From NCBI GenBank assembly GCA_016839805.1, contig JAEOTO010000031.1, positions 160,001 through 224,000 of the forward strand: a stretch of 64,000 nucleotides of DNA, in the 5' to 3' direction. This document shows positions 1 through 64,000 of the stretch, in pieces. Source of the stretch: Candidatus Hermodarchaeota archaeon. GTDB taxonomy: Archaea; Asgardarchaeota; Hermodarchaeia; Hermodarchaeales; Hermodarchaeaceae. Every line of letters starts with the position of its first letter. Positions within the stretch are counted from its first letter, which is position 1. The notes beneath the pieces were generated by a model. That model did not search any database. It was not told the DNA's origin and saw only the letters and a program-made list of their open reading frames with translations. Both the position numbers and the translations under genes were made by a program.

Positions 1-120
1 ATCTTGAAGTTCGATAGCACCAATGGGACAAGCCGCTTCACAACCGCCACAACTACAACATTTTCCTATATCAATCACATTTGCCTTTAGATGCTCGAAC
101 CCGAGCTTTTCCTTAGCCAT
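1..120 (-). CDS. 4Fe-4S protein N-terminus (possibly F420 hydrogenase/dehydrogenase beta-subunit-like), truncated by window edge
   Basis: Manual translation MAKEKLGFEHLKANVIDIGKCCSCGGCEAACPIGAIELQD with CxxCxxCxxxCP; GGTGA SD upstream. Confidence 0.7.
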   Translation of the reverse strand, partial: MAKEKLGFEHLKANVIDIGKCCSCGGCEAACPIGAIELQD

Positions 121-199
121 TCTAATCACCACTTTCAAGTAATCGTAATGCAGACAAAAAGGGTATCTGACTACTTAAGCTTGACAGCCATCCTAACTA

Positions 200-649
200 C
201 TAGTCTTCTTGCAGGATGTTTGGCTTGACATGCAATTTACAGGCAAGAGATCGGGATACTTGACAATATTTCTCGGTGAGTGACACTGCTCGTTCAACTT
301 GAGACAGATTCGCTTCCTTTGGCACAGTTATGTTCATGGTTACGTAGATATCGGTAAAATGCCAACCCCCTTCCGGATGCTTATGAAGCACCGCACGACC
401 AGTTGCTTGATGAGCTTTTAATGGCTGTTGCATCCGTTTCATTAGAGTCGCAAAGGTTGTGATATAACACCCTGCGATAGCCGAAATGAAAAGATCCTGA
501 GGCGAATAGATTCCAGGTTTACCCTCCCACTGGGTTGGGGAGGTGAGGGGTAATGAGGGTTTTCCATCTATACTAATATCACCTTCGTGACCACCGGTCC
601 AAATAACCTTCGCATTAAATTCATGAGTCTCAGAGATGTCGTTACCCAT
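200..649 (-). CDS. OsmC/Ohr family protein
   Basis: SPQDLFISAIAGCY and EKYCQVSRSL two-Cys signature. Confidence 0.85.
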   Translation of the reverse strand: MGNDISETHEFNAKVIWTGGHEGDISIDGKPSLPLTSPTQWEGKPGIYSPQDLFISAIAGCYITTFATLMKRMQQPLKAHQATGRAVLHKHPEGGWHFTDIYVTMNITVPKEANLSQVERAVSLTEKYCQVSRSLACKLHVKPNILQED

Positions 650-803
650 AGAGAGTCCTCGTGCAGCCCAGAATCAGCTGAGCTTTTTAGCTGTTCGGGA
701 GATTCAAAACTCTTGGAAGATGCAACTGCGAAAGAAGTATTAGGTATCCCGTGACACACAACCATGTAATCTTGAAAACAATAAGGAAATGAGTGAATCA
801 TAA

Positions 804-1925
804 ATGACCGGCAGTTTCGCTAACATGGATCCCTTACAAGTCCAAAAGGGTTATCGGGACCCCAAACTGGTCCAACAAGCAGCACAAAAAATCAAACAGC
901 TAGCCAAGGATCGAACCTTCCGGTTTATGCATTTATGCGGAACTCACGAATATACAATCACCCATTCCGGTATCCGGGATTTCTTACCTAAGAACGTGGA
1001 GTTGCTGGCCGGACCTGGTTGCCCAGTCTGCATTTGCCCCCCAGAAGATGTGGCTTCAGCTATTGCGATTGCATCTGAGCCCAACGCGTTATTAACAACG
1101 TTTGGCGATATGATGCGCGTACCTGCAGGCGATCTAGGTTCTTTGAATTCAGCCCGAAGTCATGGAGCGAAAATTCAAGTTGTTTACAGCATGATGGATG
1201 CGATTATCGCAGCAAAGGAACATCCCAACAAAGAAGTCGTGCACTTTGCTATCGGCTTTGAAACAACTACTCCACCTACTGCTGCTGAACTATTAGGTGA
1301 TCCCCCAAAGAATTTCAGCGTTCTTGTGAGCCATCGGCTCATTCCACCAGCAGAGGTGTTTCTTCTCGAACAAGGAGAGGTAGGTATAGACGGGTTCTTA
1401 TGCCCCGGTCATGTTAGTGTGATTACGGGTGTTCAAGCGTATCTCCAAATATCAAAGCAGTATAAGGTCCCTCAAGTAATTGCAGGATTTGAACCACTTG
1501 ATGTTTTATTGGGGACTATAATGCTCTTACGCCAAGTGGTGGAAGGGAGAGGTGAAGTAGAAAACGAGTACACTCGAGCAGTGACCTTTGAAGGAAATGT
1601 TCATGCCCGTGAAATGATTGACCAAGTATTTGAACAGGTGGATGCGCGATGGCGTGGAATTGGTTTGATTCCTGAATCGGGTTTGGCTCTACGTGAAAAC
1701 TACATGATGTTTGATGCTCGAAATCGATTTGAAATCGAGGTTGAACCACAGAAATTTGAAATGCCTCCAGGATGCAAATGCGGCGAAGTACTTCGTGGAG
1801 TAATGCGTCCAGAAGAGTGCCCCTTGTTTGCCTCAAAGTGTACGCCCGATAATCCCATTGGACCCTGTATGGTATCTATGGAGGGGACTTGCAACGTTGT
1901 GTACGGGGCTCAACCCCTTCCTTAG
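804..1925 (+). CDS. hypD: Hydrogenase maturation protein HypD
   Basis: MHLCGTHE, GPGCPVC, GFETT, PGHVS, C-terminal CKCGEVL..ECPLF..C..GPCMVS.EGTC. Confidence 0.97.
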   Translation: MTGSFANMDPLQVQKGYRDPKLVQQAAQKIKQLAKDRTFRFMHLCGTHEYTITHSGIRDFLPKNVELLAGPGCPVCICPPEDVASAIAIASEPNALLTTFGDMMRVPAGDLGSLNSARSHGAKIQVVYSMMDAIIAAKEHPNKEVVHFAIGFETTTPPTAAELLGDPPKNFSVLVSHRLIPPAEVFLLEQGEVGIDGFLCPGHVSVITGVQAYLQISKQYKVPQVIAGFEPLDVLLGTIMLLRQVVEGRGEVENEYTRAVTFEGNVHAREMIDQVFEQVDARWRGIGLIPESGLALRENYMMFDARNRFEIEVEPQKFEMPPGCKCGEVLRGVMRPEECPLFASKCTPDNPIGPCMVSMEGTCNVVYGAQPLP

Positions 1926-2262
1926 CCATGACAAGCGTTTCATTAATTACAGATTCGTGAAATCCCGGGCTAGCAAGCCATTGGGCAGCCATTTCTTCAA
2001 CTTCAGAGACTTTCTTTCTTAGGTAACGATCGATAATGACCTCACGGTTAATATTAGGAATACCGTGGTTTTCCCAAAATGGTGCGGTGAGTTTGGGTGT
2101 CAATATTAGTGGGTTTGTCTGATCACGTTTTTCTTGTAAGGCAAATCGAGCTAGCTGGGCTGCGAGTAGTTTGGTATCAGTTTTATGAATTCGTCCGCGA
2201 ACCCATATTCGGCAGTTGGCTCGACCTTGACAATCGCCACGAGCGATTGGGCAAAATCCCAC
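1876..2262 (-). CDS. Hypothetical protein with N-terminal Cys motif
   Basis: GGTGA SD before GTG; CPxxxxxCxxxxxCxxW; 3' end overlaps hypD convergently. Confidence 0.5.
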   Translation of the reverse strand: MGFCPIARGDCQGRANCRIWVRGRIHKTDTKLLAAQLARFALQEKRDQTNPLILTPKLTAPFWENHGIPNINREVIIDRYLRKKVSEVEEMAAQWLASPGFHESVINETLVMAKEGVEPRTQRCKSPP

Positions 2263-2345
2263 GTTTCGTCACCAGAAATTGATATATCGTGGCTTGGGCT
2301 TAAGCTTGAGTGGCTTAAACCTTTTGGTTCGACGGGTAGCCCGTA

Positions 2346-3263
2346 TTAACCAATTGGCCAATAAATATCTTCAGAGGCGGTTGTTGCTTCTGCGAGGTCA
2401 CGCATTAGTGTCATTAGGGTGAAGAGGTCATAGTTGATACCTTCGCCAATAGTAACATAGCGTTCAGCTTCGCTAGTAAATGCAAGTTCGGGAGACCAGT
2501 TGGCTGGCCAAGAGGGCACAGTTTCAAGCTGAATCATAGTCTTGGATAGTCCTGTGGCATAGGTAACGAGTAGGGGGATTATTGGAAGATGGAGGAGATA
2601 GCTTTCCGGGCGAAGGATATCATCAACGCCACTCCGGACGACTTGTAAGGGTGGAAAGAAGCGTTTGCCCACCTCATTTTCGATGGGAAAAGTTATGATC
2701 TGTCTTAGCGTGGCTTCATCTTGTGGATGCAGTGACCGTGTTTCCAACGATTCTCGTAATAACACTGCTGCGGTGATGAGATCATTAGGTTTTGTGATAT
2801 TATCTGGAAGAGTGGGAGCAGGTCCACGATGAATGTTGAAGGCACCTTCGGGATTGAACCCCGCAGGCGTTATTCCAGGGTGACTCTGATCTAGTGTAAG
2901 CCATAGGGCAAAAGGAAAAATTGGTGGTTGTTCGGTAAAAACAGTGAGTTTCAGTTTGTTTGAGAAGGGACGAGTTAAAAATAAGGTATCAAATGGATTC
3001 TTTGAGGAAAGAGGAACCACGAGTGTGAATCCTCCAAAATCAATGGGCTTGGGCGTTTTCCCTCGCATTTCCATGTCAATGGCTGCTTCAGAATGATCCT
3101 TAATCCGATCGAAGGCGTTGGGCATAAGCAGTAGTTCAGGTTTATTAGTCGAATAGGGTTCAAGTTGCGCGAGGAGTGAAGTAAGAAGTTGATTATGTTG
3201 AGTAGTAGCCACTCGGTCAAGCAGTGTAAATAATCTCGAATTGTCTTTTCGCAGATGTTCCAT
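2346..3263 (-). CDS. Hypothetical protein
   Basis: 305-aa ORF filling the gap downstream of aor; no motif recognised. Confidence 0.65.
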   Translation of the reverse strand: MEHLRKDNSRLFTLLDRVATTQHNQLLTSLLAQLEPYSTNKPELLLMPNAFDRIKDHSEAAIDMEMRGKTPKPIDFGGFTLVVPLSSKNPFDTLFLTRPFSNKLKLTVFTEQPPIFPFALWLTLDQSHPGITPAGFNPEGAFNIHRGPAPTLPDNITKPNDLITAAVLLRESLETRSLHPQDEATLRQIITFPIENEVGKRFFPPLQVVRSGVDDILRPESYLLHLPIIPLLVTYATGLSKTMIQLETVPSWPANWSPELAFTSEAERYVTIGEGINYDLFTLMTLMRDLAEATTASEDIYWPIG

Positions 3264-3294
3264 TATCCTAGCCTACTCAGATACGCATGAATTG

Positions 3295-5136
3295 CTACTT
3301 ATCTAACTTGTCGAGTCCCACTTTTTTAAGGGCAGCGGCAGATGGACGTCCAGTCTTCTGGTCCCAGTTTCGGTATCTATAGTAGTCTTTGAGTTGACGA
3401 GAAAGATTGGGAACCAAACCACGAGTAGGACCCTCTAAAGGACGGAGTAGGAGTGGTGGAAGTGTATCGTCACTTGCAATGAAACCTAATTTTAGATTTA
3501 GCAGTCGTTTGAGTGTGATGATGCGTTCACCGATATCTAACAGGTCCTGAGGTGATGCAGAAACTCCAGTAACTAGCGAATAAAACTGAGCAACCTCTGT
3601 GGGAGTATACGTGGCAAAGATACAGATATTGAGAGAGTTCGTTACCATTCGCCAATTTTGTGTACGGGCTACCAGTTCACCCATCCCTTCATCACTTTGC
3701 GGATCATCTGCATCAATTCCTAGCTCCGGAATTACCTGGCCAGCTAGTACCCAATAAATATCAGCATCAAGATGACACCCGCCCCGTGGACTAGTTGCAT
3801 ACATCGCTGCATTTCCAAAAAGAGATCTAACGCCCCAACAGGCAACTTCAAGGCCTTTAACATGAACAGCATCGTCTGAAGCATTATATCGTTCACCAAT
3901 AGCACGAACTCCCTCAGCCAAGATATCACCAAAACCTTCACGTACAGCGATTTGTTTGATTAGAGTAATCTGTGGATCCGGGTCACCCCATTTCAGATCC
4001 ATCCCAACCTCTTTCGTGGATAATTTTCCTTGGTCCATCAGATAATAGGCAAAACCGATAGCTGTGCCACAGCTAATCGTGTCCATTCCCAACTCGTCGC
4101 AAAGATGAGCTGCATAGGTTACAGCTTCGAGATCATCGCAGAGAATCATCGAACCCAGTGCGCCAAGAGTTTCATATTCGGGTCCACTTGTTCGAGGGAT
4201 TTTGTATTTCCCTTTAGGAATTTCGACAACGCGACCACAACGTATTGGGCAAAGGTAACAACCACTGGTTCCAACCAAAATGGTTTCAGCCATTGTAGCT
4301 CCACTAATACTATCATAGGTTGGAAATTCGCTGGTCGTCCAGTATTTGTTTGGCATCGAACCTACTTCTTGGCTATGACCGACAAATGCGGCAGTGCCTA
4401 ATTCTTTGTATAAGCTAACTTGGAAGTCTTCCATTAGAACTTTCATAGCAGTTCGGATTAAATCCTGGAGTTCGTCAGGTTTCGCCACGGGAACTGGCGT
4501 ATCACCGATAGCCACAATTGCTTTGAGATTCTTACTTCCCATTACCGCTCCTAATCCCATTCGACCCGCAGTGCGACCACCTTCTGTCATGATACTAGCA
4601 AATTTCACTAAATTTTCTCCTGCAGGTCCAATTACTAGAGTGGCCATTCGTTTTTCATCATAATCTTTGTGAAGCTGTGTAATGGTTTCAGTGACGTGAA
4701 GAGTCCATAACCTAAGTTTTTCTTGCAAAGTGACTTGACCATTCTGAATTGTGAGAAGCATAGGTTGAGCTGCTCGACCCTTGATGAGTACACCATCATA
4801 TCCTGCATGACGAAGACGCGCCCCAATATCACCACCAATATTGCATTCCCCCCATAATCCAGTTAAAGGAGACTTGGCACAAATACTGAGCCGCCCACAT
4901 AGAGGAACTCGAGTTCCGGTTAATGGTCCAGCAAGAAGCAAGAGCGGATTATCGGGTCCAAGGGGATCTAACTCCTTTGAGAGCAAGGGGTATAACATCC
5001 TTGCAGCTAATCCGGCTCCACCGATATATTGTCGGGCCCAATCAAGTGGTGTTGATGACTCTTTGAGAGTTCCTGTGGTAAGATCAACATGGAGTATTTT
5101 TCCCGTGTAACCGTAACTATCCTTTTTCGTCAACAT
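3295..5136 (-). CDS. aor: Tungsten-type aldehyde:ferredoxin oxidoreductase
   Basis: GYTGKILHVDL, KSPLTG, GRxGLGAVMGSKNLKA, CYLCPIRC, EYET, DELGMDTIS; start moved to the ATG after a GAGG SD. Confidence 0.93.
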   Translation of the reverse strand: MLTKKDSYGYTGKILHVDLTTGTLKESSTPLDWARQYIGGAGLAARMLYPLLSKELDPLGPDNPLLLLAGPLTGTRVPLCGRLSICAKSPLTGLWGECNIGGDIGARLRHAGYDGVLIKGRAAQPMLLTIQNGQVTLQEKLRLWTLHVTETITQLHKDYDEKRMATLVIGPAGENLVKFASIMTEGGRTAGRMGLGAVMGSKNLKAIVAIGDTPVPVAKPDELQDLIRTAMKVLMEDFQVSLYKELGTAAFVGHSQEVGSMPNKYWTTSEFPTYDSISGATMAETILVGTSGCYLCPIRCGRVVEIPKGKYKIPRTSGPEYETLGALGSMILCDDLEAVTYAAHLCDELGMDTISCGTAIGFAYYLMDQGKLSTKEVGMDLKWGDPDPQITLIKQIAVREGFGDILAEGVRAIGERYNASDDAVHVKGLEVACWGVRSLFGNAAMYATSPRGGCHLDADIYWVLAGQVIPELGIDADDPQSDEGMGELVARTQNWRMVTNSLNICIFATYTPTEVAQFYSLVTGVSASPQDLLDIGERIITLKRLLNLKLGFIASDDTLPPLLLRPLEGPTRGLVPNLSRQLKDYYRYRNWDQKTGRPSAAALKKVGLDKLDK

Positions 5137-5170
5137 CATAACCTCTTTACGCAGGATTGTTTTGTGGGAT

Positions 5171-6340
5171 TTAGAAATCGATGGATTTTCCTTCATACAT
5201 ATAGTGCCAAAAACGTTCCATATCTTCAGTGGTGGGTTCTCTGCAATTGAAGATGTTTACAGCAGATTCAGATGTCAGGCGAACCAAATCATCAAAGTTC
5301 TTATCGAACTTTTCCTTTGATATCCCATATTCTTTGAGACTTCGAGGAACCTCCATCTCCTTCATAATTTTGACAACTTTATTGCGTAACTTGATAGTTG
5401 CCGTTTTGTCATCATCGCTTGAATCAGCAGCCCCGACAGCTCGTGCGAGTTCTCCATAAAGATTGGAGTGAGTCTTCATTGCGTATTCGATCGAATAAGG
5501 GAGAACTATTCCTACGGTAATTCCATGAGGTATTTTGAAGACGGCTCCCATGGCATGACCAAATGAGTGGGTGATGCCGAGGAAGGAATTACTCCATGCA
5601 AGTCCACTGATCGTTGCAGCATTGTGGAGTTTTTCACGTGCCTCTGAATCCTCAGGATTTTCATAAACACGAGGAAGGTATTCGAAAATCATACGTGTAC
5701 TGTGAATAGCTAAACCATTACTGAAATCGTTGCGCCATTGAACCGTATATCCGTCAATTGCTTGTGCTAGCGCATCCATTCCGGAGGATGCAATAACTTT
5801 AGGAGGTAAGGATTTCGTGAGGACAGGATCTAAAATAGAAACATACGGTATCAAGACAGGATGGTTGAGTTCCATTTTGTAATTTTCCTTACTATTTGTG
5901 ATAACTGCTGATGCAGTTGCATCAGAACCTGTTCCGGAAGTCGTAGGGATGGCGATCAGAGTCGTTTTCTTAATGGTTATTGGTGTCAGCGGCATAATTT
6001 CAAGCATAGGGAGATCAGGATGTTCAAACAGAACTTGGGTCACTTTGGCCACATCAAGAACTGAGCCACCACCTAACCCAATGATAAGGTCAGGATTGAA
6101 TTTCTGAGCTATTTTTAAACTCTCATATACTACGTCTTCTGGCGGTTCAGGAGTCACACCATCGAAATAAGCTACTTCTTTTCCACTTTCTTTGAGTTTC
6201 TCCATCACTAAATCCAAAAAGCCCAATTTGACAATTGTATTATCTGTCACAACGAAGGCACGGTGTCCTTCGATTTCCTTTAGATAATCTAAGGCTCCTT
6301 CACCAAATGCGAAGACCCGTGGAGAACGGAAATACCACAC
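5171..6340 (-). CDS. Iron-containing alcohol dehydrogenase
   Basis: GLGGGSVLD, IPTTSGTGS, GMDAL, HSFGH, IPHG. Confidence 0.93.
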   Translation of the reverse strand: MWYFRSPRVFAFGEGALDYLKEIEGHRAFVVTDNTIVKLGFLDLVMEKLKESGKEVAYFDGVTPEPPEDVVYESLKIAQKFNPDLIIGLGGGSVLDVAKVTQVLFEHPDLPMLEIMPLTPITIKKTTLIAIPTTSGTGSDATASAVITNSKENYKMELNHPVLIPYVSILDPVLTKSLPPKVIASSGMDALAQAIDGYTVQWRNDFSNGLAIHSTRMIFEYLPRVYENPEDSEAREKLHNAATISGLAWSNSFLGITHSFGHAMGAVFKIPHGITVGIVLPYSIEYAMKTHSNLYGELARAVGAADSSDDDKTATIKLRNKVVKIMKEMEVPRSLKEYGISKEKFDKNFDDLVRLTSESAVNIFNCREPTTEDMERFWHYMYEGKSIDF

Positions 6341-6425
6341 TTTGAATAGACCTCCAAGTTAGAGCCAATAAGGAACTGTTCTAGGAACACTTATTGAAGT
6401 TCATCTCAAAACCAATAATCAGTTC

Positions 6426-6464
6426 TAATAGAAAAGTAATAGGGATGGGGGACGAATCCCCATC
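6426..6464 (-). terminator. Hairpin plus pyrimidine tract after the SCP2 gene
   Basis: GATGGGG(6444-6450)/CCCCATC(6458-6464) stem, T-rich tail on minus strand. Confidence 0.45.
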
Positions 6465-6476
6465 TGCTAATTGTTT

Positions 6477-6884
6477 CTATAGGAACTCCGTTTTGATCAT
6501 CTGGGCTGTTCGAACAAGCTCTTTTGCAGCACGCGTAGCCCGCATAACCTTCGCACGGTCACCAATTAGTTTCATTTTACGTGTGAGTAAAGCTTTGATG
6601 GGATCCAAGCGACCTTCAATGATTTCTTTCCAATTTGCGTATTCGCCCTCATAGACGAAAGCCGTCTCCTTTGCATCACGATTTGGTAACATTTCATACC
6701 CACGACACTTTCCATGCCACAGATCCATCCACATCACAAGCTCCTCATCTATCTCAAGGTCTTTGTTGGGCCAGACGATGAAGAGGAAGTCACCTTCCCA
6801 TGTTGCAGCAGCGTCTGCATATGCTTCATTTTCGTTGAGTGTTGTGACAAAGGCTTCTAGCCATTCTGGGGTTCCAAATTCCAT
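6477..6884 (-). CDS. SCP2 sterol/lipid-binding domain protein
   Basis: EW..LNENE.Y..AA..WEGDF; G.LDPIKALLTRKMKLIGD; GGTGA SD at M11 of the ORF. Confidence 0.85.
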   Translation of the reverse strand: MEFGTPEWLEAFVTTLNENEAYADAAATWEGDFLFIVWPNKDLEIDEELVMWMDLWHGKCRGYEMLPNRDAKETAFVYEGEYANWKEIIEGRLDPIKALLTRKMKLIGDRAKVMRATRAAKELVRTAQMIKTEFL

Positions 6885-7024
6885 TTTATTCACCGGTCGT
6901 TTCATTGAATGCATTGATTAGATGAATCTGGGTTTAAATCTGGTCGTGACGTTCAAAAAAAATCATCCAAATTTCTTAATACTTAGTCATTGAAAGTATT
7001 AGTTGCCTTGTGAGTTGATATAGA

Positions 7025-7783
7025 ATGTCAAAATATACGATTGTTCAAATCTCTGATCTTCACATAGGTGAAGCGAGTTACCGGCGTGACATGGTTGTTA
7101 CCGCAATCGAGGAAATTAATGAAATAAAACCCAATCTCGTTGTGGTTTGTGGAGACTTGACATGGAATGCGATACGTGAACAGTTTTTAGAAGCTCGTGA
7201 TTTACTGCAAAATATTGACTCCCCACAAATAGTAACGATGGGAAATCATGATGCGTTTAATGTTGGATATCTAACCTTTGAGGAACTCTTTGGTCCACGG
7301 TATGCAGAATACCAGGATGAAAGTGTCTTTGTGATGGCGGTGGATAGCTCCGAGCCAGATTTAAACACTGGACATGTCGGCAGAGAGGGACGGGGATTTA
7401 TTGATCAAGCCTTTTCTAAGGCGGATGAGAAACTCTTGAAGATATTTGCACTGCATCATCATCTTGTCCCAGTACCACGGTCAGGTCGTGAAAGAGATAG
7501 TATGGTTGATGCCGGTGATATGCTTGAATTATTAATGCACAAAGGAGTGAGTTTGGTGTTGAGTGGGCATCGGCACTATCCATGGTTATGGCGGCTTGAA
7601 AATATGGTATTATCCTACTCAGGAACCTGTGGCAGTCCACGATTACGTGGCAGTCCTTGTCAAAACTACAATATCATTAAAATCGATAAAAACAATATCG
7701 AGATTTCAACCAAGTTAATTGGTGGACCCACGCGACGCCGTGGGAAATATCGATGGGGCAAAAGGGGAATTACTTCAGGTTAA
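7025..7783 (+). CDS. Calcineurin-like metallophosphoesterase (CpdA/Icc-like)
   Basis: SDLH, GDLT, GNHD, HHH, GHRH motifs. Confidence 0.92.
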   Translation: MSKYTIVQISDLHIGEASYRRDMVVTAIEEINEIKPNLVVVCGDLTWNAIREQFLEARDLLQNIDSPQIVTMGNHDAFNVGYLTFEELFGPRYAEYQDESVFVMAVDSSEPDLNTGHVGREGRGFIDQAFSKADEKLLKIFALHHHLVPVPRSGRERDSMVDAGDMLELLMHKGVSLVLSGHRHYPWLWRLENMVLSYSGTCGSPRLRGSPCQNYNIIKIDKNNIEISTKLIGGPTRRRGKYRWGKRGITSG

Positions 7784-7811
7784 AAAAAATCTGATGAGGA
7801 AGGGTTAGAAC

Positions 7812-8186
7812 ATGATCGATTTTTCCTATTTGGGTGGAGTCATCTTATATGTCCGTGATATGGAACGGGCATTAGTCTTTTACACCCAAGTCTTAGGGTT
7901 AGAAGTTGAGATCTTCGAACCCACCTTTGTAACATTGAAAACCAAACCCGTCAAACTACACCTGCATCTTGCAGAGAACCCACCAGGACCGCGAATTGGA
8001 AAAAGCATGAAGATACCTCAAGTGTATTTCAAGGTAGATGATATCGAAGCTACTTTTCAGTACCTACAAAAGGCAAAAATCCAATTCACTCGAGATATTT
8101 TTGAATACAATTCCTCTACTTTCGTGTTTAATTTTTTAGATCCAGATGGAAATCCATTAGGCTGTGAAAGCCACACACGCCATTAG
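7812..8186 (+). CDS. VOC/glyoxalase family protein
   Basis: LYVRDMERALVFY..VLGL, F.VDDI, F.DPDGN. Confidence 0.88.
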   Translation: MIDFSYLGGVILYVRDMERALVFYTQVLGLEVEIFEPTFVTLKTKPVKLHLHLAENPPGPRIGKSMKIPQVYFKVDDIEATFQYLQKAKIQFTRDIFEYNSSTFVFNFLDPDGNPLGCESHTRH

Positions 8187-8201
8187 AGCCGAATAAATGT
8201 A

Positions 8202-9176
8202 TCAGGTTCGCATAATGCTCTGTAAAAGAACAGGATCAATATTGCTCCCACTAGCAATGATGACAACGTTTGCGTTCTTTTTGATCTTAACCTTCATTTG
8301 CAACAAAGCCGCAATTCCTACAACTCCTGCAGGCTCGAGTATACGTCGTTCATTTTCTAGTGTCCAACGAATGGCATCTTGCAATCCCCGTTCTTCCACT
8401 AATACAACATCGTCTACGTATCGTAAGCCAATATCAAGATTCAATTGCTCCGTATTGCCTGCGAGCCCATCAGCGATAGTGGGTTCAACAGGCACGTGAA
8501 AAAGCCGACCTACTCGATAATTCTGGTAAAAAGCACGAGTGGCAGTTGTCTGAACTCCAATCACTTGAATCTCGGGATTAATAGTTTTAACCCATAATGC
8601 GACCCCTGAGATAAGTCCACCTCCACCGATTGGGACAATTACAACATTCGTTTCAGGAGAATCCTCAAGAACTTCATAACCAACTGTACCCTGACCAGCT
8701 ATGACTAGGGGATCAGCATAAGCATGAATAATAGTGGCATTCTTCTTTTTAGCAAACTTTGCACTATGAGTTGCTGCTTCATCATAGTTAGCACCCTTTT
8801 CAATAATTGTAGCCTCATACTGTTTGATTTTATCTAGCTTCAGTGGTGATGCTTTTCGGGGAACAAAGATTGTGGCAGAAATTCCTTGTTGTTGGGCAGC
8901 ATAGGCAACAGCTAGACCATGGTTACCAGTGGAGGCAGTAACGACACCACGTTGGGCAGTTCCCGCTGGGAGGGAAGCTATTTTATTGTAGGCACCACGG
9001 AGTTTGAATACGCCAGTTCGTTGCAGGCATTCCCATTTGATAAAAACGGGCGTTTGGGCGATAGTTTCTAATGCAGGTGAGGGCTCGAGGGGTGTTCGTA
9101 CTATTTTCCCAGTTAAGCGTTTTCTTGCTTGTAAAATCATTGTAGGAGTTACTGGAAAAGATGCAGAGGAAGTCAT
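8202..9176 (-). CDS. Threonine/serine dehydratase (PLP), no regulatory domain
   Basis: K.ECLQRTGVFKLRGA, STGNHG, GQGT, PIGGGGLISG, SGSN. Confidence 0.9.
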   Translation of the reverse strand: MTSSASFPVTPTMILQARKRLTGKIVRTPLEPSPALETIAQTPVFIKWECLQRTGVFKLRGAYNKIASLPAGTAQRGVVTASTGNHGLAVAYAAQQQGISATIFVPRKASPLKLDKIKQYEATIIEKGANYDEAATHSAKFAKKKNATIIHAYADPLVIAGQGTVGYEVLEDSPETNVVIVPIGGGGLISGVALWVKTINPEIQVIGVQTTATRAFYQNYRVGRLFHVPVEPTIADGLAGNTEQLNLDIGLRYVDDVVLVEERGLQDAIRWTLENERRILEPAGVVGIAALLQMKVKIKKNANVVIIASGSNIDPVLLQSIMRT

Positions 9177-9303
9177 AATAACCAGCTCTTCTTGAGCAGG
9201 GATGTTTCATTTAGTTAGATAATGATTTCTCAGTGGGTACTATATGGTCCTGCTTGGTTGCGATTGTTTATAAGGCTGCTTTTTAGATAATGGAAGCAAG
9301 AGC

Positions 9304-9771
9304 GTGACACCTATGTCCGTAGATGAAGTTCAACAGAAACTCAAATGTCGACGCTGTGATCGACCACGCATCATACATCGAGTAAGCAAACCAACAGCTA
9401 ACAAAGTAAAACTCTACATGTCCTGTCCCGTTCACACAGCTACCGTAGAATATTCATTACCTTTACAAAGCTATGATGAGGCAAGCGGGCTAATTCGAGA
9501 ACATGTTCTTTTGTGCCGGAAATGTGGGCAACCCGTAGATGTTGTCGGGCAAAAAGCAGGGAAATTAACCACAAAGTTAAACATCCAATGTCCTGAACAC
9601 GGAAAAGGAGAACGAACTGTGAACAATTCACTCCTTGATCCTATCTTATCCGCTGTTCCAGCTCCTAAGGCTGCAACTACCCCCACTGGTAAGTTCTGCT
9701 CAAGCTGCGGTTCACCCGTTCCTGCGCCAGAAGCCCGTTTTTGTCACAATTGTGGTGCATCACTCGAATAA
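9304..9771 (+). CDS. Multi zinc-finger/zinc-ribbon protein
   Basis: Two CxxC...CPxH units plus C-terminal CSSCG...FCHNCG. Confidence 0.75.
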   Translation: MTPMSVDEVQQKLKCRRCDRPRIIHRVSKPTANKVKLYMSCPVHTATVEYSLPLQSYDEASGLIREHVLLCRKCGQPVDVVGQKAGKLTTKLNIQCPEHGKGERTVNNSLLDPILSAVPAPKAATTPTGKFCSSCGSPVPAPEARFCHNCGASLE

Positions 9772-9824
9772 ACACAAAAATTCAATTTATATTCCGTGTT
9801 CTGACCGAACCTTAACCGATGTTG

Positions 9825-10613
9825 TTAGTGTTGTGTAACTCTGGGTGGATAGACCTTCCGTGCGGAGGTTACATAACCTGTGTGTCCGATCATCCGAGTT
9901 GCTGGCCGAGTTTTTCCTGGTCGAACGAGGATTTCTCGTTCAATAAGCTCACGGGTTACAATCTCAGTGAAATGTGATGCATACAGGGCTTCTACGGTTC
10001 GTTGTGTCTGTTCGATGGTCGGTGAAAAGGAGACAATGACACCACCACCCCGTAATGCGTTATAGGCGTGGGGGACCACATCCCAAGGTACAGCTAAATC
10101 AAGGACCACTGAATCGACATTCTTTTCTGTAATTCCTTCAAGGATATCCTGTTGTTTCACGGTTACGATTCCCTTTAATCCTGCCTTCTCAAGATTGTTT
10201 ATGGCTACTTCTGCAAAGTCTTCACGAATTTCATAGGAGATTACTCCACCGTTTGGTGAAACATGATACCCGATGAGAGAGGCAAGGGCACCACTACCCG
10301 TTCCTGCCTCCACGACAGTTGATCCTGGACCAATTCCAGCTAAGAGAAGGATCAATCCTGCATCCTTAGGATACACGATATTGGTTTGTCGTCCCATTTT
10401 GATAGCCTTGTCTCGGGGCAAGGGAGGTAAAGCTGCGATTTTGGTTCCCAGACTAGTTGTGGCAAAGCTCCCAAATTGTTGGCCAATGACCTCGTCAAAA
10501 TTTAAAATCCCACGATGTAGATGAAAGGATTTTCCTGCCTCTACCCGGAGGAGCCAGTGGCGTCGTGAATCCAAATAAAAGAGAACTTGATCGCCATCAC
10601 AAATTTTGGTCAT
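9825..10613 (-). CDS. trmI: tRNA (adenine-N1)-methyltransferase TrmI/Gcd14
   Basis: IVYPKDAG, EAGTGSG, LDLAVPW, FSPTIEQ, HTGY. Confidence 0.93.
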   Translation of the reverse strand: MTKICDGDQVLFYLDSRRHWLLRVEAGKSFHLHRGILNFDEVIGQQFGSFATTSLGTKIAALPPLPRDKAIKMGRQTNIVYPKDAGLILLLAGIGPGSTVVEAGTGSGALASLIGYHVSPNGGVISYEIREDFAEVAINNLEKAGLKGIVTVKQQDILEGITEKNVDSVVLDLAVPWDVVPHAYNALRGGGVIVSFSPTIEQTQRTVEALYASHFTEIVTRELIEREILVRPGKTRPATRMIGHTGYVTSARKVYPPRVTQH

Positions 10614-10729
10614 AGTACCTTCACCAGTTTGCCTAGTTCAACGTCCCTTTTCAGCCTTCTGCAAGAAAAAGGAAGTTACATTCAACAGAACCCCAAGGCT
10701 CAAATTTTACCTCCACCTAAAGATCTTAG

Positions 10730-11785
10730 ATGTCTAAGTCTAAACTAGAACCCAGTCCATGCATTCGTCCTGCACTTCAAAATGAAAAAATCGATTTAGA
10801 CACGGTGCAATGCGGAGTCTGTGAACGCCACTGTAAGATCTCTCCCCAGCAACGTGGTTATTGCGGTGCACGAGAAAACATGAATGGCGAGTTGTTTGTA
10901 CTCACCTATGGGGATATTAGTTCCATTAGTGCGAATCCCATTGAAAAGAAACCATTCTTCCATTTTCATCCAGGTACACGAGCTCTTACTATTGGAAGTT
11001 GGGGATGTAATTTTGCTTGTCCTTGGTGTCAAAACTGGAGTATTAGCAAACGTAAAGCCAATCCAAAAGAATGCAATTACCTGTCCCCTGTGCAATTCAT
11101 TAATGAGATCCAACGCAGAAACTGCCAAGGCACAAGTTTCTCCTTCAATGAGCCCACGACCGTCTTCTTTGAATACGCACTGGATGTTATGCCACTTGCG
11201 CACAAGTTTGGTTACTACAACACTTTTGTCTCCAATGGGTATATGACACCGAGCACCCTGCAACGATTAGCCGAAGCTGGACTCGATGCCATAAACATCG
11301 ATATCAAAGGCTGTCGATTGCCCATTCAGAAATTTTGTCAAATCGACATCGAGAAAGTATGGAATAGTGCCCGACTCGCCAAAGAACTTGGAATTTGGGT
11401 TGAGATTACAACGTTAGTAATCCCTGGGGTCAATGATTCCACGCAATGCCTTTCACGCATAGCGCATCGTATCCACGATGAACTTGCTGCAGATGTGCCC
11501 TGGCATATAAGTGCCTTCCATCCCGCCTACAAAGCCTCTCAATTAGGATTAACAACACCTACTCCCACCACAACTCTAGAGCATGCACATTCGCTAGGAC
11601 GAAAGGCAGGACTGAAATACGTCTACCTGGGAAATGTTCCCAATCACCGAGCCGAAAATAGTTATTGCCGGAAATGTGGGACACTCCTCATTCAACGACG
11701 AGTCTATAACATTTCCCTCGCCCAACTTGACAAAAAGGGACAGTGTATGGACTGTGGCACATTCAATCATTTCATTTTCTCTTAG
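10730..11785 (+). CDS. amrS: AmmeMemoRadiSam system radical SAM enzyme
   Basis: PIEKKPFFHF.PG, GCNFACPWCQNW, YLGNV, C-terminal CxxC pairs. Confidence 0.88.
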   Translation: MSKSKLEPSPCIRPALQNEKIDLDTVQCGVCERHCKISPQQRGYCGARENMNGELFVLTYGDISSISANPIEKKPFFHFHPGTRALTIGSWGCNFACPWCQNWSISKRKANPKECNYLSPVQFINEIQRRNCQGTSFSFNEPTTVFFEYALDVMPLAHKFGYYNTFVSNGYMTPSTLQRLAEAGLDAINIDIKGCRLPIQKFCQIDIEKVWNSARLAKELGIWVEITTLVIPGVNDSTQCLSRIAHRIHDELAADVPWHISAFHPAYKASQLGLTTPTPTTTLEHAHSLGRKAGLKYVYLGNVPNHRAENSYCRKCGTLLIQRRVYNISLAQLDKKGQCMDCGTFNHFIFS

Positions 11786-11862
11786 GAGCGCATAAGACAC
11801 TGGATTTGAGAGGAAACGCTTAAGGGCACTCTTGATATTGTCGATAGTAAGGAGGAAGAAGT

Positions 11863-12858
11863 GTGGAAGCTGTACAGCCTAAAGAAACCATGACAGCATT
11901 AAAGTGCCAATCCTGCAACGCTCCTCTCACCGTTAGCCCTGATGATGTTGTAATCGTTTGTGGTTTTTGTGGTTACACATCAACTATCGAGGGTGAGAAA
12001 ATTGAGAATCATTTCGTCTTGGAACCAACGATAGATAGTGCAGACGTTCGAGAGAAAATCACTAATTGGGTGGGTCGGGGTGGAAAAGCCCAAGTGACCG
12101 AAGCGATCCTGCGATTCGTTCCCTTCTGGGTCGAGTCAATGCACGCCTATACACATTATGAAGGATACAAAAAACACACCGAAACCGAATATTACACCGA
12201 CTCTCAAGGTAAACGTCGTTCCCGCACCAAAATCGAATATGAACCGATTACCGGGGACTTTAATGAAAATCGTTCAGTTAACGTACTTTGCCGACGGGGC
12301 GCCACCTTCTATAGCCAAGATGAGCTGGATAAGGCACTTCACGTGACTAAGAGGGAAATAAAGCCCTTTGATTATAACACAATTACTGCGGTTGAATCAA
12401 AACCCCTCTTCTTGAACAGCGAACTCACCGATGGAGACGCATATGAAATCGCTGAAACCTTCATTGAACAAGAACATCGTAGTCGCGCTGATTCGAAAGC
12501 AACAGAGATTTGGGATTGCCATAGCCGGATTGAAAAGACCGGTTCTTACTTGCTACATATCCCACATTGGCTTGTTCGCTACCAATTCGGTACCGAAACC
12601 TATCGGGTTGGCGTCGATGGACACACGAAAAAAGTTCTGAAAGGCGAAGTCCCTGTATCATCAGCTTTTCGTGGGGCAATGTATTTCATCAGCATTCTCT
12701 TTCTACTCATCGGAACAGTTGGCACCTATTTCATCGCGCAAATACTACAACCATATGATCTGACGTTTCTGTCACTAGCTATGGTTGTTGTGAGTCTAGC
12801 AGTTGCAGTTGTGGCGACTAACCAAACCTTCAAAATCAGTTCAGAGAAAGGCGACTGA
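11863..12858 (+). CDS. Zinc-ribbon protein with two C-terminal TM helices (YdjG-like)
   Basis: CQSCNAPL..CGFCG; FVPFW; IPHW; VDGHTKKVLKGEVP; two TM. Confidence 0.75.
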   Translation: MEAVQPKETMTALKCQSCNAPLTVSPDDVVIVCGFCGYTSTIEGEKIENHFVLEPTIDSADVREKITNWVGRGGKAQVTEAILRFVPFWVESMHAYTHYEGYKKHTETEYYTDSQGKRRSRTKIEYEPITGDFNENRSVNVLCRRGATFYSQDELDKALHVTKREIKPFDYNTITAVESKPLFLNSELTDGDAYEIAETFIEQEHRSRADSKATEIWDCHSRIEKTGSYLLHIPHWLVRYQFGTETYRVGVDGHTKKVLKGEVPVSSAFRGAMYFISILFLLIGTVGTYFIAQILQPYDLTFLSLAMVVVSLAVAVVATNQTFKISSEKGD

Positions 12859-12878
12859 AAAGAGAGAACGGAAATAAG

Positions 12879-13892
12879 GTGAAAAAAATGGCTAAGAAAC
12901 ACTGTCCAAATTGCGGGGGAGAACTTAACGTTCATCCCTCTGATGCAATTATTACCTGTTCATATTGCGGAACGTCCTTCACACCTGAAGGCTCAGAGAT
13001 GAAAGAACACTACGCGCTTCAAGTCAATTACACAGAACGTGACGCCCTTGACACGCTCAAAGCCTACCTAGTTAAGGTTCCTGGTGTTGATAATGAGTTA
13101 GCTCAAAAGATTTCGCTTGCAGATCTTTCAATGACCTATTATCCCTATTGGGTGTATACAGTTCAAGGTGACGTCTCTTATCGTGGAATCGATCGGAAAG
13201 CCTCCTTCAGAGGTCAATCCGGAGGTCGATATAATAGTATTCACTGGGAATGGGTTGCTGAATCTGGGCACCAAGAGCAAACTCGCCAAATCCGCCTTTA
13301 TGCTGGACCAAAGGTTCGCGGTGAAATTCAAAACTATCCTATTGCCACCAGATCCCGTCGATTCTTTAATCTTGAAGAGGCTAAAGAACATACTGCGAAT
13401 GTTCTGTTTTCCAAGGTGAGTGAAGACGCTGCACGACAGCAAGCAATTGCAACTACACGAAATCTCATCTACTCCCGCATCAGTCGCGAAACTGAACGCG
13501 TCGAAGATGCTCGTGAAACCTTCAACGTCACCGATCATGCCTACATTCATGTCCCAATCTATCACATCCGCTTCAACGTTGGGGGAGGCGGAAAAGCCTA
13601 TGAAGCCGCCATTGATGCGTCAAATGGTCGGGTTCTCTATTCAGAAATTCCCCGAACCACGGGATTCAAAATGAAGACTATTGGTTCAGCTATCATCTGG
13701 TTCGCTATAATGGGATTTGGAGCCATCATGACATACTTGGCATATGAGGGTTTCTCAATTCTGCCAATTCCAGGAATTGATCCACAATTCCTATTTTATG
13801 CTGGTATCGGACTCACGATAATTCCAGCAGCTCTGGGAATTATGACACTCTTCTTGGGATTCCGAGGAGTCACCGCTGAAAGAGCGAAGTAA
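12879..13892 (+). CDS. Paralogous zinc-ribbon/TM protein (YdjG-like)
   Basis: CPNCGG..CSYCG; YYPYW; VPIY; IDASNGRVL; two TM. Confidence 0.75.
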   Translation: MKKMAKKHCPNCGGELNVHPSDAIITCSYCGTSFTPEGSEMKEHYALQVNYTERDALDTLKAYLVKVPGVDNELAQKISLADLSMTYYPYWVYTVQGDVSYRGIDRKASFRGQSGGRYNSIHWEWVAESGHQEQTRQIRLYAGPKVRGEIQNYPIATRSRRFFNLEEAKEHTANVLFSKVSEDAARQQAIATTRNLIYSRISRETERVEDARETFNVTDHAYIHVPIYHIRFNVGGGGKAYEAAIDASNGRVLYSEIPRTTGFKMKTIGSAIIWFAIMGFGAIMTYLAYEGFSILPIPGIDPQFLFYAGIGLTIIPAALGIMTLFLGFRGVTAERAK

Positions 13893-14033
13893 TCTAGCAA
13901 ACTGCCTGGTAATTCAGATGCGAGTTCACCATTACAAAGAGCACATATGCTAAACAATCGATTCAAGAGCAGTAGCGAGATTTTATAAGCTTTCAATCCA
14001 ATGCCTAGATAGTGACCAACGAGGTGATTCCCG

Positions 14034-14579
14034 TTGGGAGATAAAGACAAACCATCTATCATGGAAAAAGTCGATGACGAACGCACTCTTACCCAGAAAA
14101 TTATGAAGTTAGTTCCCGGTTGGCGGGGATATCGTATCAAAGAAGAGCGGCGCAACGCTGACCGCATCCTCCGCGATCAAATTGTTAGTCGCTTACGCCG
14201 CAGCCAAGATAAAATTGAAGACATCCGTTCAGCAGTTGTTGATGCTGAACTTGAATCAATCTACAAGACTGTAGACTCACTCACTAGCCGTACCGAACGC
14301 CTCATCAGCCAAATCGAACACGCTGATTATGGTTACCGACCATTCTTTGATGCCATCAAAATCAAAGAAGACGACCTTATGAACATGCTTCGATATGACA
14401 CCTGGTTTGTAGACCAAGTTCAAGTCTTCGATCAGAGTTGCGATGATGTTTTGACTCTGGTTGAAGATGATTCGGATGAAGCAACAGGACATATCAAGGA
14501 TCTTCGAAAAATGGTTTCGGAAATGAACCGCAAGTGGAAGGATCGCGAGCAAGTAATTATGGGCGTTGAAGTAGTCTAG
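14034..14579 (+). CDS. All-helical hypothetical protein
   Basis: GGTGA SD plus TTG; VPGWRGY.IKEERRNADRILR, HADYGY.PFFD; charged helical pattern. Confidence 0.75.
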   Translation: MGDKDKPSIMEKVDDERTLTQKIMKLVPGWRGYRIKEERRNADRILRDQIVSRLRRSQDKIEDIRSAVVDAELESIYKTVDSLTSRTERLISQIEHADYGYRPFFDAIKIKEDDLMNMLRYDTWFVDQVQVFDQSCDDVLTLVEDDSDEATGHIKDLRKMVSEMNRKWKDREQVIMGVEVV

Positions 14580-14789
14580 ATTACTAGACTCTACCACGCT
14601 TCTTCGATATCCTTCCTTTTTCTCTCTTTTTCTTCCTGCTGAGTCAAGAAAAGATTATTTACCATAAATATTAGTTTCCTTTACGATCCAAGATCCTACT
14701 TTATATCTTCCCAAACTTCTATGATAATGAACGAATGATTAAATGAGAAATCATAGTTGAAAGATTGCTACACATGAGCTGGATAACCT

Positions 14790-16067
14790 ATGTCGGGCGC
14801 AAATTCCCTGATTGATAAAAATCTTACACGAGCTAGGCGTGTCATAAAATGGACGGCAATTGGTGTGATAGCCTTAGCAACGACATGGTTTATCATAGCT
14901 TTTCTATCCGGGAGCGTTGGACTATTAGCCAAAGGAATTGATTCTCTCTCAGATCTCATCGCCACAGTCACAGTATTTCTTGGTTTATGGCTTGCCCAAC
15001 GCGCCCCCAGCAAAAAATATCCCTACGGTTATTTTAAAGCAGAAACAATGGCAGCTCTGATTGTTGCAGTCTTTATCTTTATTACCGGATTGGGTGTGCT
15101 ATGGCAAGCCGTTCAACGTATTTTATTTCCAACTGAACTGAGTTTCATCGGTTTCGCTCTAGTGATTACCCTTGCATCAATTCCCATTATCTTTGTCATG
15201 GCTAGATACTTGAAAAAAGTTGGCAGGGAAACTGGAAGTACCGCCGTGTATAATAAGGGTCAGGAATTCCAAATTGATATTTTAGCCTCCATAGCAGTTA
15301 TATTCGGATTGATCTTCGCCTTTTTTGGATTGCCATGGATTGAGTCGATTGTGGGATTCATAATTGGTCTTTTTATCTTGAGAAGCAGTTTCCAGCTGGC
15401 GCATGAATCCGTACTAATTCTCATGGATGCAGGACAAGATCCCGAACAGATTAAAGCCATTGAACAACTCGCCTTACCTATCCTAGGCGTTCTCGGCGTT
15501 CATGCTATTAAGCTACGGAGAGCAGGACCAATTTGTTTTGGAGAGATGCATCTAGAAGTCGCTGGGAAAACAACCGTTCTTCAATCACATCTCCTTGCTG
15601 AAGAAATCTCCACACGAGTGAAAGAGGCATACCCTGATGTGCTTTCATTCCTTGTTCATGTTGAACCCGTTTTACCTACCACATTTCGCGTGGCATTCCC
15701 CGTTGACAATCCGGAAGCAACTCCGGACTCAAACCCAAACATGCACTTTGGATCAACCCCCTTTTTCATAGCCATGGATATTGACCGGCGGAAAATTGCA
15801 CTTTGGGAAGTAATGCCAAATCCCTCTGCAAAAGATAGTAAACAACGAGGGAAAAACACAGCACACCTCTTAATTGATGCCAAAGTTGAAATTGTATTTG
15901 CAGAGAAGATGGGTGAGACTCCGCTAAGCATCTTACGAAACCACCTCATACATGTTTATAAGCAAAACTCCCAAGCTAATTGCCGCAAGAACATAGAAGC
16001 ATTTCTTGAAGATGAGCTTCCACCTCTCAAAGCCAAAGAAATCACTGAAACTTCCATTAGACCATAG
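14790..16067 (+). CDS. Cation diffusion facilitator transporter fused to a NifB/NifX-like domain
   Basis: DSLSD, YPYGYFKAE, LRRAG; C-terminal HFGSTPFF, MG..P..IL. Confidence 0.88.
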   Translation: MSGANSLIDKNLTRARRVIKWTAIGVIALATTWFIIAFLSGSVGLLAKGIDSLSDLIATVTVFLGLWLAQRAPSKKYPYGYFKAETMAALIVAVFIFITGLGVLWQAVQRILFPTELSFIGFALVITLASIPIIFVMARYLKKVGRETGSTAVYNKGQEFQIDILASIAVIFGLIFAFFGLPWIESIVGFIIGLFILRSSFQLAHESVLILMDAGQDPEQIKAIEQLALPILGVLGVHAIKLRRAGPICFGEMHLEVAGKTTVLQSHLLAEEISTRVKEAYPDVLSFLVHVEPVLPTTFRVAFPVDNPEATPDSNPNMHFGSTPFFIAMDIDRRKIALWEVMPNPSAKDSKQRGKNTAHLLIDAKVEIVFAEKMGETPLSILRNHLIHVYKQNSQANCRKNIEAFLEDELPPLKAKEITETSIRP

Positions 16068-16195
16068 ACCGTTAGTATTCTCAACAGAAAAATGAGCCAT
16101 CAGAACAAAAGTCGTAAAGTTGAAAAGGCTTGGCACGAATGACATCCCAGACCTTTTATTAACTCCAGCCTGGATTTCCAGGGGGAGACAGAAAC

Positions 16196-17185
16196 ATGCC
16201 CGAAATAATTGAATGGAAGAAAATGCGCAAAGATGACCTCGTCTACAGGTGGCCTAATGACCTCGTGAAGTGGGGCAGCCAATGCCTGGTACGAGAAAAC
16301 CAAGCAGCCGTCTTCTATCGTGACGGAAAAGCCCTAGACGTAATGGGCGTTGGACGCCATACACTGACCACAGCAAACGTTCCTATCCTTACTGGTATTC
16401 TTCGCCGTATTGCTGGCTTTGACAAATCACCCTTCACTTCAGAAGTTGTCTTTCTCAACATGACCAAGTTCCAAGGTAAATTCGGAGGTAGAGGTCAAAC
16501 CCGAGATCTCGCTCCCCTGATGTTCCATGGCGAATTTTGGTTCGAAATCGACGATGCCCAAATCTTCGTTAACGAAGTCGTAGCAGGTGAAAACTATACT
16601 ACCCAGGACGTCACTAACTTCATCCGATCCAAATTCGTCGAACTTGCAATGGATGAACTTTCTGGCTATTCCCTTCAGAATGCGATGACCCGTCTTGATG
16701 AAACCAGCATGAAAACCAAAACCCGGTTATCCGATAAGTTCGAAGAATATGGCCTAAAGTTACTCGACATGGCATTCGCTGGAATGGACACATCACCTGA
16801 ATACCGTGAACGCCTCTTCTTTGCCGTCCAAGGTGTCAGTGGCCGAGAAGTACTCACCGCTGAAACCATGCGGCGAAGTGCAGAAGCCTTGGGTCAGGGT
16901 GGAGGATCCGCTGGCGCAGGAGCAGGTATCGTCCTCATCCCACAACTCGCTGAAATGATGCGGCAATCCCAGAAACCCCAAGAACAAGGTGTCACCCATG
17001 TAGCCTGTCCACACTGTGGAGCGGCAATGCCCCTAAAGGGTGGAAAACCACCGAAGTTTTGCAGCGAGTGCGGAAAGACGATTCGGAAGCAGGTGGATGA
17101 ACGAAGAAAAGCCAAGCAATTCTGCCCGAATTGCGGTGCACCCGCAAAGGGTAAATTCTGCGCTGAATGCGGAGAGAAACTTTAG
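16196..17185 (+). CDS. SPFH (band-7-like, YdjI-type) protein with C-terminal zinc ribbons
   Basis: GSQCLVRENQAAVFYRDGK..D..G.GRHTLTTANVP; CPHCG..FCSECG..FCPNCG..FCAECG. Confidence 0.88.
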   Translation: MPEIIEWKKMRKDDLVYRWPNDLVKWGSQCLVRENQAAVFYRDGKALDVMGVGRHTLTTANVPILTGILRRIAGFDKSPFTSEVVFLNMTKFQGKFGGRGQTRDLAPLMFHGEFWFEIDDAQIFVNEVVAGENYTTQDVTNFIRSKFVELAMDELSGYSLQNAMTRLDETSMKTKTRLSDKFEEYGLKLLDMAFAGMDTSPEYRERLFFAVQGVSGREVLTAETMRRSAEALGQGGGSAGAGAGIVLIPQLAEMMRQSQKPQEQGVTHVACPHCGAAMPLKGGKPPKFCSECGKTIRKQVDERRKAKQFCPNCGAPAKGKFCAECGEKL

Positions 17186-17196
17186 CTGTGTTGACC

Positions 17197-17231
17197 AGAG
17201 GGCGCTTTGCCCTCTCTTTCCTTTCTTTTTT
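17197..17231 (+). terminator. Hairpin plus pyrimidine tract
   Basis: AGAGGGC/GCCCTCT stem followed by CTTTCCTTTCTTTTTT. Confidence 0.6.
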
Positions 17232-17315
17232 ATAGTCAACGGTAGGAAATATTTTATTCAATTTTCGTTACAAAGGCTTTTACCTGATTAACCATCTAAT
17301 AGAATACAATAGGCT

Positions 17316-19634
17316 TTGGTGGCTAGAGGTATGAGACGAAACTTTGCGTTTGTATTAGTAGCACTACTTTTTGCTTTATCAGTCACGCCGCTAATGCTGA
17401 ATAATTTACAATTATTTAGCAAAGAACAAGAGAGTGCTCAAACAGCACTCTTGGCACCCAGTGGTCCAGATTTAATCCAAGCGAATTGGACACACAATCA
17501 TTTTCCAAATCCAGGTTTCGAAAACTGGTACTCAGTTTGGATTCCTGATGATGTGTATGGCACTACATCCAATGACTATTTAACGAATCCAGTAGGAGCT
17601 CCTCATCCCGTGAACGAAGGGTTGAAATCATTGATGATGCAGGGACGATCCCTGGATGGTCGGGCCTTAGAATTTGATGTGTATAATCCGAATCTGCATT
17701 TAGCGCAAGGTTTGGATAATCTAACGCTCCGTTTCGATTGGTGGGTGGATCAAAATATCGACGATGAGTTGGACCATGATAGGATTTACCTTAAACTTGA
17801 GTTCTACCCCGGTTGGAATATCTACTATTTTTTGAATGGCTCAGTAACTGCAGCTAATAGTACGAATAATGCCTATTTCTTCTTAGGTGGTTTAATTCAA
17901 CAATGGAATCAATTTAGCCGGAATATCACTCATGATATTCTCAGCGTTCCTGAATTTGGAGGAACTATTCCAAGTGGAAGCCAACTTGAAGAAGTGAAAT
18001 TTACGATTCGCATCCAAGGTGGAACCACTCAGTATGTACGAGCCTATTTTGATGATGTGCAACTTATCAATGCAACTAATGGGTATGAATGGATTAATGG
18101 AACAACCAGGAATGGTAATTTTGAAGGAATAGGCAGTTGGTTTCATTTCCCATCTGGAACTAATCCAGGTCTCCGGAGTCGAAGTTCATTGGCGCATTCA
18201 GGAAGTTGGAGTTTAAACCAAAGCGTTATTAGTTGGGGGAATAACAGCTGGTCACGTTCATCATATTCACCTGGAGTACGAGTAACACCTCAGAATCCAT
18301 CAGAGTTACGTTTTTGGTGGTACCTAGATGAAGTTCGTAACCCAACAGAGAATACGTACGCATACGTTGAAATCGAGTGTGTGAACTCAACAGCCGATTT
18401 TACTTTCATCTACTTTCTTAGCCATGGAGGAACCGTTCCTCATCCAACAATAATAACAGAATTTGAGCAGTATGTCTTTTATGCAGACAATTTTAATACC
18501 ACTGGATCCTGGCATTTGTTTAGTCTGGACCTTCTAACGCAGGCTGAACAACTTTTTACCACTGATGAAGTATTAGTCGAAAATATCCAATTCTACCTTC
18601 GAACAGAAGACACCCAGACCCGGATCGTTCTTCTCTTAGATGATGTCTCCCTAGTTGCCTCAGCAGTCAATGGGGCAGGGTTTGAGGACCAACGATCAGT
18701 TAGTGAACCAATTCGTGGATGGGGAGAAAATACTGAATACAACGAATTCACAGTGACATCCACCGCTTATGCCGGAACAAAGGCAGCAAATCTCACACTC
18801 AATGTAGGAGATAATCTGTATACCGATCAGGATGCCAATTATCGTCCTCTCAATGGAACCCGGGAAACTTACCTGGATATTATATGGCGACTTGATCAAT
18901 ACACGCTTGCTTCAGATAACTATGTGATTTTACGTTTGAGTTTTGATGACGAAAAAAGCATTAATTACATACTGATTCCTACTACACGATCCGGTCTTAC
19001 TAATGACAGTACGGAGACGTACTTCAATGTGACTGGGATTGGAACACTGAATACCTGGACTCAAATGCATCGAGATCTCGTTCATGACTATGAAGCAGCG
19101 TTTGGTGTGATTCCAAGTGTTCGATTAACTGAGTTCCAACTCGAATGTTCTTGTAATACGGGTACAGCTCTCACATTTCTCATGGATGACTTTTACCTCT
19201 ACGATGATCCAGCCCCCACTATTACTAATGTTTTACAAACTCCACAGGAGCCTTGGTTTTATGATAACGTGAGTATTGCAGCAGATGCTTTTGATCAAGA
19301 CTTGGAAACAGTTCTATTACTTTATCGCGTAGATGGCGGATCCTGGCAGTTAGAACCAATGATTCACCAAACAGGTGACACGTTCCATGCTATCATTCCT
19401 GTACAGCCAGCTTATGCAGTAGTAGAATACTATATCACAGCTAATGATTCCTGGGGCATGATTACAACACAAATGAATAACACCAATTACTACAGTTATA
19501 CTGTATTAGGTTTTTACACAGGACCGCCACCAATCCCCTGGGTACTCATCATTGGTGCAATAGTTGCAGTACTAATCATAGTGGTCATAATCATTGTATA
19601 TTACTTCATTCTCCGTCCCCGTCAACAAGAATAG
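17316..19634 (+). CDS. Secreted, C-terminally anchored surface protein with three CBM/galactose-binding-like repeats and an Ig-like domain
   Basis: Signal peptide; three repeats (N..FE; LRFxWWxD; Wxxxxxxl; DDvxL); many NxS/T sites; C-terminal TM. Confidence 0.75.
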   Translation: MVARGMRRNFAFVLVALLFALSVTPLMLNNLQLFSKEQESAQTALLAPSGPDLIQANWTHNHFPNPGFENWYSVWIPDDVYGTTSNDYLTNPVGAPHPVNEGLKSLMMQGRSLDGRALEFDVYNPNLHLAQGLDNLTLRFDWWVDQNIDDELDHDRIYLKLEFYPGWNIYYFLNGSVTAANSTNNAYFFLGGLIQQWNQFSRNITHDILSVPEFGGTIPSGSQLEEVKFTIRIQGGTTQYVRAYFDDVQLINATNGYEWINGTTRNGNFEGIGSWFHFPSGTNPGLRSRSSLAHSGSWSLNQSVISWGNNSWSRSSYSPGVRVTPQNPSELRFWWYLDEVRNPTENTYAYVEIECVNSTADFTFIYFLSHGGTVPHPTIITEFEQYVFYADNFNTTGSWHLFSLDLLTQAEQLFTTDEVLVENIQFYLRTEDTQTRIVLLLDDVSLVASAVNGAGFEDQRSVSEPIRGWGENTEYNEFTVTSTAYAGTKAANLTLNVGDNLYTDQDANYRPLNGTRETYLDIIWRLDQYTLASDNYVILRLSFDDEKSINYILIPTTRSGLTNDSTETYFNVTGIGTLNTWTQMHRDLVHDYEAAFGVIPSVRLTEFQLECSCNTGTALTFLMDDFYLYDDPAPTITNVLQTPQEPWFYDNVSIAADAFDQDLETVLLLYRVDGGSWQLEPMIHQTGDTFHAIIPVQPAYAVVEYYITANDSWGMITTQMNNTNYYSYTVLGFYTGPPPIPWVLIIGAIVAVLIIVVIIIVYYFILRPRQQE

Positions 19635-19704
19635 ACTCTAAAGTCCGTCCAGCCATGCTGGGCTTTTCCTCCCTTTTGTTAATCAGGGCTATCAAATGAA
19701 ATTG

Positions 19705-19741
19705 TCTAGATGAAAAGCTATACTTTTCAGGTTACTTAAAT
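19705..19741 (+). promoter_or_regulatory. Palindromic operator plus TATA, shared with the paralog promoter
   Basis: TGAAAAG-N5-CTTTTCA just before CTTAAATA; 29/37 identical to 22172-22208. Confidence 0.55.
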
Positions 19742-19784
19742 ACAGAGATTATACTGTAGATATTGAACACGTGTATCACTGAAA

Positions 19785-21176
19785 GTGGTCCTGGGCATGA
19801 AAGGATATGCTAAATGGTTAGCCGTTGCCCTATTCGGGTTTACTCTACTGTTCTTTATTTCACCAGCCCAAGTCCAAGCCTTACCTCCAGACCAGTGGTT
19901 CCCCGGTGCTGAACGTTATTTCTTTGGCCATACCTTTGCCGAGGATTTATGGACGAATGATTCGATTGTCTTCGAGTCTCCGAATAACGACACCGTTCAG
20001 TTCATCGCCAGTTATGTCAATTACCAGGAAAGAGTAGGGAGCTTCCAAGCAATGCTTATTGCCCTAGGCGTTGTAGAAAATGAGAATGGAACCCAATCAA
20101 CGCTACCCTATCAGCTCTTTGGACTACACTATACGACACCCCAAGATCAAGATGTTTTTGTGGGATCACTGTTAGCGTTTCTCTTTGGATTCAATGACAC
20201 TGATAACAATGGTGTGCCTAGCCCAGGTGAAAATCGATTCTTCATTATACCTTATGGTTATAATGAAGGAAACACTACCAAACCCCTAACTATCGAATCG
20301 ATACCAGCAACCCAGCTAGGTGAAAACCAATATCGATTTGGGATACGTTACCAAAATCTATATGGACGACTCGTTTCTGCGAATACCGAAGGCGAATTCA
20401 TCGTCACACTTCTTCTTCCAATATTTGAAATCACTTTTAGTGAATTGACTGTTGTGTATGACATTCGAGTTGACACTGAAAGTGGAGAAATCACGACAGA
20501 AACCTATTACACAATCGGACAAGTAACCGATTTCAGGTTTTTAGGAACGTCAGTTCCTAACTTCCATGATGCGCTACAAAACATCGGGATTGGGGTGGCG
20601 CATCTAGGAATTATTCTCACTCAGAAGTATTTTGTACGTACAGCCGGAAGTACACCATATAGTGGTGTTAATCAAACGCTTGCGAATATTTACACCGATT
20701 TTCAGGGACAAAATCGTGCTTTTTCACTCACTACTCGTGGTACCTATGATGTTCTTAATGAGAGTACTACTCCATCAACTGTGCTGAATTCAAATTTACC
20801 AGCTTACAGCTGGGTGTTCTCACCAGATCCCGTTGATTTACTCTTAATGCTCTGGCAACTCCCGATATCAGCAGACATTTTTAGCATCTTTGCCTTCGCA
20901 ATGAGTGATTATCTTCAAAATCAATTTAATACCCCTCTCGACGTGTATAATCACAGAGAAACTGTATTCAATACAGCAGCATTCTGGTTTGGCGTTACTT
21001 TTCCGGAATCCCATGGTTATCGCGTGGAACATGATCCAGTGTATACAGCTTTTTCTGATATAGGCCAAGGACCTAGCCCATTTGGGTTGATAGTTTTGGG
21101 AACCATAGCGCTAATCGGTATTATTGTGGTTGTTCTCTTTGTCATCAGGGCTAATGGACGAAAGAAAAATGTCTAA
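19785..21176 (+). CDS. Secreted cell-surface glycoprotein, paralog A
   Basis: Signal peptide, NxT sites, C-terminal TM plus basic tail; shares GHTFAE, TLPYQLFG, YRVEHDPVYTA with 22272..23660. Confidence 0.8.
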   Translation: MVLGMKGYAKWLAVALFGFTLLFFISPAQVQALPPDQWFPGAERYFFGHTFAEDLWTNDSIVFESPNNDTVQFIASYVNYQERVGSFQAMLIALGVVENENGTQSTLPYQLFGLHYTTPQDQDVFVGSLLAFLFGFNDTDNNGVPSPGENRFFIIPYGYNEGNTTKPLTIESIPATQLGENQYRFGIRYQNLYGRLVSANTEGEFIVTLLLPIFEITFSELTVVYDIRVDTESGEITTETYYTIGQVTDFRFLGTSVPNFHDALQNIGIGVAHLGIILTQKYFVRTAGSTPYSGVNQTLANIYTDFQGQNRAFSLTTRGTYDVLNESTTPSTVLNSNLPAYSWVFSPDPVDLLLMLWQLPISADIFSIFAFAMSDYLQNQFNTPLDVYNHRETVFNTAAFWFGVTFPESHGYRVEHDPVYTAFSDIGQGPSPFGLIVLGTIALIGIIVVVLFVIRANGRKKNV

Positions 21177-21328
21177 CTCACTAATCGCTTACAAGATCTC
21201 ATGGAGCAACACTCCAATCGTCCTTTACCATATCCAGACCTCTTGTACGACTCAAGGAACAGTAGAGCGTGGACGATATGTATAAAGGCGCATCTTCGAC
21301 AGTGAATATAGAACTAGGAGCATAACAG

Positions 21329-22117
21329 GTGGACGTAGGTAAAACAGACTTGACGGGGATGAGCCGAGTAGTGACGAACCTGGATGAATTCCTTACAGCT
21401 ATTGGACATCCACTTCGTCGACAAATCCTCGAAACCATTTATGCCAATCCAGATATCACTTACTCCAAGATACTCAGCCGAGTGAACATCTCAAGCGGAA
21501 AGCTCAATTTTCATCTACAAAAGCTAGAATCCTTTCTCATCCAAGTCGACGGACAATATCGCATTTCCAATGAAGGATTGAAACTATATCGAACCTGGCA
21601 GATGTTAGAAAATCGACTTGATGGAAAAGAATCACCTAGAACTGCTACGACGGGATTCTTCGCGTTCCGTCGCGTGATTGCATTTTTTATTGATATAATT
21701 TTAATTTTAGCACTCTTGTTCATTGCTGCGGATTTGTCATCAATAACATTGGAAGCAGCATGGTGGCTGAATGGAATACCAGTTCCAGTCTTTGTAACGC
21801 GGATTATCGAAATGATGGTGCTTTATCCACCAGATCTAACTGTTGTGTTAATCCGGGCCTTCATATTAGCAATTATGTGGATGTACTTCACAATTATGGA
21901 GGGTTACCGAGGTCAGACACTAGGTAAAATGTTAGTAAGAGTCCAAATCGTCGATGTAAGCGGGGCTCGAATGGTTCCTCATGCCGCGGCTATTCGGGCG
22001 TTAACCAAGGTTCTGATTCTTCCTTTTGACATTCTCATTGGATTGATTAAATCACGAAAAGCCGGTTTTCTTCGCTTCTTCGGGCACTACACTCGCACCT
22101 GGGTTGTCCGCACCTAA
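21329..22117 (+). CDS. wHTH (ArsR-like) fused to an RDD membrane domain
   Basis: HPLRRQIL..SSGKLNFHLQKL; RRVIAFFID, GQTLGKML, PFD. Confidence 0.85.
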   Translation: MDVGKTDLTGMSRVVTNLDEFLTAIGHPLRRQILETIYANPDITYSKILSRVNISSGKLNFHLQKLESFLIQVDGQYRISNEGLKLYRTWQMLENRLDGKESPRTATTGFFAFRRVIAFFIDIILILALLFIAADLSSITLEAAWWLNGIPVPVFVTRIIEMMVLYPPDLTVVLIRAFILAIMWMYFTIMEGYRGQTLGKMLVRVQIVDVSGARMVPHAAAIRALTKVLILPFDILIGLIKSRKAGFLRFFGHYTRTWVVRT

Positions 22118-22171
22118 CAGAAACCCGATTATGACCTTATTTCTTACAGATTCCTTAGTAAACCGCAGTTT

Positions 22172-22208
22172 TCTAGACGGAAAACTAAACTTATCAGCTT
22201 CTTTAAAT
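22172..22208 (+). promoter_or_regulatory. Second copy of the operator/TATA element
   Basis: TCTAGACGGAAAACTAAACTTATCAGCTTCTTTAAAT. Confidence 0.5.
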
Positions 22209-22271
22209 TATTGAGTTCAGAGGGTTTTCTAACGAGTAACAACCTACCGATACCGGTGTAGGTGTGCTACT

Positions 22272-23660
22272 ATGATTAGAAAAAAGAACATACTTCCAAT
22301 AGTGGTTCTAGGCCTTGCGTTAGCGATTCTCTTTGCACCACTGACAGCTCAGGCAGTTCCCGATGAGACTTATATTCCTGGCAGTGAAGCAGCGATCTTC
22401 GATGGCCATACCTTTGCAGAAGCTGGTGGCTGGACAAGCGAAGTAAACATAACTGATGATGACACAGGCAACTGGATTCAGCTCTTTATGCACCACGTGA
22501 ATCACGGTTCGTTCCAAGCCGGTCTGTTAGCCCTTGGTGACATCTACATCGCTGAAAACAATACGCATGCCACACTTCCTTATCAGCTCTTTGGGATACA
22601 TTTCACAACTCCTACGGGTCGCGAATTATTCGCAGCTGCGAATTTTGCCTTCCTCTTTGCCTTCAATGATACTGATGGCAGCAACACAGTGAACCAACCC
22701 GAAGAGGAACGGTGGTTCGTCATTCCTTATGGCTGGGATGGTGGTAATCGCACGGCAACACCTGTCGTGTCAGCTATTACCATGGATACCAGTACGCCTG
22801 GCGAATATCGATTTGGCGTGAAATACGAAAACCTCTATGCACGAATCGTTGGAGGAAACCTCCTCGAATTCCTTCTTACTCTCAACTTACCACTCTTTGA
22901 GATCCAAATTAGTGAATTGACTTTTGAATACGTGATCACTGTTGATGACGACACTGGAGAAATCACAACCAAGACAGACTATACCATCGGTCAAGTCCTA
23001 GCTTTTTATGCACTAGGACAAGAAGTTCCCATCGGCGAGGTCCACACAGCCCTCCAAAATGTTACAATTGGTGCCGCACACTTCATTTCCGTGTTTGGCT
23101 CTAATTACTACAAACACACAGGGAACCAACTCACTCCCCGTCCTGCATCCCAATGGATCGCCGCGAACATCACAACCGATGCAGCTGGTCGACAGCGCGC
23201 CTTTGCTGTTGGTATTCGTGGAACCTGGGAAAAATACAACGAGACTCCGACAGGAAATGACCTCCTCAGCGACGATAATATTGCGTACAGTTGGATTCTT
23301 CAACCAGCGTTACTATCACCAGAAACGCTGCTTCTCCTCTGGCAACTTCCGCTCTCTGCTGATTTCTTCGCCACCTGGGCTTATGCTGTAGGAAGTCCTA
23401 CATTCCAGACACTCTATGATGGTCCACTTGACGTCTACGAGAATGCCACCTTAAACTTTAACACTGTTGCATTCTGGTATGCGGTCACCTTTCCGAAGTT
23501 CGGAGGTTACCGGGTAGAACACGACCCAGTGTATACCGCCTATTCCAACATCGGACAAGCGGCTCCAGGAATCCCTGGATTCCCATGGGAAGCCATCCTG
23601 ATCGGTGTGGTCGTCTGTTTAGTGGCAGTCTTTCTCGTTCGCAAACGGAAAAAAGTATAA
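22272..23660 (+). CDS. Secreted cell-surface glycoprotein, paralog B, with PGF-type sorting signal
   Basis: C-terminus IPGFPWEAILIGVVVCLVAVFLVRKRKKV (PGF, TM, basic tail). Confidence 0.8.
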   Translation: MIRKKNILPIVVLGLALAILFAPLTAQAVPDETYIPGSEAAIFDGHTFAEAGGWTSEVNITDDDTGNWIQLFMHHVNHGSFQAGLLALGDIYIAENNTHATLPYQLFGIHFTTPTGRELFAAANFAFLFAFNDTDGSNTVNQPEEERWFVIPYGWDGGNRTATPVVSAITMDTSTPGEYRFGVKYENLYARIVGGNLLEFLLTLNLPLFEIQISELTFEYVITVDDDTGEITTKTDYTIGQVLAFYALGQEVPIGEVHTALQNVTIGAAHFISVFGSNYYKHTGNQLTPRPASQWIAANITTDAAGRQRAFAVGIRGTWEKYNETPTGNDLLSDDNIAYSWILQPALLSPETLLLLWQLPLSADFFATWAYAVGSPTFQTLYDGPLDVYENATLNFNTVAFWYAVTFPKFGGYRVEHDPVYTAYSNIGQAAPGIPGFPWEAILIGVVVCLVAVFLVRKRKKV

Positions 23661-23688
23661 TCCTTCGGGAATAACACTCCTTCCTAGT

Positions 23689-23732
23689 ATCCGCTCGATT
23701 AGATGAGTCGGGCGGATCCTCTCTCCTTTTTT
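23689..23732 (+). terminator. Hairpin plus pyrimidine tract
   Basis: ATCCGCTCGATT/AGTCGGGCGGAT stem then CCTCTCTCCTTTTTT. Confidence 0.6.
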
Positions 23733-23821
23733 CACCTCAACTAGAGGAGGTGGTATTGAATTTTGTTTAGGGATTCGTAAGTTAGATGAGATTATAAACC
23801 CAAATAGTTAACACCGTTAAC

Positions 23822-24517
23822 ATGCCTGTTCGTGAAATCATCGAAATTGATGAAGAGAAATGCACTGGTTGCGGTGATTGTATCCCCAATTGTGCTGAAG
23901 GTGCCCTGCAGATCATCGACGGGAAAGCTAAGTTGATTCGAGATGATTTATGTGATGGGCTTGGAGCCTGTTTAGGGCACTGTCCAGAGGGCGCGTTACG
24001 GATAATTCATCGAGAAGCCCCTGAATTTGATGAAGAAGCTGTTGAAGAACACTTAGCTCAAATGAGCCCCCCTGGATGTGCTTCCTGCGATATGGTCGTT
24101 GACGGGTCCACAGTCGAGACTGCGTCTCAACTTGAAGGAGCGGTTATTCCTCTCGGGCAACGGCAATGGCCCATTGCTTTGCGATTAGTGCCAGTCCAAG
24201 CGTCTTACTTTAAAAATGCTGATTTGCTGATTGCGGCAGATTGTGTTCCCTTTGCCTATCCTGAGTTTCAACAGGACCTTTTACCAGACAAGGTCTTGGT
24301 GTATGGATGTCCAAAATTTGATAATGCCCAGGGATACGTCGAAAAGTTGACAGAGATATTTCGTCAGAATTCAATAAAACGGGTTACAATGGTAAAGATG
24401 GAAGTTCCATGCTGTTCTGGCCTTCAGCGGATTGTTGAAATCGCCGTAGGTCAATCCGGAAAAAGTATTCCAATTGAAAACGTCACCATTGCTGTCAAAG
24501 GAAAAAGAAAAGCATGA
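23822..24517 (+). CDS. 4Fe-4S ferredoxin-domain protein (family often found near hcp)
   Basis: CTGCGDCIPNCAEGA, CDGLGACLGHCP, QWP..L, AADC, GCPKFD, MEVPCC. Confidence 0.85.
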   Translation: MPVREIIEIDEEKCTGCGDCIPNCAEGALQIIDGKAKLIRDDLCDGLGACLGHCPEGALRIIHREAPEFDEEAVEEHLAQMSPPGCASCDMVVDGSTVETASQLEGAVIPLGQRQWPIALRLVPVQASYFKNADLLIAADCVPFAYPEFQQDLLPDKVLVYGCPKFDNAQGYVEKLTEIFRQNSIKRVTMVKMEVPCCSGLQRIVEIAVGQSGKSIPIENVTIAVKGKRKA

Positions 24518-25015
24518 TTAAGATTCAGTCCGACCGCGACTGATGTCATCGACTGCATGCTGAATTTCACCATAAGGTGGTTCGACCGTTATATTATCGC
24601 TAATCCATTTCCAGCGAATGAAGCCGTCTGGACTGATAACGAATACCGCACGTTTGCTAGACGTATAGCCATATATTCCTACAAGATCTTCTTGGACTAT
24701 ATCATAGGCACGAATCACAACCCGATTAAAGTCACTTAATATAGGAAAGGAAATTCGATTCTGCTCCGCAAATGCATGATTAGCGAAGGGATCACTCACG
24801 GTAATAGCAATAACTTGAGCGTTCACAGCCTCAAAGTTCGATAAGGAGTCACGAAGAGCACACAATTCCTGAGTACACACGTCTCCATAGGTAGCAGGAA
24901 AGAAGACGAGTACCACAGTTTTTCCTTTAAATTCCTTGAGGGTGCGGAGCTTACGGTCAGTATCATAGAGCTTGAACGGTGGAGCCGATTGACCAATTTG
25001 TAAGCGTGAAGACAT
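24518..25015 (-). CDS. Peroxiredoxin (AhpE/BCP-like)
   Basis: IGQSAPPFKL, FFPATYGDVCTQE, LSDFN, RAVFVI. Confidence 0.85.
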   Translation of the reverse strand: MSSRLQIGQSAPPFKLYDTDRKLRTLKEFKGKTVVLVFFPATYGDVCTQELCALRDSLSNFEAVNAQVIAITVSDPFANHAFAEQNRISFPILSDFNRVVIRAYDIVQEDLVGIYGYTSSKRAVFVISPDGFIRWKWISDNITVEPPYGEIQHAVDDISRGRTES

Positions 25016-25179
25016 GAACTACCCACTCTGAAAGTAATGGATTGATTTTTCCAAAAGCCTTCTGGATTATATATTTTTTAATATTAGCGTATAACAATGC
25101 ATGGGGTTTCAAAGAAAAAAGCTGTGGTTTTTTATATTATATCAACCATCTCATTCATTTGATTTCAATGAGGCCACTA

Positions 25180-25260
25180 ATGGGAGAAGATTATCCACAA
25201 GCTGTTCCCACTGATCCAAGCCGACCTTGGCCTTGGCCAATTCCTCCACCACCATTGTGA
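25180..25260 (+). CDS. Candidate 26-aa Pro/Trp-rich small peptide
   Basis: GAGG SD-like site just upstream of the ATG; MGEDYPQAVPTDPSRPWPWPIPPPPL; AT-rich promoter-like region upstream. Confidence 0.5.
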   Translation: MGEDYPQAVPTDPSRPWPWPIPPPPL

Positions 25261-25312
25261 TGCATAGAATAACACGAGTTCTGGGAACAAGACAGAGCAC
25301 CTAGTTTCTAAA

Positions 25313-26707
25313 CTAGATATCGTCTTCAACGACTTTCCATTGTTGTCGGGATTCTTGCCAGCGAGTAGTTGCATCGAGAAATGCATGTGATCCAATATTC
25401 TCTGCTTTTCGAAGCACCTCGATATTCTCTACGCCTTTTTCCCGACTTATTACCCGAACCAACTGCTGAGTGATAGAAGAACACCATATAGGTCGTTGAA
25501 AGGAAATTTCACAACCAACATCCGTGAAGAGGACAAAAGCGTAAGGCAGAAGAGTCGGTATTAATTTCACAAAATTAAGAGCTTCTGGTGAACACTGCAC
25601 GGATAAAATGATGAACTCTTCGAAGGAGGGAGCAACGAAATAGGCATAGGGAAAGAAAGCTTTTTCTTTCAATAACCTTTGTTCTCGCGCCCAGATTGTC
25701 TTTTTTGATAATTTGAATCCGAATTGTTTCAACATATCCTGTTTCCATTCAAAGTTACTCGGGCGAAGAATTATTCCAGCTAAGAGAGCCAGGAGATAGT
25801 CAACTTGATCAAATTGGAGAGGAGATTCAAATTTAAATTCCAAAGGTTCAGGAAGGAGATCACCATGTCTTTTCGTAAAATACAGAATTCCCTCAGAGAC
25901 GATGTTAGGATCAAGTAACCAGGATCCACTAGAGGGCTCATAAGCATCGAATGACATGCTGACCTGAGCCCCTATTCCTTTAAGAATTTGACAGGTATCA
26001 AAAAATTCGTTTTGGAGCATTTCAATTCTTTTGTGAAAAAATTTGAGTCCTTTAGGCTGATCGGGAATTTGATAACCCAGATAACCTCTGCGGTAATCTT
26101 CATCGAAAGAAAGGGTTCTGAGAAAGCGGGGTCTTCTTGTTCGGAATAATTCGCTAAGCGATTCTGAATGATTTAGAGATTTTGTCCGAAAATGAACAAT
26201 GAATTGAGTGAGTTTGAATTTCTGTGGGTCCTCTAATCCAGCAATCCTGAACGAAAAATAAGTTCGCAGAGATGTTATGTCTTTGGAAAGGCTTCGAAAA
26301 GAAATGCCAAGAGTTGTTGCGATTTGAGATTTCGATGCTAAAGGATTTTGATAATATTCATTGAGAATTTTTACCATCCGTGGAGTAAGTTTGAGAGTTG
26401 AATAGTCTTCAAACGTACAGGTCAATGAGTCCATTATTCGTTGGGGATCAGATATTTCATAGCGATCAATAAGAGCTAGACGGGATTCTAACGTTTCTAA
26501 AGCCGCTTTATCACCTGTTCCGACCCAATGTGAGATTAATGGATGATCTTGATAGGTAGTTTCCTTTTCTGTCAGTTGTTGACCAGTCATCCGTTTATTA
26601 ATTAATTTGACATTGGCCAGAAAATGTTCAAGGTCTGCTTTTTTAGCGGAACTAGGAATTCTCGTTAAAATGCGATCAAGAATGGTTTCCAATTCTTTTT
26701 GTTCCAT
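25313..26707 (-). CDS. Large wHTH regulator, tandem Lrp/AsnC-like architecture
   Basis: LTPRMVKILNEYYQNPLASKSQIATTLGISFRSL HTH; second degenerate HTH (DQVDYLL..LSKKTIWAREQRL). Confidence 0.65.
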   Translation of the reverse strand: MEQKELETILDRILTRIPSSAKKADLEHFLANVKLINKRMTGQQLTEKETTYQDHPLISHWVGTGDKAALETLESRLALIDRYEISDPQRIMDSLTCTFEDYSTLKLTPRMVKILNEYYQNPLASKSQIATTLGISFRSLSKDITSLRTYFSFRIAGLEDPQKFKLTQFIVHFRTKSLNHSESLSELFRTRRPRFLRTLSFDEDYRRGYLGYQIPDQPKGLKFFHKRIEMLQNEFFDTCQILKGIGAQVSMSFDAYEPSSGSWLLDPNIVSEGILYFTKRHGDLLPEPLEFKFESPLQFDQVDYLLALLAGIILRPSNFEWKQDMLKQFGFKLSKKTIWAREQRLLKEKAFFPYAYFVAPSFEEFIILSVQCSPEALNFVKLIPTLLPYAFVLFTDVGCEISFQRPIWCSSITQQLVRVISREKGVENIEVLRKAENIGSHAFLDATTRWQESRQQWKVVEDDI

Positions 26708-26872
26708 GACCTCTCACTTTTCATGCCCTAAGATGTTCCACTAATTATGTACCAATAAGCAATTTATCTTCTTTAAGTGACAGGTTTTTAGCCAAGGGTT
26801 TTTTGCCTAAAGCCTTTTGAACGGGCAGGTATGCTTCTAGAAGCTAGATTGGAGTCGTCGGAGGTTATTAGA

Positions 26873-28267
26873 ATGCAGCAGCCCAAACTAGGATTAATCA
26901 CCCCAAATGAGCTAGCACTATTTCTGGATTATTATGAGTTAACGAGTACAAAAGCTGACTTCGACCATGGTAACGAGGCGGTTGTGACCCAAGAGTATTT
27001 TGTGCGACAGTTGCCCTTTGGGGGCTATTTGATTGCTGCGGGATTAGAACAGGTAATCGCGTTTATTCTGAATCTACGCTTTGAAGAGAAGGACCTGGGA
27101 TGGTTGGAAGCAACTTCGGGTCCTGACTTTAAGGACGGATTTTTAGATTTTCTTATGAACTTCAAATTTAGTGGTTATATCTATGCTGTCCCTGAGGGCA
27201 CGGTGGTTTTTCCCAATGAACCCATCATCAATGTTACAGGTCCGACGCTTGAGGTACAACTCCTCGAAACGTACCTGTTGAATGTGATGAATTTTCAGTC
27301 TTTAGTCGCGACAAAGACGGTTCGGATGGTTGACATTGCCGAGCATCGAACCATCGTTGATTTTGGGGCTCGGCGTGCTCATGGTCGCGATGCAGCTGTG
27401 CTTGCTGCTAGGGCGGCGTATCTTGCAGGGGCGACTGGAACCTCGTTGGTTCTGGCGGGAAAAATGTGGGGGATACCATACATTGGCACGATGCCCCATG
27501 CTTTCATCATGAATCGACCCAATGAACTTCAGGCATTTCGTGAATATGCAGAATCGTTTCCCCATAATGCCATACTCTTAGTAGATACCTACGATTCGAT
27601 TGAAGGAGTAAATAACGCCATCATAATCGGGAAAGAACTTCGAGAAAGGGGACACCGATTGCAGGGTATCCGATTAGATAGTGGTGATCTGGTATCCCTT
27701 AGCAAGAAATCCCGTGAAATTCTGGATAAAGCCGGTTTTGAAGATGTTAAAATCTTCGTGAGTAGTGACCTCGATGAATATCGAATTGAAGAAATTATTC
27801 GGGAGGGCGCTCCCATTGATGGATTTGGTGTAGGTACACGCCTTGTCACCGGAGCGAATTTCAACTCCATTACTCGAGAAGGTGGTCCATCAGCCTTGCC
27901 GGGTGTCTATAAGCTAGTTGAAAGAATTGGCAAAGATGGCCATCCTATTCCTAAAACTAAGTTAAGCACCGATAAAGTTCTTCTTCCTTATCGCAAACAA
28001 GTGCATCGACATTCTGACGAGGACGGTAATTTCCATCGTGATACTGTGTCCCGGTGGGATGAACCAATCGCCGACGCAGAACCGCTACTCATTCCCATTA
28101 TCGAGAAAGGTCGTACGGTATACGGCTTTCCCGATCTGGAAGAGAGTAGAAAATACTGTCAGAGCCAACTTACACGTCTACCAAAACCGTATCGTCTTCT
28201 TGCTGATACTCCCATCTATCCCGTGAAACTAAGCCCTCAATTAGAAAAAGTCAGTAAGGTAGCCTAA
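26873..28267 (+). CDS. pncB: Nicotinate phosphoribosyltransferase
   Basis: DYYELT, DFGARRAH, GTMPH, LVDTYD, IRLDSGD, GFGVGT, VYKL. Confidence 0.95.
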   Translation: MQQPKLGLITPNELALFLDYYELTSTKADFDHGNEAVVTQEYFVRQLPFGGYLIAAGLEQVIAFILNLRFEEKDLGWLEATSGPDFKDGFLDFLMNFKFSGYIYAVPEGTVVFPNEPIINVTGPTLEVQLLETYLLNVMNFQSLVATKTVRMVDIAEHRTIVDFGARRAHGRDAAVLAARAAYLAGATGTSLVLAGKMWGIPYIGTMPHAFIMNRPNELQAFREYAESFPHNAILLVDTYDSIEGVNNAIIIGKELRERGHRLQGIRLDSGDLVSLSKKSREILDKAGFEDVKIFVSSDLDEYRIEEIIREGAPIDGFGVGTRLVTGANFNSITREGGPSALPGVYKLVERIGKDGHPIPKTKLSTDKVLLPYRKQVHRHSDEDGNFHRDTVSRWDEPIADAEPLLIPIIEKGRTVYGFPDLEESRKYCQSQLTRLPKPYRLLADTPIYPVKLSPQLEKVSKVA

Positions 28268-28380
28268 ACCAACAGAATTCGAGTAACTAAGACATGTCGA
28301 AAATAATTTCAAAATATTCCTTTCAGAACCCGCTCATCAACTAAGGTTGTTCAAGCAGAGTCATCGACCTTTTTTGATAT

Positions 28381-28920
28381 CTACTTCGGTAATTTCTTGA
28401 GTATGGTAGAAGCATCTGAAAGGGTTGCTCCATAATACTCCTTTAGATAGGCAAGACCAGATTCGTGATCTTCTACGGTGAAGGAATCTACGCCATCCTC
28501 CGGCACGATGATTTTGTACCCGCGGAAAAAGGCATCTGCCGCTGTATGCCGGACACAAAGGTGCGTGTGGAGTCCTGTGAGTATAACCTCTTTGACATTC
28601 CGGCTCCGGAGAATCGAGTCCAAGGGAGTCTCAAAGAAACTACTGTAAACGTGTTTTCCGACAATAATATCATCATCTTGGGGAGTAAGTTCCGGAATAA
28701 CTTCTGCACCTTCAGTGCCTTCAATGGCGTGAGCACCCCATCGATGCATTTCAAAGTCAGTATCCAAATGGCTATCATTTGCAAAAATTACCGGAAGCTT
28801 GTGTTTGTGAAAACTATCGATAAGTTTCCGTATGTGGGGGATAATCCGTTGGGCTCGATCACATTTGAGGGAGCCCGTCACAAAATCATTTAGCATATCG
28901 ACAACGATTAGTGCTTTCAT
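28381..28920 (-). CDS. pncA: Nicotinamidase/isochorismatase family hydrolase
   Basis: VVDMLNDF, D.H, HA, K..YSSF, T.LCV; adjacent to pncB. Confidence 0.75.
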   Translation of the reverse strand: MKALIVVDMLNDFVTGSLKCDRAQRIIPHIRKLIDSFHKHKLPVIFANDSHLDTDFEMHRWGAHAIEGTEGAEVIPELTPQDDDIIVGKHVYSSFFETPLDSILRSRNVKEVILTGLHTHLCVRHTAADAFFRGYKIIVPEDGVDSFTVEDHESGLAYLKEYYGATLSDASTILKKLPK

Positions 28921-29081
28921 TGTACTCAACACTGTTTAGAATTCACCGCATTAAAAGACTATTGAACTAGCTACAATCTTGCCTACAACGTTTCACTTAA
29001 CCATGTTAAGAAGTTCACTACAAATATAAAGAGGAACTGTCATCGCATCCAGTAACATTCCGATTCTGGAAGTGATGATGC

Positions 29082-29576
29082 ATGGAAATTAGCAAAGAAC
29101 TTCAAGATGCAATTAATGATCAAATTAACTTCGAACTTTACTCTGGTTACATTTATCTTTCCATGGCAGCGTATTTTGAATCCATTAATCTTTCAGGCAT
29201 GGCCCACTGGATGAAAATCCAAGCTGGAGAAGAATATGAACACGCCATGCGGTTTTGGGACCACGTCACCGATCGTGGTGGACGTATAATTCTTACTGAC
29301 ATTAAAGGTCCCACAACTGAATGGGATTCTCCCTTAGCTGCCTTTGAGAACGCTTATGAGCATGAAAAAATTGTCACCGAACGCATCTTCAAAATTGGTA
29401 AATTAGCAGAAAAGTTGGGTGATAAATCCGCGATTCCTATGCTCAACTGGTTCTATGATGAACAGGTTGAAGAAGAGGAACAAACCCAACGTATTGCTGA
29501 TTTGCTGAAGATGGTTGGCGATCAAAAGGGTGCCTTATTCATGCTTGATGGCAAACTTGGTCAGCGTGAGAAGTAA
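29082..29576 (+). CDS. ftnA: Ferritin
   Basis: QINFELYSGYIYLSM, EEYEHAM, AYEHE, WFYDEQVEEE. Confidence 0.95.
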   Translation: MEISKELQDAINDQINFELYSGYIYLSMAAYFESINLSGMAHWMKIQAGEEYEHAMRFWDHVTDRGGRIILTDIKGPTTEWDSPLAAFENAYEHEKIVTERIFKIGKLAEKLGDKSAIPMLNWFYDEQVEEEEQTQRIADLLKMVGDQKGALFMLDGKLGQREK

Positions 29577-29620
29577 AATTACTTAACTTCTAATGACGAA
29601 GTATTGAACAGTACAACCTT

Positions 29621-29667
29621 AGCAGTGGGTGGTATGACTCCACCCTGCTGCATTCCTTTTTCTTTTC
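29621..29667 (+). terminator. Hairpin plus pyrimidine tract after ferritin
   Basis: AGCAG.GGGTGG/CCACCCTGCT stem then TTCCTTTTTCTTTT. Confidence 0.55.
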
Positions 29668-29798
29668 ATTTCATTGAACTCAAGTTTCGTTGTTATAGTC
29701 AACCAATGAGACGCCTAGGACAATAGTAACTAATTATAAGGCAAATAAACAAATTCACCAACACCGAATTCCCTACACAATCAATGGGAGGTATGTAT

Positions 29799-30299
29799 AT
29801 GGGAACTAAAGGTCGCGAAATCGTCAAAGCAGACATTAAAGAACTCCTTGAATTACTCAACAAGGCATTGGCTGACGAATGGCTAGCCTATTATCAATAT
29901 TGGATCGGATCGAAGATTGTAGTTGGACCCATGCGCGATTTGGTTGCAAGTGAACTTGAGGAACACGCCAATGAAGAACTTGAACATGCAGGCATGTTAG
30001 TCGATCGAATCATCCAGTTGGGTGGCACTCCAATCCTTAATCCATCGGAGTGGCAATCAAAAACCAATTGTGATTATGAAGCTCCCACAGATCCCTTCGT
30101 GATACCAATCCTGAAACAGAACATCAAAGGCGAACAGTGTGCTATTGACGTCTACAATAAAATTGCTGAGAAAGTTAAGGGTAAAGATCCCATAACCCTT
30201 CATATTGTCTATAAAATCATGGCAGATGAAGTGGAACACGAAGAAGATCTTGAAGCGATTATGGATGATCTCGAAGCGATGAAAAAACACTTCAAATAG
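29799..30299 (+). CDS. DPS-like (DpsL)/bacterioferritin-like protein
   Basis: LNKALADEWLAYYQYW, EELEHA, RIIQLGG, GEQCAI, DEVEHEEDL. Confidence 0.9.
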   Translation: MGTKGREIVKADIKELLELLNKALADEWLAYYQYWIGSKIVVGPMRDLVASELEEHANEELEHAGMLVDRIIQLGGTPILNPSEWQSKTNCDYEAPTDPFVIPILKQNIKGEQCAIDVYNKIAEKVKGKDPITLHIVYKIMADEVEHEEDLEAIMDDLEAMKKHFK

Positions 30300-30367
30300 A
30301 ATTATATGCAAATCTACAGTTGCGAACCAGTGGACTTTGTCTGAATTGTTCGCAGAGTTTTCTCTTT

Positions 30368-31294
30368 CTAAAATCCTAATACTACTAGCCAAACGCCACT
30401 TATGGTGAGAATGGTTCCTAGGAGAATGAGAGGTGTGACTTTTTCTTTTAGAAAGAAGATGGTAAATGGGAGTGCAAAGAGTGGTGCGGTTGCGGCGATT
30501 ACAGAGGTTACGGCAGCTCCGGTGAAAAAGACCGCATTGACGTAAAGGATGGAACCAATACCCATTCCGAAAAATCCCGCAATTACCACATATTTAGTTG
30601 CACGTTTTGTGGGCATTAGCATTCCCCGCTGTCGGGCTAAGAAAAAGAAAGGAAGAAGAAAGAAGGACCCAATGAGAATTCGGATGAGATTTGCATCAAT
30701 TGGATCAGCACCGACTAAACCAATTTGGAGTATCACGGTCGCCGTGGCCCAACTGAACGCGGCGAGGATAGCTAGTGTAATCCCGAGTATATCCCACTTT
30801 ATGGATGTTTGATCTTCAGTTTGTTGTGATATAGTGTTTTCTTGTTGTGCCTGTTCCCGAGTGATGATACTGATTCCAAGTATGGCAAGGATGACTCCGG
30901 CGAATCGGGTGATGAGAAGGGGTTCGTTGAGAAAAAGGATGGAGAAGAAGTATGTGATGATGGGGAATGTCATAGCAATGGGAAACGCCCGAGATACGCC
31001 AATCCGAGACTGGCTCGTTAAATACATAAGGTCGCCAATACCCGCCCCCAAAATAATGGAGGCAGCTAAAAAGGGAACGGAGGAAAAGGGAACGGTGAAT
31101 CCCGTTGGGTAAAGGAGTAGAAGAACTACAAGGGCGATGACAGGAAGCGCAATCCACATCTTGAAAGCATTGATGGCGATTGGTTGGATTTCCGCACTCT
31201 GCGATTTGTAAACAACGTTTGAAATTCCGAAGAGGACAGCACCGAGAAGCCCCATGAAAACTCCAGTGAGAAAAAGCTCGGGGGGAACCACCAT
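30368..31294 (-). CDS. DMT/EamA transporter
   Basis: Ten TM helices, duplicated EamA halves (L.EP.., LKEKVT). Confidence 0.88.
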   Translation of the reverse strand: MVVPPELFLTGVFMGLLGAVLFGISNVVYKSQSAEIQPIAINAFKMWIALPVIALVVLLLLYPTGFTVPFSSVPFLAASIILGAGIGDLMYLTSQSRIGVSRAFPIAMTFPIITYFFSILFLNEPLLITRFAGVILAILGISIITREQAQQENTISQQTEDQTSIKWDILGITLAILAAFSWATATVILQIGLVGADPIDANLIRILIGSFFLLPFFFLARQRGMLMPTKRATKYVVIAGFFGMGIGSILYVNAVFFTGAAVTSVIAATAPLFALPFTIFFLKEKVTPLILLGTILTISGVWLVVLGF

Positions 31295-31436
31295 TATTAA
31301 TCACCTATAATCCAGAATTTATTCAAACGTAGAGCCTCTAATGTATAGTTTTCGTCTAAAAACGTTGCAGAGTGGGAAGTTTTTTGAAGAGGATGTGAAC
31401 AAGTGGGGTACACTTTGGACACGGAGGCAACATCTC

Positions 31437-31994
31437 ATGTATCCAATCGACATCCTTCTTGATGAACATAAGTTGGTTGAACGCGTCTTTGCCATAATTG
31501 AGAAAGTCCGTGATAAACTCGAAGATAAAGAAGAAGTCCCAGCCACTATTTTTTGGAAACTTGTTGATTTTATCAGAGGTTACGCTGACGTTATCCACCA
31601 TAGCAAAGAAGAGGATATTTTCTTCGAGCAGATGCGTGAACACGACACCGATCTCTCCGATGAAGTTCAGGATAATATCGCTGTTCTCATCGAAGAGCAC
31701 ATTGAAGCCTTGGACCTTGCGAATGAAATGCATAAAGGAATTCGCGCTTATCGTCGTGGAGCTCCAGAAGCACGGGATAAAATTCTCAAATCAGTTGATG
31801 GCTATCTGAAAATCATGAAACCTCACTTCGAAATGGAAGAAGAGGACGTCTTCCCTGCAATGGTTGGCGTGCTTAGCAAGGAAGAAAAAACCAAAATGAA
31901 AGCTGATTTTTCCCGATTCGACGATATACTAGGTGGGAAAGAAGTTCATAAACGATATCACAAACTCGTAGAGGAACTTGAAAAAGAGCTCTAA
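31437..31994 (+). CDS. Hemerythrin-like (HHE) domain protein
   Basis: EH, HHSKEEDIFF, EEH, HFEMEEEDVFP; GGAGG SD. Confidence 0.88.
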   Translation: MYPIDILLDEHKLVERVFAIIEKVRDKLEDKEEVPATIFWKLVDFIRGYADVIHHSKEEDIFFEQMREHDTDLSDEVQDNIAVLIEEHIEALDLANEMHKGIRAYRRGAPEARDKILKSVDGYLKIMKPHFEMEEEDVFPAMVGVLSKEEKTKMKADFSRFDDILGGKEVHKRYHKLVEELEKEL

Positions 31995-32050
31995 GCTTAT
32001 TTATTGATTTTCTCATGCAAGTGAGAATTAACAGAAATCTAAGAAAACTT

Positions 32051-32086
32051 ATGTGATAGTCTATTACATTTTAGGTTCCTTCTAAA
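32051..32086 (+). promoter_or_regulatory. Palindromes upstream of the PAS gene
   Basis: ATGTGATAG-T-CTATTACAT immediately followed by TTTAG-N7-CTAAA. Confidence 0.35.
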
Positions 32087-32149
32087 GTAGGACTAGCAGT
32101 AGATTTATGTAACAAAACAAGAACTTTACAGCGTTAAGGATTTGGTTGA

Positions 32150-32536
32150 ATGGCTGAAATAGTGCAAGAAGAGGTATTCAAAGCAATTTTTGAATCAATG
32201 CCTGCAGAAGTCTCCTTCGTCGATAAGGAGGATAAGGTAGCGTTTTTCAATAAAGGGATGAATCGCATTTTTCCTCGTCCTGAAGGCATCATCGGTCGTC
32301 CCGTCCAAAAATGTCACCCATCGAAAAGTCTGCATGTTGTCGAGCAAATTCTTCAAGATTTCAAAGATGGCAAGCGTGATGTTGCTGAATTTTGGATTGA
32401 TCACAAAGATCGGAAAATATTAATCCGATATTTCCCAGTGCACAACACAGATGGTCAATATTTAGGGACACTTGAATTTACTATTGACATTACTGACATT
32501 CAAAGGATTACTGGAGAAAAACGTCTCCTTGATTAG
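32150..32536 (+). CDS. Stand-alone PAS domain protein (PAS_10/DUF438-associated type)
   Basis: FVDKEDKV.FFN, IGRPVQKCHP.KS, EFWI, IRYFPV, GQYLGTLE. Confidence 0.88.
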   Translation: MAEIVQEEVFKAIFESMPAEVSFVDKEDKVAFFNKGMNRIFPRPEGIIGRPVQKCHPSKSLHVVEQILQDFKDGKRDVAEFWIDHKDRKILIRYFPVHNTDGQYLGTLEFTIDITDIQRITGEKRLLD

Positions 32537-32652
32537 AATCCACTCACTTCTTTGTAATCATCTCTTTGTCTTCGATTCTTTCGTAGAAAGAATATGACGG
32601 AAATCTTTTTCGACTACACTGCAGTAAGTAGGGCAACAACGTTTCTAAGACG

Positions 32653-33261
32653 GTGAAAAAATTGCATGAAAGCCCAGAGAGAAAAAACTCATTTAACTGG
32701 GATCGAGTATTCGGCGGAATTGCATCAGTGACCTTTGCTTTACAGCTGATTTCTTTGCTTATTCTGTTTGTAGCCGGTGTCATCTTTTTACTTATGCTAA
32801 GTGGCATCTGGGGCATTCTTGTTGCTAATGAGGACATCTTCATCTTTGTTCTACTCCTTGGAGGCGGGTTTGCTTTCCTTGTTTTCGTTTGGCTAATTGG
32901 TGTATTTCTTCGATTCCATCGACGAGTTAGAAGGTTCCTTGTAGGCGGTGGTGTCGGTGATATTGATGCTGATGATTCCGCTTCAAAAACAATTCTCACA
33001 ATGTTTGGTATTGCAATACTGTTCGTGTTGGTGGCGGGCATTTATGGATATTACTTACTGTGGAAATATATCCTAAATTCCTGGGGAATTGCATGGTTGA
33101 CCTCTCTCGGAGTCACTGGGATTTTCTTCTATGAATTCGGACTCTTCATTGTATGGATAGCAATCGGTATCCTAATCATCACTTTCATAATGCAGATTCT
33201 AACTGCAGCAATAAATCGGTATGCACGGGGTTTAGTCGAAGCCGTCGACGAAGCACAGTAA
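32653..33261 (+). CDS. Multi-pass membrane protein, unknown function
   Basis: About four hydrophobic helices. Confidence 0.7.
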   Translation: MKKLHESPERKNSFNWDRVFGGIASVTFALQLISLLILFVAGVIFLLMLSGIWGILVANEDIFIFVLLLGGGFAFLVFVWLIGVFLRFHRRVRRFLVGGGVGDIDADDSASKTILTMFGIAILFVLVAGIYGYYLLWKYILNSWGIAWLTSLGVTGIFFYEFGLFIVWIAIGILIITFIMQILTAAINRYARGLVEAVDEAQ

Positions 33262-33329
33262 AATTCCTGCGTAGCTTGATTACTGTTTGAGGCGTCACAG
33301 TCTAATAGTTCCTCAATACAGCATGTTGT

Positions 33330-34097
33330 ATGAACAACCACCTACTCAGTCAATGGGAGGCAAATGCAGGGGCCTTTGCCCAATTAATCAACGGAAAGGG
33401 TACACCACATCATCGTAAAATTCTAAACCCATGTATTAATCGCCTCATGGGAGATGTAAAAGGAAAGAAAATCCTGGATGCTGGTTGTGGAGAAGGCTAT
33501 CTATCACGGGTTTATACAGAAAAAGGTGCAAATGTTGTTGGTGTGGACTTCTCTCCCAAATTGATTGCTTTAAGTCAGAAGAAATTCGCGGACCTAGATA
33601 TCGAGTTTTTGGTTGCAGACATTTGTCAGCTAGATCCCCTGAAAGATAATCAGTTTGATATTGTCCTTTGTAATTTAGTATTGCTCAATATTGAATGTTT
33701 AGACAAGAGCCTCCAAGAGTTTTACCGAGTTCTGCGTCCAGGAGGCTTTCTCATCTTTTCAGTCGTCCATCCTGCATTCAATGTATATGGACCAGGTCGT
33801 TGGGAATTAGGTGAAAAAATCAAAAACACCGGACGTCGAAAAGGCCAGTATTTCGTCATTGACCAATATTTCACTGAAAAAGAGTTTCAGGTTCTTTGGA
33901 AGAGTCGAAAAGGAGATGGTTTTCCGCAAAAGTTTAGTTTCTTTCATCGAACCATTAGTACTTACGTGAATCAAGTCATTGACACCGGTTTCCGTCTCAC
34001 GATATTAAAAGAACCCCTTCCGATAATGGATGCCAAATTTTTTGATCGAGAACGTCGGATTCCTTTCTTTCTTGTAGTCAAAGCTGAAAAACCCTAA
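33330..34097 (+). CDS. Class I SAM-dependent methyltransferase
   Basis: ILDAGCGEG, VLRPGG, FHRTISTY. Confidence 0.9.
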   Translation: MNNHLLSQWEANAGAFAQLINGKGTPHHRKILNPCINRLMGDVKGKKILDAGCGEGYLSRVYTEKGANVVGVDFSPKLIALSQKKFADLDIEFLVADICQLDPLKDNQFDIVLCNLVLLNIECLDKSLQEFYRVLRPGGFLIFSVVHPAFNVYGPGRWELGEKIKNTGRRKGQYFVIDQYFTEKEFQVLWKSRKGDGFPQKFSFFHRTISTYVNQVIDTGFRLTILKEPLPIMDAKFFDRERRIPFFLVVKAEKP

Positions 34098-34117
34098 TCG
34101 TAAGGTTGCCTTCAATA

Positions 34118-34681
34118 TCATTTGGTTTTGGTGAAATCCAGTTGGAAGTGTTGTGGTAAGAGGAGTGAAACTTCAGTAAAGGCTTCAGGTCTTTTAAGAA
34201 GGCGAGAGATAAAGCGTGTGAAGAGCCGAGAATCTTCCGCACAGGCTACTGCAAAACCTACGGGGGACACACCCACAACAAGGAAGCGTTGTGACAGGTT
34301 CAGAATTGAACCAGTTTCTTCGTTTTTTTGGTCATCGAGTTCGTCTAATTGAAGTGTCACATCTTCAGCAAGAAGGAGTACTCCTGCGGAAAGCCCTCGC
34401 GGATAACTCTTAGTCAACAATGCAAAAAGGGGCGAATCCAGTGGAAGCACTTGGTTTTGGGGAGTGCGAACTTCTTCGATTACCGTCTTAATTAACCAGG
34501 TTTCATGGAGTTGAATTTGGTCTAATAGCTCAGTAATGAAGGTTTCACCAACTACGAATCTGCTTGATTGGAAAAGGGATTCCGTATCCTGAAAATCAAG
34601 TGCAACGCGGATATCCTCTTCTTCTGCTTTTCCACAGACGATTACGATCCATGCGTTATTAGCTTCCACGTATATCAACAA
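34118..34681 (-). CDS. Hypothetical protein
   Basis: 187-aa ORF filling the gap; no motif recognised. Confidence 0.55.
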   Translation of the reverse strand: MLIYVEANNAWIVIVCGKAEEEDIRVALDFQDTESLFQSSRFVVGETFITELLDQIQLHETWLIKTVIEEVRTPQNQVLPLDSPLFALLTKSYPRGLSAGVLLLAEDVTLQLDELDDQKNEETGSILNLSQRFLVVGVSPVGFAVACAEDSRLFTRFISRLLKRPEAFTEVSLLLPQHFQLDFTKTK

Positions 34682-34814
34682 ATTTCTTTTTTGCTTTTTA
34701 CGATTATGATGATAGACGGGAAAAGAAAAAACTCTTTGGACTTTAAGGGCACAAGTGTAGATTCATTGATTTCAAGCAAAAACTCATGGTTAGCTTGAGT
34801 TCTGAAGAAGGATT

Positions 34815-35612
34815 GTGATTGTCATCACGAAAATCAATGGCGTAGATATTCAATTGTATGTGTTACAGGAAGGACAAGGACTTTCCGTTGTATTTATCCA
34901 TGGCTGGGCTGCATCCCATCGGTTCTGGAAATATCAAATTCCTCACTTTAAACTAAAATATCAGGTAACAGCCTATGACCTCCGTGGACATGGTGAATCA
35001 GATAAACCCAGTACAGGATACACGGTTAATGACCATGTCAATGATCTCGAATTGCTTTTAGAAGACTTGAGCATTGAAAATACTGTGCTTATCGGTCACT
35101 CCTTGGGAGGTATGATAGCACTTGCATATGCATTGAAAGCACCGCATAATCTCCGTGGACTGGTAATAGTGGGAGCTAGTGCCCGTCCAGTTCCATCTCG
35201 TAAACGCAGCTTCCAGTTTACCTTCTTAGCATGGTTAATTCGTATGTCAAGAACCAGAGCTTCGAAATTCACCCAAAAGGAAATCTTTGCTCCTGATGTG
35301 GATCCTGAACTCGTTGACTGGGTTAATAACGAATCCCTGCGAACACCGACCCATGTGATTCTTCAGATTCTAAAATCAGTGAAAAAATTTGATGTGATGA
35401 ACCGACTCCAGGAAATCAAAGTGCCCACTGCTCTTGTAACTGGTGAATATGACACAGTCGTCGACTCCTCTGATCTTAAAGAGATGCAGGGACGATTATC
35501 CGCTTCTAAGCAGTTGATTATTGATAATGCGGGACACAATTGTATCCTGGAACAGCCTAGCCTGTTCAATTCTAAGCTAGAACACTTTCTCCAGAACTTC
35601 GACTCGCCCTAA
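34815..35612 (+). CDS. Alpha/beta hydrolase
   Basis: HGW, DLRGHGES, GHSLGG, GEYD, AGH. Confidence 0.92.
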   Translation: MIVITKINGVDIQLYVLQEGQGLSVVFIHGWAASHRFWKYQIPHFKLKYQVTAYDLRGHGESDKPSTGYTVNDHVNDLELLLEDLSIENTVLIGHSLGGMIALAYALKAPHNLRGLVIVGASARPVPSRKRSFQFTFLAWLIRMSRTRASKFTQKEIFAPDVDPELVDWVNNESLRTPTHVILQILKSVKKFDVMNRLQEIKVPTALVTGEYDTVVDSSDLKEMQGRLSASKQLIIDNAGHNCILEQPSLFNSKLEHFLQNFDSP

Positions 35613-35637
35613 TGGAATGAGGAGAAATGATTGGGTT

Positions 35638-36042
35638 TTAAGCTGTGATGAAGGGGGCGCCACGTGCATAGACTGTAACTGTTCCTTCTAGTTCACCAAG
35701 AGCACAGGTAACGGTGATGACATATGAACCACTAAGATCTAGCCACGGACTAGTTACCGTAGTTGTTGTTGTGTCAATACTTCCATGCGCACGTATTAGA
35801 TTGTTTGAAGCGTCTCGGATTTCATATCCCCAAATAGCTGTAACTGATGTCAGGCTAATGGTGACCTGGATCTGACTGTTGGGCCATCCAATCACTCCGG
35901 AAATATCAGTTTGAGAGATTATTCCTGAGAGGTTTACAGCCTGTGATTGGAGGGGGAAAGGGTATGCTAGTCCAAGATAGATGCCGGCTGAGATGATGAC
36001 AACTGCTACAATTGCACCTGCGATTTTTACTGCTTTTCCCAT
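35638..36042 (-). CDS. N-terminally membrane-anchored beta-rich hypothetical protein
   Basis: MGKAVKIAGAIVAVVIISAG TM followed by beta-strand pattern. Confidence 0.65.
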   Translation of the reverse strand: MGKAVKIAGAIVAVVIISAGIYLGLAYPFPLQSQAVNLSGIISQTDISGVIGWPNSQIQVTISLTSVTAIWGYEIRDASNNLIRAHGSIDTTTTTVTSPWLDLSGSYVITVTCALGELEGTVTVYARGAPFITA

Positions 36043-36198
36043 ATTAGAAGCACCTTGTAATTGCTTTCTTTGCGTTGTTGGTCTATTTAGGCTTCTAGTG
36101 TTGACCAATGAATGCCGCTTAATACAGAAGTGGAATATAATATAGGTTGAAAACGGCATGGGCAATAAACACATCACTCAAGTCTGGAGTCTTCGAAA

Positions 36199-37758
36199 TT
36201 GCGAGTGAAAATTGATCTTCTCATTCATAATGGTAACATCATCACTATGGATGGACAACAGGGTACCGTAGAAGCGCTGGCAGTTAGTAATGGGCGAATC
36301 ATTGCCATGGGGACGAATTCTGAACTAAAGGAGTTGAGCAAAAACGCTGATCAAGTCATCGATATGGGAAAATATACAATACTTCCCGGGTTTATTGATA
36401 CACATGCTCATTTGGTAGGATTAGGACATAGGTTACTTCACCTAGACTTGGGAGAGGCTTCATCAGCTGAGGAGGCTATGCGCTTACTGGTAGAACATAT
36501 GAAGGACAAGATTCCGGGACAACTTGTAACAGGATATAATTGGGATGAAAGTAATTGGACGGAACCTCGCTATTTAACCAAAGAGGATCTTGATCCCGTT
36601 ACTCCTAAGAACCCCGTTATTTTGATTCGCGTTTGTGGCCACTTGGTCAGTGTTAATTCATTGATATTAAAGCAGCTCTCTTTAGATTTCGATAACCCCG
36701 GTGTCGACCAGCACTCAGAAACTGGAGAACCTACAGGCGTGCTTCGGGATATAGAAATTGACATCCGCAAGCTTTCTGGTGAGGAAAAAGATCTTTCTCA
36801 CCCTATTATTGAAGCGTGTCGTTATGCAAATAGGGTTGGGATTACATCAGCTCATGAAAATCTGTATCACCGACAACTCCCATTTGTAGCCGAGTACATT
36901 AAGCTAAGTCAGAAACGACGACTTACTGTTCGCGTCTATGCGAATTTGGAAACAAAGCTACTTGATCAACTTGCAGGACTGGGGTTGCCTTCTGGACTAG
37001 GTGATGATTATTTCCGTCTTGGTGGTTTGAAAGTTTTCATTGATGGCTCCTTAGGAGCTCAAACTGCTGCAGTCTCTAAACCATATGCTGATAACCCGGA
37101 TTCTCGTGGACTCCTTCTTCTTACGGAAGCTGATTACGAATTCTTACTTGAGACTGCAAACAAGTTGGGGCTGCAGGTCAGCACTCATGCAATTGGTGAC
37201 CGCGGAATTGACTTAGTGTTACGAATTCATGAAAAAATCAGTAAGGCTGATGAAGTAAAGAAGTTACGACATAACATCATTCATGCTGAGCTACTAACCC
37301 CACCATTAATTGAACGAGTGAAACAATTGGACATGCTTGTACTGCAACAACCAAATTTTGTCCATCGATGGGGACTTCCCGGTGGAATGTACGATATGCG
37401 TCTGGGACCTGAACGCGCTCAACAATTGAATAATTTCCGGCGAATACTTGATGCTGGAATCAAAGTTGCATTTGGCTCAGATTGTATGCCCATGGACCCT
37501 ATGTATGGAATTTACTCAGCTACAACGCATCCAAACACTGCCATTCGAATCACGATTGAAGAAGCTATTCGTCTTTATACTGTTGATGCAGCTTATGCGA
37601 GTTTCGAGGAGAATATCAAAGGGTCGTTGGCAGTTGGGAAACTGGCGGATTTCATTGTTTTATCAAATAATCCTTTACAAGTTAAGCCAGAGGATCTGAA
37701 AAATGTAAAGATCCTTGAGACCTATGTGGGAGGCCAACGTGTTTTTTCAAGCCTCTAA
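36199..37758 (+). CDS. Amidohydrolase_3 (YtcJ-like)
   Basis: PGFIDTHAH, KVFIDGSLG, HAIGD, IIHAE, GSD, GKLADF. Confidence 0.92.
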   Translation: MRVKIDLLIHNGNIITMDGQQGTVEALAVSNGRIIAMGTNSELKELSKNADQVIDMGKYTILPGFIDTHAHLVGLGHRLLHLDLGEASSAEEAMRLLVEHMKDKIPGQLVTGYNWDESNWTEPRYLTKEDLDPVTPKNPVILIRVCGHLVSVNSLILKQLSLDFDNPGVDQHSETGEPTGVLRDIEIDIRKLSGEEKDLSHPIIEACRYANRVGITSAHENLYHRQLPFVAEYIKLSQKRRLTVRVYANLETKLLDQLAGLGLPSGLGDDYFRLGGLKVFIDGSLGAQTAAVSKPYADNPDSRGLLLLTEADYEFLLETANKLGLQVSTHAIGDRGIDLVLRIHEKISKADEVKKLRHNIIHAELLTPPLIERVKQLDMLVLQQPNFVHRWGLPGGMYDMRLGPERAQQLNNFRRILDAGIKVAFGSDCMPMDPMYGIYSATTHPNTAIRITIEEAIRLYTVDAAYASFEENIKGSLAVGKLADFIVLSNNPLQVKPEDLKNVKILETYVGGQRVFSSL

Positions 37759-38739
37759 AGGTCGTTTCCGCATTAGGAATGCGTTCGCCTCTTGGAGTGT
37801 TGGAAAGAGTGGTTTGTGGGGTCGACGAGAAATTCGAAGAGCTGCCACTGCATTAGCGAAGACTGCAGCACGACCCATTGTCGCTCCTGAAAGCATACTT
37901 ATGGCAAACCCTGCATCAAATGCATCCCCAGCAGCGGTAGTATCGACAACTTTGACTTTGAAACCGGGAACCAGATGCTGATCTCGTTTCGTTGCCAATA
38001 AACACCCTTTGCTACCAAGTTTAACAACGAGCGTTGGAGCACCGGCGTCTAATAGGATCTTTGCACCCTTACGTGGACTTCGTTCTCCTGTTAGGGCTTT
38101 GACTTCATTGGCATTTGGAAAGAAGATATCCACGAATTGGAGCGTGGTTTTTATAGCTTCAATGGTTTCCTCAGACCAATCAGAAGGATCCCACCCTGTA
38201 TCCAGTGATGTGGTGGCTCCTCGTGATCTAGCTAGCTCAAGTATCGAGGCAGTGGGTTCACCTCGGAGAGAATCCATGAGATGAGATCCCGCCAAATGCA
38301 CCCACCGCGGTGGTGGATCTTTCGAAATACAAGCTTTTAACTCGTTTTGGGATAATTGGGCACTTGTTCCTGGATACGTGACAAAAGCACGTTTACCATC
38401 TTCACGTACCATTGCCACAGTAATTCCTGTTGACGAGTCTTCAACTAGTCGTAAGCAGTGTGTATCTACTTCAGCTTCTCGAAACGCTTTCAGTACGACT
38501 TCGCCAAATTGGTCAACGGCAAGCCGTCCAGCAAAACCTGTTTTTATCCCAAGATTTGCTGTGCATAGGGCAAAATTCGCTGCTGACCCTGCAGCCTGAA
38601 GCTTGACTCTAGGAACAACAGCTTCACGACCAATCCGTGGTATTTTCTCCAGTTGGGAAAAAACTAACTCCGCATTTGCATCACCAATAGAAAGAATTTG
38701 AACAATGGCAGGAACCAGAGCACTATTTTGCGGTTTCAT
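37747..38739 (-). CDS. PfkB family carbohydrate kinase
   Basis: GSAAN, PN..E, VKLGSKG, DTTAAGDAF. Confidence 0.92.
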   Translation of the reverse strand: MKPQNSALVPAIVQILSIGDANAELVFSQLEKIPRIGREAVVPRVKLQAAGSAANFALCTANLGIKTGFAGRLAVDQFGEVVLKAFREAEVDTHCLRLVEDSSTGITVAMVREDGKRAFVTYPGTSAQLSQNELKACISKDPPPRWVHLAGSHLMDSLRGEPTASILELARSRGATTSLDTGWDPSDWSEETIEAIKTTLQFVDIFFPNANEVKALTGERSPRKGAKILLDAGAPTLVVKLGSKGCLLATKRDQHLVPGFKVKVVDTTAAGDAFDAGFAISMLSGATMGRAAVFANAVAALRISRRPHKPLFPTLQEANAFLMRKRPLEA

Positions 38740-38808
38740 TTGATTTTCCTCCGAAGTTCATTCCGACTAGCAAGTGATATTCCTAATAATACTATCCGCT
38801 TGATTAGC

Positions 38809-38873
38809 CCGGCAAAAAGGAGAGGGAGTAGAACGCCATTGCCCCGTGGCAATACAGCGTTCTCACCTGCCGG
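38809..38873 (-). terminator. Extended hairpin plus pyrimidine tract downstream of alba
   Basis: AGAACGC/GCGTTCT and ATTGCC/GGCAAT stems; CTCCCTCTCCTTTTT tail; outer CCGGCA/TGCCGG. Confidence 0.5.
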
Positions 38874-38935
38874 ATTGGCGGTTTCATGCGATATTCGATC
38901 GCTTGATTAGTGCGTGGTTCGTAGAGGATTGCGAA

Positions 38936-39388
38936 TTAAGTTCCGCGAACCAATGTGATCTCCATTGCTGATACGTTAGCAACGTTGCCTTCTGCAGTTT
39001 TGACCTGTTCAGTTGAGATATCGATGTTACGCACAACGAGATCAGTCATGAACCGGTTGCGAAGGACCTCGGCCACATCTACAGCGCGGCTGATAGCGCG
39101 ACCACGAGCCTTGATAACCAGTTCCTCAGGATTCCGATTGAGCTGCGTAACACAAGCAGTGATGTAGCTCATGAGGGGTTTGCTACCGACGAACACGACG
39201 CTTTCGTCGCGTCGGAACTTTGCGGGTTCAGCTTTCTTCTCAGGTTCTTTAGCAACCTTCTCAGCTTTGGGTTTCCCAGCCTTGGGTTTCTCAGCCTTGG
39301 CTTTTTCAGCCTTGGCTTCGGTTTTCGGTTTTTCAGCCTTAGTTTCTTCAGCTTTTGGAGTCTCAGCAGTGTCTGATTCTTTAGACAT
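38936..39388 (-). CDS. albA: DNA/RNA-binding protein Alba with a K/A/E/P-rich N-terminal extension
   Basis: VFVGSKPLMSY, IKARGRAISRAVDVAE, VSAMEITL. Confidence 0.95.
   Translation of the reverse strand: MSKESDTAETPKAEETKAEKPKTEAKAEKAKAEKPKAGKPKAEKVAKEPEKKAEPAKFRRDESVVFVGSKPLMSYITACVTQLNRNPEELVIKARGRAISRAVDVAEVLRNRFMTDLVVRNIDISTEQVKTAEGNVANVSAMEITLVRGT
39215..39360 (-). repeat. Degenerate 15-bp (KAEKP-like) coding repeats in the alba 5' end
   Basis: Repeated TTTCTCAGC(C/T)TTGG-like units. Confidence 0.7.
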
Positions 39389-39574
39389 TTTTGGGAGTTT
39401 CCTCCATCTCTAGTTTGGTTGTATTCTGCGTTCACCAGTTATCCAGTGACGCATCACAGATAGAAGTAGAGTGCTTCTTTCTGTAATGATGGTGAGTAGA
39501 ATCGATACTCTGAATCGCACTTTAAAGTGTTTGGTTTCTACTCCAATTTTCTTACTCTAGACTAATAGTACGTT

Positions 39575-40660
39575 TTATTCATTTTTCCATTGATTTTTTC
39601 GGCGATGAATGATTAAAATTAACAAACTAACAGCTATCATAAGACCTACTAGAGCAAAAAGTAGCCACAACCCGGAGAGCCCATTGGGTTGGAAGTTAGT
39701 TGGTTGAATCAATTGTTTTTGAATGAAATCTTCTACTACTCGTCCCACAACCTCCAGCGAACCTGATGAACATTTGTCTGGAGTATCAGCTTGAGTATGC
39801 CAATACGGATAATCAAAATCGATTATATCAATGGCTGGAATCCCCGCACTGAGAAAGGGGCGATGATCATCTATTAATGAAAATCCAGTTACATCTTGAA
39901 AGAGGTCATCGTAACCTAGGTCGGCAGCAATTGTCCAAATGGTATCGACCAGTGCGGAGGTTGAGCTTTGTTCACGTTTTATTTGGAGGTCAGCATCACC
40001 CATCATATCGAGAAGGACGGCACTACGAATGTTAGCCTTTTGAAGTGGACTAAGGTTGTTTACATAGTAAGTGGACCCAACAATCCACTCCCACCCATTA
40101 TAGTTACCTGAGTCCTCAGCATCAACAAAAAGTAAAGTCACGACATTTTTCGCTTCCTCAGGGAGAACTGCTGCTAATTCGATGAGGGCTGCTACACCAC
40201 TCGCCCCATCATTAGCTCCGAGAATTGGACGTGTACGGTTTACGGGATCCGGGTCATAGTCGGCAATTGGGCGGGTATCATAGTGCGCTAGTAGAACATA
40301 CAATGGAGCTGAACTAGATCCGGCGATGATATTTCGTAGAGAGGTAGATTGGTATTCCCAAGTTTGGGTTTGGGTGGTCCAGCCCTGATTTTCTAAGGAT
40401 GAGATGATGTAATCTCCACATGCTGTCAAATTGCTTGAACCTGGTGGGCGAGGGCCGAAAGCGCACTGATCTTCAAGGTAGGTGTAAGCACGAGTACCAT
40501 TGAACTCCAATGAATTCTGTGCTGGTTCGGAGGCCAATTGATTAAGATCAGAGGAAGAGTGTGGATTGAAGTGTAATTTGATGGGGAGGAGGGGTACATG
40601 AAGTAGCTGAACACAGAGAAAGACGAGGGTTAATGAAGTGAGAATACGAGGTTGCCTCAT
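39575..40660 (-). CDS. M28 family peptidase / glutaminyl cyclase-like, membrane anchored
   Basis: AHYDTRP, GANDGASG, DAED, LLDM, DDH.PF, YWHT..DT. Confidence 0.9.
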   Translation of the reverse strand: MRQPRILTSLTLVFLCVQLLHVPLLPIKLHFNPHSSSDLNQLASEPAQNSLEFNGTRAYTYLEDQCAFGPRPPGSSNLTACGDYIISSLENQGWTTQTQTWEYQSTSLRNIIAGSSSAPLYVLLAHYDTRPIADYDPDPVNRTRPILGANDGASGVAALIELAAVLPEEAKNVVTLLFVDAEDSGNYNGWEWIVGSTYYVNNLSPLQKANIRSAVLLDMMGDADLQIKREQSSTSALVDTIWTIAADLGYDDLFQDVTGFSLIDDHRPFLSAGIPAIDIIDFDYPYWHTQADTPDKCSSGSLEVVGRVVEDFIQKQLIQPTNFQPNGLSGLWLLFALVGLMIAVSLLILIIHRRKNQWKNE

Positions 40661-40765
40661 GTTCGCACCCTAGACAAGAGGAATTTTCTAAGATGGAAGT
40701 GAGAAAACCCGAAACCTATAAAAGTACTGGACTGGGTGCCTCAACTACACCGTGGGTGGCTTTGT

Positions 40766-41155
40766 ATGTCGAAGGAATCAGATGAACTTAAACGCATTCG
40801 GGAGCGGAAACTCCAGGCCCTGATTGCAGAACAGCAACGACGTGAAGCTGCAAACTCGGTAAAAATTGAACGCGAGAAAGAACGTGAACAAGTTGTCCAA
40901 GCGATTTTTCTCCCTGATGCAGTAGATTATCTGAAGGAACTTAAAAAGATGAAACCAGATATTGCTAACCGTATTGAAGATTTAGCAATCGCACTTTTCT
41001 TACGACGCCAATTGGTAACTCGAATACCAAAAGCAGGTGTACTACTAGTCCAGCGGAAATTAGAAGGTGTGGAACCAAAAATTACTGTGAAGCGACGGGG
41101 CGAAGATGAAGTTAGCTTCTATGAAGCGGTTCGGAAAGATTTAGCTGAACAGTAA
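40766..41155 (+). CDS. PDCD5/TFAR19-family dsDNA-binding protein
   Basis: DELKRIRERKLQAL, L..LK..KPDIA..IE, KITVKRR. Confidence 0.8.
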   Translation: MSKESDELKRIRERKLQALIAEQQRREAANSVKIEREKEREQVVQAIFLPDAVDYLKELKKMKPDIANRIEDLAIALFLRRQLVTRIPKAGVLLVQRKLEGVEPKITVKRRGEDEVSFYEAVRKDLAEQ

Positions 41156-41221
41156 ATTGAACAGGAAAGACTCGACTCTTTTTAGGTACTCGCCTTTTTT
41201 TGATTTCAGCTGGTTAAACAT

Positions 41222-41707
41222 CTAGTAAACTGCTGCTTGTGCTGTCCCAGCTGAGGCTTCTTTTAAAACCCGACCCTGTCGGTTTTGGAGGGCAACTTTG
41301 ATAACGCTAACAGCATTAGCTCCCCAAACCGTTCGTTTTACGTCTCGTTCGAGCATTTCAATTGCTGAATCGTTACTTAGTTCTTGAAATGCTGTAGGGC
41401 CTAAATGAAGGAGCAGATGGAGGATAGTTCCAGCTTCATTGAAAAGGGGATTGGGAGGAAGATCCATCTCAAGTGATTCCGAAGGAGGTGACGATACTTG
41501 TATCTTCCAATGGAAATATCGTTTCCGTGCCTCTTTCCGAATGTCCACTAACCCAACGCAACAAAGAACTTCAATGACATCGTATAGTCGGCGTTTTTCT
41601 TGGAGTGGCAAGCCTAGATGCATGAGGAGAGTGTTTGCGGTATATTCTTTTTCAGGATGTTCCCGCAAAAAAGTGATTACATGACGCGCAACTTCGCCTA
41701 ATTTCAT
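41222..41707 (-). CDS. E2F/DP-like winged-helix DNA-binding protein
   Basis: LGEVARHVITFL...LG...KRRLYDVIEVLCCVGLV...YFHWK follows the E2F/DP DBD pattern; GAGGA SD. Confidence 0.75.
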   Translation of the reverse strand: MKLGEVARHVITFLREHPEKEYTANTLLMHLGLPLQEKRRLYDVIEVLCCVGLVDIRKEARKRYFHWKIQVSSPPSESLEMDLPPNPLFNEAGTILHLLLHLGPTAFQELSNDSAIEMLERDVKRTVWGANAVSVIKVALQNRQGRVLKEASAGTAQAAVY

Positions 41708-41995
41708 ACTGATATCCTCGCCCAGTCTCTCATGTTACAAGGGAGCTCCAGGTAGCTCCTCTCATAGGAAAGTGAGATGAAAGTTACATCTACACCTTTC
41801 GAATCAGATGAAAGTTTCCCCCATAACATAAAGTGTGTTCTTATCCTTTCTTCTTTCTCGTTAAAAAGTGCTGGTATTACATGGAAAAGAATTAATCGAG
41901 GTGAAACGGAGAAAGTAGTTATTGACAAAAGTCAGTAAAAGGGTAGAGCTTAAATCAATAGATTCCTTGCTAGGAAGGGGGCAAGGCTGGTCTGA

Positions 41996-43216
41996 ATGCG
42001 AAAATTGCGTCAAGGGTTGGTGGCAACATTTTTCTTTCTCCTAGCGCTACTTGCAGTGCTACCTCCCCAAACAGCGGCCTTTCAATACATCCATTACTGG
42101 CGGGTAAACTTTACCGGTTTTTTAGAAGTGTCTGGAAACCAATCACTTCCAATTCTGCCCTATTGGAATTACATTGGCAATCAATCCTGGCAAACATGTG
42201 AGCAAATTCATTTCGACATGACTCATAACAATGATACTATCGAGCCCATTGAGATCGTAATCGACCTTGATGGAAACCCTCAGCTGGTTTTGAATCTTAC
42301 AACACCCCTAGAACCGAATGACACACTAACGTGGCACGATGAATGGTTAATCTCCGTGTCGAACCTACGACCGCGTCTGCCCCAGATTTACATTGATCAA
42401 TCCGGAAACATCAGTGAAATCGAAGAACTAATGGAACCCGAGGAGTATGATCGTTACACACGTGGGACAACGTTATGGAAGACGTGGAACCAGTCTTTAG
42501 TAAACACATCACGAGACATTCGAAATAGCCTTCCCATTGAATTGCATAACAACACACTTGCACTTGTTCATGCTGCAATCCGATGGATTCAAACCAACAT
42601 CCAGCGATCTATTGGATTATCCGAACCTCAATATCCAGAAGAAATCATAGTCAGTAAAATCGGAGACTGTGATGATCAATCCAATTTATTGATCACATTT
42701 TTACGAATTTTTAATATTCCGTGTTATCTAATGACAGGCCATTGGTTTCAAGAAGGAGCTAGTACTAATGGCTACCTCTGGGGATCAGTAGAAGAGAACG
42801 CCTTTTTCTATGTTAATTGGGAGAATGCAGTTGGTCATGGATGGGCGATGGTGTATGTTCCTCCATGGGGTTGGTTACCCTTTGATCTAACAGCAGCGGG
42901 TTATGGAGTTGACCCAGCTAACACCTATTATGAATCGCTATATGCTTCGAGCTTACCATTTGTTACCTTGTGGCAGGTCGTTGTTACTGATTACATTCAA
43001 GAACGTCGAACAGAGAAACTTGATTTATTCACCTTTGAACTTCACCGTATTGAATACGAAGAATGGATTTCACTTGGTTCAATTCCAATCGCTGACTTTC
43101 AATACTTCTTGACTAATGTTGCCACCTTAGTTGCACTAATAGGCACTCTGGCTTTGTTCGGTTGTATTATTGGAATTGCCCTTCGGCGTCGAGGGAAGGA
43201 GGCACCTAAACAATGA
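41996..43216 (+). CDS. Membrane-anchored transglutaminase-like protein
   Basis: GDCDDQS, HGW, WLPFDLT triad; signal peptide and C-terminal TM. Confidence 0.88.
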   Translation: MRKLRQGLVATFFFLLALLAVLPPQTAAFQYIHYWRVNFTGFLEVSGNQSLPILPYWNYIGNQSWQTCEQIHFDMTHNNDTIEPIEIVIDLDGNPQLVLNLTTPLEPNDTLTWHDEWLISVSNLRPRLPQIYIDQSGNISEIEELMEPEEYDRYTRGTTLWKTWNQSLVNTSRDIRNSLPIELHNNTLALVHAAIRWIQTNIQRSIGLSEPQYPEEIIVSKIGDCDDQSNLLITFLRIFNIPCYLMTGHWFQEGASTNGYLWGSVEENAFFYVNWENAVGHGWAMVYVPPWGWLPFDLTAAGYGVDPANTYYESLYASSLPFVTLWQVVVTDYIQERRTEKLDLFTFELHRIEYEEWISLGSIPIADFQYFLTNVATLVALIGTLALFGCIIGIALRRRGKEAPKQ

Positions 43217-44988
43217 TTTCCCGGGCTGCCCCTAACGAATTGTATTCTGAATACGTCTTTGATGGAAAAAAAACAGCGCTAGAATTCTGGGGGCATATCC
43301 CCCATAACATGAAAGAAGCTGTGACCCTTAGTAAATCCATAATCAAAGCGTATCGGGAAAAACACCAACCACTCTTCACACCTGAACGACTTAATGATTT
43401 ACTCAAAGCCATTAAAACATTTCATCAAAAACACAAAGCCTTAACTCCAAACGCCAAGCAAAATCTTACCCTTCTTGAAGAGCAATATGGTGCAGTCGAA
43501 GCAGGTCACCAACCAGCCCTCTTAGGTGGTCCAGGATTCGTTATTAACAAACTTGCCGCCATTGCACGCTTAGCGGCGTTCCAACATACAGCACCCATCA
43601 TGTTTGTGGGTGATCATGATCACGAGCAAAAAGAATTGACAGTAATTCATCTACCAAGTCCAGGTCCCCGAGGACTTATCTTTACATACCGAGTACCACG
43701 CGAGTATCAACTATCACCCTTACATGTACTTCCCCTCCCACCTCTTACCTGGTTGAAACAGGTAGTTGAAAAAATCACATCAACATATCATGAAATGGTT
43801 GCAGATTCTGGAAGGGAAAAGAAAGACATCTACGAAACCAGAATCCAACGTCTCCGTCAATTACTCGTAAACACGTATAATCAAGCCAACACGTTTTCTG
43901 AATGGACCGTGTTGATTTGGATTCAAATCATCAACATGTCCCAAGATGTTGGGATTCTCTTTCAGGTGTTCTCAGACCCAAGGATTCGCGATCTAATGCT
44001 CCCTGCCTTTGAATATCTTTTAGCGTCCTCAAATCGCACTCAACTAATCCAAGCGCTAAATCAAAGTGCAACCAAGCTTGAAAACCTTGGTTATCAACCC
44101 GGAATAGGCATACGCACAGAGAATTATGTACCCTTCCATCTCGAATGTCTGACCCAAGGCTGTCATCGAACCCGTCTTGACCCACATCTTACTGATTATT
44201 CGACAAGCAGTACTATTGAAATCTCAGCTAACTGTCCTAAGTGTAATACGATTCATACTCTAGAATTGAAAGCCAGTTCACCTGATCTTTCACCCTGGAA
44301 GGACTTTTTATCACCACGAGTAGATACTAGAGCCTTTCTCGTACAAAGCTATACACCTGTAATTCTTCATTGTGGTGGAGCCGGAGAAACAGATTACCAC
44401 GCCCAGGTTTCACCTGCACTTAAGGCCATAAAGAGTATTGCACCCATTTTCTTCCGCTATACAAGGCTGTATTATGGAAACCCATGGACACACCGCCAAA
44501 GTCTGAAACTTTCCCAAGAAAATCTAAGCCCGTTAGACCTTAGTGAACTTCAACGCTATTCCTCTGCAATCATCACAGGATATAAGGAAGAAAATGTGGG
44601 AGTCATCCAATCGTTATTTGCAGCAAGTAATGAACACATCACAAAAACGGCTACCCACCTGATTCAGGTTGAATCACAAATGGAGAAGAAACGAATGGAC
44701 ACAATTATTTTACAGCGCGAAGCGTCAGAACCAACTATCAAAAAAGAGCTCCAAACAGAAATTGGTGCACTAACCCGTAATCGCCAGTTAATACAAACCT
44801 ATCTTTCGCAAATGTTTGGTCGCTATTCCCCTGAACGGCTTGGTCAAGAAGTGAGTTTTGCATGGATTGACTTTGCTTTATCCCTCAGCCCAGAGCACCT
44901 TTTCTCCAGACTTTTTACTCACTACCAGCCACTTACGCCGTCAGCTGCAACTTTCTACTTACCTGAAAACCCAACTAAGCTTGAATAA
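43213..44988 (+). CDS. bshC: Bacillithiol cysteine-adding enzyme BshC-like
   Basis: AGHQPALLGGP..INK, DHD..E, LSP.V..R, GGAGE..Y.AQ; next to bshA. Confidence 0.85.
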   Translation: MISRAAPNELYSEYVFDGKKTALEFWGHIPHNMKEAVTLSKSIIKAYREKHQPLFTPERLNDLLKAIKTFHQKHKALTPNAKQNLTLLEEQYGAVEAGHQPALLGGPGFVINKLAAIARLAAFQHTAPIMFVGDHDHEQKELTVIHLPSPGPRGLIFTYRVPREYQLSPLHVLPLPPLTWLKQVVEKITSTYHEMVADSGREKKDIYETRIQRLRQLLVNTYNQANTFSEWTVLIWIQIINMSQDVGILFQVFSDPRIRDLMLPAFEYLLASSNRTQLIQALNQSATKLENLGYQPGIGIRTENYVPFHLECLTQGCHRTRLDPHLTDYSTSSTIEISANCPKCNTIHTLELKASSPDLSPWKDFLSPRVDTRAFLVQSYTPVILHCGGAGETDYHAQVSPALKAIKSIAPIFFRYTRLYYGNPWTHRQSLKLSQENLSPLDLSELQRYSSAIITGYKEENVGVIQSLFAASNEHITKTATHLIQVESQMEKKRMDTIILQREASEPTIKKELQTEIGALTRNRQLIQTYLSQMFGRYSPERLGQEVSFAWIDFALSLSPEHLFSRLFTHYQPLTPSAATFYLPENPTKLE

Positions 44989-46081
44989 CTTTTTCATAAA
45001 TCGCTTCGTATTGAGGTAAGACTTTCTCAACCGTATGATGCTTAATGATATGTTGCCGAGCCTGTTTACCTAAGCGACCCGCAAGAGTGGAATCGGTTAG
45101 GATGGCATATAGCTTTTCAGCCATTGCATCAATATCACCAAAGGGTACGAGAAGCCCGTTTTCGCCATCTTCGATAATCTCAGGTATTCCCCCAACAGCT
45201 GTTGAAACGACAGGTAATCCACAACTCATAGCCTCAAGAAGCGACAAGGGTGCACCTTCTAACTCAGAGCTTAGTGCAAAAGCATCGGCACATCGAAGAT
45301 ACTGATGGACATCTCGTTTGAATCCAGGACATTGAATACGGTTATTCAATTCATATTTTCGGATTAACCGATCGACATCATGTCGGGTTGGACCATCTCC
45401 AAGCAAGAGCAAGTCGACATCAGGCACCTCGGAAGCAATTTGGGCAAAAGCTGTCACTAAATCGCTCACTCGTTTCACTGGACGAAAATTCGAGACGTGA
45501 ATTAATTGTTGTTTCCCATTTCTCATCTGAAATTCACAGGCATTAGGTTTAAACAATTCAGTATCTGTGAAATTAGTAATAGGTTCAATTGAACAGCGAA
45601 CTCCCAAGGTCTGTTCTGCAGTTTGACAGATATGGTTCGTGACACAAGTTACAGCATGCGCAGCCTCTACTGCAAACCGTGTGGCAGGTTGATAAGCTGG
45701 ATCCGCACCCAGCGTATGAACATCAGAACCATGTAAGGTCACAACATAAGGAACTCCCGTCATTTGATTTGCCATAAACGCAGACAAGGCATGGGGAATA
45801 GCGTAATGCACATGCAAAATGTCCAGCTGATGCTTTTGAGCCACCTGAGCCATTCGAGAAGCAAGTGCAACCGTATAAGGGGGATATCGGAAAAGTGGAT
45901 ACTCCAGAACATCAACAAGATCCACTTTGACATTTTCGTAGACCCCTTCTTGTAACTCAAATGGCACTTCGTAAGTAATAAAGCGCACTTCATGGTCGCG
46001 TTTTGCTAATTCAACGCCTAAACGGGTGGCTAGAAGGCCTGAACCACCCACACCGGGATAACACGTGATGCCAATTCGCAT
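44975..46081 (-). CDS. bshA: N-acetyl-alpha-D-glucosaminyl L-malate synthase BshA
   Basis: MRIGITCYP..GGSG, LHVHYAIPHA, TLHGSD, HVSNFRPVKR, LEAMSCG. Confidence 0.95.
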   Translation of the reverse strand: MRIGITCYPGVGGSGLLATRLGVELAKRDHEVRFITYEVPFELQEGVYENVKVDLVDVLEYPLFRYPPYTVALASRMAQVAQKHQLDILHVHYAIPHALSAFMANQMTGVPYVVTLHGSDVHTLGADPAYQPATRFAVEAAHAVTCVTNHICQTAEQTLGVRCSIEPITNFTDTELFKPNACEFQMRNGKQQLIHVSNFRPVKRVSDLVTAFAQIASEVPDVDLLLLGDGPTRHDVDRLIRKYELNNRIQCPGFKRDVHQYLRCADAFALSSELEGAPLSLLEAMSCGLPVVSTAVGGIPEIIEDGENGLLVPFGDIDAMAEKLYAILTDSTLAGRLGKQARQHIIKHHTVEKVLPQYEAIYEKVIQA

Positions 46082-46091
46082 CGTTAATCCC

Positions 46092-46260
46092 TTGGCATCC
46101 CGTCTTACCCGCCCTTATGTCTTCCGTTGTCCGAAACTTACCCAGACCTGTGCCAGAATGGTGTTCGGTTCCTGCATCATCGACGGGCACTGCCCCACCA
46201 GGGGGCTGTCACCTCCCACCTCACGACAGGCGTTTAGAGTCTCCGCCCAACTGTCGGCGA
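46092..46260 (-). ncRNA. Unidentified structured RNA / 5' leader of bshA
   Basis: About 60% GC by hand count vs 30-35% in the adjacent spacer; several stems; TTTTTATAT box about 25 nt upstream. Confidence 0.55.
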
Positions 46261-46364
46261 CACCAATGTGTCCAAGAAGGATATAAAAACTCCACCTAAT
46301 GAAACTCCCTTTCACGAAGACAGTTAGATGGTAATACGGACTAGTTGTCAATAAATGGACCTAG

Positions 46365-46420
46365 AAAAACCACGAAATATCACCTATTAACACCAATTAA
46401 AATGAAATTTCGTGATTTTT
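46365..46420. promoter_or_regulatory. 18-bp inverted repeat between divergent bshA and bshB
   Basis: AAAAACCACGAAATATCA ... TGAAATTTCGTGATTTTT (16/18 complementary). Confidence 0.45.
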
Positions 46421-46467
46421 CCTTCAGCAAGGAAAACTTTTGGTGCTAAAAGAGCTTACTTACGGAT

Positions 46468-47142
46468 ATGCCTCTTTCCGCTTCAAATCGATTACTAATT
46501 GTTGGAGCCCATCCAGACGATGAAACCTTTGGTTGTGGAGGAACTATTGCTCTTGAAACTGTTCGAGGAACCAGCGTTACCGTTTGTTGTCTAACAGGAA
46601 CACCTCAGCGCCATAAGGAGTTACGAGCTGCGTGTAAAATACTCGGTGCATCGGTAATTGCTTATAAGGGTACGGATTTGGAGCTCATTGTTTCTGACGT
46701 CACAAAGGTGCTTATCCCCATCATCCAAGAGCTCAAACCTCAAGTGATTATCTCACACAGTGGCAATGATTATCATGATGACCACCGAGTTGTGTACCAG
46801 GCACTTTTCCGTTCAGCTGAATGGGCAGGTCATGCAACACAATATAAAACAAAAGCATGGCGACCTCACCGCCTACTAAGCATGGAAATTAATACACTAT
46901 TAGCCGCACCAACCTTACTTGTCGATGTATCCGATTACATTGATTTGAAAATGCGAGCAATCAATCGCTATCAAAGCCAATTGAAAAAAACCAAACAATA
47001 CTATCATGAATTTAATTTACAAAAGGCAAAATTACGAGGACTTCAGGGTGGCTGTGAATATGCAGAAGCATTTCAGGAGGTCCTTATGCCCATTCATGGA
47101 CCCTTCTATTCACCTTCTCCGACAGTAAAAAGCATCTTTTAG
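46468..47142 (+). CDS. bshB: PIG-L family deacetylase, BshB-like
   Basis: GAHPDDE, DYHDDH, K..AI..YQSQ, YAEAF; in the bsh cluster. Confidence 0.8.
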   Translation: MPLSASNRLLIVGAHPDDETFGCGGTIALETVRGTSVTVCCLTGTPQRHKELRAACKILGASVIAYKGTDLELIVSDVTKVLIPIIQELKPQVIISHSGNDYHDDHRVVYQALFRSAEWAGHATQYKTKAWRPHRLLSMEINTLLAAPTLLVDVSDYIDLKMRAINRYQSQLKKTKQYYHEFNLQKAKLRGLQGGCEYAEAFQEVLMPIHGPFYSPSPTVKSIF

Positions 47143-47165
47143 ATGACATACCCGGACTATGGTGT

Positions 47166-48188
47166 CTATTCATCGAGTGGAGGCGGGGTCTGAATTCTTG
47201 ATTCGCGAATTCGTTTGACCCAAGTATCAAAGGCCTTGCCTGGCGGAGATTTTTCGTAAAGCTCAGCACGACCAGCTTCTAGTAAATTATCAGTTAAACC
47301 TAATACCTCTGCTATGGTAATTACTTGATTTCCCTTTTCACTGGCATGTGACTGTATGGGATTCAGCCATTCGTGCCAGTTTTGGTCACGTAGAAGATGA
47401 TGATCAACAAGAATCATGGGTATCTGTTCAGCGAGGTTTCTAAGATTATCTGCAGCCATACCCAAAACCTTTGGATCTACACGCTCAGGTGAAAGATATG
47501 TTGGTGGTCCTGCAAGGATTAAGACATCTGGTTTTTGTCCAAGAATCCAATCTGCTGTCTTCTTTACCATGGGTCCTTGTATATCGGATGCATGCACTAT
47601 GGAAAAGTCACCACATCGGATAGCCGTCATAATCACCCACCCGAGTTTGGTTCCCTCTTCCCCATGAGGAACAGCAGGGGAGAACCGAATCAGTGTAGCT
47701 CCGATTTTCAACGCACGACCATCTGCATATTTTATCTCCATCGCTAATTTTCGAGCGCTGCGAACGAAATTATATCCGCGACGTTGCTGTGAATAGTTAA
47801 TGTGTTGTCGAATATCTTTGCACCAGATTCGTCGATCTTTGTAAAGGTGAGTAGCCTCATTACGTGAAGACCAGAAATATGCATAATTCACGAAGAAAGG
47901 CATGAAGTGATCGTGATGAAAATGTGAAACTACAATAAGCTCCGTAGTTTGAGCGATATCACTGATTTTTTGGCGGATGCGTTTAAGGAGAAGATACTCT
48001 GATGGATGAGGATGGAGTTGACCTCGGAAGCCTAGTGCAACACCTGGGTCAATGAGAATGGAGGTGTTTGCGGTTTTGACGTGCGTCGCTAAACTTCGCA
48101 CGCCGAGACTTTCAGAGGCTAAAGGGGTTATTCCCATTTGACTGCTAAGCTGAATTTTTCCTAAAGGCGCCAGCGTGTCAGGCATCAT
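47166..48188 (-). CDS. Metallo-beta-lactamase-fold hydrolase (archaeal UPF0282-like)
   Basis: ASESLGVRS, IDPG, SHFHHDH, HASDIQGP, DHHLLRD. Confidence 0.85.
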   Translation of the reverse strand: MMPDTLAPLGKIQLSSQMGITPLASESLGVRSLATHVKTANTSILIDPGVALGFRGQLHPHPSEYLLLKRIRQKISDIAQTTELIVVSHFHHDHFMPFFVNYAYFWSSRNEATHLYKDRRIWCKDIRQHINYSQQRRGYNFVRSARKLAMEIKYADGRALKIGATLIRFSPAVPHGEEGTKLGWVIMTAIRCGDFSIVHASDIQGPMVKKTADWILGQKPDVLILAGPPTYLSPERVDPKVLGMAADNLRNLAEQIPMILVDHHLLRDQNWHEWLNPIQSHASEKGNQVITIAEVLGLTDNLLEAGRAELYEKSPPGKAFDTWVKRIRESRIQTPPPLDE

Positions 48189-48290
48189 CTAGAACTCCAA
48201 TAGTTTCAAGGGGCGGTCTGCCCTGATATTTAATTCAATTATCTGTGCTATATTCTTCTCCTTATACACATGACACGTGGAAACAATATC

Positions 48291-48340
48291 AGAGAAAAGA
48301 AGGAGAGGGGTTCAGAGTTCAATCCTCTGCTCTGAACCCC
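48291..48340 (-). terminator. Hairpin plus pyrimidine tract
   Basis: GGGGTTCAGAG/CTCTGAACCCC stem, CTCTCCTTCTTTT tail on minus strand. Confidence 0.6.
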
Positions 48341-48355
48341 AAGGTTGTGGACCAA

Positions 48356-49555
48356 TTATTTCATGAGTTTATCAGGACTTGGAAGCTGTTTAACCTGTTG
48401 TGGTTCTTGTCGGAAGCGCACACCGGGCTCTGTTTCTAATCGCTCAGTGTAAAGGACTTCGCCTTCCACTGTTACATCTCGTTCGATGTAGATTTCACGC
48501 CCATACAGGTTTTTCACCCGAGCCCGTTCCTCCACACGGATGGAATCACCATGAAAGGATTCGCCCCGAGCTTTTTCTTCAACCGTAATTGCATGACCCT
48601 CAACAAAGCCTGAAACTTCACCACCTCTTCCAATTCGAAAGACTTTACTGGATTTTATATGAGTAGCACTAATTGATCCACCGACATCAATCCTTGGTGA
48701 TTCAATTTTTTGACCCGCTCGTAAAGAACCACCCACGTCAATTTCTTCACCCACAAGCAGATCCGTGCCAACAGTAACCGCACCACCAACATCTAATTTC
48801 TCAGACAAAACTAGTGACTGTTCCGCTTTGACAGCGCCTCCAACATCAATTAACTTACCAGTGGCATTTCCTGTGAATTTTGCGGCACCACCAACATTCA
48901 ACATTTCAAAGCTCACATCACCTTCGCCTTTGAATGAGCCACCAACATCAATTGACACAACTTTGGAACCAGGACCAACGACTACAGCTCCACCAACATC
49001 AATACTCCCGATTTCGATTGCGCCTTCCGCTTTAAAGGAACCACCTACATCGACTTTGCCAATGTTGCCCGTGTTGCACTTGACAGCGCCTCCAACCCTG
49101 AGCGTTTTCGCATCAATCTTTTCACCAATTTTCACTGCACCCCCCACATTGATGTCTTCAACTGTTGCATTTCCACGAACCGAGAGAGCCCCACCAATCG
49201 AGACCTTAGTGGCTAGCAAATCCTTACCAACAGAAAGAGCCGCGCCAATATCAAACTTATTAGCGGTAGCCGAACCTTCAACCTCGAGTTTTCCACGTCG
49301 AACATTTACAGATCGATCAATCGAAAGATTTCCACGGATTTCAGTTGTGTTTCGTCCATCAATTTCCAAATAATTAGCCCTAAGGGACCCTTCAATTCTA
49401 GAATCCCCTCGAATCAACATTTCTCCCTCAACAACTATTTCATCACCCTTCTCTGGGAGAATGATTTGACAATTCTTGATTTCCACATCGCCTTTGACGT
49501 GACCTAGCTTGAGTTCGCGTTCATTTTCAAATCGGAGTTTTTCACCCATTTTCAT
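48356..49555 (-). CDS. Bactofilin-like (polymer-forming) beta-helix repeat protein
   Basis: Long run of ~17-aa (D/N)VGG(A/S) repeats. Confidence 0.75.
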   Translation of the reverse strand: MKMGEKLRFENERELKLGHVKGDVEIKNCQIILPEKGDEIVVEGEMLIRGDSRIEGSLRANYLEIDGRNTTEIRGNLSIDRSVNVRRGKLEVEGSATANKFDIGAALSVGKDLLATKVSIGGALSVRGNATVEDINVGGAVKIGEKIDAKTLRVGGAVKCNTGNIGKVDVGGSFKAEGAIEIGSIDVGGAVVVGPGSKVVSIDVGGSFKGEGDVSFEMLNVGGAAKFTGNATGKLIDVGGAVKAEQSLVLSEKLDVGGAVTVGTDLLVGEEIDVGGSLRAGQKIESPRIDVGGSISATHIKSSKVFRIGRGGEVSGFVEGHAITVEEKARGESFHGDSIRVEERARVKNLYGREIYIERDVTVEGEVLYTERLETEPGVRFRQEPQQVKQLPSPDKLMK

Positions 49556-49983
49556 AATGCCTCCGTATTATTCGCTAATGAAATGAAGGCGGGTTCATCT
49601 TTAAAAGACGGACTCACAATTTGGGGTCACATAATGTTACTTTACTCACATTTTGTTAATAGTAAGAAACCCAAAACATGATTCGGGTCTTTGCAGGGGA
49701 AGATTATGCAGTATCAGTTGTCCCATCCAAAGCGCAAGCCCTGCTCTCACGGTATGATTTCCATTCATAGCACTATGAAGTTTGCGCTGACATCGACGAC
49801 TAATTAAATAGTTAGACCGAGGGCGGGCGAATCTGTAATCAATGGGAATTAGAACTTGAAATCATTGAGTTAGTGTTATCGGGTACTATCTTTTTATGGA
49901 GTGGGTTTAGTACATATCTGATTAGGGGAGTCTATAGGGAATCAGCTTTAGACCCTCACTCACTTACGGGAGTTCCCAACACC

Positions 49984-50289
49984 ATGTATTATATGTTCAC
50001 AACCAAGTGTCCACCTCACAAGGCAAAAGAAGTTTTGAAAATCTTTTCCGAAACAAAGGGCCCTGAAACCCCCAAATACGTTAAGCAACACTTTCTGCTC
50101 TCCACACTCGCTAAGAATATCAAATCCTATGCTCTCTTCGAAATCGACAATGACAAAGTCAAGGAAGGCCTAACCTATATCAACGAAATTCTTGCTCCCT
50201 ACTTTGAAATTGAAGGATACAAAGTCACGGTCGAACCCTTATACACAATGGAAGATGCACTAGCGCTTTTCGGATTCAAATCAGGTTGA
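49984..50289 (+). CDS. Small hypothetical protein
   Basis: GGGAG SD before M38 of the ORF; followed by a terminator. Confidence 0.7.
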   Translation: MYYMFTTKCPPHKAKEVLKIFSETKGPETPKYVKQHFLLSTLAKNIKSYALFEIDNDKVKEGLTYINEILAPYFEIEGYKVTVEPLYTMEDALALFGFKSG

Positions 50290-50303
50290 AACCCCAGCTT
50301 ATT

Positions 50304-50346
50304 TGAAGTGATGGCTTTACGGCATCACTTCATTTCCCTTCTTTTT
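50304..50346 (+). terminator. Hairpin plus pyrimidine tract
   Basis: TGAAGTGATG/CATCACTTCA stem then TTTCCCTTCTTTTT. Confidence 0.6.
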
Positions 50347-50466
50347 GGCTATCAACCTGATTTTAGAGTCACAAAATATGACCACTTATATTCTCTAAAA
50401 TTGAAACCTATTTTGAAGGCAGTTGTAGTAGTGTGTGGTCTGTTCTAATCTTCATTCACGTGCCTG

Positions 50467-51996
50467 TTATCCCCGTTTCTTCAAGTATACGATAACTGCG
50501 ATTACCAACACTAATGCGACTACACCTCCACCAATGAGAATTAGTAGAAATGGGAATGGTAGTGGAATCATTGCATCAACTTCATCGGAGGCATCGCCTT
50601 CCCCAATCCCATTCACCGCCCGAACCACATAGTAGTAGGTGATGCCTGCAGTGACGTTTGTATCTGAATATGTTTTGACATCACCCAGCTCGACAAACAG
50701 GCTCAAATCACCTGAGATTGCGCCCCGGTAGACGGTATAGCCAGTGATGGGCGATCCGGCATCAGTGAATGGAACGTCCCAGTTGAGGGTGATTGTTGCA
50801 GTTCCGCTGGTGGCCTGAAGGTTTAGGGGCGCACTGGGGGGATTAGGCTGATAATCGTACGCCCACGTGTCATCGAACGCCGTGGAAGGCCCACCAGTAC
50901 TAAAACCACCGAAGAGGATGGTCCGATCGGATTCTGCATCGTAGGTCATATAAGCCCTGTATCTGGCTGCGGGGTGGATGGCTGAGTTCATGTTGGTCCA
51001 AGTATCCGTGTTGAAATCGTAAGCCCATGTGTCGGAAGTTAATTCGTCTCCCGCTCGATCTATGGCTCCACCGAAGGAGATGACCCGATCCGACTCCCCA
51101 TCATAAGATAGTCCAGTGCTTGCGGTTTGAGGATGGGGACTTGGGCTCATTTGAGTCCAGGTGTTGTGATTGAAATCATACGCCCAGGTTTCATCAAAGA
51201 ATTCTTGATCATGCCACCCTCCCATGATGATCACCTGATCCGACTCCACATCATAGGCCATAGGAGCCTGTTGACGGGGTGACGGGTGCGTCGTGGGATT
51301 CATATTAGTCCAAGTATTCGTATTGTAATGATACGTCCAGGTCTCTGCGTTGTAAATTCCTCCATCAAGATAGCCACCGAAGAGAATGATGCGATCAGAC
51401 TCGCTATCATAGGCGAAGCTAGCTTCCACTCGTCCGGAAGGCATCACAGGGGGAGCCATATTAGTCCAATTGTTCGTGCTCAAGTCATATGCCCAAATTT
51501 CTTGTCTGGTTACAAGGGTGGGTCCCCACCCAGATCTCGCTCCGCCGAAGAGAATGACTCGATCTGACTCCACATCGTAGGCTAGTACGTGTCCACCACG
51601 TCCAGGGGGCAAAGTCGACGGAGACATATTGGTCCACGTGTTCGTATTGAAATGATAGGTCCATGTATCATTGTAAAACAAATCCGCCCGTTCGGAGTTG
51701 TTCGTCCAGCCACTGAAGAGAATAACTCGATCCGATTGACTAACATACACTAAAGGAGAATTGACACGAGGGAGAGGGGCTGTGGCGGGGTCCATATTGG
51801 TCCAATCCGTCTCCCCTTGAAGCAAGGAACCAGTGACCTGCGAAGCTTTTTCATTTTTTGTAAGGTTGGCGATCAAAGGCTGAGAAACCTGCATTCCAAC
51901 AGTAATCGGGTTTGATCCCTGAACATTGATGACCATGAGAAACGTGAGAAGGAGTAAAACCACCAAAACGCTATACGATTTGTGAACCCGTTTCAT
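50467..51996 (-). CDS. Secreted Kelch-repeat beta-propeller plus FN3 plus TM anchor
   Basis: Six YDxESDRxILFGG...TWxYxxxxNxW repeats; PSAPLNL..W..P..GY.VYR..YYYVVRAVN. Confidence 0.9.
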   Translation of the reverse strand: MKRVHKSYSVLVVLLLLTFLMVINVQGSNPITVGMQVSQPLIANLTKNEKASQVTGSLLQGETDWTNMDPATAPLPRVNSPLVYVSQSDRVILFSGWTNNSERADLFYNDTWTYHFNTNTWTNMSPSTLPPGRGGHVLAYDVESDRVILFGGARSGWGPTLVTRQEIWAYDLSTNNWTNMAPPVMPSGRVEASFAYDSESDRIILFGGYLDGGIYNAETWTYHYNTNTWTNMNPTTHPSPRQQAPMAYDVESDQVIIMGGWHDQEFFDETWAYDFNHNTWTQMSPSPHPQTASTGLSYDGESDRVISFGGAIDRAGDELTSDTWAYDFNTDTWTNMNSAIHPAARYRAYMTYDAESDRTILFGGFSTGGPSTAFDDTWAYDYQPNPPSAPLNLQATSGTATITLNWDVPFTDAGSPITGYTVYRGAISGDLSLFVELGDVKTYSDTNVTAGITYYYVVRAVNGIGEGDASDEVDAMIPLPFPFLLILIGGGVVALVLVIAVIVYLKKRG

Positions 51997-52351
51997 CTTT
52001 GAACCTCCATTGGTAATAAAACGATCAAAAAAAGATGATCGAAAATCCCTCAATTGAATAAATTCAATATTGGACTACCCACGATAATAAACTTAACTAC
52101 GCCAGTCTCATTATAAGAGAGATGGAAATTTCTTGTAAATAAAACTAAAAAAGATAGATTTAGTTCTAGATTCTTCTGTTGAAAGAATTTTCAATTAACA
52201 GTGTGAGTAAAGGCTATTTTTGAGGCTCACATAATTTAACTATTCACAGAGCGGGAAAATCAGACTCTTACCTTATTAAGATGCATTCAAAAAGGAAATC
52301 TTTAACGTTAGGTATATGACTTGTAGTTTGTTTCTAAATCCTCTATGAGGG

Positions 52352-52837
52352 ATGGAATTGTCATATAAGCAGCCACCTCATCTCAATGATCAGGAAATGC
52401 AAGCCTTCTTTCAAATCGCTAAAACTGCCCGATTATGTAGTATTAATAAAAACGGGACCATCCATGCGGTTCCGGTTTGGTTCAAGTTTGAACAAGACCA
52501 ATTTGTAATTGCAGCACCAGAAAAAAGCCAAAAAGTTCGGAATATCCTCCGAAACAACAATGTCACGTTGTTGGTTGATGTTGAGGGGCCACCTACTCGT
52601 GGCGTCATTGTATACGGACGAGCGCATGTTAGTTTTGACAAATGGGACGATGAAGCAGTTGATTTACTCTCGAGATACTTCTCACGAGAACAAGCAGAAA
52701 AAACAACGAAAGGTCTCCAGACTATTGCCAATTGGGTAAAAATCACTATCACTCCTAACCGATTCGCATCCTTCGACTATGAAAAAGATGACGAGTACTG
52801 GAAAGCCGCAAGATACGTTCCAGGCCAATCAGGATGA
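52352..52837 (+). CDS. Pyridoxamine 5'-phosphate oxidase-like (PPOX class) protein
   Basis: ARL...NG..HAVPVWF, KVRNI..N.NVTLLVD. Confidence 0.85.
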   Translation: MELSYKQPPHLNDQEMQAFFQIAKTARLCSINKNGTIHAVPVWFKFEQDQFVIAAPEKSQKVRNILRNNNVTLLVDVEGPPTRGVIVYGRAHVSFDKWDDEAVDLLSRYFSREQAEKTTKGLQTIANWVKITITPNRFASFDYEKDDEYWKAARYVPGQSG

Positions 52838-52917
52838 ATCCAATTAAAATAATCTCCTATCCAATATTTGGACTTAGACTATATGAGTACACTCTAAGTT
52901 GGGGTCACATAAAGCGA

Positions 52918-53514
52918 CTACTTTCTTGCGAATATCCAGTAGTGGGTTTCGCCCCCGCGTTCAAGCACCTCATCGCGGATGATTTCAAAGCCGGCTTGTT
53001 TAACTAAAGCGAGTGATGTTTCTTTTCGGGGATGACTCCAGAACATGGGTGTTCCCATATAGTCCTCAATAGCTTCCCATGCGTCTGGACCAGTAGAGAA
53101 GAAGAGGATCCCTCCTGGTTTCAGAACTCGGTAAAAATTCTGGTAGATGGTTGCATGTTTCTCTTTTGGCACATGAATTATTGCGTAGGTGGATACGACG
53201 CCATCAAAGGAGTTAGCGGGGAATGTCAGTTGGGTCATATCGCCTTCCAAGAATTCGGCTCCAGGAACATGTTGACGGGCGAGGTTTATCATGCTCGTTG
53301 AAATATCAATGCCGGTGACAGAGTATCCACGGTCTACCAAAAACTTCCCGACAGGTACACCTGCTCCGCATCCGGCATCTAATATTCGAGCTCCCTTAGG
53401 GAGGAGCGAGATGAAAAACTCTAATTCCATTTCGTTCTTAAACTGGTCCCTTGATGCGTTATATTTTGCAGCAATTTTGTTGTAACCCTTTCTGACGATA
53501 TCATCTTGTTTCAT
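52918..53514 (-). CDS. Class I SAM-dependent methyltransferase
   Basis: ILDAGCGAG, YAIIHVP, LKPGG. Confidence 0.9.
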   Translation of the reverse strand: MKQDDIVRKGYNKIAAKYNASRDQFKNEMELEFFISLLPKGARILDAGCGAGVPVGKFLVDRGYSVTGIDISTSMINLARQHVPGAEFLEGDMTQLTFPANSFDGVVSTYAIIHVPKEKHATIYQNFYRVLKPGGILFFSTGPDAWEAIEDYMGTPMFWSHPRKETSLALVKQAGFEIIRDEVLERGGETHYWIFARK

Positions 53515-53526
53515 GCAGAACTCGCC

Positions 53527-54483
53527 TCAATCAGAAGCTAGCAGGAAATGGGTAATCATAATTCCAGCATATACTCCCGTGCCAACTGCCGTAGCAACTG
53601 TTTGGGTCATAGGTCGAACATCGCCTGCAACCCAAACGCCTTCAACATTTGTGCCACCTTGATTATCTGTAATAATGTTTCCTTGATCATCGACTTCAAT
53701 TCCTAGTTGGACTGCTAGCTCACTGCGTGGGATGCCGATCCATGCAACAAAGAAGGTATTGCATTCGAGGGTTTGTCCATCCGCGGTTAGAAGTTGTTGC
53801 CTTTTGCCAGGTTCTAATATCTTGATTTCTTTGATAAGACCGTGCGTCCATTCAAATCCAGATTGTTTCAGAATGGTTTCTGATTCTTTCGTAAAGGGAG
53901 CGTAACTGTCTTCAGTCATGAAGATATGAATTCTCTTAGCAAAGGGTTTGATACACCGTGCGACATGCAGGGCACTTTTCACGGTTCCCGCATTGACAAT
54001 GACGACATCCCTTCCTGCGACTTGTGGGCTATCACAATCCGGACAATAATAGCTCATGTGATTTTTTGCAGCATACGGTAACCATTTTTTCCAGTCACCA
54101 TTGACCTTAGGATGTTTGCGAGAAATCCCTGTTGCTAAGACCAAGGTTTTTGCAGTGAAAAAAGTAGGTGTCGGTTTCCTAGATTTTACATGAACCTGGA
54201 AGTTAGGAGTCTGTCCTTCTAGTTTGATTACATTTCCAAAGAGGGTCTCTACATTAAATTCGCGGAGTTCTTTTCGCATTTTCCGAAGTATCTTGTTGGG
54301 GGCAGTGAGGGGTTTGATTCCTGGATAATTATGAACAGGCGTATTAGCAAATTGCATTGGAGATGTTTTCCGGTCAATGACTAAGACTCTCAGTCGGTGG
54401 AATCCGAGATGCATTGCTGTGGCGATTCCTGCGGGTCCGCCTCCAACAACGACGGTATCATAGTGGGTTGATTTGTTCTTCAT
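53527..54483 (-). CDS. Thioredoxin-reductase-like FAD oxidoreductase
   Basis: GGGPAG, LATG, YCPDCD, T.VEGVWVAGD. Confidence 0.85.
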   Translation of the reverse strand: MKNKSTHYDTVVVGGGPAGIATAMHLGFHRLRVLVIDRKTSPMQFANTPVHNYPGIKPLTAPNKILRKMRKELREFNVETLFGNVIKLEGQTPNFQVHVKSRKPTPTFFTAKTLVLATGISRKHPKVNGDWKKWLPYAAKNHMSYYCPDCDSPQVAGRDVVIVNAGTVKSALHVARCIKPFAKRIHIFMTEDSYAPFTKESETILKQSGFEWTHGLIKEIKILEPGKRQQLLTADGQTLECNTFFVAWIGIPRSELAVQLGIEVDDQGNIITDNQGGTNVEGVWVAGDVRPMTQTVATAVGTGVYAGIMITHFLLASD

Positions 54484-54558
54484 TGCTAACCCTCTGATTT
54501 TTCTAGGGGACTCACCACTCTTTGAGTGTAAAAATGATAGCTTTTCATGAGAAGTGCC

Positions 54559-55067
54559 TTAGAAGATCCAGACTAGAGCGGCAAGGATTAGGCTAAGTAT
54601 AATTATCAGAAGTAAGCCTTTGATGTGACCTTTTGCATGATATTTTCGAAAGTCTTTGTACTCCTTCTCGCGCATGTGTTCGGTTCCATGAAGAATGACA
54701 AAGTCGGGAGTAAGAGTGCCTACAATCAAAAAGTCTAATATGATGTAATCAGCGAGAAAACCGAACATGCGAATTACAAAGATCGAGAGGAATGCATCCA
54801 GAAGGGAGATGACTCCACCATTCAGGTTTTAAGAAAATAAGTTGTTGCAAGCGGGTAGCCAATTCCGATAACAAGAAAGAGGATGTATACGATTCGGGCT
54901 TGCCGTTTTTCGGCGTCAGTTTGGGGGGGAACATGGTCCGTGATTTCAGGAGGATAATCACTCATCGCCCATACACGGGGACTCAACCCCCTCATAATGG
55001 CGAATGGATATAGGGTGAAGATAATCGCAAAAATCGTTGCATGAATCAAAATTTAGGAAAGCAACAT
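54559..55067 (-). pseudogene. Disrupted membrane-protein gene
   Basis: GGAGG SD, ATG TTG CTT TCC TAA (in-frame stop 55053-55055), then a frameshift near 54825 joining ORFs 54822..55049 and 54559..54768. Confidence 0.7.
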
Positions 55068-55088
55068 CAGGATTTCACTCCTCCGTCG

Positions 55089-55391
55089 CTAGAACGGCGT
55101 GACGGGTTCTGGCATGGGCATCCCAACAAAGCTAATCATACGTTTATACATTTCCAGATATTGTCGACCCCGAACGGTTACACGGAATTGCCGGCGGCCA
55201 TCCTCTTCTACAGCCTCTATAAGGCCACGTTCCTCAAGAAACGCAAGCGTTGTCTTCGCTCGGTCCACTGGTAGATTCGTTGAACGAGCAGCTCGTGTGA
55301 GTGGACAGTAACCATGAATGATAATAATCCGGATGAGCATTGCGTAGATATCATAGCGCGTTCGTTTATGGATAGGACCTTCTTGAGCCAT
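55089..55391 (-). CDS. Small archaeal wHTH protein
   Basis: KRTRYDIYA.L, T....STNL, L.E.GLI, VT.RG..YL. Confidence 0.85.
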   Translation of the reverse strand: MAQEGPIHKRTRYDIYAMLIRIIIIHGYCPLTRAARSTNLPVDRAKTTLAFLEERGLIEAVEEDGRRQFRVTVRGRQYLEMYKRMISFVGMPMPEPVTPF

Positions 55392-55574
55392 ACTTGATCA
55401 CCAGATTCCAAGCACCGTGTACTAGTAGAGCGCTGTTTCTATAAAAAAAGCGTACGAATTTCGCTTTTTGCAGGCGTAATAAGGTCGAATCCCAGTTGTC
55501 GAAAAGGTTTTTCTAGGGTTGCTCCGAAAGGGTCGAATACAACCTCACAACACCAACATTCTGAGGCAACCCAC

Positions 55575-55982
55575 ATGGGAAAACGTATAGAAGAAATCAC
55601 CCAGCTCCTCGATGAACTCGAAGTCAAATACGAACTCAAAGACGAAACCGTTGTCGCCCTCTGGAAAACTGACAAATGGGAAAACCTCGTCGTCAACTTC
55701 ATCTTCTCCCCAAACGAAATCTGGCTAACGATAGTGGGATGGCGTAAATTCCCCCAACTCTCTGATACTGATGCCACAAATTTCTACAAGAAACTACTCC
55801 AGGAAAGCTGGAACTATAATGGTACAAAGTTCTGTTTAGATCCTGATGGTGACCTTGCTGTTGTCGTGGAGACGGCGGATATGGATTTAACTAGGGATGA
55901 GCTTTCTCGGTATATTCGTCAGGTGCTGAATGCCGCTGATGAGATGCATGATTTCGTTTCATCTGAAGCCTGGAAAGAGTAG
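55575..55982 (+). CDS. YbjN/CesT-like chaperone-fold protein
   Basis: YKKLL...W....KF.LD.DGDL pattern. Confidence 0.65.
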   Translation: MGKRIEEITQLLDELEVKYELKDETVVALWKTDKWENLVVNFIFSPNEIWLTIVGWRKFPQLSDTDATNFYKKLLQESWNYNGTKFCLDPDGDLAVVVETADMDLTRDELSRYIRQVLNAADEMHDFVSSEAWKE

Positions 55983-56034
55983 AGAAAAAGTTTGGATTGA
56001 AATATTGTTTACCCTTGGCAAAGCCAGTTTAATT

Positions 56035-56589
56035 TTACTTTGATTTCATTCCTCGGTCGAGGTTTAATCCAAGTGTTTTCAAGACATCTGCGACTTTAAC
56101 GAGAGTGTTGACGCAGCCGTCGCGGAGAAGGAGAATAGCACGCCCTACGACACCGAGTTTTTGGAGTAAGAGTCCTCCGAGAAGAGCTTCTTTTTCACAG
56201 GCGATGCCGAGGATGGCGTGGGGTTGGCTGAAATCGATGATTTTTTGGACCATGGTGCCTCCTGGTAGGATGTAGACGCCTTTGTAACCGAGGTGTTGGG
56301 CGGCTTTGGTGATTTGGTTGACTTGACAGTCGGGATTGCAGTGTTGGCAGAGGTAACCATATTCACCGAGGGGAGCTTTACAATCGGATTTGCGGAGGCA
56401 TTGGGGAACAAAAACTATCCGTTCTTCAATGGGAGTTGCTTGGAATTCTTTGTGGTTGAAGTTGTTCATCTTCTGGATGTATGCTTGGATTACTTCCTTT
56501 TCGGTGCAGCCATTTTCTTCGGCTTCTCGTTTTATTTGAGTAAATACTTCAAGTTCAAGGGACGAATCGACCATGAGGAGGAGCTCCAA
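56035..56589 (-). CDS. DUF116 domain protein
   Basis: PQCLR...C.......C..C...C, PGG, GIACEKE, L..DGCVNT. Confidence 0.85.
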   Translation of the reverse strand: MELLLMVDSSLELEVFTQIKREAEENGCTEKEVIQAYIQKMNNFNHKEFQATPIEERIVFVPQCLRKSDCKAPLGEYGYLCQHCNPDCQVNQITKAAQHLGYKGVYILPGGTMVQKIIDFSQPHAILGIACEKEALLGGLLLQKLGVVGRAILLLRDGCVNTLVKVADVLKTLGLNLDRGMKSK

Positions 56590-56677
56590 GGGAGAGGGGA
56601 AAGTTTTGAGGGAAATATGTCATTGTTTAGCGTACCTATATATGTATCAGAAGAGCCAGTGATTTCACTTACAGAAA

Positions 56678-57598
56678 GTGTGTAGAATGGATGCTGAAAA
56701 GACTGGCACCATCTTCATTCTCGTTGGCCTCTTTGTCTATGGCATTCACCCAGTAGTAGTGGAATTTGGCGGGTCCCTTATGGCTCCACTGCTTTTTGCC
56801 TCCATAGCCGCTTTAATTGCTGGTATAGTGGCGTTAATTGTGGCGTTGAAAGCTAATTCATCATTCATGAAGGAGATTCCTCGGTCTGATCAGCTGCGCC
56901 TTATTATGGCTGGCGTTCTAGGCACTTTTTTGGCATTTACGTGTTTGTTTCTTGGATTACAATTTACGAGTAGTAATAATGCGGCAGTGATATTACGAGC
57001 AGAATTAGCTTTTGCGTTACTCTTTGGCTACCTCTTTCTCGGTGAAACGATATCGTGGCGTCAAGCCGGAGCAATGATGTTGATGCTCATCGGTGTTTTA
57101 CTGGTTGTTACAACCACCCAGTTAATTACTGTGGGAATTGGCGATTTTCTTCTCCTCATCACACCTATAGCCTGGGCAGCAGGGCATACCTTCGCCAAAC
57201 CCACTCTGAAACACATTGCACCCTGTACCGTCGTTGCCTACCGTAATTTGGTTGGTGGTGCTCTACTCCTTTCATTAGCTGCAGGCTTCATTTGGATAGG
57301 AGCCCCACCTATATTGACGCCTAATATCCTTGTTATACTCGGTATCATCATCGTTGAGGCAATTGTCATTCTGCTAGCTCACAGCCTTTGGTACGCTGGG
57401 ATAAGTCGCATTAATCTCGGGAAAGCAACAGCCCTTATTGCACCAGCGCCATTAGTCACCTTTCTCATATCTGCCCTCGTCTTTCGAATTCTCCCCACAC
57501 CATGGCAACTTATTGGTGCGGCTCTCGTTATTCTGGCGACCACATTATTGAGTCGAGAAGTAAGTTTACGTCGCCCAACTGAACCAGAACCCCTCTGA
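56678..57598 (+). CDS. DMT/EamA transporter
   Basis: Ten TM helices, FLGETISW, GDFLLL. Confidence 0.88.
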   Translation: MCRMDAEKTGTIFILVGLFVYGIHPVVVEFGGSLMAPLLFASIAALIAGIVALIVALKANSSFMKEIPRSDQLRLIMAGVLGTFLAFTCLFLGLQFTSSNNAAVILRAELAFALLFGYLFLGETISWRQAGAMMLMLIGVLLVVTTTQLITVGIGDFLLLITPIAWAAGHTFAKPTLKHIAPCTVVAYRNLVGGALLLSLAAGFIWIGAPPILTPNILVILGIIIVEAIVILLAHSLWYAGISRINLGKATALIAPAPLVTFLISALVFRILPTPWQLIGAALVILATTLLSREVSLRRPTEPEPL

Positions 57599-57673
57599 AT
57601 TAGATTTCAATAATGAATTTGTCATAACAATTACCTCTTTAAACCAAGAGGTTGAAAAAGAGGCATTTCTGAA

Positions 57674-59632
57674 GTGATTGAAATGGTGAAGAACCCGAAA
57701 ACATTTCCACTCGAATCTCTGCTGTCTGCCCGACGTCTGTTATCTCCACAGTTAGTTGACGAACGTATTTATTTCATCAGTGATTTGAGCGGGATGTATA
57801 GTTTGTTCGTAATGGACAAACAAGGCAGTATCCCAGAGCCACTTCTCCCACGGGGTCTAGCCCTACAAAATCCCCACCTCATGGCAGGATATAATTTTCG
57901 AGTTGTGCCTACACTCAACAAGATCGTGGTAATGGTCGACCAAGATGGTGATGAGAACTATCAACCCTGCTTCATCCCTCTCACCGGTGGAGTTCCTGAA
58001 CCCATTTTTAATGACCGTTATGCTGGACAACAACTCATGTTCATCAGTTACGATAAACCAACTGCAACAGCTTACTTCACCATTGATGATCGGAAAAGCG
58101 CCGATATGGAAACCAATCAAGTTGATCTTACTTCAATGAAAACCCAGTCCTTGGGCACAAGTATTTACGGTAATTATCCAATAGGGTTTTCCAAGAATCA
58201 GGAAACCGTCATTCTTGTTGACACCATCTCAGCAAATGATGACATTCTGTATATCTGGAATAAAGGAGATAAAGAACGAACCCTTCTCTTCGGCACTCCC
58301 CTTGATTTACGCCAAGATGGACAAGACTACCCTTTGCTAGGAATTGGTCGCTGCTTCTTCATACAGGACAACTCGGGACTGATTTTCACAACAACAGTTT
58401 ACGATGATAAGGGTGGTATCGGTTACCTAGAATTAGCCAATCCTTCTACGATTCTTCCCGTGAAAGTCACAGGGATAAAACACAAGGGAGTAGGGGAATT
58501 GAATTGGATGCAACACGTTCATCAAAATATCTACTTGATTGGCTACAACATCGACGGATGCAGTTGGATATATCAAGCAGAGCTAAATGAATCAGTAGAA
58601 CCCCCCCAATTCAAGTTAACTTTGCCACTGATGGGTCCTGCTCCGTTAAAAGATGGCGTCGAATTAGGCGTTGAACCCGCAGTAGATACGTCAAAAACTA
58701 AACCAATGATCGAATATGTTGCTGCATTTACCACCGCAACCTCTCCCTCCCAGTTATATCTCATTAATCCCCAAGTAAAGGAAAACCGCGTCATCCAACT
58801 TTCCAATGAGCGGATTTTAGGGATTGACCAACAGTTTCTAGCCCCTGGAGAAGATGCTAGTTTTACCAGTTTTGACGGGCTGCATATCTCAGCACGATTA
58901 TACCTTCCATCGAAATCGCTGGGATTCAAGGTACCCCATCCATTAATCCTATACGTCCATGGTGGGCCTCAAAGTCAAGAGCGCCCCGACTTTACCTGGT
59001 TCTCCATGCCTCTCATCCAATACTTCACGTTGAATGGATTTGCTGTCTTCGTCCCCAATGTCCGTGGCAGTAGGGGCTATGGTCAAACCTACATGAAGAT
59101 GGTGGATCGTGATTGGGGCGGCGATGATGCCAAAGATCATATTGAGGGCTTGAAATACCTTGAGAAGGATAAACGGGTGGATTCCACGTACCGGGCTGTG
59201 ACCGGTCGGAGTTATGGGGGTTACATGACTCTATGGTTGTCTGCTAACTACCCCGAATATTGGCAAGCTTCCTGCGATATGTTTGGTCCTTATAATCTAC
59301 TGACCTTCACTGAGCGACTTCCTAAGACATGGCAGACTTGGATTCACCACACTATTGGTCACCCAGAAAAAGACCGGGAGTTCTTCATTGAACGGTCACC
59401 CGCAACCTACTTCCATCAGGTAAAATCTCCGATGCTTATTATTCAAGGTGCCAATGATCCTCGAGTAGTGGAAGCAGAATCAGCAGATGTCGTGGAACAA
59501 CTCAGAAAACAGGGAGTAGACGTCGAATACCTAGTCTTTGCTGATGAAGGTCATGGGTTTGGCAAGGTTACTAACTTGATGACAGCTTACAAACGGATTG
59601 TAGCGTTCTTCAAGCAGCATTTGATGACTTGA
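57674..59632 (+). CDS. S9 family (prolyl oligopeptidase/acylaminoacyl) peptidase
   Basis: HGGP, NVRGS.GYG, GRSYGG, QGANDPRV, DEGHG. Confidence 0.93.
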   Translation: MIEMVKNPKTFPLESLLSARRLLSPQLVDERIYFISDLSGMYSLFVMDKQGSIPEPLLPRGLALQNPHLMAGYNFRVVPTLNKIVVMVDQDGDENYQPCFIPLTGGVPEPIFNDRYAGQQLMFISYDKPTATAYFTIDDRKSADMETNQVDLTSMKTQSLGTSIYGNYPIGFSKNQETVILVDTISANDDILYIWNKGDKERTLLFGTPLDLRQDGQDYPLLGIGRCFFIQDNSGLIFTTTVYDDKGGIGYLELANPSTILPVKVTGIKHKGVGELNWMQHVHQNIYLIGYNIDGCSWIYQAELNESVEPPQFKLTLPLMGPAPLKDGVELGVEPAVDTSKTKPMIEYVAAFTTATSPSQLYLINPQVKENRVIQLSNERILGIDQQFLAPGEDASFTSFDGLHISARLYLPSKSLGFKVPHPLILYVHGGPQSQERPDFTWFSMPLIQYFTLNGFAVFVPNVRGSRGYGQTYMKMVDRDWGGDDAKDHIEGLKYLEKDKRVDSTYRAVTGRSYGGYMTLWLSANYPEYWQASCDMFGPYNLLTFTERLPKTWQTWIHHTIGHPEKDREFFIERSPATYFHQVKSPMLIIQGANDPRVVEAESADVVEQLRKQGVDVEYLVFADEGHGFGKVTNLMTAYKRIVAFFKQHLMT

Positions 59633-59814
59633 GCACAACGAAATAAGGCGTCGATTGACCGTCCAACATTCGACAGTTAGCGATTTTTCCGTTCCTTCAA
59701 CGGCAAGGTTTATAACCATTTTTTATCAAACCACGCAAACAGAACGAGAATTTGTTATCCTCTATTCCCTGGAGCATCAAACCCTGAACCAAGTAAACAA
59801 CCAACTAATGAAAG

Positions 59815-60780
59815 ATGAAACTTCCCATGACACTGCTGGACCCACTGAATATTCTGATAGCCCTTGTCATTTTGGGAGTCCTGGCAGTAATTGCGTACAA
59901 GACCCGTATCGTTACGAAATCTGGACTTGTTGCAGCGTTCTTCCTTGGGCTAGCAATTTGGGTATTAACCTCCTGGGCGTGGTTTCTAATCGTTCTTATC
60001 TTCTTCGTTGTAACCGCCCAGTTCACTCATTATAAGTATAAGATGAAACGGCAACATGGAGCCGCCCAAGAAAAAGGAGGTGCCCGGGACTGGTCTCATG
60101 TTCTTGCGAATGGAGCGTTACCCCTAAGCATCATAATTATTGGAGTCTTAACCATTGTTCTCTTTGGGCAGATGAACGCATTTGGTCGACTTGAAGTGGG
60201 CTTGGGCCCCCTCATTATTCCTGCTTCGTTAGTAATTGCTGTAAGTTTTGCGGCCTTCTTAGGAGCTGTCGCAACTGCCACTGCAGACACTCTTGCCACG
60301 GAGATTGGCCTGCTTAATCCATCGCCTCCGAGACTCATTACAAAACCATGGAAAGTTGTACCTCCGGGGACTTCAGGCGGTGTTTCGTTAGCGGGAGAGT
60401 TAGCGACATTAATGGGAACATTACTCATTGGTGGAATCGCGGCATTACTTGCCGCTCCATTTTGGATTAACTTTTTCGGGACGTCCTTAATACCAGAAAT
60501 TACAGGATTCGCTCCGGTCACGATGATTATTGTCGCAATGGTTGGAGGAGTTGTGGGCTGTTCTGTTGATAGTATTTTGGGGGCAACAATTCAGGGCATG
60601 TGGTCGTGTAACGTGTGTGGGAAACAAACTGAAAAGAAACACCACTGTGGTGAAAAAGCCACTTATCTTCGTGGTAACCGCTTTCTAGATAACCACTTTG
60701 TTAATATCGTCTCTTGTCTGATTGGTGCATTCGTAGCCATCGCTCTTTATTTATTCTTGTTTGGCATCAGCTTTGCCTAA
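59815..60780 (+). CDS. DUF92 (TMEM19-like) membrane protein
   Basis: R.W..VLANG, ADTLATEIG, GTSGGVS..G, DSILGATIQ. Confidence 0.9.
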   Translation: MKLPMTLLDPLNILIALVILGVLAVIAYKTRIVTKSGLVAAFFLGLAIWVLTSWAWFLIVLIFFVVTAQFTHYKYKMKRQHGAAQEKGGARDWSHVLANGALPLSIIIIGVLTIVLFGQMNAFGRLEVGLGPLIIPASLVIAVSFAAFLGAVATATADTLATEIGLLNPSPPRLITKPWKVVPPGTSGGVSLAGELATLMGTLLIGGIAALLAAPFWINFFGTSLIPEITGFAPVTMIIVAMVGGVVGCSVDSILGATIQGMWSCNVCGKQTEKKHHCGEKATYLRGNRFLDNHFVNIVSCLIGAFVAIALYLFLFGISFA

Positions 60781-60896
60781 ACCCATTAGTCGATTTCTCG
60801 TTTAACATGATTCAAGAAAAAATAATTTCATTTTGAGTTTGAATTGATATGGAACCGTCTCTCGCTTTCGCACTTCTTGTGTGGAATGGGATGAAT

Positions 60897-61562
60897 TCAT
60901 GCTAGACGTATATGGTCTAGGTCTTCAACTTGTAGTTTTCCAATGTCAGCTGCAGTCTGTAAGACTTGTTCTAGTTCTTGCTGGTCAACATCAAGTGTGA
61001 AATATTTTTTGAGTCCTTGAAGGATGTCCTTTGTACTGAGTGTTCGGTTCTTGTCATTATCGAAGAGTTTGATGGTAAGATTGCGAAGATCTTCAAACCG
61101 GTTCCAAAACCAAATAAACCAGACCCAGTCGCTTTCTTTGACCGTATAATAGTCAGGTTCAATCTCTGAGACAGTTAGATAAAGCATTACAGCGAGTCTG
61201 ACTTCTTTAGCACCAAGGTTGTTGACATATTCGAGGGTTTGAACTGCAGACCGTCCTGTATCAACGATATCATCGATTACTAGAACACGTTTGTCCTTTA
61301 CGGGCAAAGGGGATTGAACTGGAATCACAGCATCTTCTTGGTGTTCAGCGGTTGTATCTAACCAATGTTCGACTTTGAGAGCATAGAGGTTAGAATTACC
61401 CATAAAGTCGGACATAAGACGGCCAGGAACAAAGCCACTTCGGGCAATAGCTAACAGCACGTCGGGTTTATACCCTGATTCTGTGACTTTGAATGCAAGC
61501 TGCTTCGAGTAATTATAAATATCTTCGTAGTTGACGAATTGGCATTTTATGGGCTCAACCAT
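60897..61562 (-). CDS. Type I phosphoribosyltransferase (purine salvage-like)
   Basis: AIARSG, VLVIDDIVDTG, PDYY, W..F.W. Confidence 0.88.
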   Translation of the reverse strand: MVEPIKCQFVNYEDIYNYSKQLAFKVTESGYKPDVLLAIARSGFVPGRLMSDFMGNSNLYALKVEHWLDTTAEHQEDAVIPVQSPLPVKDKRVLVIDDIVDTGRSAVQTLEYVNNLGAKEVRLAVMLYLTVSEIEPDYYTVKESDWVWFIWFWNRFEDLRNLTIKLFDNDKNRTLSTKDILQGLKKYFTLDVDQQELEQVLQTAADIGKLQVEDLDHIRLA

Positions 61563-61641
61563 GAGACACAGCTCCTAATGAGCACATACCAGCCACCAAA
61601 GGATTCACTTCCATAAAAGTGTCTAGCACAGCGAAAGTGTA

Positions 61642-62643
61642 CTATGATTGGGTAGAATAGAATCTGAGTACACAGAGTGCTCGAAGAGTAATCCATTTTG
61701 AAGGCTGTCCTTTCTTTTCAATGTCATGCCAAAATTTGCCATTGAAGCTATGTTTGAGCAGCCATTTTCCATCGGGTTGTTGTGTTTCCAAAACGAGATT
61801 GAGTGCATCTTGTGTACGAGCATCACGGATTTTTAACCGAGCTAAGGTGTCAAGGATTTCGAGGACATCAGAATTGTAGAATAGAGGAAAACCAAAACGT
61901 TTCCACCCTGCTTTTTCCTTTCGGGTTCCATCTGGGTTTCTAAGATATTTGTAAATTTGATTTTCCAAGATGATTTCTACGACTTGATCAATGATTGTGT
62001 TAATTATGCGAGATCGGTATTGTTTTGGAAAAACAGAGAAGCATTTGAGGACTTTGCATAATCCCATGTAACATAACTGTGGGAAGACTGCTTCTTCATT
62101 AATAGGATAAGCGCGACATTTCCATCCGCCCTGGTTTTCGTCGTAGTGGTCAACGAGAAAGTGAATCGTTTTTTGAGTACGTGGATCATCAAGAAAGTCA
62201 AAGTGAGCGAGGTAGTAGAGTATGTTTGCATCAAGGCAACAGGTGTCACTGATTTGACTCGCATAACCTCGGGCAGTTTTCGGACGAACAGTGCTAAAAT
62301 GACCTGAATCAAGTTGGAAAGTAAAGAGGTCTTCGATTCCACGTTCAATCGCCGGTGACCGTTTGAGCCCAAATTCTGCAAGAATGAGAAGAGAATGTGT
62401 CGTGGCTGTATACTTATTGGCGTATATGTGGTTAGGTTTACCCCAGTAACCCTGGGAATCTTGTGCTGCGAGAATAGCCTGCACGACAGGTCCCTGCGCA
62501 ATGGCCTTTTGAGCATTTTGAACTTCATTGCTTGCTGGTGCCCGATCCATGAGATGTTGTAAAGCCCAGTAACGAACACTAGGATTTGAAGGTTCTAAGA
62601 GCCATTCAAGAACTTCAGGTCGAGCGACCTCATTATAATTCAT
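61642..62643 (-). CDS. Prenyltransferase/squalene-cyclase-repeat alpha-barrel protein
   Basis: QW-like motifs QDSQGYW, QLDSGHF, QQPDGKW; FGFP.FY..D.L; PSKWITLRAL. Confidence 0.7.
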   Translation of the reverse strand: MNYNEVARPEVLEWLLEPSNPSVRYWALQHLMDRAPASNEVQNAQKAIAQGPVVQAILAAQDSQGYWGKPNHIYANKYTATTHSLLILAEFGLKRSPAIERGIEDLFTFQLDSGHFSTVRPKTARGYASQISDTCCLDANILYYLAHFDFLDDPRTQKTIHFLVDHYDENQGGWKCRAYPINEEAVFPQLCYMGLCKVLKCFSVFPKQYRSRIINTIIDQVVEIILENQIYKYLRNPDGTRKEKAGWKRFGFPLFYNSDVLEILDTLARLKIRDARTQDALNLVLETQQPDGKWLLKHSFNGKFWHDIEKKGQPSKWITLRALCVLRFYSTQS

Positions 62644-62745
62644 GGCATACAAAAGGAGAGTACACCATAAAAAAGTTAATTCGCCTTTAAGCACTGCCTT
62701 TACTACAATCACTCAACAATGATACTTAGAAACAAGTGAAATGGA

Positions 62746-63549
62746 TCAAACGGCACCTTGTAAGGCCTTCCCACAATCACACCTATCCTGTTTTAGAGAC
62801 ATGGTGGGAATGACTGCCGTGAGGAGCTTTTTGACTTTATCGAGGTTGGCTGCCATCGTTATTTGAACTTCTTCGTGGCTAACAGGTCTTTCAGCGTAAA
62901 CATCATAGTCAGTGATCATAGAAACGTTTGTGAAACAGAGTTCGGCTTCCCGGGCGAGGTAGACTTCGGGATGGAGTGTCATGCCGATAATATGAAAGCC
63001 TTGGGCACGGTAAAACTTGGATTCAGCTTTTGTGGAGAATTGGGGTCCTTCGATAGTGATTATTGTACCCTTGTGGTGATAGGGTAGTTTTAGGACTTTG
63101 GCTTTATCCGCGATGAACTTGGAGAGTTCAGAGCAAAAAGGTTCGGCAACTGAGACATGAGCGACGGTGCCTTCTTCGAAAAATGTGCGCTTTCGGCTGC
63201 GAGTCCAATCGAAGGCTTGATCCGGAATAAATAGATCTCCAGGTTTGATTTCATCTTGGAGGCTGCCAACTGCTGAAACGGTAAGGAGACGTTGAACACC
63301 AAGGGCTTTTAATGCCCAGATGTTGGCTCGATAGTTAACCAAGTGAGGCGGATACATGTGGGTGCGTCCATGGCGGGGAATGAAAGCGATACGACGGTTT
63401 TGAAGAGTTCCAACCATGACTTTGTCAGAAGGAGCGCCAAAGGGCGTGTAGATTTTGTACTCTTTGATATCAGTAAAAACTTCAGGATCATAAACACCAG
63501 TTCCACCAATCATGCCAATTGTTACATTTTCTGGAGGCTCTAGGAGCAT
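62746..63549 (-). CDS. mtnP: S-methyl-5'-thioadenosine phosphorylase
   Basis: IGGTG, PRHG..H, NYRANIWAL, EGPQFSTKAES, GMT..PE..LARE, TDYD. Confidence 0.93.
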   Translation of the reverse strand: MLLEPPENVTIGMIGGTGVYDPEVFTDIKEYKIYTPFGAPSDKVMVGTLQNRRIAFIPRHGRTHMYPPHLVNYRANIWALKALGVQRLLTVSAVGSLQDEIKPGDLFIPDQAFDWTRSRKRTFFEEGTVAHVSVAEPFCSELSKFIADKAKVLKLPYHHKGTIITIEGPQFSTKAESKFYRAQGFHIIGMTLHPEVYLAREAELCFTNVSMITDYDVYAERPVSHEEVQITMAANLDKVKKLLTAVIPTMSLKQDRCDCGKALQGAV

Positions 63550-63714
63550 TTTTCATGACACCTCTTAGGAAATGGAAGCATAACATCTAGGATGAATGAA
63601 AAGCAGGTTCTATACTTAAGTATACATGCTTATTGTGCCCAAACCTGTCTATTAATAACCAGAAACCTGCTAACTGAAAAATGTGATAGGGCGTATCTTG
63701 GGATAGTGTGAATT

Positions 63715-64000
63715 ATGTCACGAGAACGTGAATTAAAATTGGAGACCGAACTTCATGGACGAACCCTCCGTGTTTATTACGAATTATTATCGATTCGAGG
63801 TCCGGTGGGACCCCGTGAGCTACAACGAAAGTTGGGTTTGTCTTCGCCAAGCCTGGCTGCATATCATTTAGACAAGCTCGTTGATCTAGGTCTGGTGAAA
63901 CGTGAAAGGGGTGAATATGCCATTGAAGAGGCAGTCCAAGTGGGAGTGTTAAAACAGTTTATCTGGATAGGACAGCGAGCCCTTCCTCGACATCTATTTT
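63715..64000 (+). CDS. wHTH transcriptional regulator, truncated by window edge
   Basis: Manual translation MSRERELKLETELHGRTLRVY...GPRELQRKLGLSSPSLAAYHLDKL. Confidence 0.85.
   Translation, partial: MSRERELKLETELHGRTLRVYYELLSIRGPVGPRELQRKLGLSSPSLAAYHLDKLVDLGLVKRERGEYAIEEAVQVGVLKQFIWIGQRALPRHLF

Follow-up and report, generated by a model that had tools for sequence, protein, structure and literature searches.

Introduction

Transcription factors of the E2F and DP families, which are proteins of roughly 300-900 aa, drive the eukaryotic G1/S transcription programme, to which ORC1 and CDC6 belong. The origin of this G1/S circuit is an open question of eukaryogenesis, on which homologues encoded by Asgard archaea bear. 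Such homologues have already been described (Eme et al. 2023, Nature 618:992, Suppl. 4.1.5 and ESP tables; arCOG02749), and the idea of E2F/DP-like Asgard proteins is also covered in a review (PMC7617429). The base-contact residues are conserved in the Asgard proteins, the homology with eukaryotes does not extend beyond the DNA-binding domain, and the regulator-binding domains are lacking (Eme et al. 2023, Suppl. 4.1.5).

The present analysis concerns a member of this family encoded in a 64,000-nucleotide stretch of a Candidatus Hermodarchaeota contig (JAEOTO010000031.1), hereafter the window. An earlier note, made from the letters of the window, had recognized an E2F/DP-like DNA-binding domain in the protein of 161 aa studied here and had suggested that catalogues of eukaryotic signature proteins (ESPs) be consulted for earlier reports. 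This check showed that the family is published and that a Hermodarchaeia orthologue, Hermodarchaeia_WORB2_22320, also of 161 aa, is listed in the ESP table (Eme et al. 2023). The two proteins share the N-terminus, the KRRLYDVIEVL motif, the FQEL...MLERD[IV]KR tail and the whole layout. By-eye comparison shows that WORB2_22320 has nearly the same sequence as a homologue that is 77% identical to our protein over 100% of its length, and the identity of our protein to the nearest relatives of WORB2_22320 is ~77-80%. Thus, the family is not new. What is added here is the delineation of a paralogous subfamily, denoted the Hermod type, and a candidate target site upstream of orc1/cdc6.

The gene and its neighborhood

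The coding sequence occupies positions 41222..41707 of the window on the minus strand, starts with ATG and encodes 161 aa followed by a stop codon; in the ORF list and the translation, the frame and residues 2-68 are exactly as the earlier note had quoted them. Its Shine-Dalgarno-like sequence, also noticed at that stage, is GAGGA at 41715-41719, 7 nt before the ATG, within a ribosome-binding block, GGGCGAGGATATC (41711..41723, minus strand), that is kept in 13 of 17 aligned upstream regions of Hermodarchaeia orthologues, the remaining 4 having GAGG. Farther upstream, ~155-175 nt 5' of the ATG, lies a promoter-like block, GTAATACCAG-N3-TTTTTAAC (41860..41880, minus strand), with a TATA-like box at 41860-41867. 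The elements GTAwTACC and TTTT(T)A are invariant or nearly so in the 17 aligned Hermodarchaeia regions, and the stretch from this block to the Shine-Dalgarno sequence is divergent. We infer that the block is a putative promoter, which would imply a leader of roughly 130 nt.

A six-frame search of the source genome (86.7% complete) detects a single gene with the Pfam domain E2F_TDP (PF02319; 38.1 bits). Exactly one match was found in each of 16 of the 18 genomes of the same family, and all 32 homologues of the 161-aa protein (57-96% identity) contain PF02319. At the level of the phylum, 40 of 85 Asgard genera have the domain, almost invariably in one copy.

These data bear on the possibility that the gene is a contaminant or was recently acquired from a eukaryote or a giant virus, a notion that gains some appeal from the tandem E2F_TDP proteins found on virus-like contigs. 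Such an origin is hardly conceivable given that the gene resides on a 232-kb contig amid archaeal genes, lacks introns, has an archaeal-type ribosome-binding site, shares its promoter-like and Shine-Dalgarno blocks with orthologues in 16 of 18 genomes of the same family, and belongs to a family with the broad, mostly single-copy distribution described above. The neighbors, which encode Alba, a PDCD5-like dsDNA-binding protein and an M28 peptidase, agree with the original description of the flanks as archaeal and not contaminating. Being encoded in an Asgard genome among archaeal neighbors, with PF02319 as the sole recognized domain and an orthologue in the published table, the protein belongs to the Asgard ESP set.

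The DNA-binding domain is related to E2F and DP

The N-terminal domain (residues 1-68; 41504..41707, minus strand), delineated with Pfam E2F_TDP, the AF2 model and a profile built solely from Asgard sequences, is a winged helix with helices at residues 3-16, 24-31 and 35-50 and a beta hairpin at 54-67. When the Pfam check proposed in the earlier note was made, PF02319 aligned with residues 3-67 over profile positions 5-63 of 65, with an E-value of 3.3e-9 and a score of 36.8 bits (curated cut-off, 25.7), and was the only domain above cut-off in the protein. The next family, TrmB (PF01978), reached 14.9 bits, short of its cut-off of 25.6 (E 0.025), which places the protein outside TrmB. PF02319 was above cut-off in 13/13 diverse relatives scanned, and the E2F_TDP score exceeded the TrmB score by 10-28 bits in every member. 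PF02319 passed its cut-off in 136 of the 400 phylum genomes and in 0 of 14 control genomes, which puts the match far above chance.

The recognition motif RRLYD (residues 39-43; 41579..41593, minus strand), at the start of helix 3, aligns with RRIYD of E2F4 and E2F8 and with RRVYD of DP2. R39-R40-L41-Y42-D43 is invariant across the 22 aligned Hermod-type homologues, and RRxYD comprises the only invariant columns in an alignment of diverse Asgard members, so that the motif, as originally claimed, is conserved in every homologue examined. The alignment with E2F4 (1cf7_A) also bears out the replacement of the Asn of 'NVL' by Glu, at Glu46.

In a reciprocal test, the Asgard-only profile was run against 177,635 PDB sequences. 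The matches were E2F8 (7.8e-12), E2F4 (1.1e-8) and DP2 (1.1e-3), followed by coiled-coil noise at E>1; no TrmB, MarR, ArsR or other winged-helix family was retrieved from this set at E<=10. Profile positions 5-65 align with residues 14-72 of E2F4, that is, with nearly the whole domain and well beyond the motif. A search with the same profile among longer proteins of a 5.8-billion set gave no match at E<=0.01, a weak search in that long proteins crowd the word filter.

The structural comparison with E2F4 gave a divided result. In the AF2 model, residues 1-68 form a winged helix (pLDDT 81-92) that superposes on E2F4 1cf7_A with a TM of 0.72 and an rmsd of 2.5 over 67 columns (25% identity), but a Foldseek search of the PDB with this model yielded nothing at E<=0.001, with generic winged-helix folds on top and E2F4 at rank 50. 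Because many such folds score as well as E2F4 or better, the fold is a necessary but not a discriminating feature.

Precisely this ranking of generic bacterial and archaeal winged-helix proteins above E2F4 could be taken to mean that the protein is an ordinary TrmB/MarR-like regulator in which RRxYD is convergent and the resemblance to E2F superficial. The TrmB family consists of small archaeal DNA-binding proteins that usually dimerize, and a winged helix combined with a coiled coil is a common archaeal layout; TrmB shares with our protein the clan-level fold and a similar Y-[DE]-x-L...G-L pattern after the start of the recognition helix, is always the second Pfam family and even reaches its own cut-off in two relatives of the mainstream Asgard form described below (25.8 and 26.9 bits). 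This explanation is nevertheless very improbable in view of the consistent lead of E2F_TDP, the whole-domain extent of the E2F4 match and the reciprocal search, which returned only E2F8, E2F4 and DP2 even though TrmB-family structures are present in the PDB. An Arg-Arg pair like that of RRxYD is not known from TrmB proteins. The two outcomes that the earlier note had named as contrary to its reading, namely, generic winged-helix proteins as the best hits with no significant E2F_TDP match and variability of RRxYD, did not occur, and its assignment of the domain holds, with PF02319 as the best and significant profile. Taken together, these results indicate that the 161-aa protein is very probably a genuine relative of the E2F/DP DNA-binding domain, with a predicted role in DNA binding.

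The likeness to the eukaryotic proteins (PF02319; E2F4-DP2-DNA, 1CF7; E2F8-DNA, 4YO2) encompasses the winged helix with RRxYD on the recognition helix, the Y-D-[IV]-x-x-V-L...G-L pattern, the terminal Trp on the wing and profile matches that are significant in both directions. In contrast to them, the archaeal protein begins at helix 1, without an N-terminal arm, has Glu in place of the Asn of NVL, lacks a coiled-coil/marked-box domain, shows no recognizable pocket-protein-binding or transactivation region, and has no second paralogue that could serve as a partner. Neither PF16421 (E2F_CC-MB) nor PF08781 (DP) matched the protein in Pfam at E<=10. In the source genome, PF16421 gave no match at E<=0.01 (as was the case in the control genomes) and neither did RB_A (PF01858), a search made in a genome that is 86.7% complete and for which no positive control matched. 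With no CC-MB or DP dimerization domain, one PF02319 gene and a modeled tail without a long coiled coil, the protein falls outside the canonical E2F1-6/DP architecture.

A distinct C-terminal domain defines the Hermod-type subfamily

The winged helix is followed by a Pro-rich, variable linker (residues 69-86; 41450..41503, minus strand) that is poorly conserved and has an AF2 pLDDT <50 at 72-83, and then by a C-terminal domain (residues 87-161; 41225..41449, minus strand) identified by its conserved columns and AF2 model. The layout is the one proposed earlier, with a conserved domain of about 75 aa in place of the ~90 aa originally given. The conserved columns are F107, Q108, E109, S111, M118, E120, R121, D122, K124 and R125, which form the motifs FQELS and M-x-ERD-[IV]-KR, and the model, of moderate confidence (pLDDT 62-70), consists of three or four short helices and a beta hairpin. 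The domain has no match in Pfam, NCBIfam or PDB sequences. Two profiles of the domain retrieved nothing from the PDB sequences beyond noise and generic coiled coils, with no E2F/DP chain among the matches, and the best scores of an ESM Atlas search with residues 84-161 were 0.77, which is the chance level.

The mainstream E2F-like proteins of Asgard archaea, of about 170-190 aa, resemble the Hermod type in having a DNA-binding domain with an invariant RRxYD, in size and in the usual presence of a single copy. Their architecture, however, is different: the winged helix is followed by a long coiled coil and a beta-rich tail, modeled as a helix of ~42 residues and then four strands (AF2 pLDDT 82.6), whereas the Hermod-type tail consists of short helices and a hairpin. 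The Hermod type also has three extra residues before KRR. Comparison of the two tails with hhalign gave a probability of 0.06%, so that they show no recognizable relationship in sequence. In a VIA-align structure search with the mainstream-form model, all matches covered residues 1-72 only, so that the tail was effectively outside the comparison.

Full-length relatives of the 161-aa protein were found only in Hermodarchaeia and, as proteins of 152 aa, in a lineage labelled Odinarchaeia, the genomes of which also hold a mainstream coiled-coil/beta copy beside the Hermod-type form. As judged from these sequence comparisons, the Hermod-type C-terminal domain defines a separate paralogous subfamily within a family that was previously treated as one group without a dimerization domain (Eme et al. 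2023). Asgard archaea thus possess at least two architecturally distinct E2F-like paralogues.

A candidate target site upstream of orc1/cdc6

The protein would act as a small sequence-specific DNA-binding factor whose N-terminal winged helix reads DNA through the E2F/DP-type RRxYD helix. Since this recognition helix is shared with E2F and DP, specificity for a GCGC-type core, (TTT)SGCGC-like, is predicted.

A scan of replication-gene promoters, as suggested in the earlier note, revealed one conserved site with such a core, a composite dyad, GTTvACA-N5/6-SGCGCCAAw-TGTGAAC, located beside an origin recognition box (ORB) ~150-220 nt upstream of orc1/cdc6 in Hermodarchaeia and the Odinarchaeia-labelled lineage; the rest of the scan did not extend the pattern, as neither E2F-type words nor SGCGCS occur upstream of ftsZ in the genomes of the genus (0/13) and TTTSSCGC-type words are not enriched in the intergenic DNA of the genome as a whole (0.081 vs 0.088 per kb). 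In all 13 same-genus genomes, the SGCGCS core is located at -146 to -154 upstream of orc1/cdc6, and the mean column identity of the dyad block is 0.89 (1.00 for GCGCCA) compared with 0.51 and 0.61 for the flanking spacers. The genus core, TTSGCGCCAA, is a palindromic E2F word, and the palindrome TT(T)SGCGCCAA(A) occurs in four genomes, once exactly as TTTCGCGCCAAA. The second lineage, in which the dyad is present in 3/3 genomes with the Hermod-type paralogue, does not keep the T-run of the eukaryotic site (CTGGCGCCTAG). The dyad at orc1/cdc6 was found in 0 of 47 other PF02319-positive genomes and 0 of 30 PF02319-negative genomes sampled, and 20 further family groups that were covered all lack it. 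The dyad, of 36 bp at 203947-203982 of contig C22, is unique in the source genome, where scans with a PWM and regular expressions detected no further copies. The E2F-like gene itself has no conserved site, with SGCGCS in 1 of 18 upstream regions.

The lineages with the Hermod type have the GC-core dyad at orc1/cdc6, whereas the sampled lineages with only the mainstream form lack it, a correlation that is statistically weak because the two lineages with both paralogue and dyad may represent one or two evolutionary events. On this correlative evidence, the orc1/cdc6 dyad is the best candidate target of the Hermod-type protein, albeit a tentative one. The chances are roughly even that the dyad belongs to another protein, such as Orc1/Cdc6, an origin factor reading TGTGAAC or some other regulator, and that the targets of the E2F-like protein lie elsewhere. 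The dyad is embedded in an origin region with ORB and mini-ORB-like repeats; its TGTGAAC arms are conserved in Hermodarchaeia as strongly as the GC core or more so, and two other lineages have TGTGAAY/RTTCACA repeats without the GC core clustered around their canonical origin boxes. It is because the arms are equally conserved and found elsewhere without the core that another factor, possibly Orc1/Cdc6, may own the dyad, and no such site is present at orc1/cdc6 in the PF02319-positive lineages of the mainstream form. Against this stand the invariance of the GC core between the arms within the genus, the restriction of the GC-core dyad to the two lineages with the Hermod-type paralogue, the rarity of SGCGCS upstream of ftsZ and of the E2F-like gene, and the agreement of the core with the one that the conserved contacts of RRxYD would predict (Eme et al. 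2023, Suppl. 4.1.5).

Bound at the dyad, the E2F-like factor would control either the expression of the initiator or the use of the origin. A direct role at the origin of replication, in licensing, origin choice or origin-bound architecture, in place of that of a usual transcription factor, is unlikely, even though the sole conserved candidate site occurs a single time, ~100 nt away from a canonical ORB, and nothing in the source genome points to a regulon of such sites. As the dyad is also positioned ~75 nt upstream of a promoter-like block of orc1/cdc6 that is itself conserved, it could equally well serve in the control of transcription; furthermore, all characterized E2F/DP proteins are, to our knowledge, transcription factors.

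The Hermod type accordingly differs from the mainstream form in having one concrete candidate operator, the GC-core dyad beside the ORB and the orc1/cdc6 promoter. If the protein does bind the dyad, the link between E2F and the replication initiator would predate eukaryotes and represent an archaeal forerunner of the E2F -> ORC1/CDC6 circuit; if it does not, the protein stays a published, uncharacterized ESP. The most elaborate version of the model, in which a Hermod-type homo-oligomer on the palindromic SGCGCC core exerted E2F-type control of the initiator before eukaryotes and the C-terminal domain couples it to a reader of the flanking TGTGAAC origin repeats, is doubtful. As for the oligomeric state, prediction of a two-copy complex from the Hermod-type alignment gave scores of 0.52, 0.20 and 0.22, compared with a mark of 0.42, and speaks neither for nor against self-pairing. 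The homodimeric cell-cycle regulator of the earlier note stays a hypothesis. The presence of a sole E2F-type gene in the genome suggests that the protein most likely acts as a homo-oligomer rather than as an E2F-DP heterodimer of two paralogues.

The DNA-binding domain

The protein P0001, a 161-aa product encoded at window positions 41222-41707 on the reverse strand, comes from a MAG of 2.3 Mb that is 86.7% complete, in which the window corresponds to C21:160001-224000; its open reading frame is real, and residues 2-68 of the translation are identical to those quoted in an earlier note. Pfam E2F_TDP (PF02319), the eukaryotic E2F/DP DNA-binding domain, matches residues 3-67 (profile positions 5-63 of 65) with E 3.3e-9 and 36.8 bits against a cut-off of 25.7. 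The sole further Pfam family listed for the protein, the archaeal winged-helix regulator family TrmB, reaches 14.9 bits, below its cut-off of 25.6, and no NCBIfam model matches. A single-sequence search of the PDB finds one chain only, E2F4 from the E2F4-DP2-DNA complex (1cf7_A, E 0.14); the alignment is ungapped across KRRLYDVIEVL / KRRIYDITNVL, with Glu replacing the Asn of NVL as the first reading had noted. Residues K38, R39, R40, Y42, D43, V44, E46, V47 and L48 are invariant in 22 close homologues. RRxYD is also kept in a diverse Asgard alignment (16-26% identity) of Odin-type members, Hermod-type members, which share the C-terminal domain of P0001, and many members of the mainstream form (winged helix, coiled coil and beta tail); there R39, R40, Y42 and D43 are the only invariant columns. 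E2F_TDP is the best match, above cut-off, in 13 of 13 diverse relatives scanned (33.3-50.1 bits), TrmB coming second where listed.

A reciprocal search was carried out with a profile built from Asgard sequences only against all 177,635 distinct PDB sequences. This profile finds E2F8 (E 7.8e-12, both its domains), E2F4 (E 1.1e-8, profile 5-65 to chain 14-72) and DP2 (E 1.1e-3), the remaining matches being coiled-coil noise at E>1; TrmB, MarR and ArsR proteins are absent from the matches. This result is decisive for the specificity of the E2F/DP likeness. The AF2 model contains a confident winged helix (pLDDT 81-92) whose fold agrees with the proposal, but the Foldseek comparison does not discriminate, since generic winged helices come first and 1cf7_A ranks 50th (TM 0.72, 25% identity). 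With a significant E2F_TDP match, RRxYD conserved and the reciprocal search in agreement, the proposal that this is an archaeal relative of the DNA-binding domain of E2F/DP holds, and we consider the identity and DNA-binding role of the protein highly probable.

A check of ESP catalogues, suggested at the outset, turned up a prior report. The review 'The Archaeal Cell Cycle' mentions E2F homologues in some Asgard genomes (PMC7617429), and Eme et al. 2023 (Suppl. 4.1.5, PMC10307638) found E2F/DP homologues in most Asgard groups and in no other archaea, lacking regulator-binding and dimerisation domains. The same authors expected similar DNA motifs from the conserved base-contact residues, and derived eukaryotic E2F/DP, probably, from an Asgard homologue via duplication and fusion. 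Among the entries of their ESP sequence table is Hermodarchaeia_WORB2_22320 (161 aa), which, compared by eye, matches P0012 in layout and almost fully in sequence; P0012 is in turn 77% identical to P0001. As both the family and a Hermodarchaeia orthologue have been published, the E2F/DP likeness as such was already known; the present analysis goes further in defining the Hermod-type paralogue and in proposing, at a replication-initiator gene, a specific candidate operator that can be tested.

Distribution and paralogous forms

The gene is single-copy in its genome by PF02319 search, and contigs with close orthologues are labelled Hermodarchaeota or Hermodarchaeum. Above-cut-off PF02319 matches occur in 136 of 400 genomes of the phylum, spanning 40 of 85 genera, and in none of 14 control genomes. 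Genomes that have the domain nearly always carry a single copy, and it is missing altogether from several large families. A word-indexed search returned 32 homologues (57-96% identity), all with PF02319. Besides the family's own representative, exhaustive phmmer against 1.8 billion representatives returned only three full-length relatives of 152 aa, two proteins with tandem domains and one spurious hit, a repeat protein. The tandem E2F_TDP proteins, P0039 (195 aa; L049:8001-8588, also at loci L050 and L051) and P0037 (228 aa; L048:1948-2634), resemble E2F7/8/DEL in layout. The P0039 contig, a densely packed 70-kb metagenome contig encoding TBP, an RCC1-repeat protein, a Ser/Thr kinase and DAGAT, resembles DNA of a giant virus or of a highly compact eukaryote.

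As described earlier, a Pro-rich linker (residues 69-86), poorly conserved and disordered, precedes a conserved C-terminal domain. This Hermod-type tail (FQELS...M-x-ERD-[IV]-KR) is modelled by AF2 as short helices and a hairpin (pLDDT 62-70). Asgard proteins outside Hermodarchaeia have a winged helix, a long helix and a beta-rich tail of the pattern KTxFN...L.[IV]R...G...V..SG.EV.IET..PG..V.P; the AF2 model of this mainstream form shows a helix spanning 74-115 plus four strands (mean pLDDT 82.6), and its fold search was filled by matches to the winged helix rather than the tail. Profile-profile comparison finds no relation between the two tails (hhalign probability 0.06%), neither tail's profile matches E2F/DP coiled-coil/marked-box chains or other informative PDB sequences, and an ESM Atlas search with the Hermod-type tail scores at chance.

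Beyond Hermodarchaeia, the Hermod-type tail occurs only in the 152-aa proteins P0034, P0036 and P0038 and at loci L009 and L016, one of these relatives carrying the NCBI label Odinarchaeia. Genomes of the Odinarchaeia-labelled family f26 have two PF02319 genes, one of each form (G297:C40, L163; G299:C10, L164; G298:C96, L165). From this restriction of the tail and the coexistence of both forms, the Hermod type emerges as a distinct paralogous subfamily and the sole form kept by Hermodarchaeia: a true E2F/DP-type winged helix with its recognition motif intact and a lineage-specific tail, single-copy per genome. Among the lineages covered, pairing between the two forms would be conceivable only in the Odinarchaeia-labelled one.

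A candidate target site upstream of orc1/cdc6

Genome-wide, TTTSSCGC is not enriched in intergenic DNA (0.081 per kb against 0.088 per kb in coding DNA; 21 intergenic sites), and the 400 nt preceding ftsZ contain no SGCGCS in any of 13 genomes. Of three orc1/cdc6 genes, the best-scoring has one of the intergenic TTTSSCGC sites 141 nt upstream of it. When the orthologous upstream regions of the family were aligned, 13 of 13 same-genus genomes with sufficient sequence showed an SGCGCS core between -146 and -154, and the sister genus showed GCGCGCGC at position -176; the core forms the palindrome TT(T)SGCGCCAA(A) in four genomes, exactly TTTCGCGCCAAA in one. The core centres a 36-bp composite dyad, GTTvACA-N5/6-SGCGCCAAw-TGTGAACAAAT, whose mean column identity is 0.89 (GCGCCA 1.00) against 0.51 and 0.61 for the flanking spacers. 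A canonical origin recognition box (ORB), CAGTGGAAAYRAAGGGG, lies about 100 nt upstream; downstream are a conserved promoter-like block (CGAAAC-CTAATAT) and, just before the start codon, a mini-ORB-like inverted repeat (TTCCAAAAGAAAC...GTATTTCCTTTGGGA). These surroundings identify an origin/orc1 promoter region, located outside the window at G000:C22:203700-204110 (L054), in the same genome, with an architecture conserved across the genus.

In 80 further genomes, a sample that left out families f7, f19 and f20, roughly 500 nt preceding the orc1/cdc6 orthologue were then compared. The dyad is present in 3 of 3 f26 genomes (GTTCACA-N7-GGCGCC-N3-TGTGAAT at -220, with an additional TTGGCGCG-N2-TGAAT at -150), and in none of 47 genomes of 10 other PF02319-positive families or 30 PF02319-negative genomes (10 family groups). 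The dyad, which is conserved and has no further copies in the genome, thus co-occurs with the Hermod-type paralogue and not with PF02319 at large, and the two lineages having both may reflect no more than one or two independent events. The T-run of the eukaryote-like site is not kept in f26. Two other lineages have TGTGAAY repeats around their origin boxes but no GC core with them, so a different origin-associated factor is probably the owner of the dyad arms; ATTCACA/TGTGAAT clusters around a canonical ORB, about 100-500 nt upstream of orc1/cdc6 (four copies at L083 in G001, eight at L104 in G310), may be an unrecognised origin-associated repeat common to several Asgard lineages.

In the E2F4-DP2-DNA structure, two RRxYD helices each read one half of a CGCG-type core, so a homo-oligomer would prefer a palindromic SGCGCS, and such a palindrome is the centre of the orc1/cdc6 dyad. 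Speculatively, the E2F-like protein might bind this centre and modulate orc1/cdc6 transcription or origin use, its C-terminal domain mediating self-association or touching a factor on the TGTGAAC arms. We regard this link between protein and site as tentative and rather doubtful.

Control region and genomic neighbourhood

The reported Shine-Dalgarno sequence is present as GAGGA, 7 nt before the ATG and inside a conserved GGGCGAGGATATC block. A second, strongly conserved block, GTAwTACCAG-N3/4-TTTTTAAC, occupies window 41860-41880, 155-175 nt ahead of the ATG, and the sequence between the two blocks diverges. If the distal block is a TATA-like promoter, the predicted mRNA leader (window 41708-41880, reverse strand) would be about 130 nt, an unusual length for archaea. 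Only one SGCGCS, unconserved, occurs upstream of the gene in 18 loci; lacking an E2F-type site there, the gene gives no sign of autoregulation. Within the predicted leader, GGAGCT-N5-GGAGCTCC forms a short repeat or palindrome immediately before the Shine-Dalgarno sequence; a 74-aa open reading frame (41704-41928, reverse strand) that overlaps the leader is probably no gene.

The flanks are archaeal, as had been argued, the neighbours encoding Alba, a PDCD5-like dsDNA-binding protein and an M28 peptidase. The Alba protein (38936-39388, reverse strand; PF01918 at residues 64-125) has a repetitive Lys/Glu/Pro-rich N-terminal extension of about 60 aa with KAEKPK-type repeats. The PDCD5/TFAR19-like gene (40736-41155, forward strand; PF01984, 29.1 bits) is convergent with the E2F-like gene, with 66 nt between the 3' ends. 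At 43213-47142, BshC-like (PF10079), GT4 glycosyltransferase and PIG-L deacetylase genes together make up a set for bacillithiol-type thiol biosynthesis, here in an archaeal genome.

Follow-up and report, generated by a model that had tools for sequence, protein, structure and literature searches.

The bshA–bshB spacer and its insertion

The window, i.e. the whole analyzed stretch of 64,000 nucleotides, contains bshC-like, bshA and bshB-like genes at 43213–47142, which represent a bacillithiol-type cluster. The convergent bshC-like gene scores below the cut-off of its model. Asgard homologues of bshA and bshC have already been reported (PMC7278568). The divergent linkage of bshA and bshB is conserved throughout the family and is also seen in a more distantly related Asgard family. 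Elsewhere in the window are an Alba protein whose N-terminus is extended by about 60 residues rich in lysine and glutamate (38936–39388) and a 399-residue protein with many VGG repeats that is likely a β-solenoid (48356–49555). No tRNA is detected by ARAGORN in the 64-kb window. The genes flanking the spacer and the landmarks within it are as follows.

44975–46081, minus strand: bshA glycosyltransferase gene, neighbour (TIGR03999, 398 bits; cut-off 273.7)
46082–46123, minus strand: native bshA upstream region, conserved in 16 element-free loci
46124–46125, minus strand: right GG core; the scaffold ends CGG, a sharp boundary in about 60 copies
46345–46392, minus strand: left end of the element (identical at 23/30 positions with that of a tnpB element, L039)
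46393–46394, minus strand: left GG core dinucleotide and insertion point, defined by the empty alleles L145 and L002
46364–46421, no strand assigned: imperfect inverted repeat, AT-rich, with the left junction at its centre (73% over 60 nt by self-BLAST)
46468–47142, plus strand: divergent bshB-like PIG-L deacetylase gene, neighbour (TIGR04001, 95 bits, below cut-off; PF02585)

Bases 46392–46124 of the minus strand are a 269-bp insertion between two GG cores in the bshA–bshB spacer. The ENA contig L145 is 97.6–98.4% identical to the window in both genes and lacks the element; its spacer measures 116 bp compared with 386 bp in the window. Deletion of 46392–46124 leaves a spacer of 117 bp that is collinear with L145 and L002, and in both of these empty alleles a single GG is joined to the base at 46123. 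All 15 bshA loci examined in the same family have a short spacer to the divergent bshB and no element. A 185-bp element starting from the GGG at 46308 was rejected as the outer boundary since it would leave a spacer of 203 bp instead of 116–117 bp. This GGG may be the start of an inner module.

The first-pass annotation had described 46082–46290 as a structured leader of bshA. The true unit is the insertion 46392–46124 plus host DNA (46123–46082). Because the insertion ends at 46124, the last 42 nt of the proposed leader, including the 3' arm of its long stem, are host DNA. At about −40 to −31 relative to the ATG, this native upstream region has a conserved motif, probably the native bshA promoter. 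The described contrast in GC content is real (60% over 46261–46092), with the adjacent spacer (46467–46290) at 36% and not at 30–35%.

The GGG-type motif of the left flank is found in the empty alleles and in most other copies, whereas the window copy has TGG. As the flank reads ATTGG here and AAGGG in the empty alleles, the motif has decayed in the window copy. One arm of the inverted repeat is host DNA and the other lies inside the element; the left arm is partly present in the empty alleles. Window and L145 differ at 14/62 positions beside the junctions, at 1/56 in the rest of the spacer and at 19/867 coding positions (Fisher p 0.0006, for a region that was picked after looking), the total outside the 62 bp being 20/923. 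This pattern fits an occupied allele that arrived with short flanks from another lineage and hints at homing. It is a single case, and L145 may just as well be the strain with the imported tract.

Metagenomes searched for the flank as an exact pattern gave no match. In an independent assembly (SRR14699983), the contig is broken within the scaffold, some 110 nt before the bshA start, which is what a repeat would be expected to cause. Projection of the empty sites of other copies onto the source genome (G000) yields plausible collinear sites, with junctions too diverged for reliable scoring of the GG.

The omega-RNA scaffold, its relatives and its fold

The right part of the insertion is a structured module with the following features.

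46124–46261, minus strand: TnpB omega RNA (reRNA) scaffold and transposon right end, 138 nt, ends CAACGG
46239–46261, minus strand: 5' hairpin (helix 96.7% paired)
46171–46230, minus strand: central domain (compensatory changes in all three helices)
46131–46168, minus strand: 3' stem-loop, CCGA/UCGG plus a variable upper hairpin (97.5% and 89% paired, compensatory changes)

The scaffold (46261–46124) corresponds to the former 3' coding tail of a tnpB gene, and one frame still reads VADSWAETLNAC. A candidate small peptide in 46115–46351 was rejected as it is this fossil tnpB tail, with stops breaking the frame in many orphan copies. Three further scaffold copies are present in the same genome (78–82% identity), all of them the 3' ends of tnpB genes. 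Relative genomes contain up to a dozen copies each and roughly 80 were collected. About half of these end a tnpB gene, with products scoring 293–318 bits against NF040570 (cut-off 100), and otherwise the homologues adjoin unrelated genes, not thiol genes. The copies end sharply at CAACGG and the sequence beyond is unrelated. In loci of other Asgard families (L048 and L042) the order is tnpA–tnpB–scaffold and the serine-recombinase TnpA of L048 passes the IS607 transposase model NF033518 (160 versus 110 bits).

The cognate TnpBs of the source genome (C22, C10 and C42) keep the RuvC D-E-D motifs. Their scores fall slightly short of the IS607_TnpB cut-off (334 and 278 versus 350), a point against the IS607 reading. 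This genome has 13 TnpB-type zinc-finger matches over the cut-off; a Y1 transposase was looked for in it and none was found. Searches with PF00239, NF033518 and the cognate protein detected no IS607 transposase in the source genome and 18 further genomes of the family (metagenome-assembled, 72–91% complete). The sole trace in these 19 genomes is one broken fragment in G017. As the genomes are incomplete and repeats assemble badly, the absence of a transposase is not proven.

The same 19 genomes are rich in IS607-type tnpB and orphan omega-RNA elements. The C42 tnpB frame (L121:1592–2791) lacks the expected start, and its upstream bases suggest a 5' frameshift. The C22 tnpB element (L122; C22:27000–30200 in G000) and two other TnpB-like genes lie among tRNA genes. 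In several cases, orphans included, the same site is occupied in different species (L051/L090/L094, L067/L070, L036/L039, L044/L084 and L087/L123). The flanks at such shared sites have diverged (67–73% for L051/L090/L094); many insertions are therefore old or re-homed to the same site.

An alignment of 60 copies yields a consensus fold with a pseudoknot in which 95.2% of the cells are paired and 19 of the 34 pairs show compensatory changes. None of 500 shuffles reaches the fold score, which lies far above slid controls; the fold was derived from this same alignment, and the relatedness of the copies inflates the shuffle test. Conservation partly reflects ancestry, since the helices lie partly in former coding sequence and the relatives are not independent.

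The pseudoknot connects the loop of the 5' hairpin (46251–46248) with 46129–46126 just before the guide. It is 97.9% paired and a G-C pair is swapped to C-G in five sequences. The central domain is composed of a CCUG/CAGG stem, a K-turn signature, a second stem (46220–46215/46187–46182) and a GCCC/GGGC hairpin as a cap. A K-turn consensus comprises a C-stem, a 3-nt bulge ending in U, tandem G·A/A·G pairs and a non-canonical stem. Here, the signature consists of GA at 46222–46221 and of a GAU bulge and GA at 46181–46177. Its core is kept in 58/60 sequences, as a sequence signature alone. An L7Ae-family gene is present in the genome at C9:38974–39249. In the literature on an L7Ae-bound K-turn in a natural TnpB guide, only a kink-turn in a modified stem of an engineered omega RNA was found (PMC13201667).

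Judged by its origin, sharp guide boundary, multi-stem fold and pseudoknot, the sequence 46124–46261 is a TnpB omega RNA (reRNA) scaffold. Very probably, the whole region is a non-autonomous, protein-less element of the IS607 family that carries this scaffold and was inserted at a GG core in the bshA–bshB spacer.

Predicted guide and promoter, and possible activity

Two further features concern the guide and the promoter.

46104–46123, minus strand: predicted guide, about 17–20 nt, host DNA upstream of bshA (collinear flank)
46281–46308, minus strand: putative internal promoter module resembling a second left end, GGG followed by a TATA box at 46289–46281 (22/34 match to the orphan L032)

In the empty alleles, a GGG is followed by a match to the guide of 18/20 with the first 12 nt perfect. 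Because the guide flank follows GGG there, TnpB acting in trans could cut the empty alleles and the element could be copied in. In the genome itself, no other target was found that combines GGG with more than 8 matched nt.

The similarity of the left end to that of L039 is the best in both strands of the window. This end is located at −131, in line with the left ends of other orphan copies at about −130 to −145. The left-end motif begins after GGG and is common to orphans, tnpB-only and tnpA–tnpB elements, and its consensus is also present in the tnpA loci L133–L136. A pooled left-end weight matrix does not rank the junction at 46394 and gives a weak score of 5.8 at 46308, the sixth in the window. 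The module 46281–46308 aligns with the left end and promoter of the orphan L032, again as the best match in the window. With two left-end-like modules, the internal history of the element is ambiguous.

The TATA-like box TTTTTATAT, already described in the first-pass annotation, is located at 46289–46281 on the minus strand. Among the orphans, 26/33 have a TATA-like hexamer between −35 and −28 relative to the start of the scaffold, compared with 6/39 of the tnpB-linked copies. This difference suggests that expression with a defined 5' end is under selection. The orphans sharing this position have otherwise different upstream sequences. In autonomous IS607 elements, the left end has a TATA box upstream of tnpA with the same spacing. 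The module is the predicted omega-RNA promoter, with a start near 46261, and its TATA box probably serves the orphan RNA itself.

By analogy with IS607/IS605 systems, the element would have arisen by deletion of tnpA and tnpB. The TATA box would drive an RNA of roughly 155–160 nt that consists of the scaffold and the flank-derived guide. TnpB from other copies (C22, C10 and C42) would load this RNA and cut element-free bshA alleles, and repair from the occupied allele would retain or spread the element. If bshA expression is affected at all, this would be a side effect of the extra upstream promoter and not ligand sensing. The window copy is fairly likely to be active at present.

The same element may instead have lost its function and be a decaying remnant, its RNA being neither made nor loaded any more. 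This is possible, if on the unlikely side, and compatible with the identity given above. It would be in line with the decayed GGG at the left junction, a scaffold only about 80% identical to the nearest copy, the two guide mismatches to the empty alleles and the failure to find a transposase. Furthermore, orphans keep slightly fewer pairs (92.7% versus 97.4%), so the window copy could be a decaying relic. However, this copy keeps 32/34 pairs together with the pseudoknot and the K-turn, and its canonical TATA box is at a position common to independent orphan lineages.

A more far-reaching version of the homing scheme starts from a loss of the IS607 transposase in this Asgard family. Orphan omega-RNA cassettes equipped with a promoter would then persist and spread purely by RNA-guided homing with borrowed TnpB, the bshA copy being one such event, and the K-turn would let L7Ae join the TnpB complex. 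As a whole, this proposal is speculative and rather doubtful. If true, it would amount to a gene drive without a protein of its own that passes between lineages along with short co-converted flanks.

Exaptation, in which the transposon promoter and the structured RNA serve as a strain-specific 5' leader of bshA (e.g. via binding of TnpB or L7Ae), is improbable. The promoter is co-oriented with bshA, and the K-turn signature and the L7Ae-family gene would suit such a role. A sigma-70 promoter/terminator scan found nothing, thus no terminator-like site before the ATG, using bacterial-type models that are ill-suited to archaea. Against exaptation, the insertion is known from a single strain and nothing points to its fixation, the upstream motif of the host is still intact and the same architecture is present at dozens of unrelated sites.

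The original proposal was a riboswitch or another cis-regulatory RNA for thiol synthesis that controls bshA by alternative CUGUC/GACAG pairings. Its sequence motifs are present on the minus strand: CUGUC (46229–46225) with both GACAG partners (46255–46251 and 46210–46206), the GCCCC/GGGGC hairpin and two copies of GGGUAAG, the second of which is inside the host DNA 46123–46082. The position upstream of bshA, the TATA box, the high GC content and the lack of an Rfam family also agree with a leader. At the gathering score, Rfam 15 has no match anywhere in the window, and on the element there is none even up to E=10 (glmS, SRP, RNase P and C/D sRNA included); the tnpB-linked scaffold copies have no Rfam match either. 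A resemblance to glmS and the ideas of RNase P, SRP and SECIS were dropped when the link to tnpB appeared and Rfam gave no support.

The pairings themselves behave differently from those of a switch. In the 60 homologues they are 85% and 69% paired with no covariation above shuffles, and their bases are used by other, covarying helices of the omega-RNA fold. Among dinucleotide shuffles, 47% contain a 5-mer that finds a perfect partner on either side, so the switch is at chance level. Single-sequence folding ranks the region no better than shuffles (z=+0.71; scaffold alone z=+1.5). In the long stem, the complementarity of 46196–46182 with 46104–46094 does end 12 nt before the ATG; it joins the element to a host flank that is also present in element-free relatives. 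The element is missing before bshA in every relative examined, the 98%-identical strain included, and the homologues lie near unrelated genes or at tnpB 3' ends. Thus, the riboswitch reading is unsupported and has next to no likelihood. The alternative offered with it, an independent non-coding RNA with its own TATA box, is supported; the class is not new but known, a stand-alone TnpB omega RNA on a non-autonomous IS607 element.

Equally implausible is a domesticated CRISPR-like guide against a virus or another locus, for which the own promoter and the many orphan guides per genome could be cited: the guide is collinear host flank, which refutes this for the window copy by the empty-site alignment, no second target turned up in the genome, and the matches to GGG plus 12 nt in IMG/VR reach no more than 16/20, which is the level of chance.

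Relation to known systems

Removal of this false riboswitch candidate illustrates the way in which such candidates come about: Asgard intergenic regions commonly contain orphan TnpB guide RNAs, which are GC-rich, follow a TATA box and are missing from Rfam. The locus is a complete test case with an occupied allele, a near-identical empty allele and a cognate TnpB in the same genome. Additionally, the alignment and the covarying structure define an archaeal IS607 omega-RNA family that had not been modelled.

The closest characterized systems are from the IS607 family. ISXfa1 has a 144-nt scaffold, a 17-nt guide and a GGG TAM (10.1101/2023.08.09.552727) and CboIStron has a GG core (10.1101/2023.11.20.567912); in these systems, the CGG scaffold end protects the occupied site from self-cleavage (10.1101/2023.08.09.552727, 10.1101/2023.11.20.567912). 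The window copy shares with them the GG core at both junctions, the GGG-type motif of the empty site (TGG in the occupied one), the guide derived from the right flank and a scaffold of ~140 nt that overlaps the tnpB 3' end, ends CGG and places a 5'-loop pseudoknot beside the guide. In contrast to ISXfa1 and CboIStron, it is archaeal, lacks tnpA, tnpB and an intron, has its own TATA promoter and a K-turn signature in the scaffold, and comes from a host family in which no transposase was found.

Stand-alone omega RNAs that act in trans are documented, with a role that is called unknown (PMC10691335), and PATE-like protein-less IS605 elements of Geobacillus carry omega RNAs (PMC10055086). Like the window copy, these are protein-less, keep the ends and the guide RNA and need TnpB in trans. 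They belong to IS200/IS605 with a Y1 transposase or are linked to IscB, whereas the window copy has IS607 ends and an archaeal promoter.

The sotRNAs are non-coding RNAs of archaeal IS1341-type tnpB genes (PMC4615843). They resemble the present RNA as archaeal non-coding RNAs at the tnpB 3' end, a likeness of position with no Rfam match for the tnpB-linked copies, and differ in that they overlap an intact tnpB gene. With the glmS ribozyme and metabolite riboswitches, the element shares only its position before a gene that uses an amino sugar and a superficial motif resemblance; unlike them, it has no Rfam match at E=10, is not conserved with bshA and adopts a different covarying fold. The element at bshA adds one more example to a known class of elements and is not a thiol-sensing RNA.
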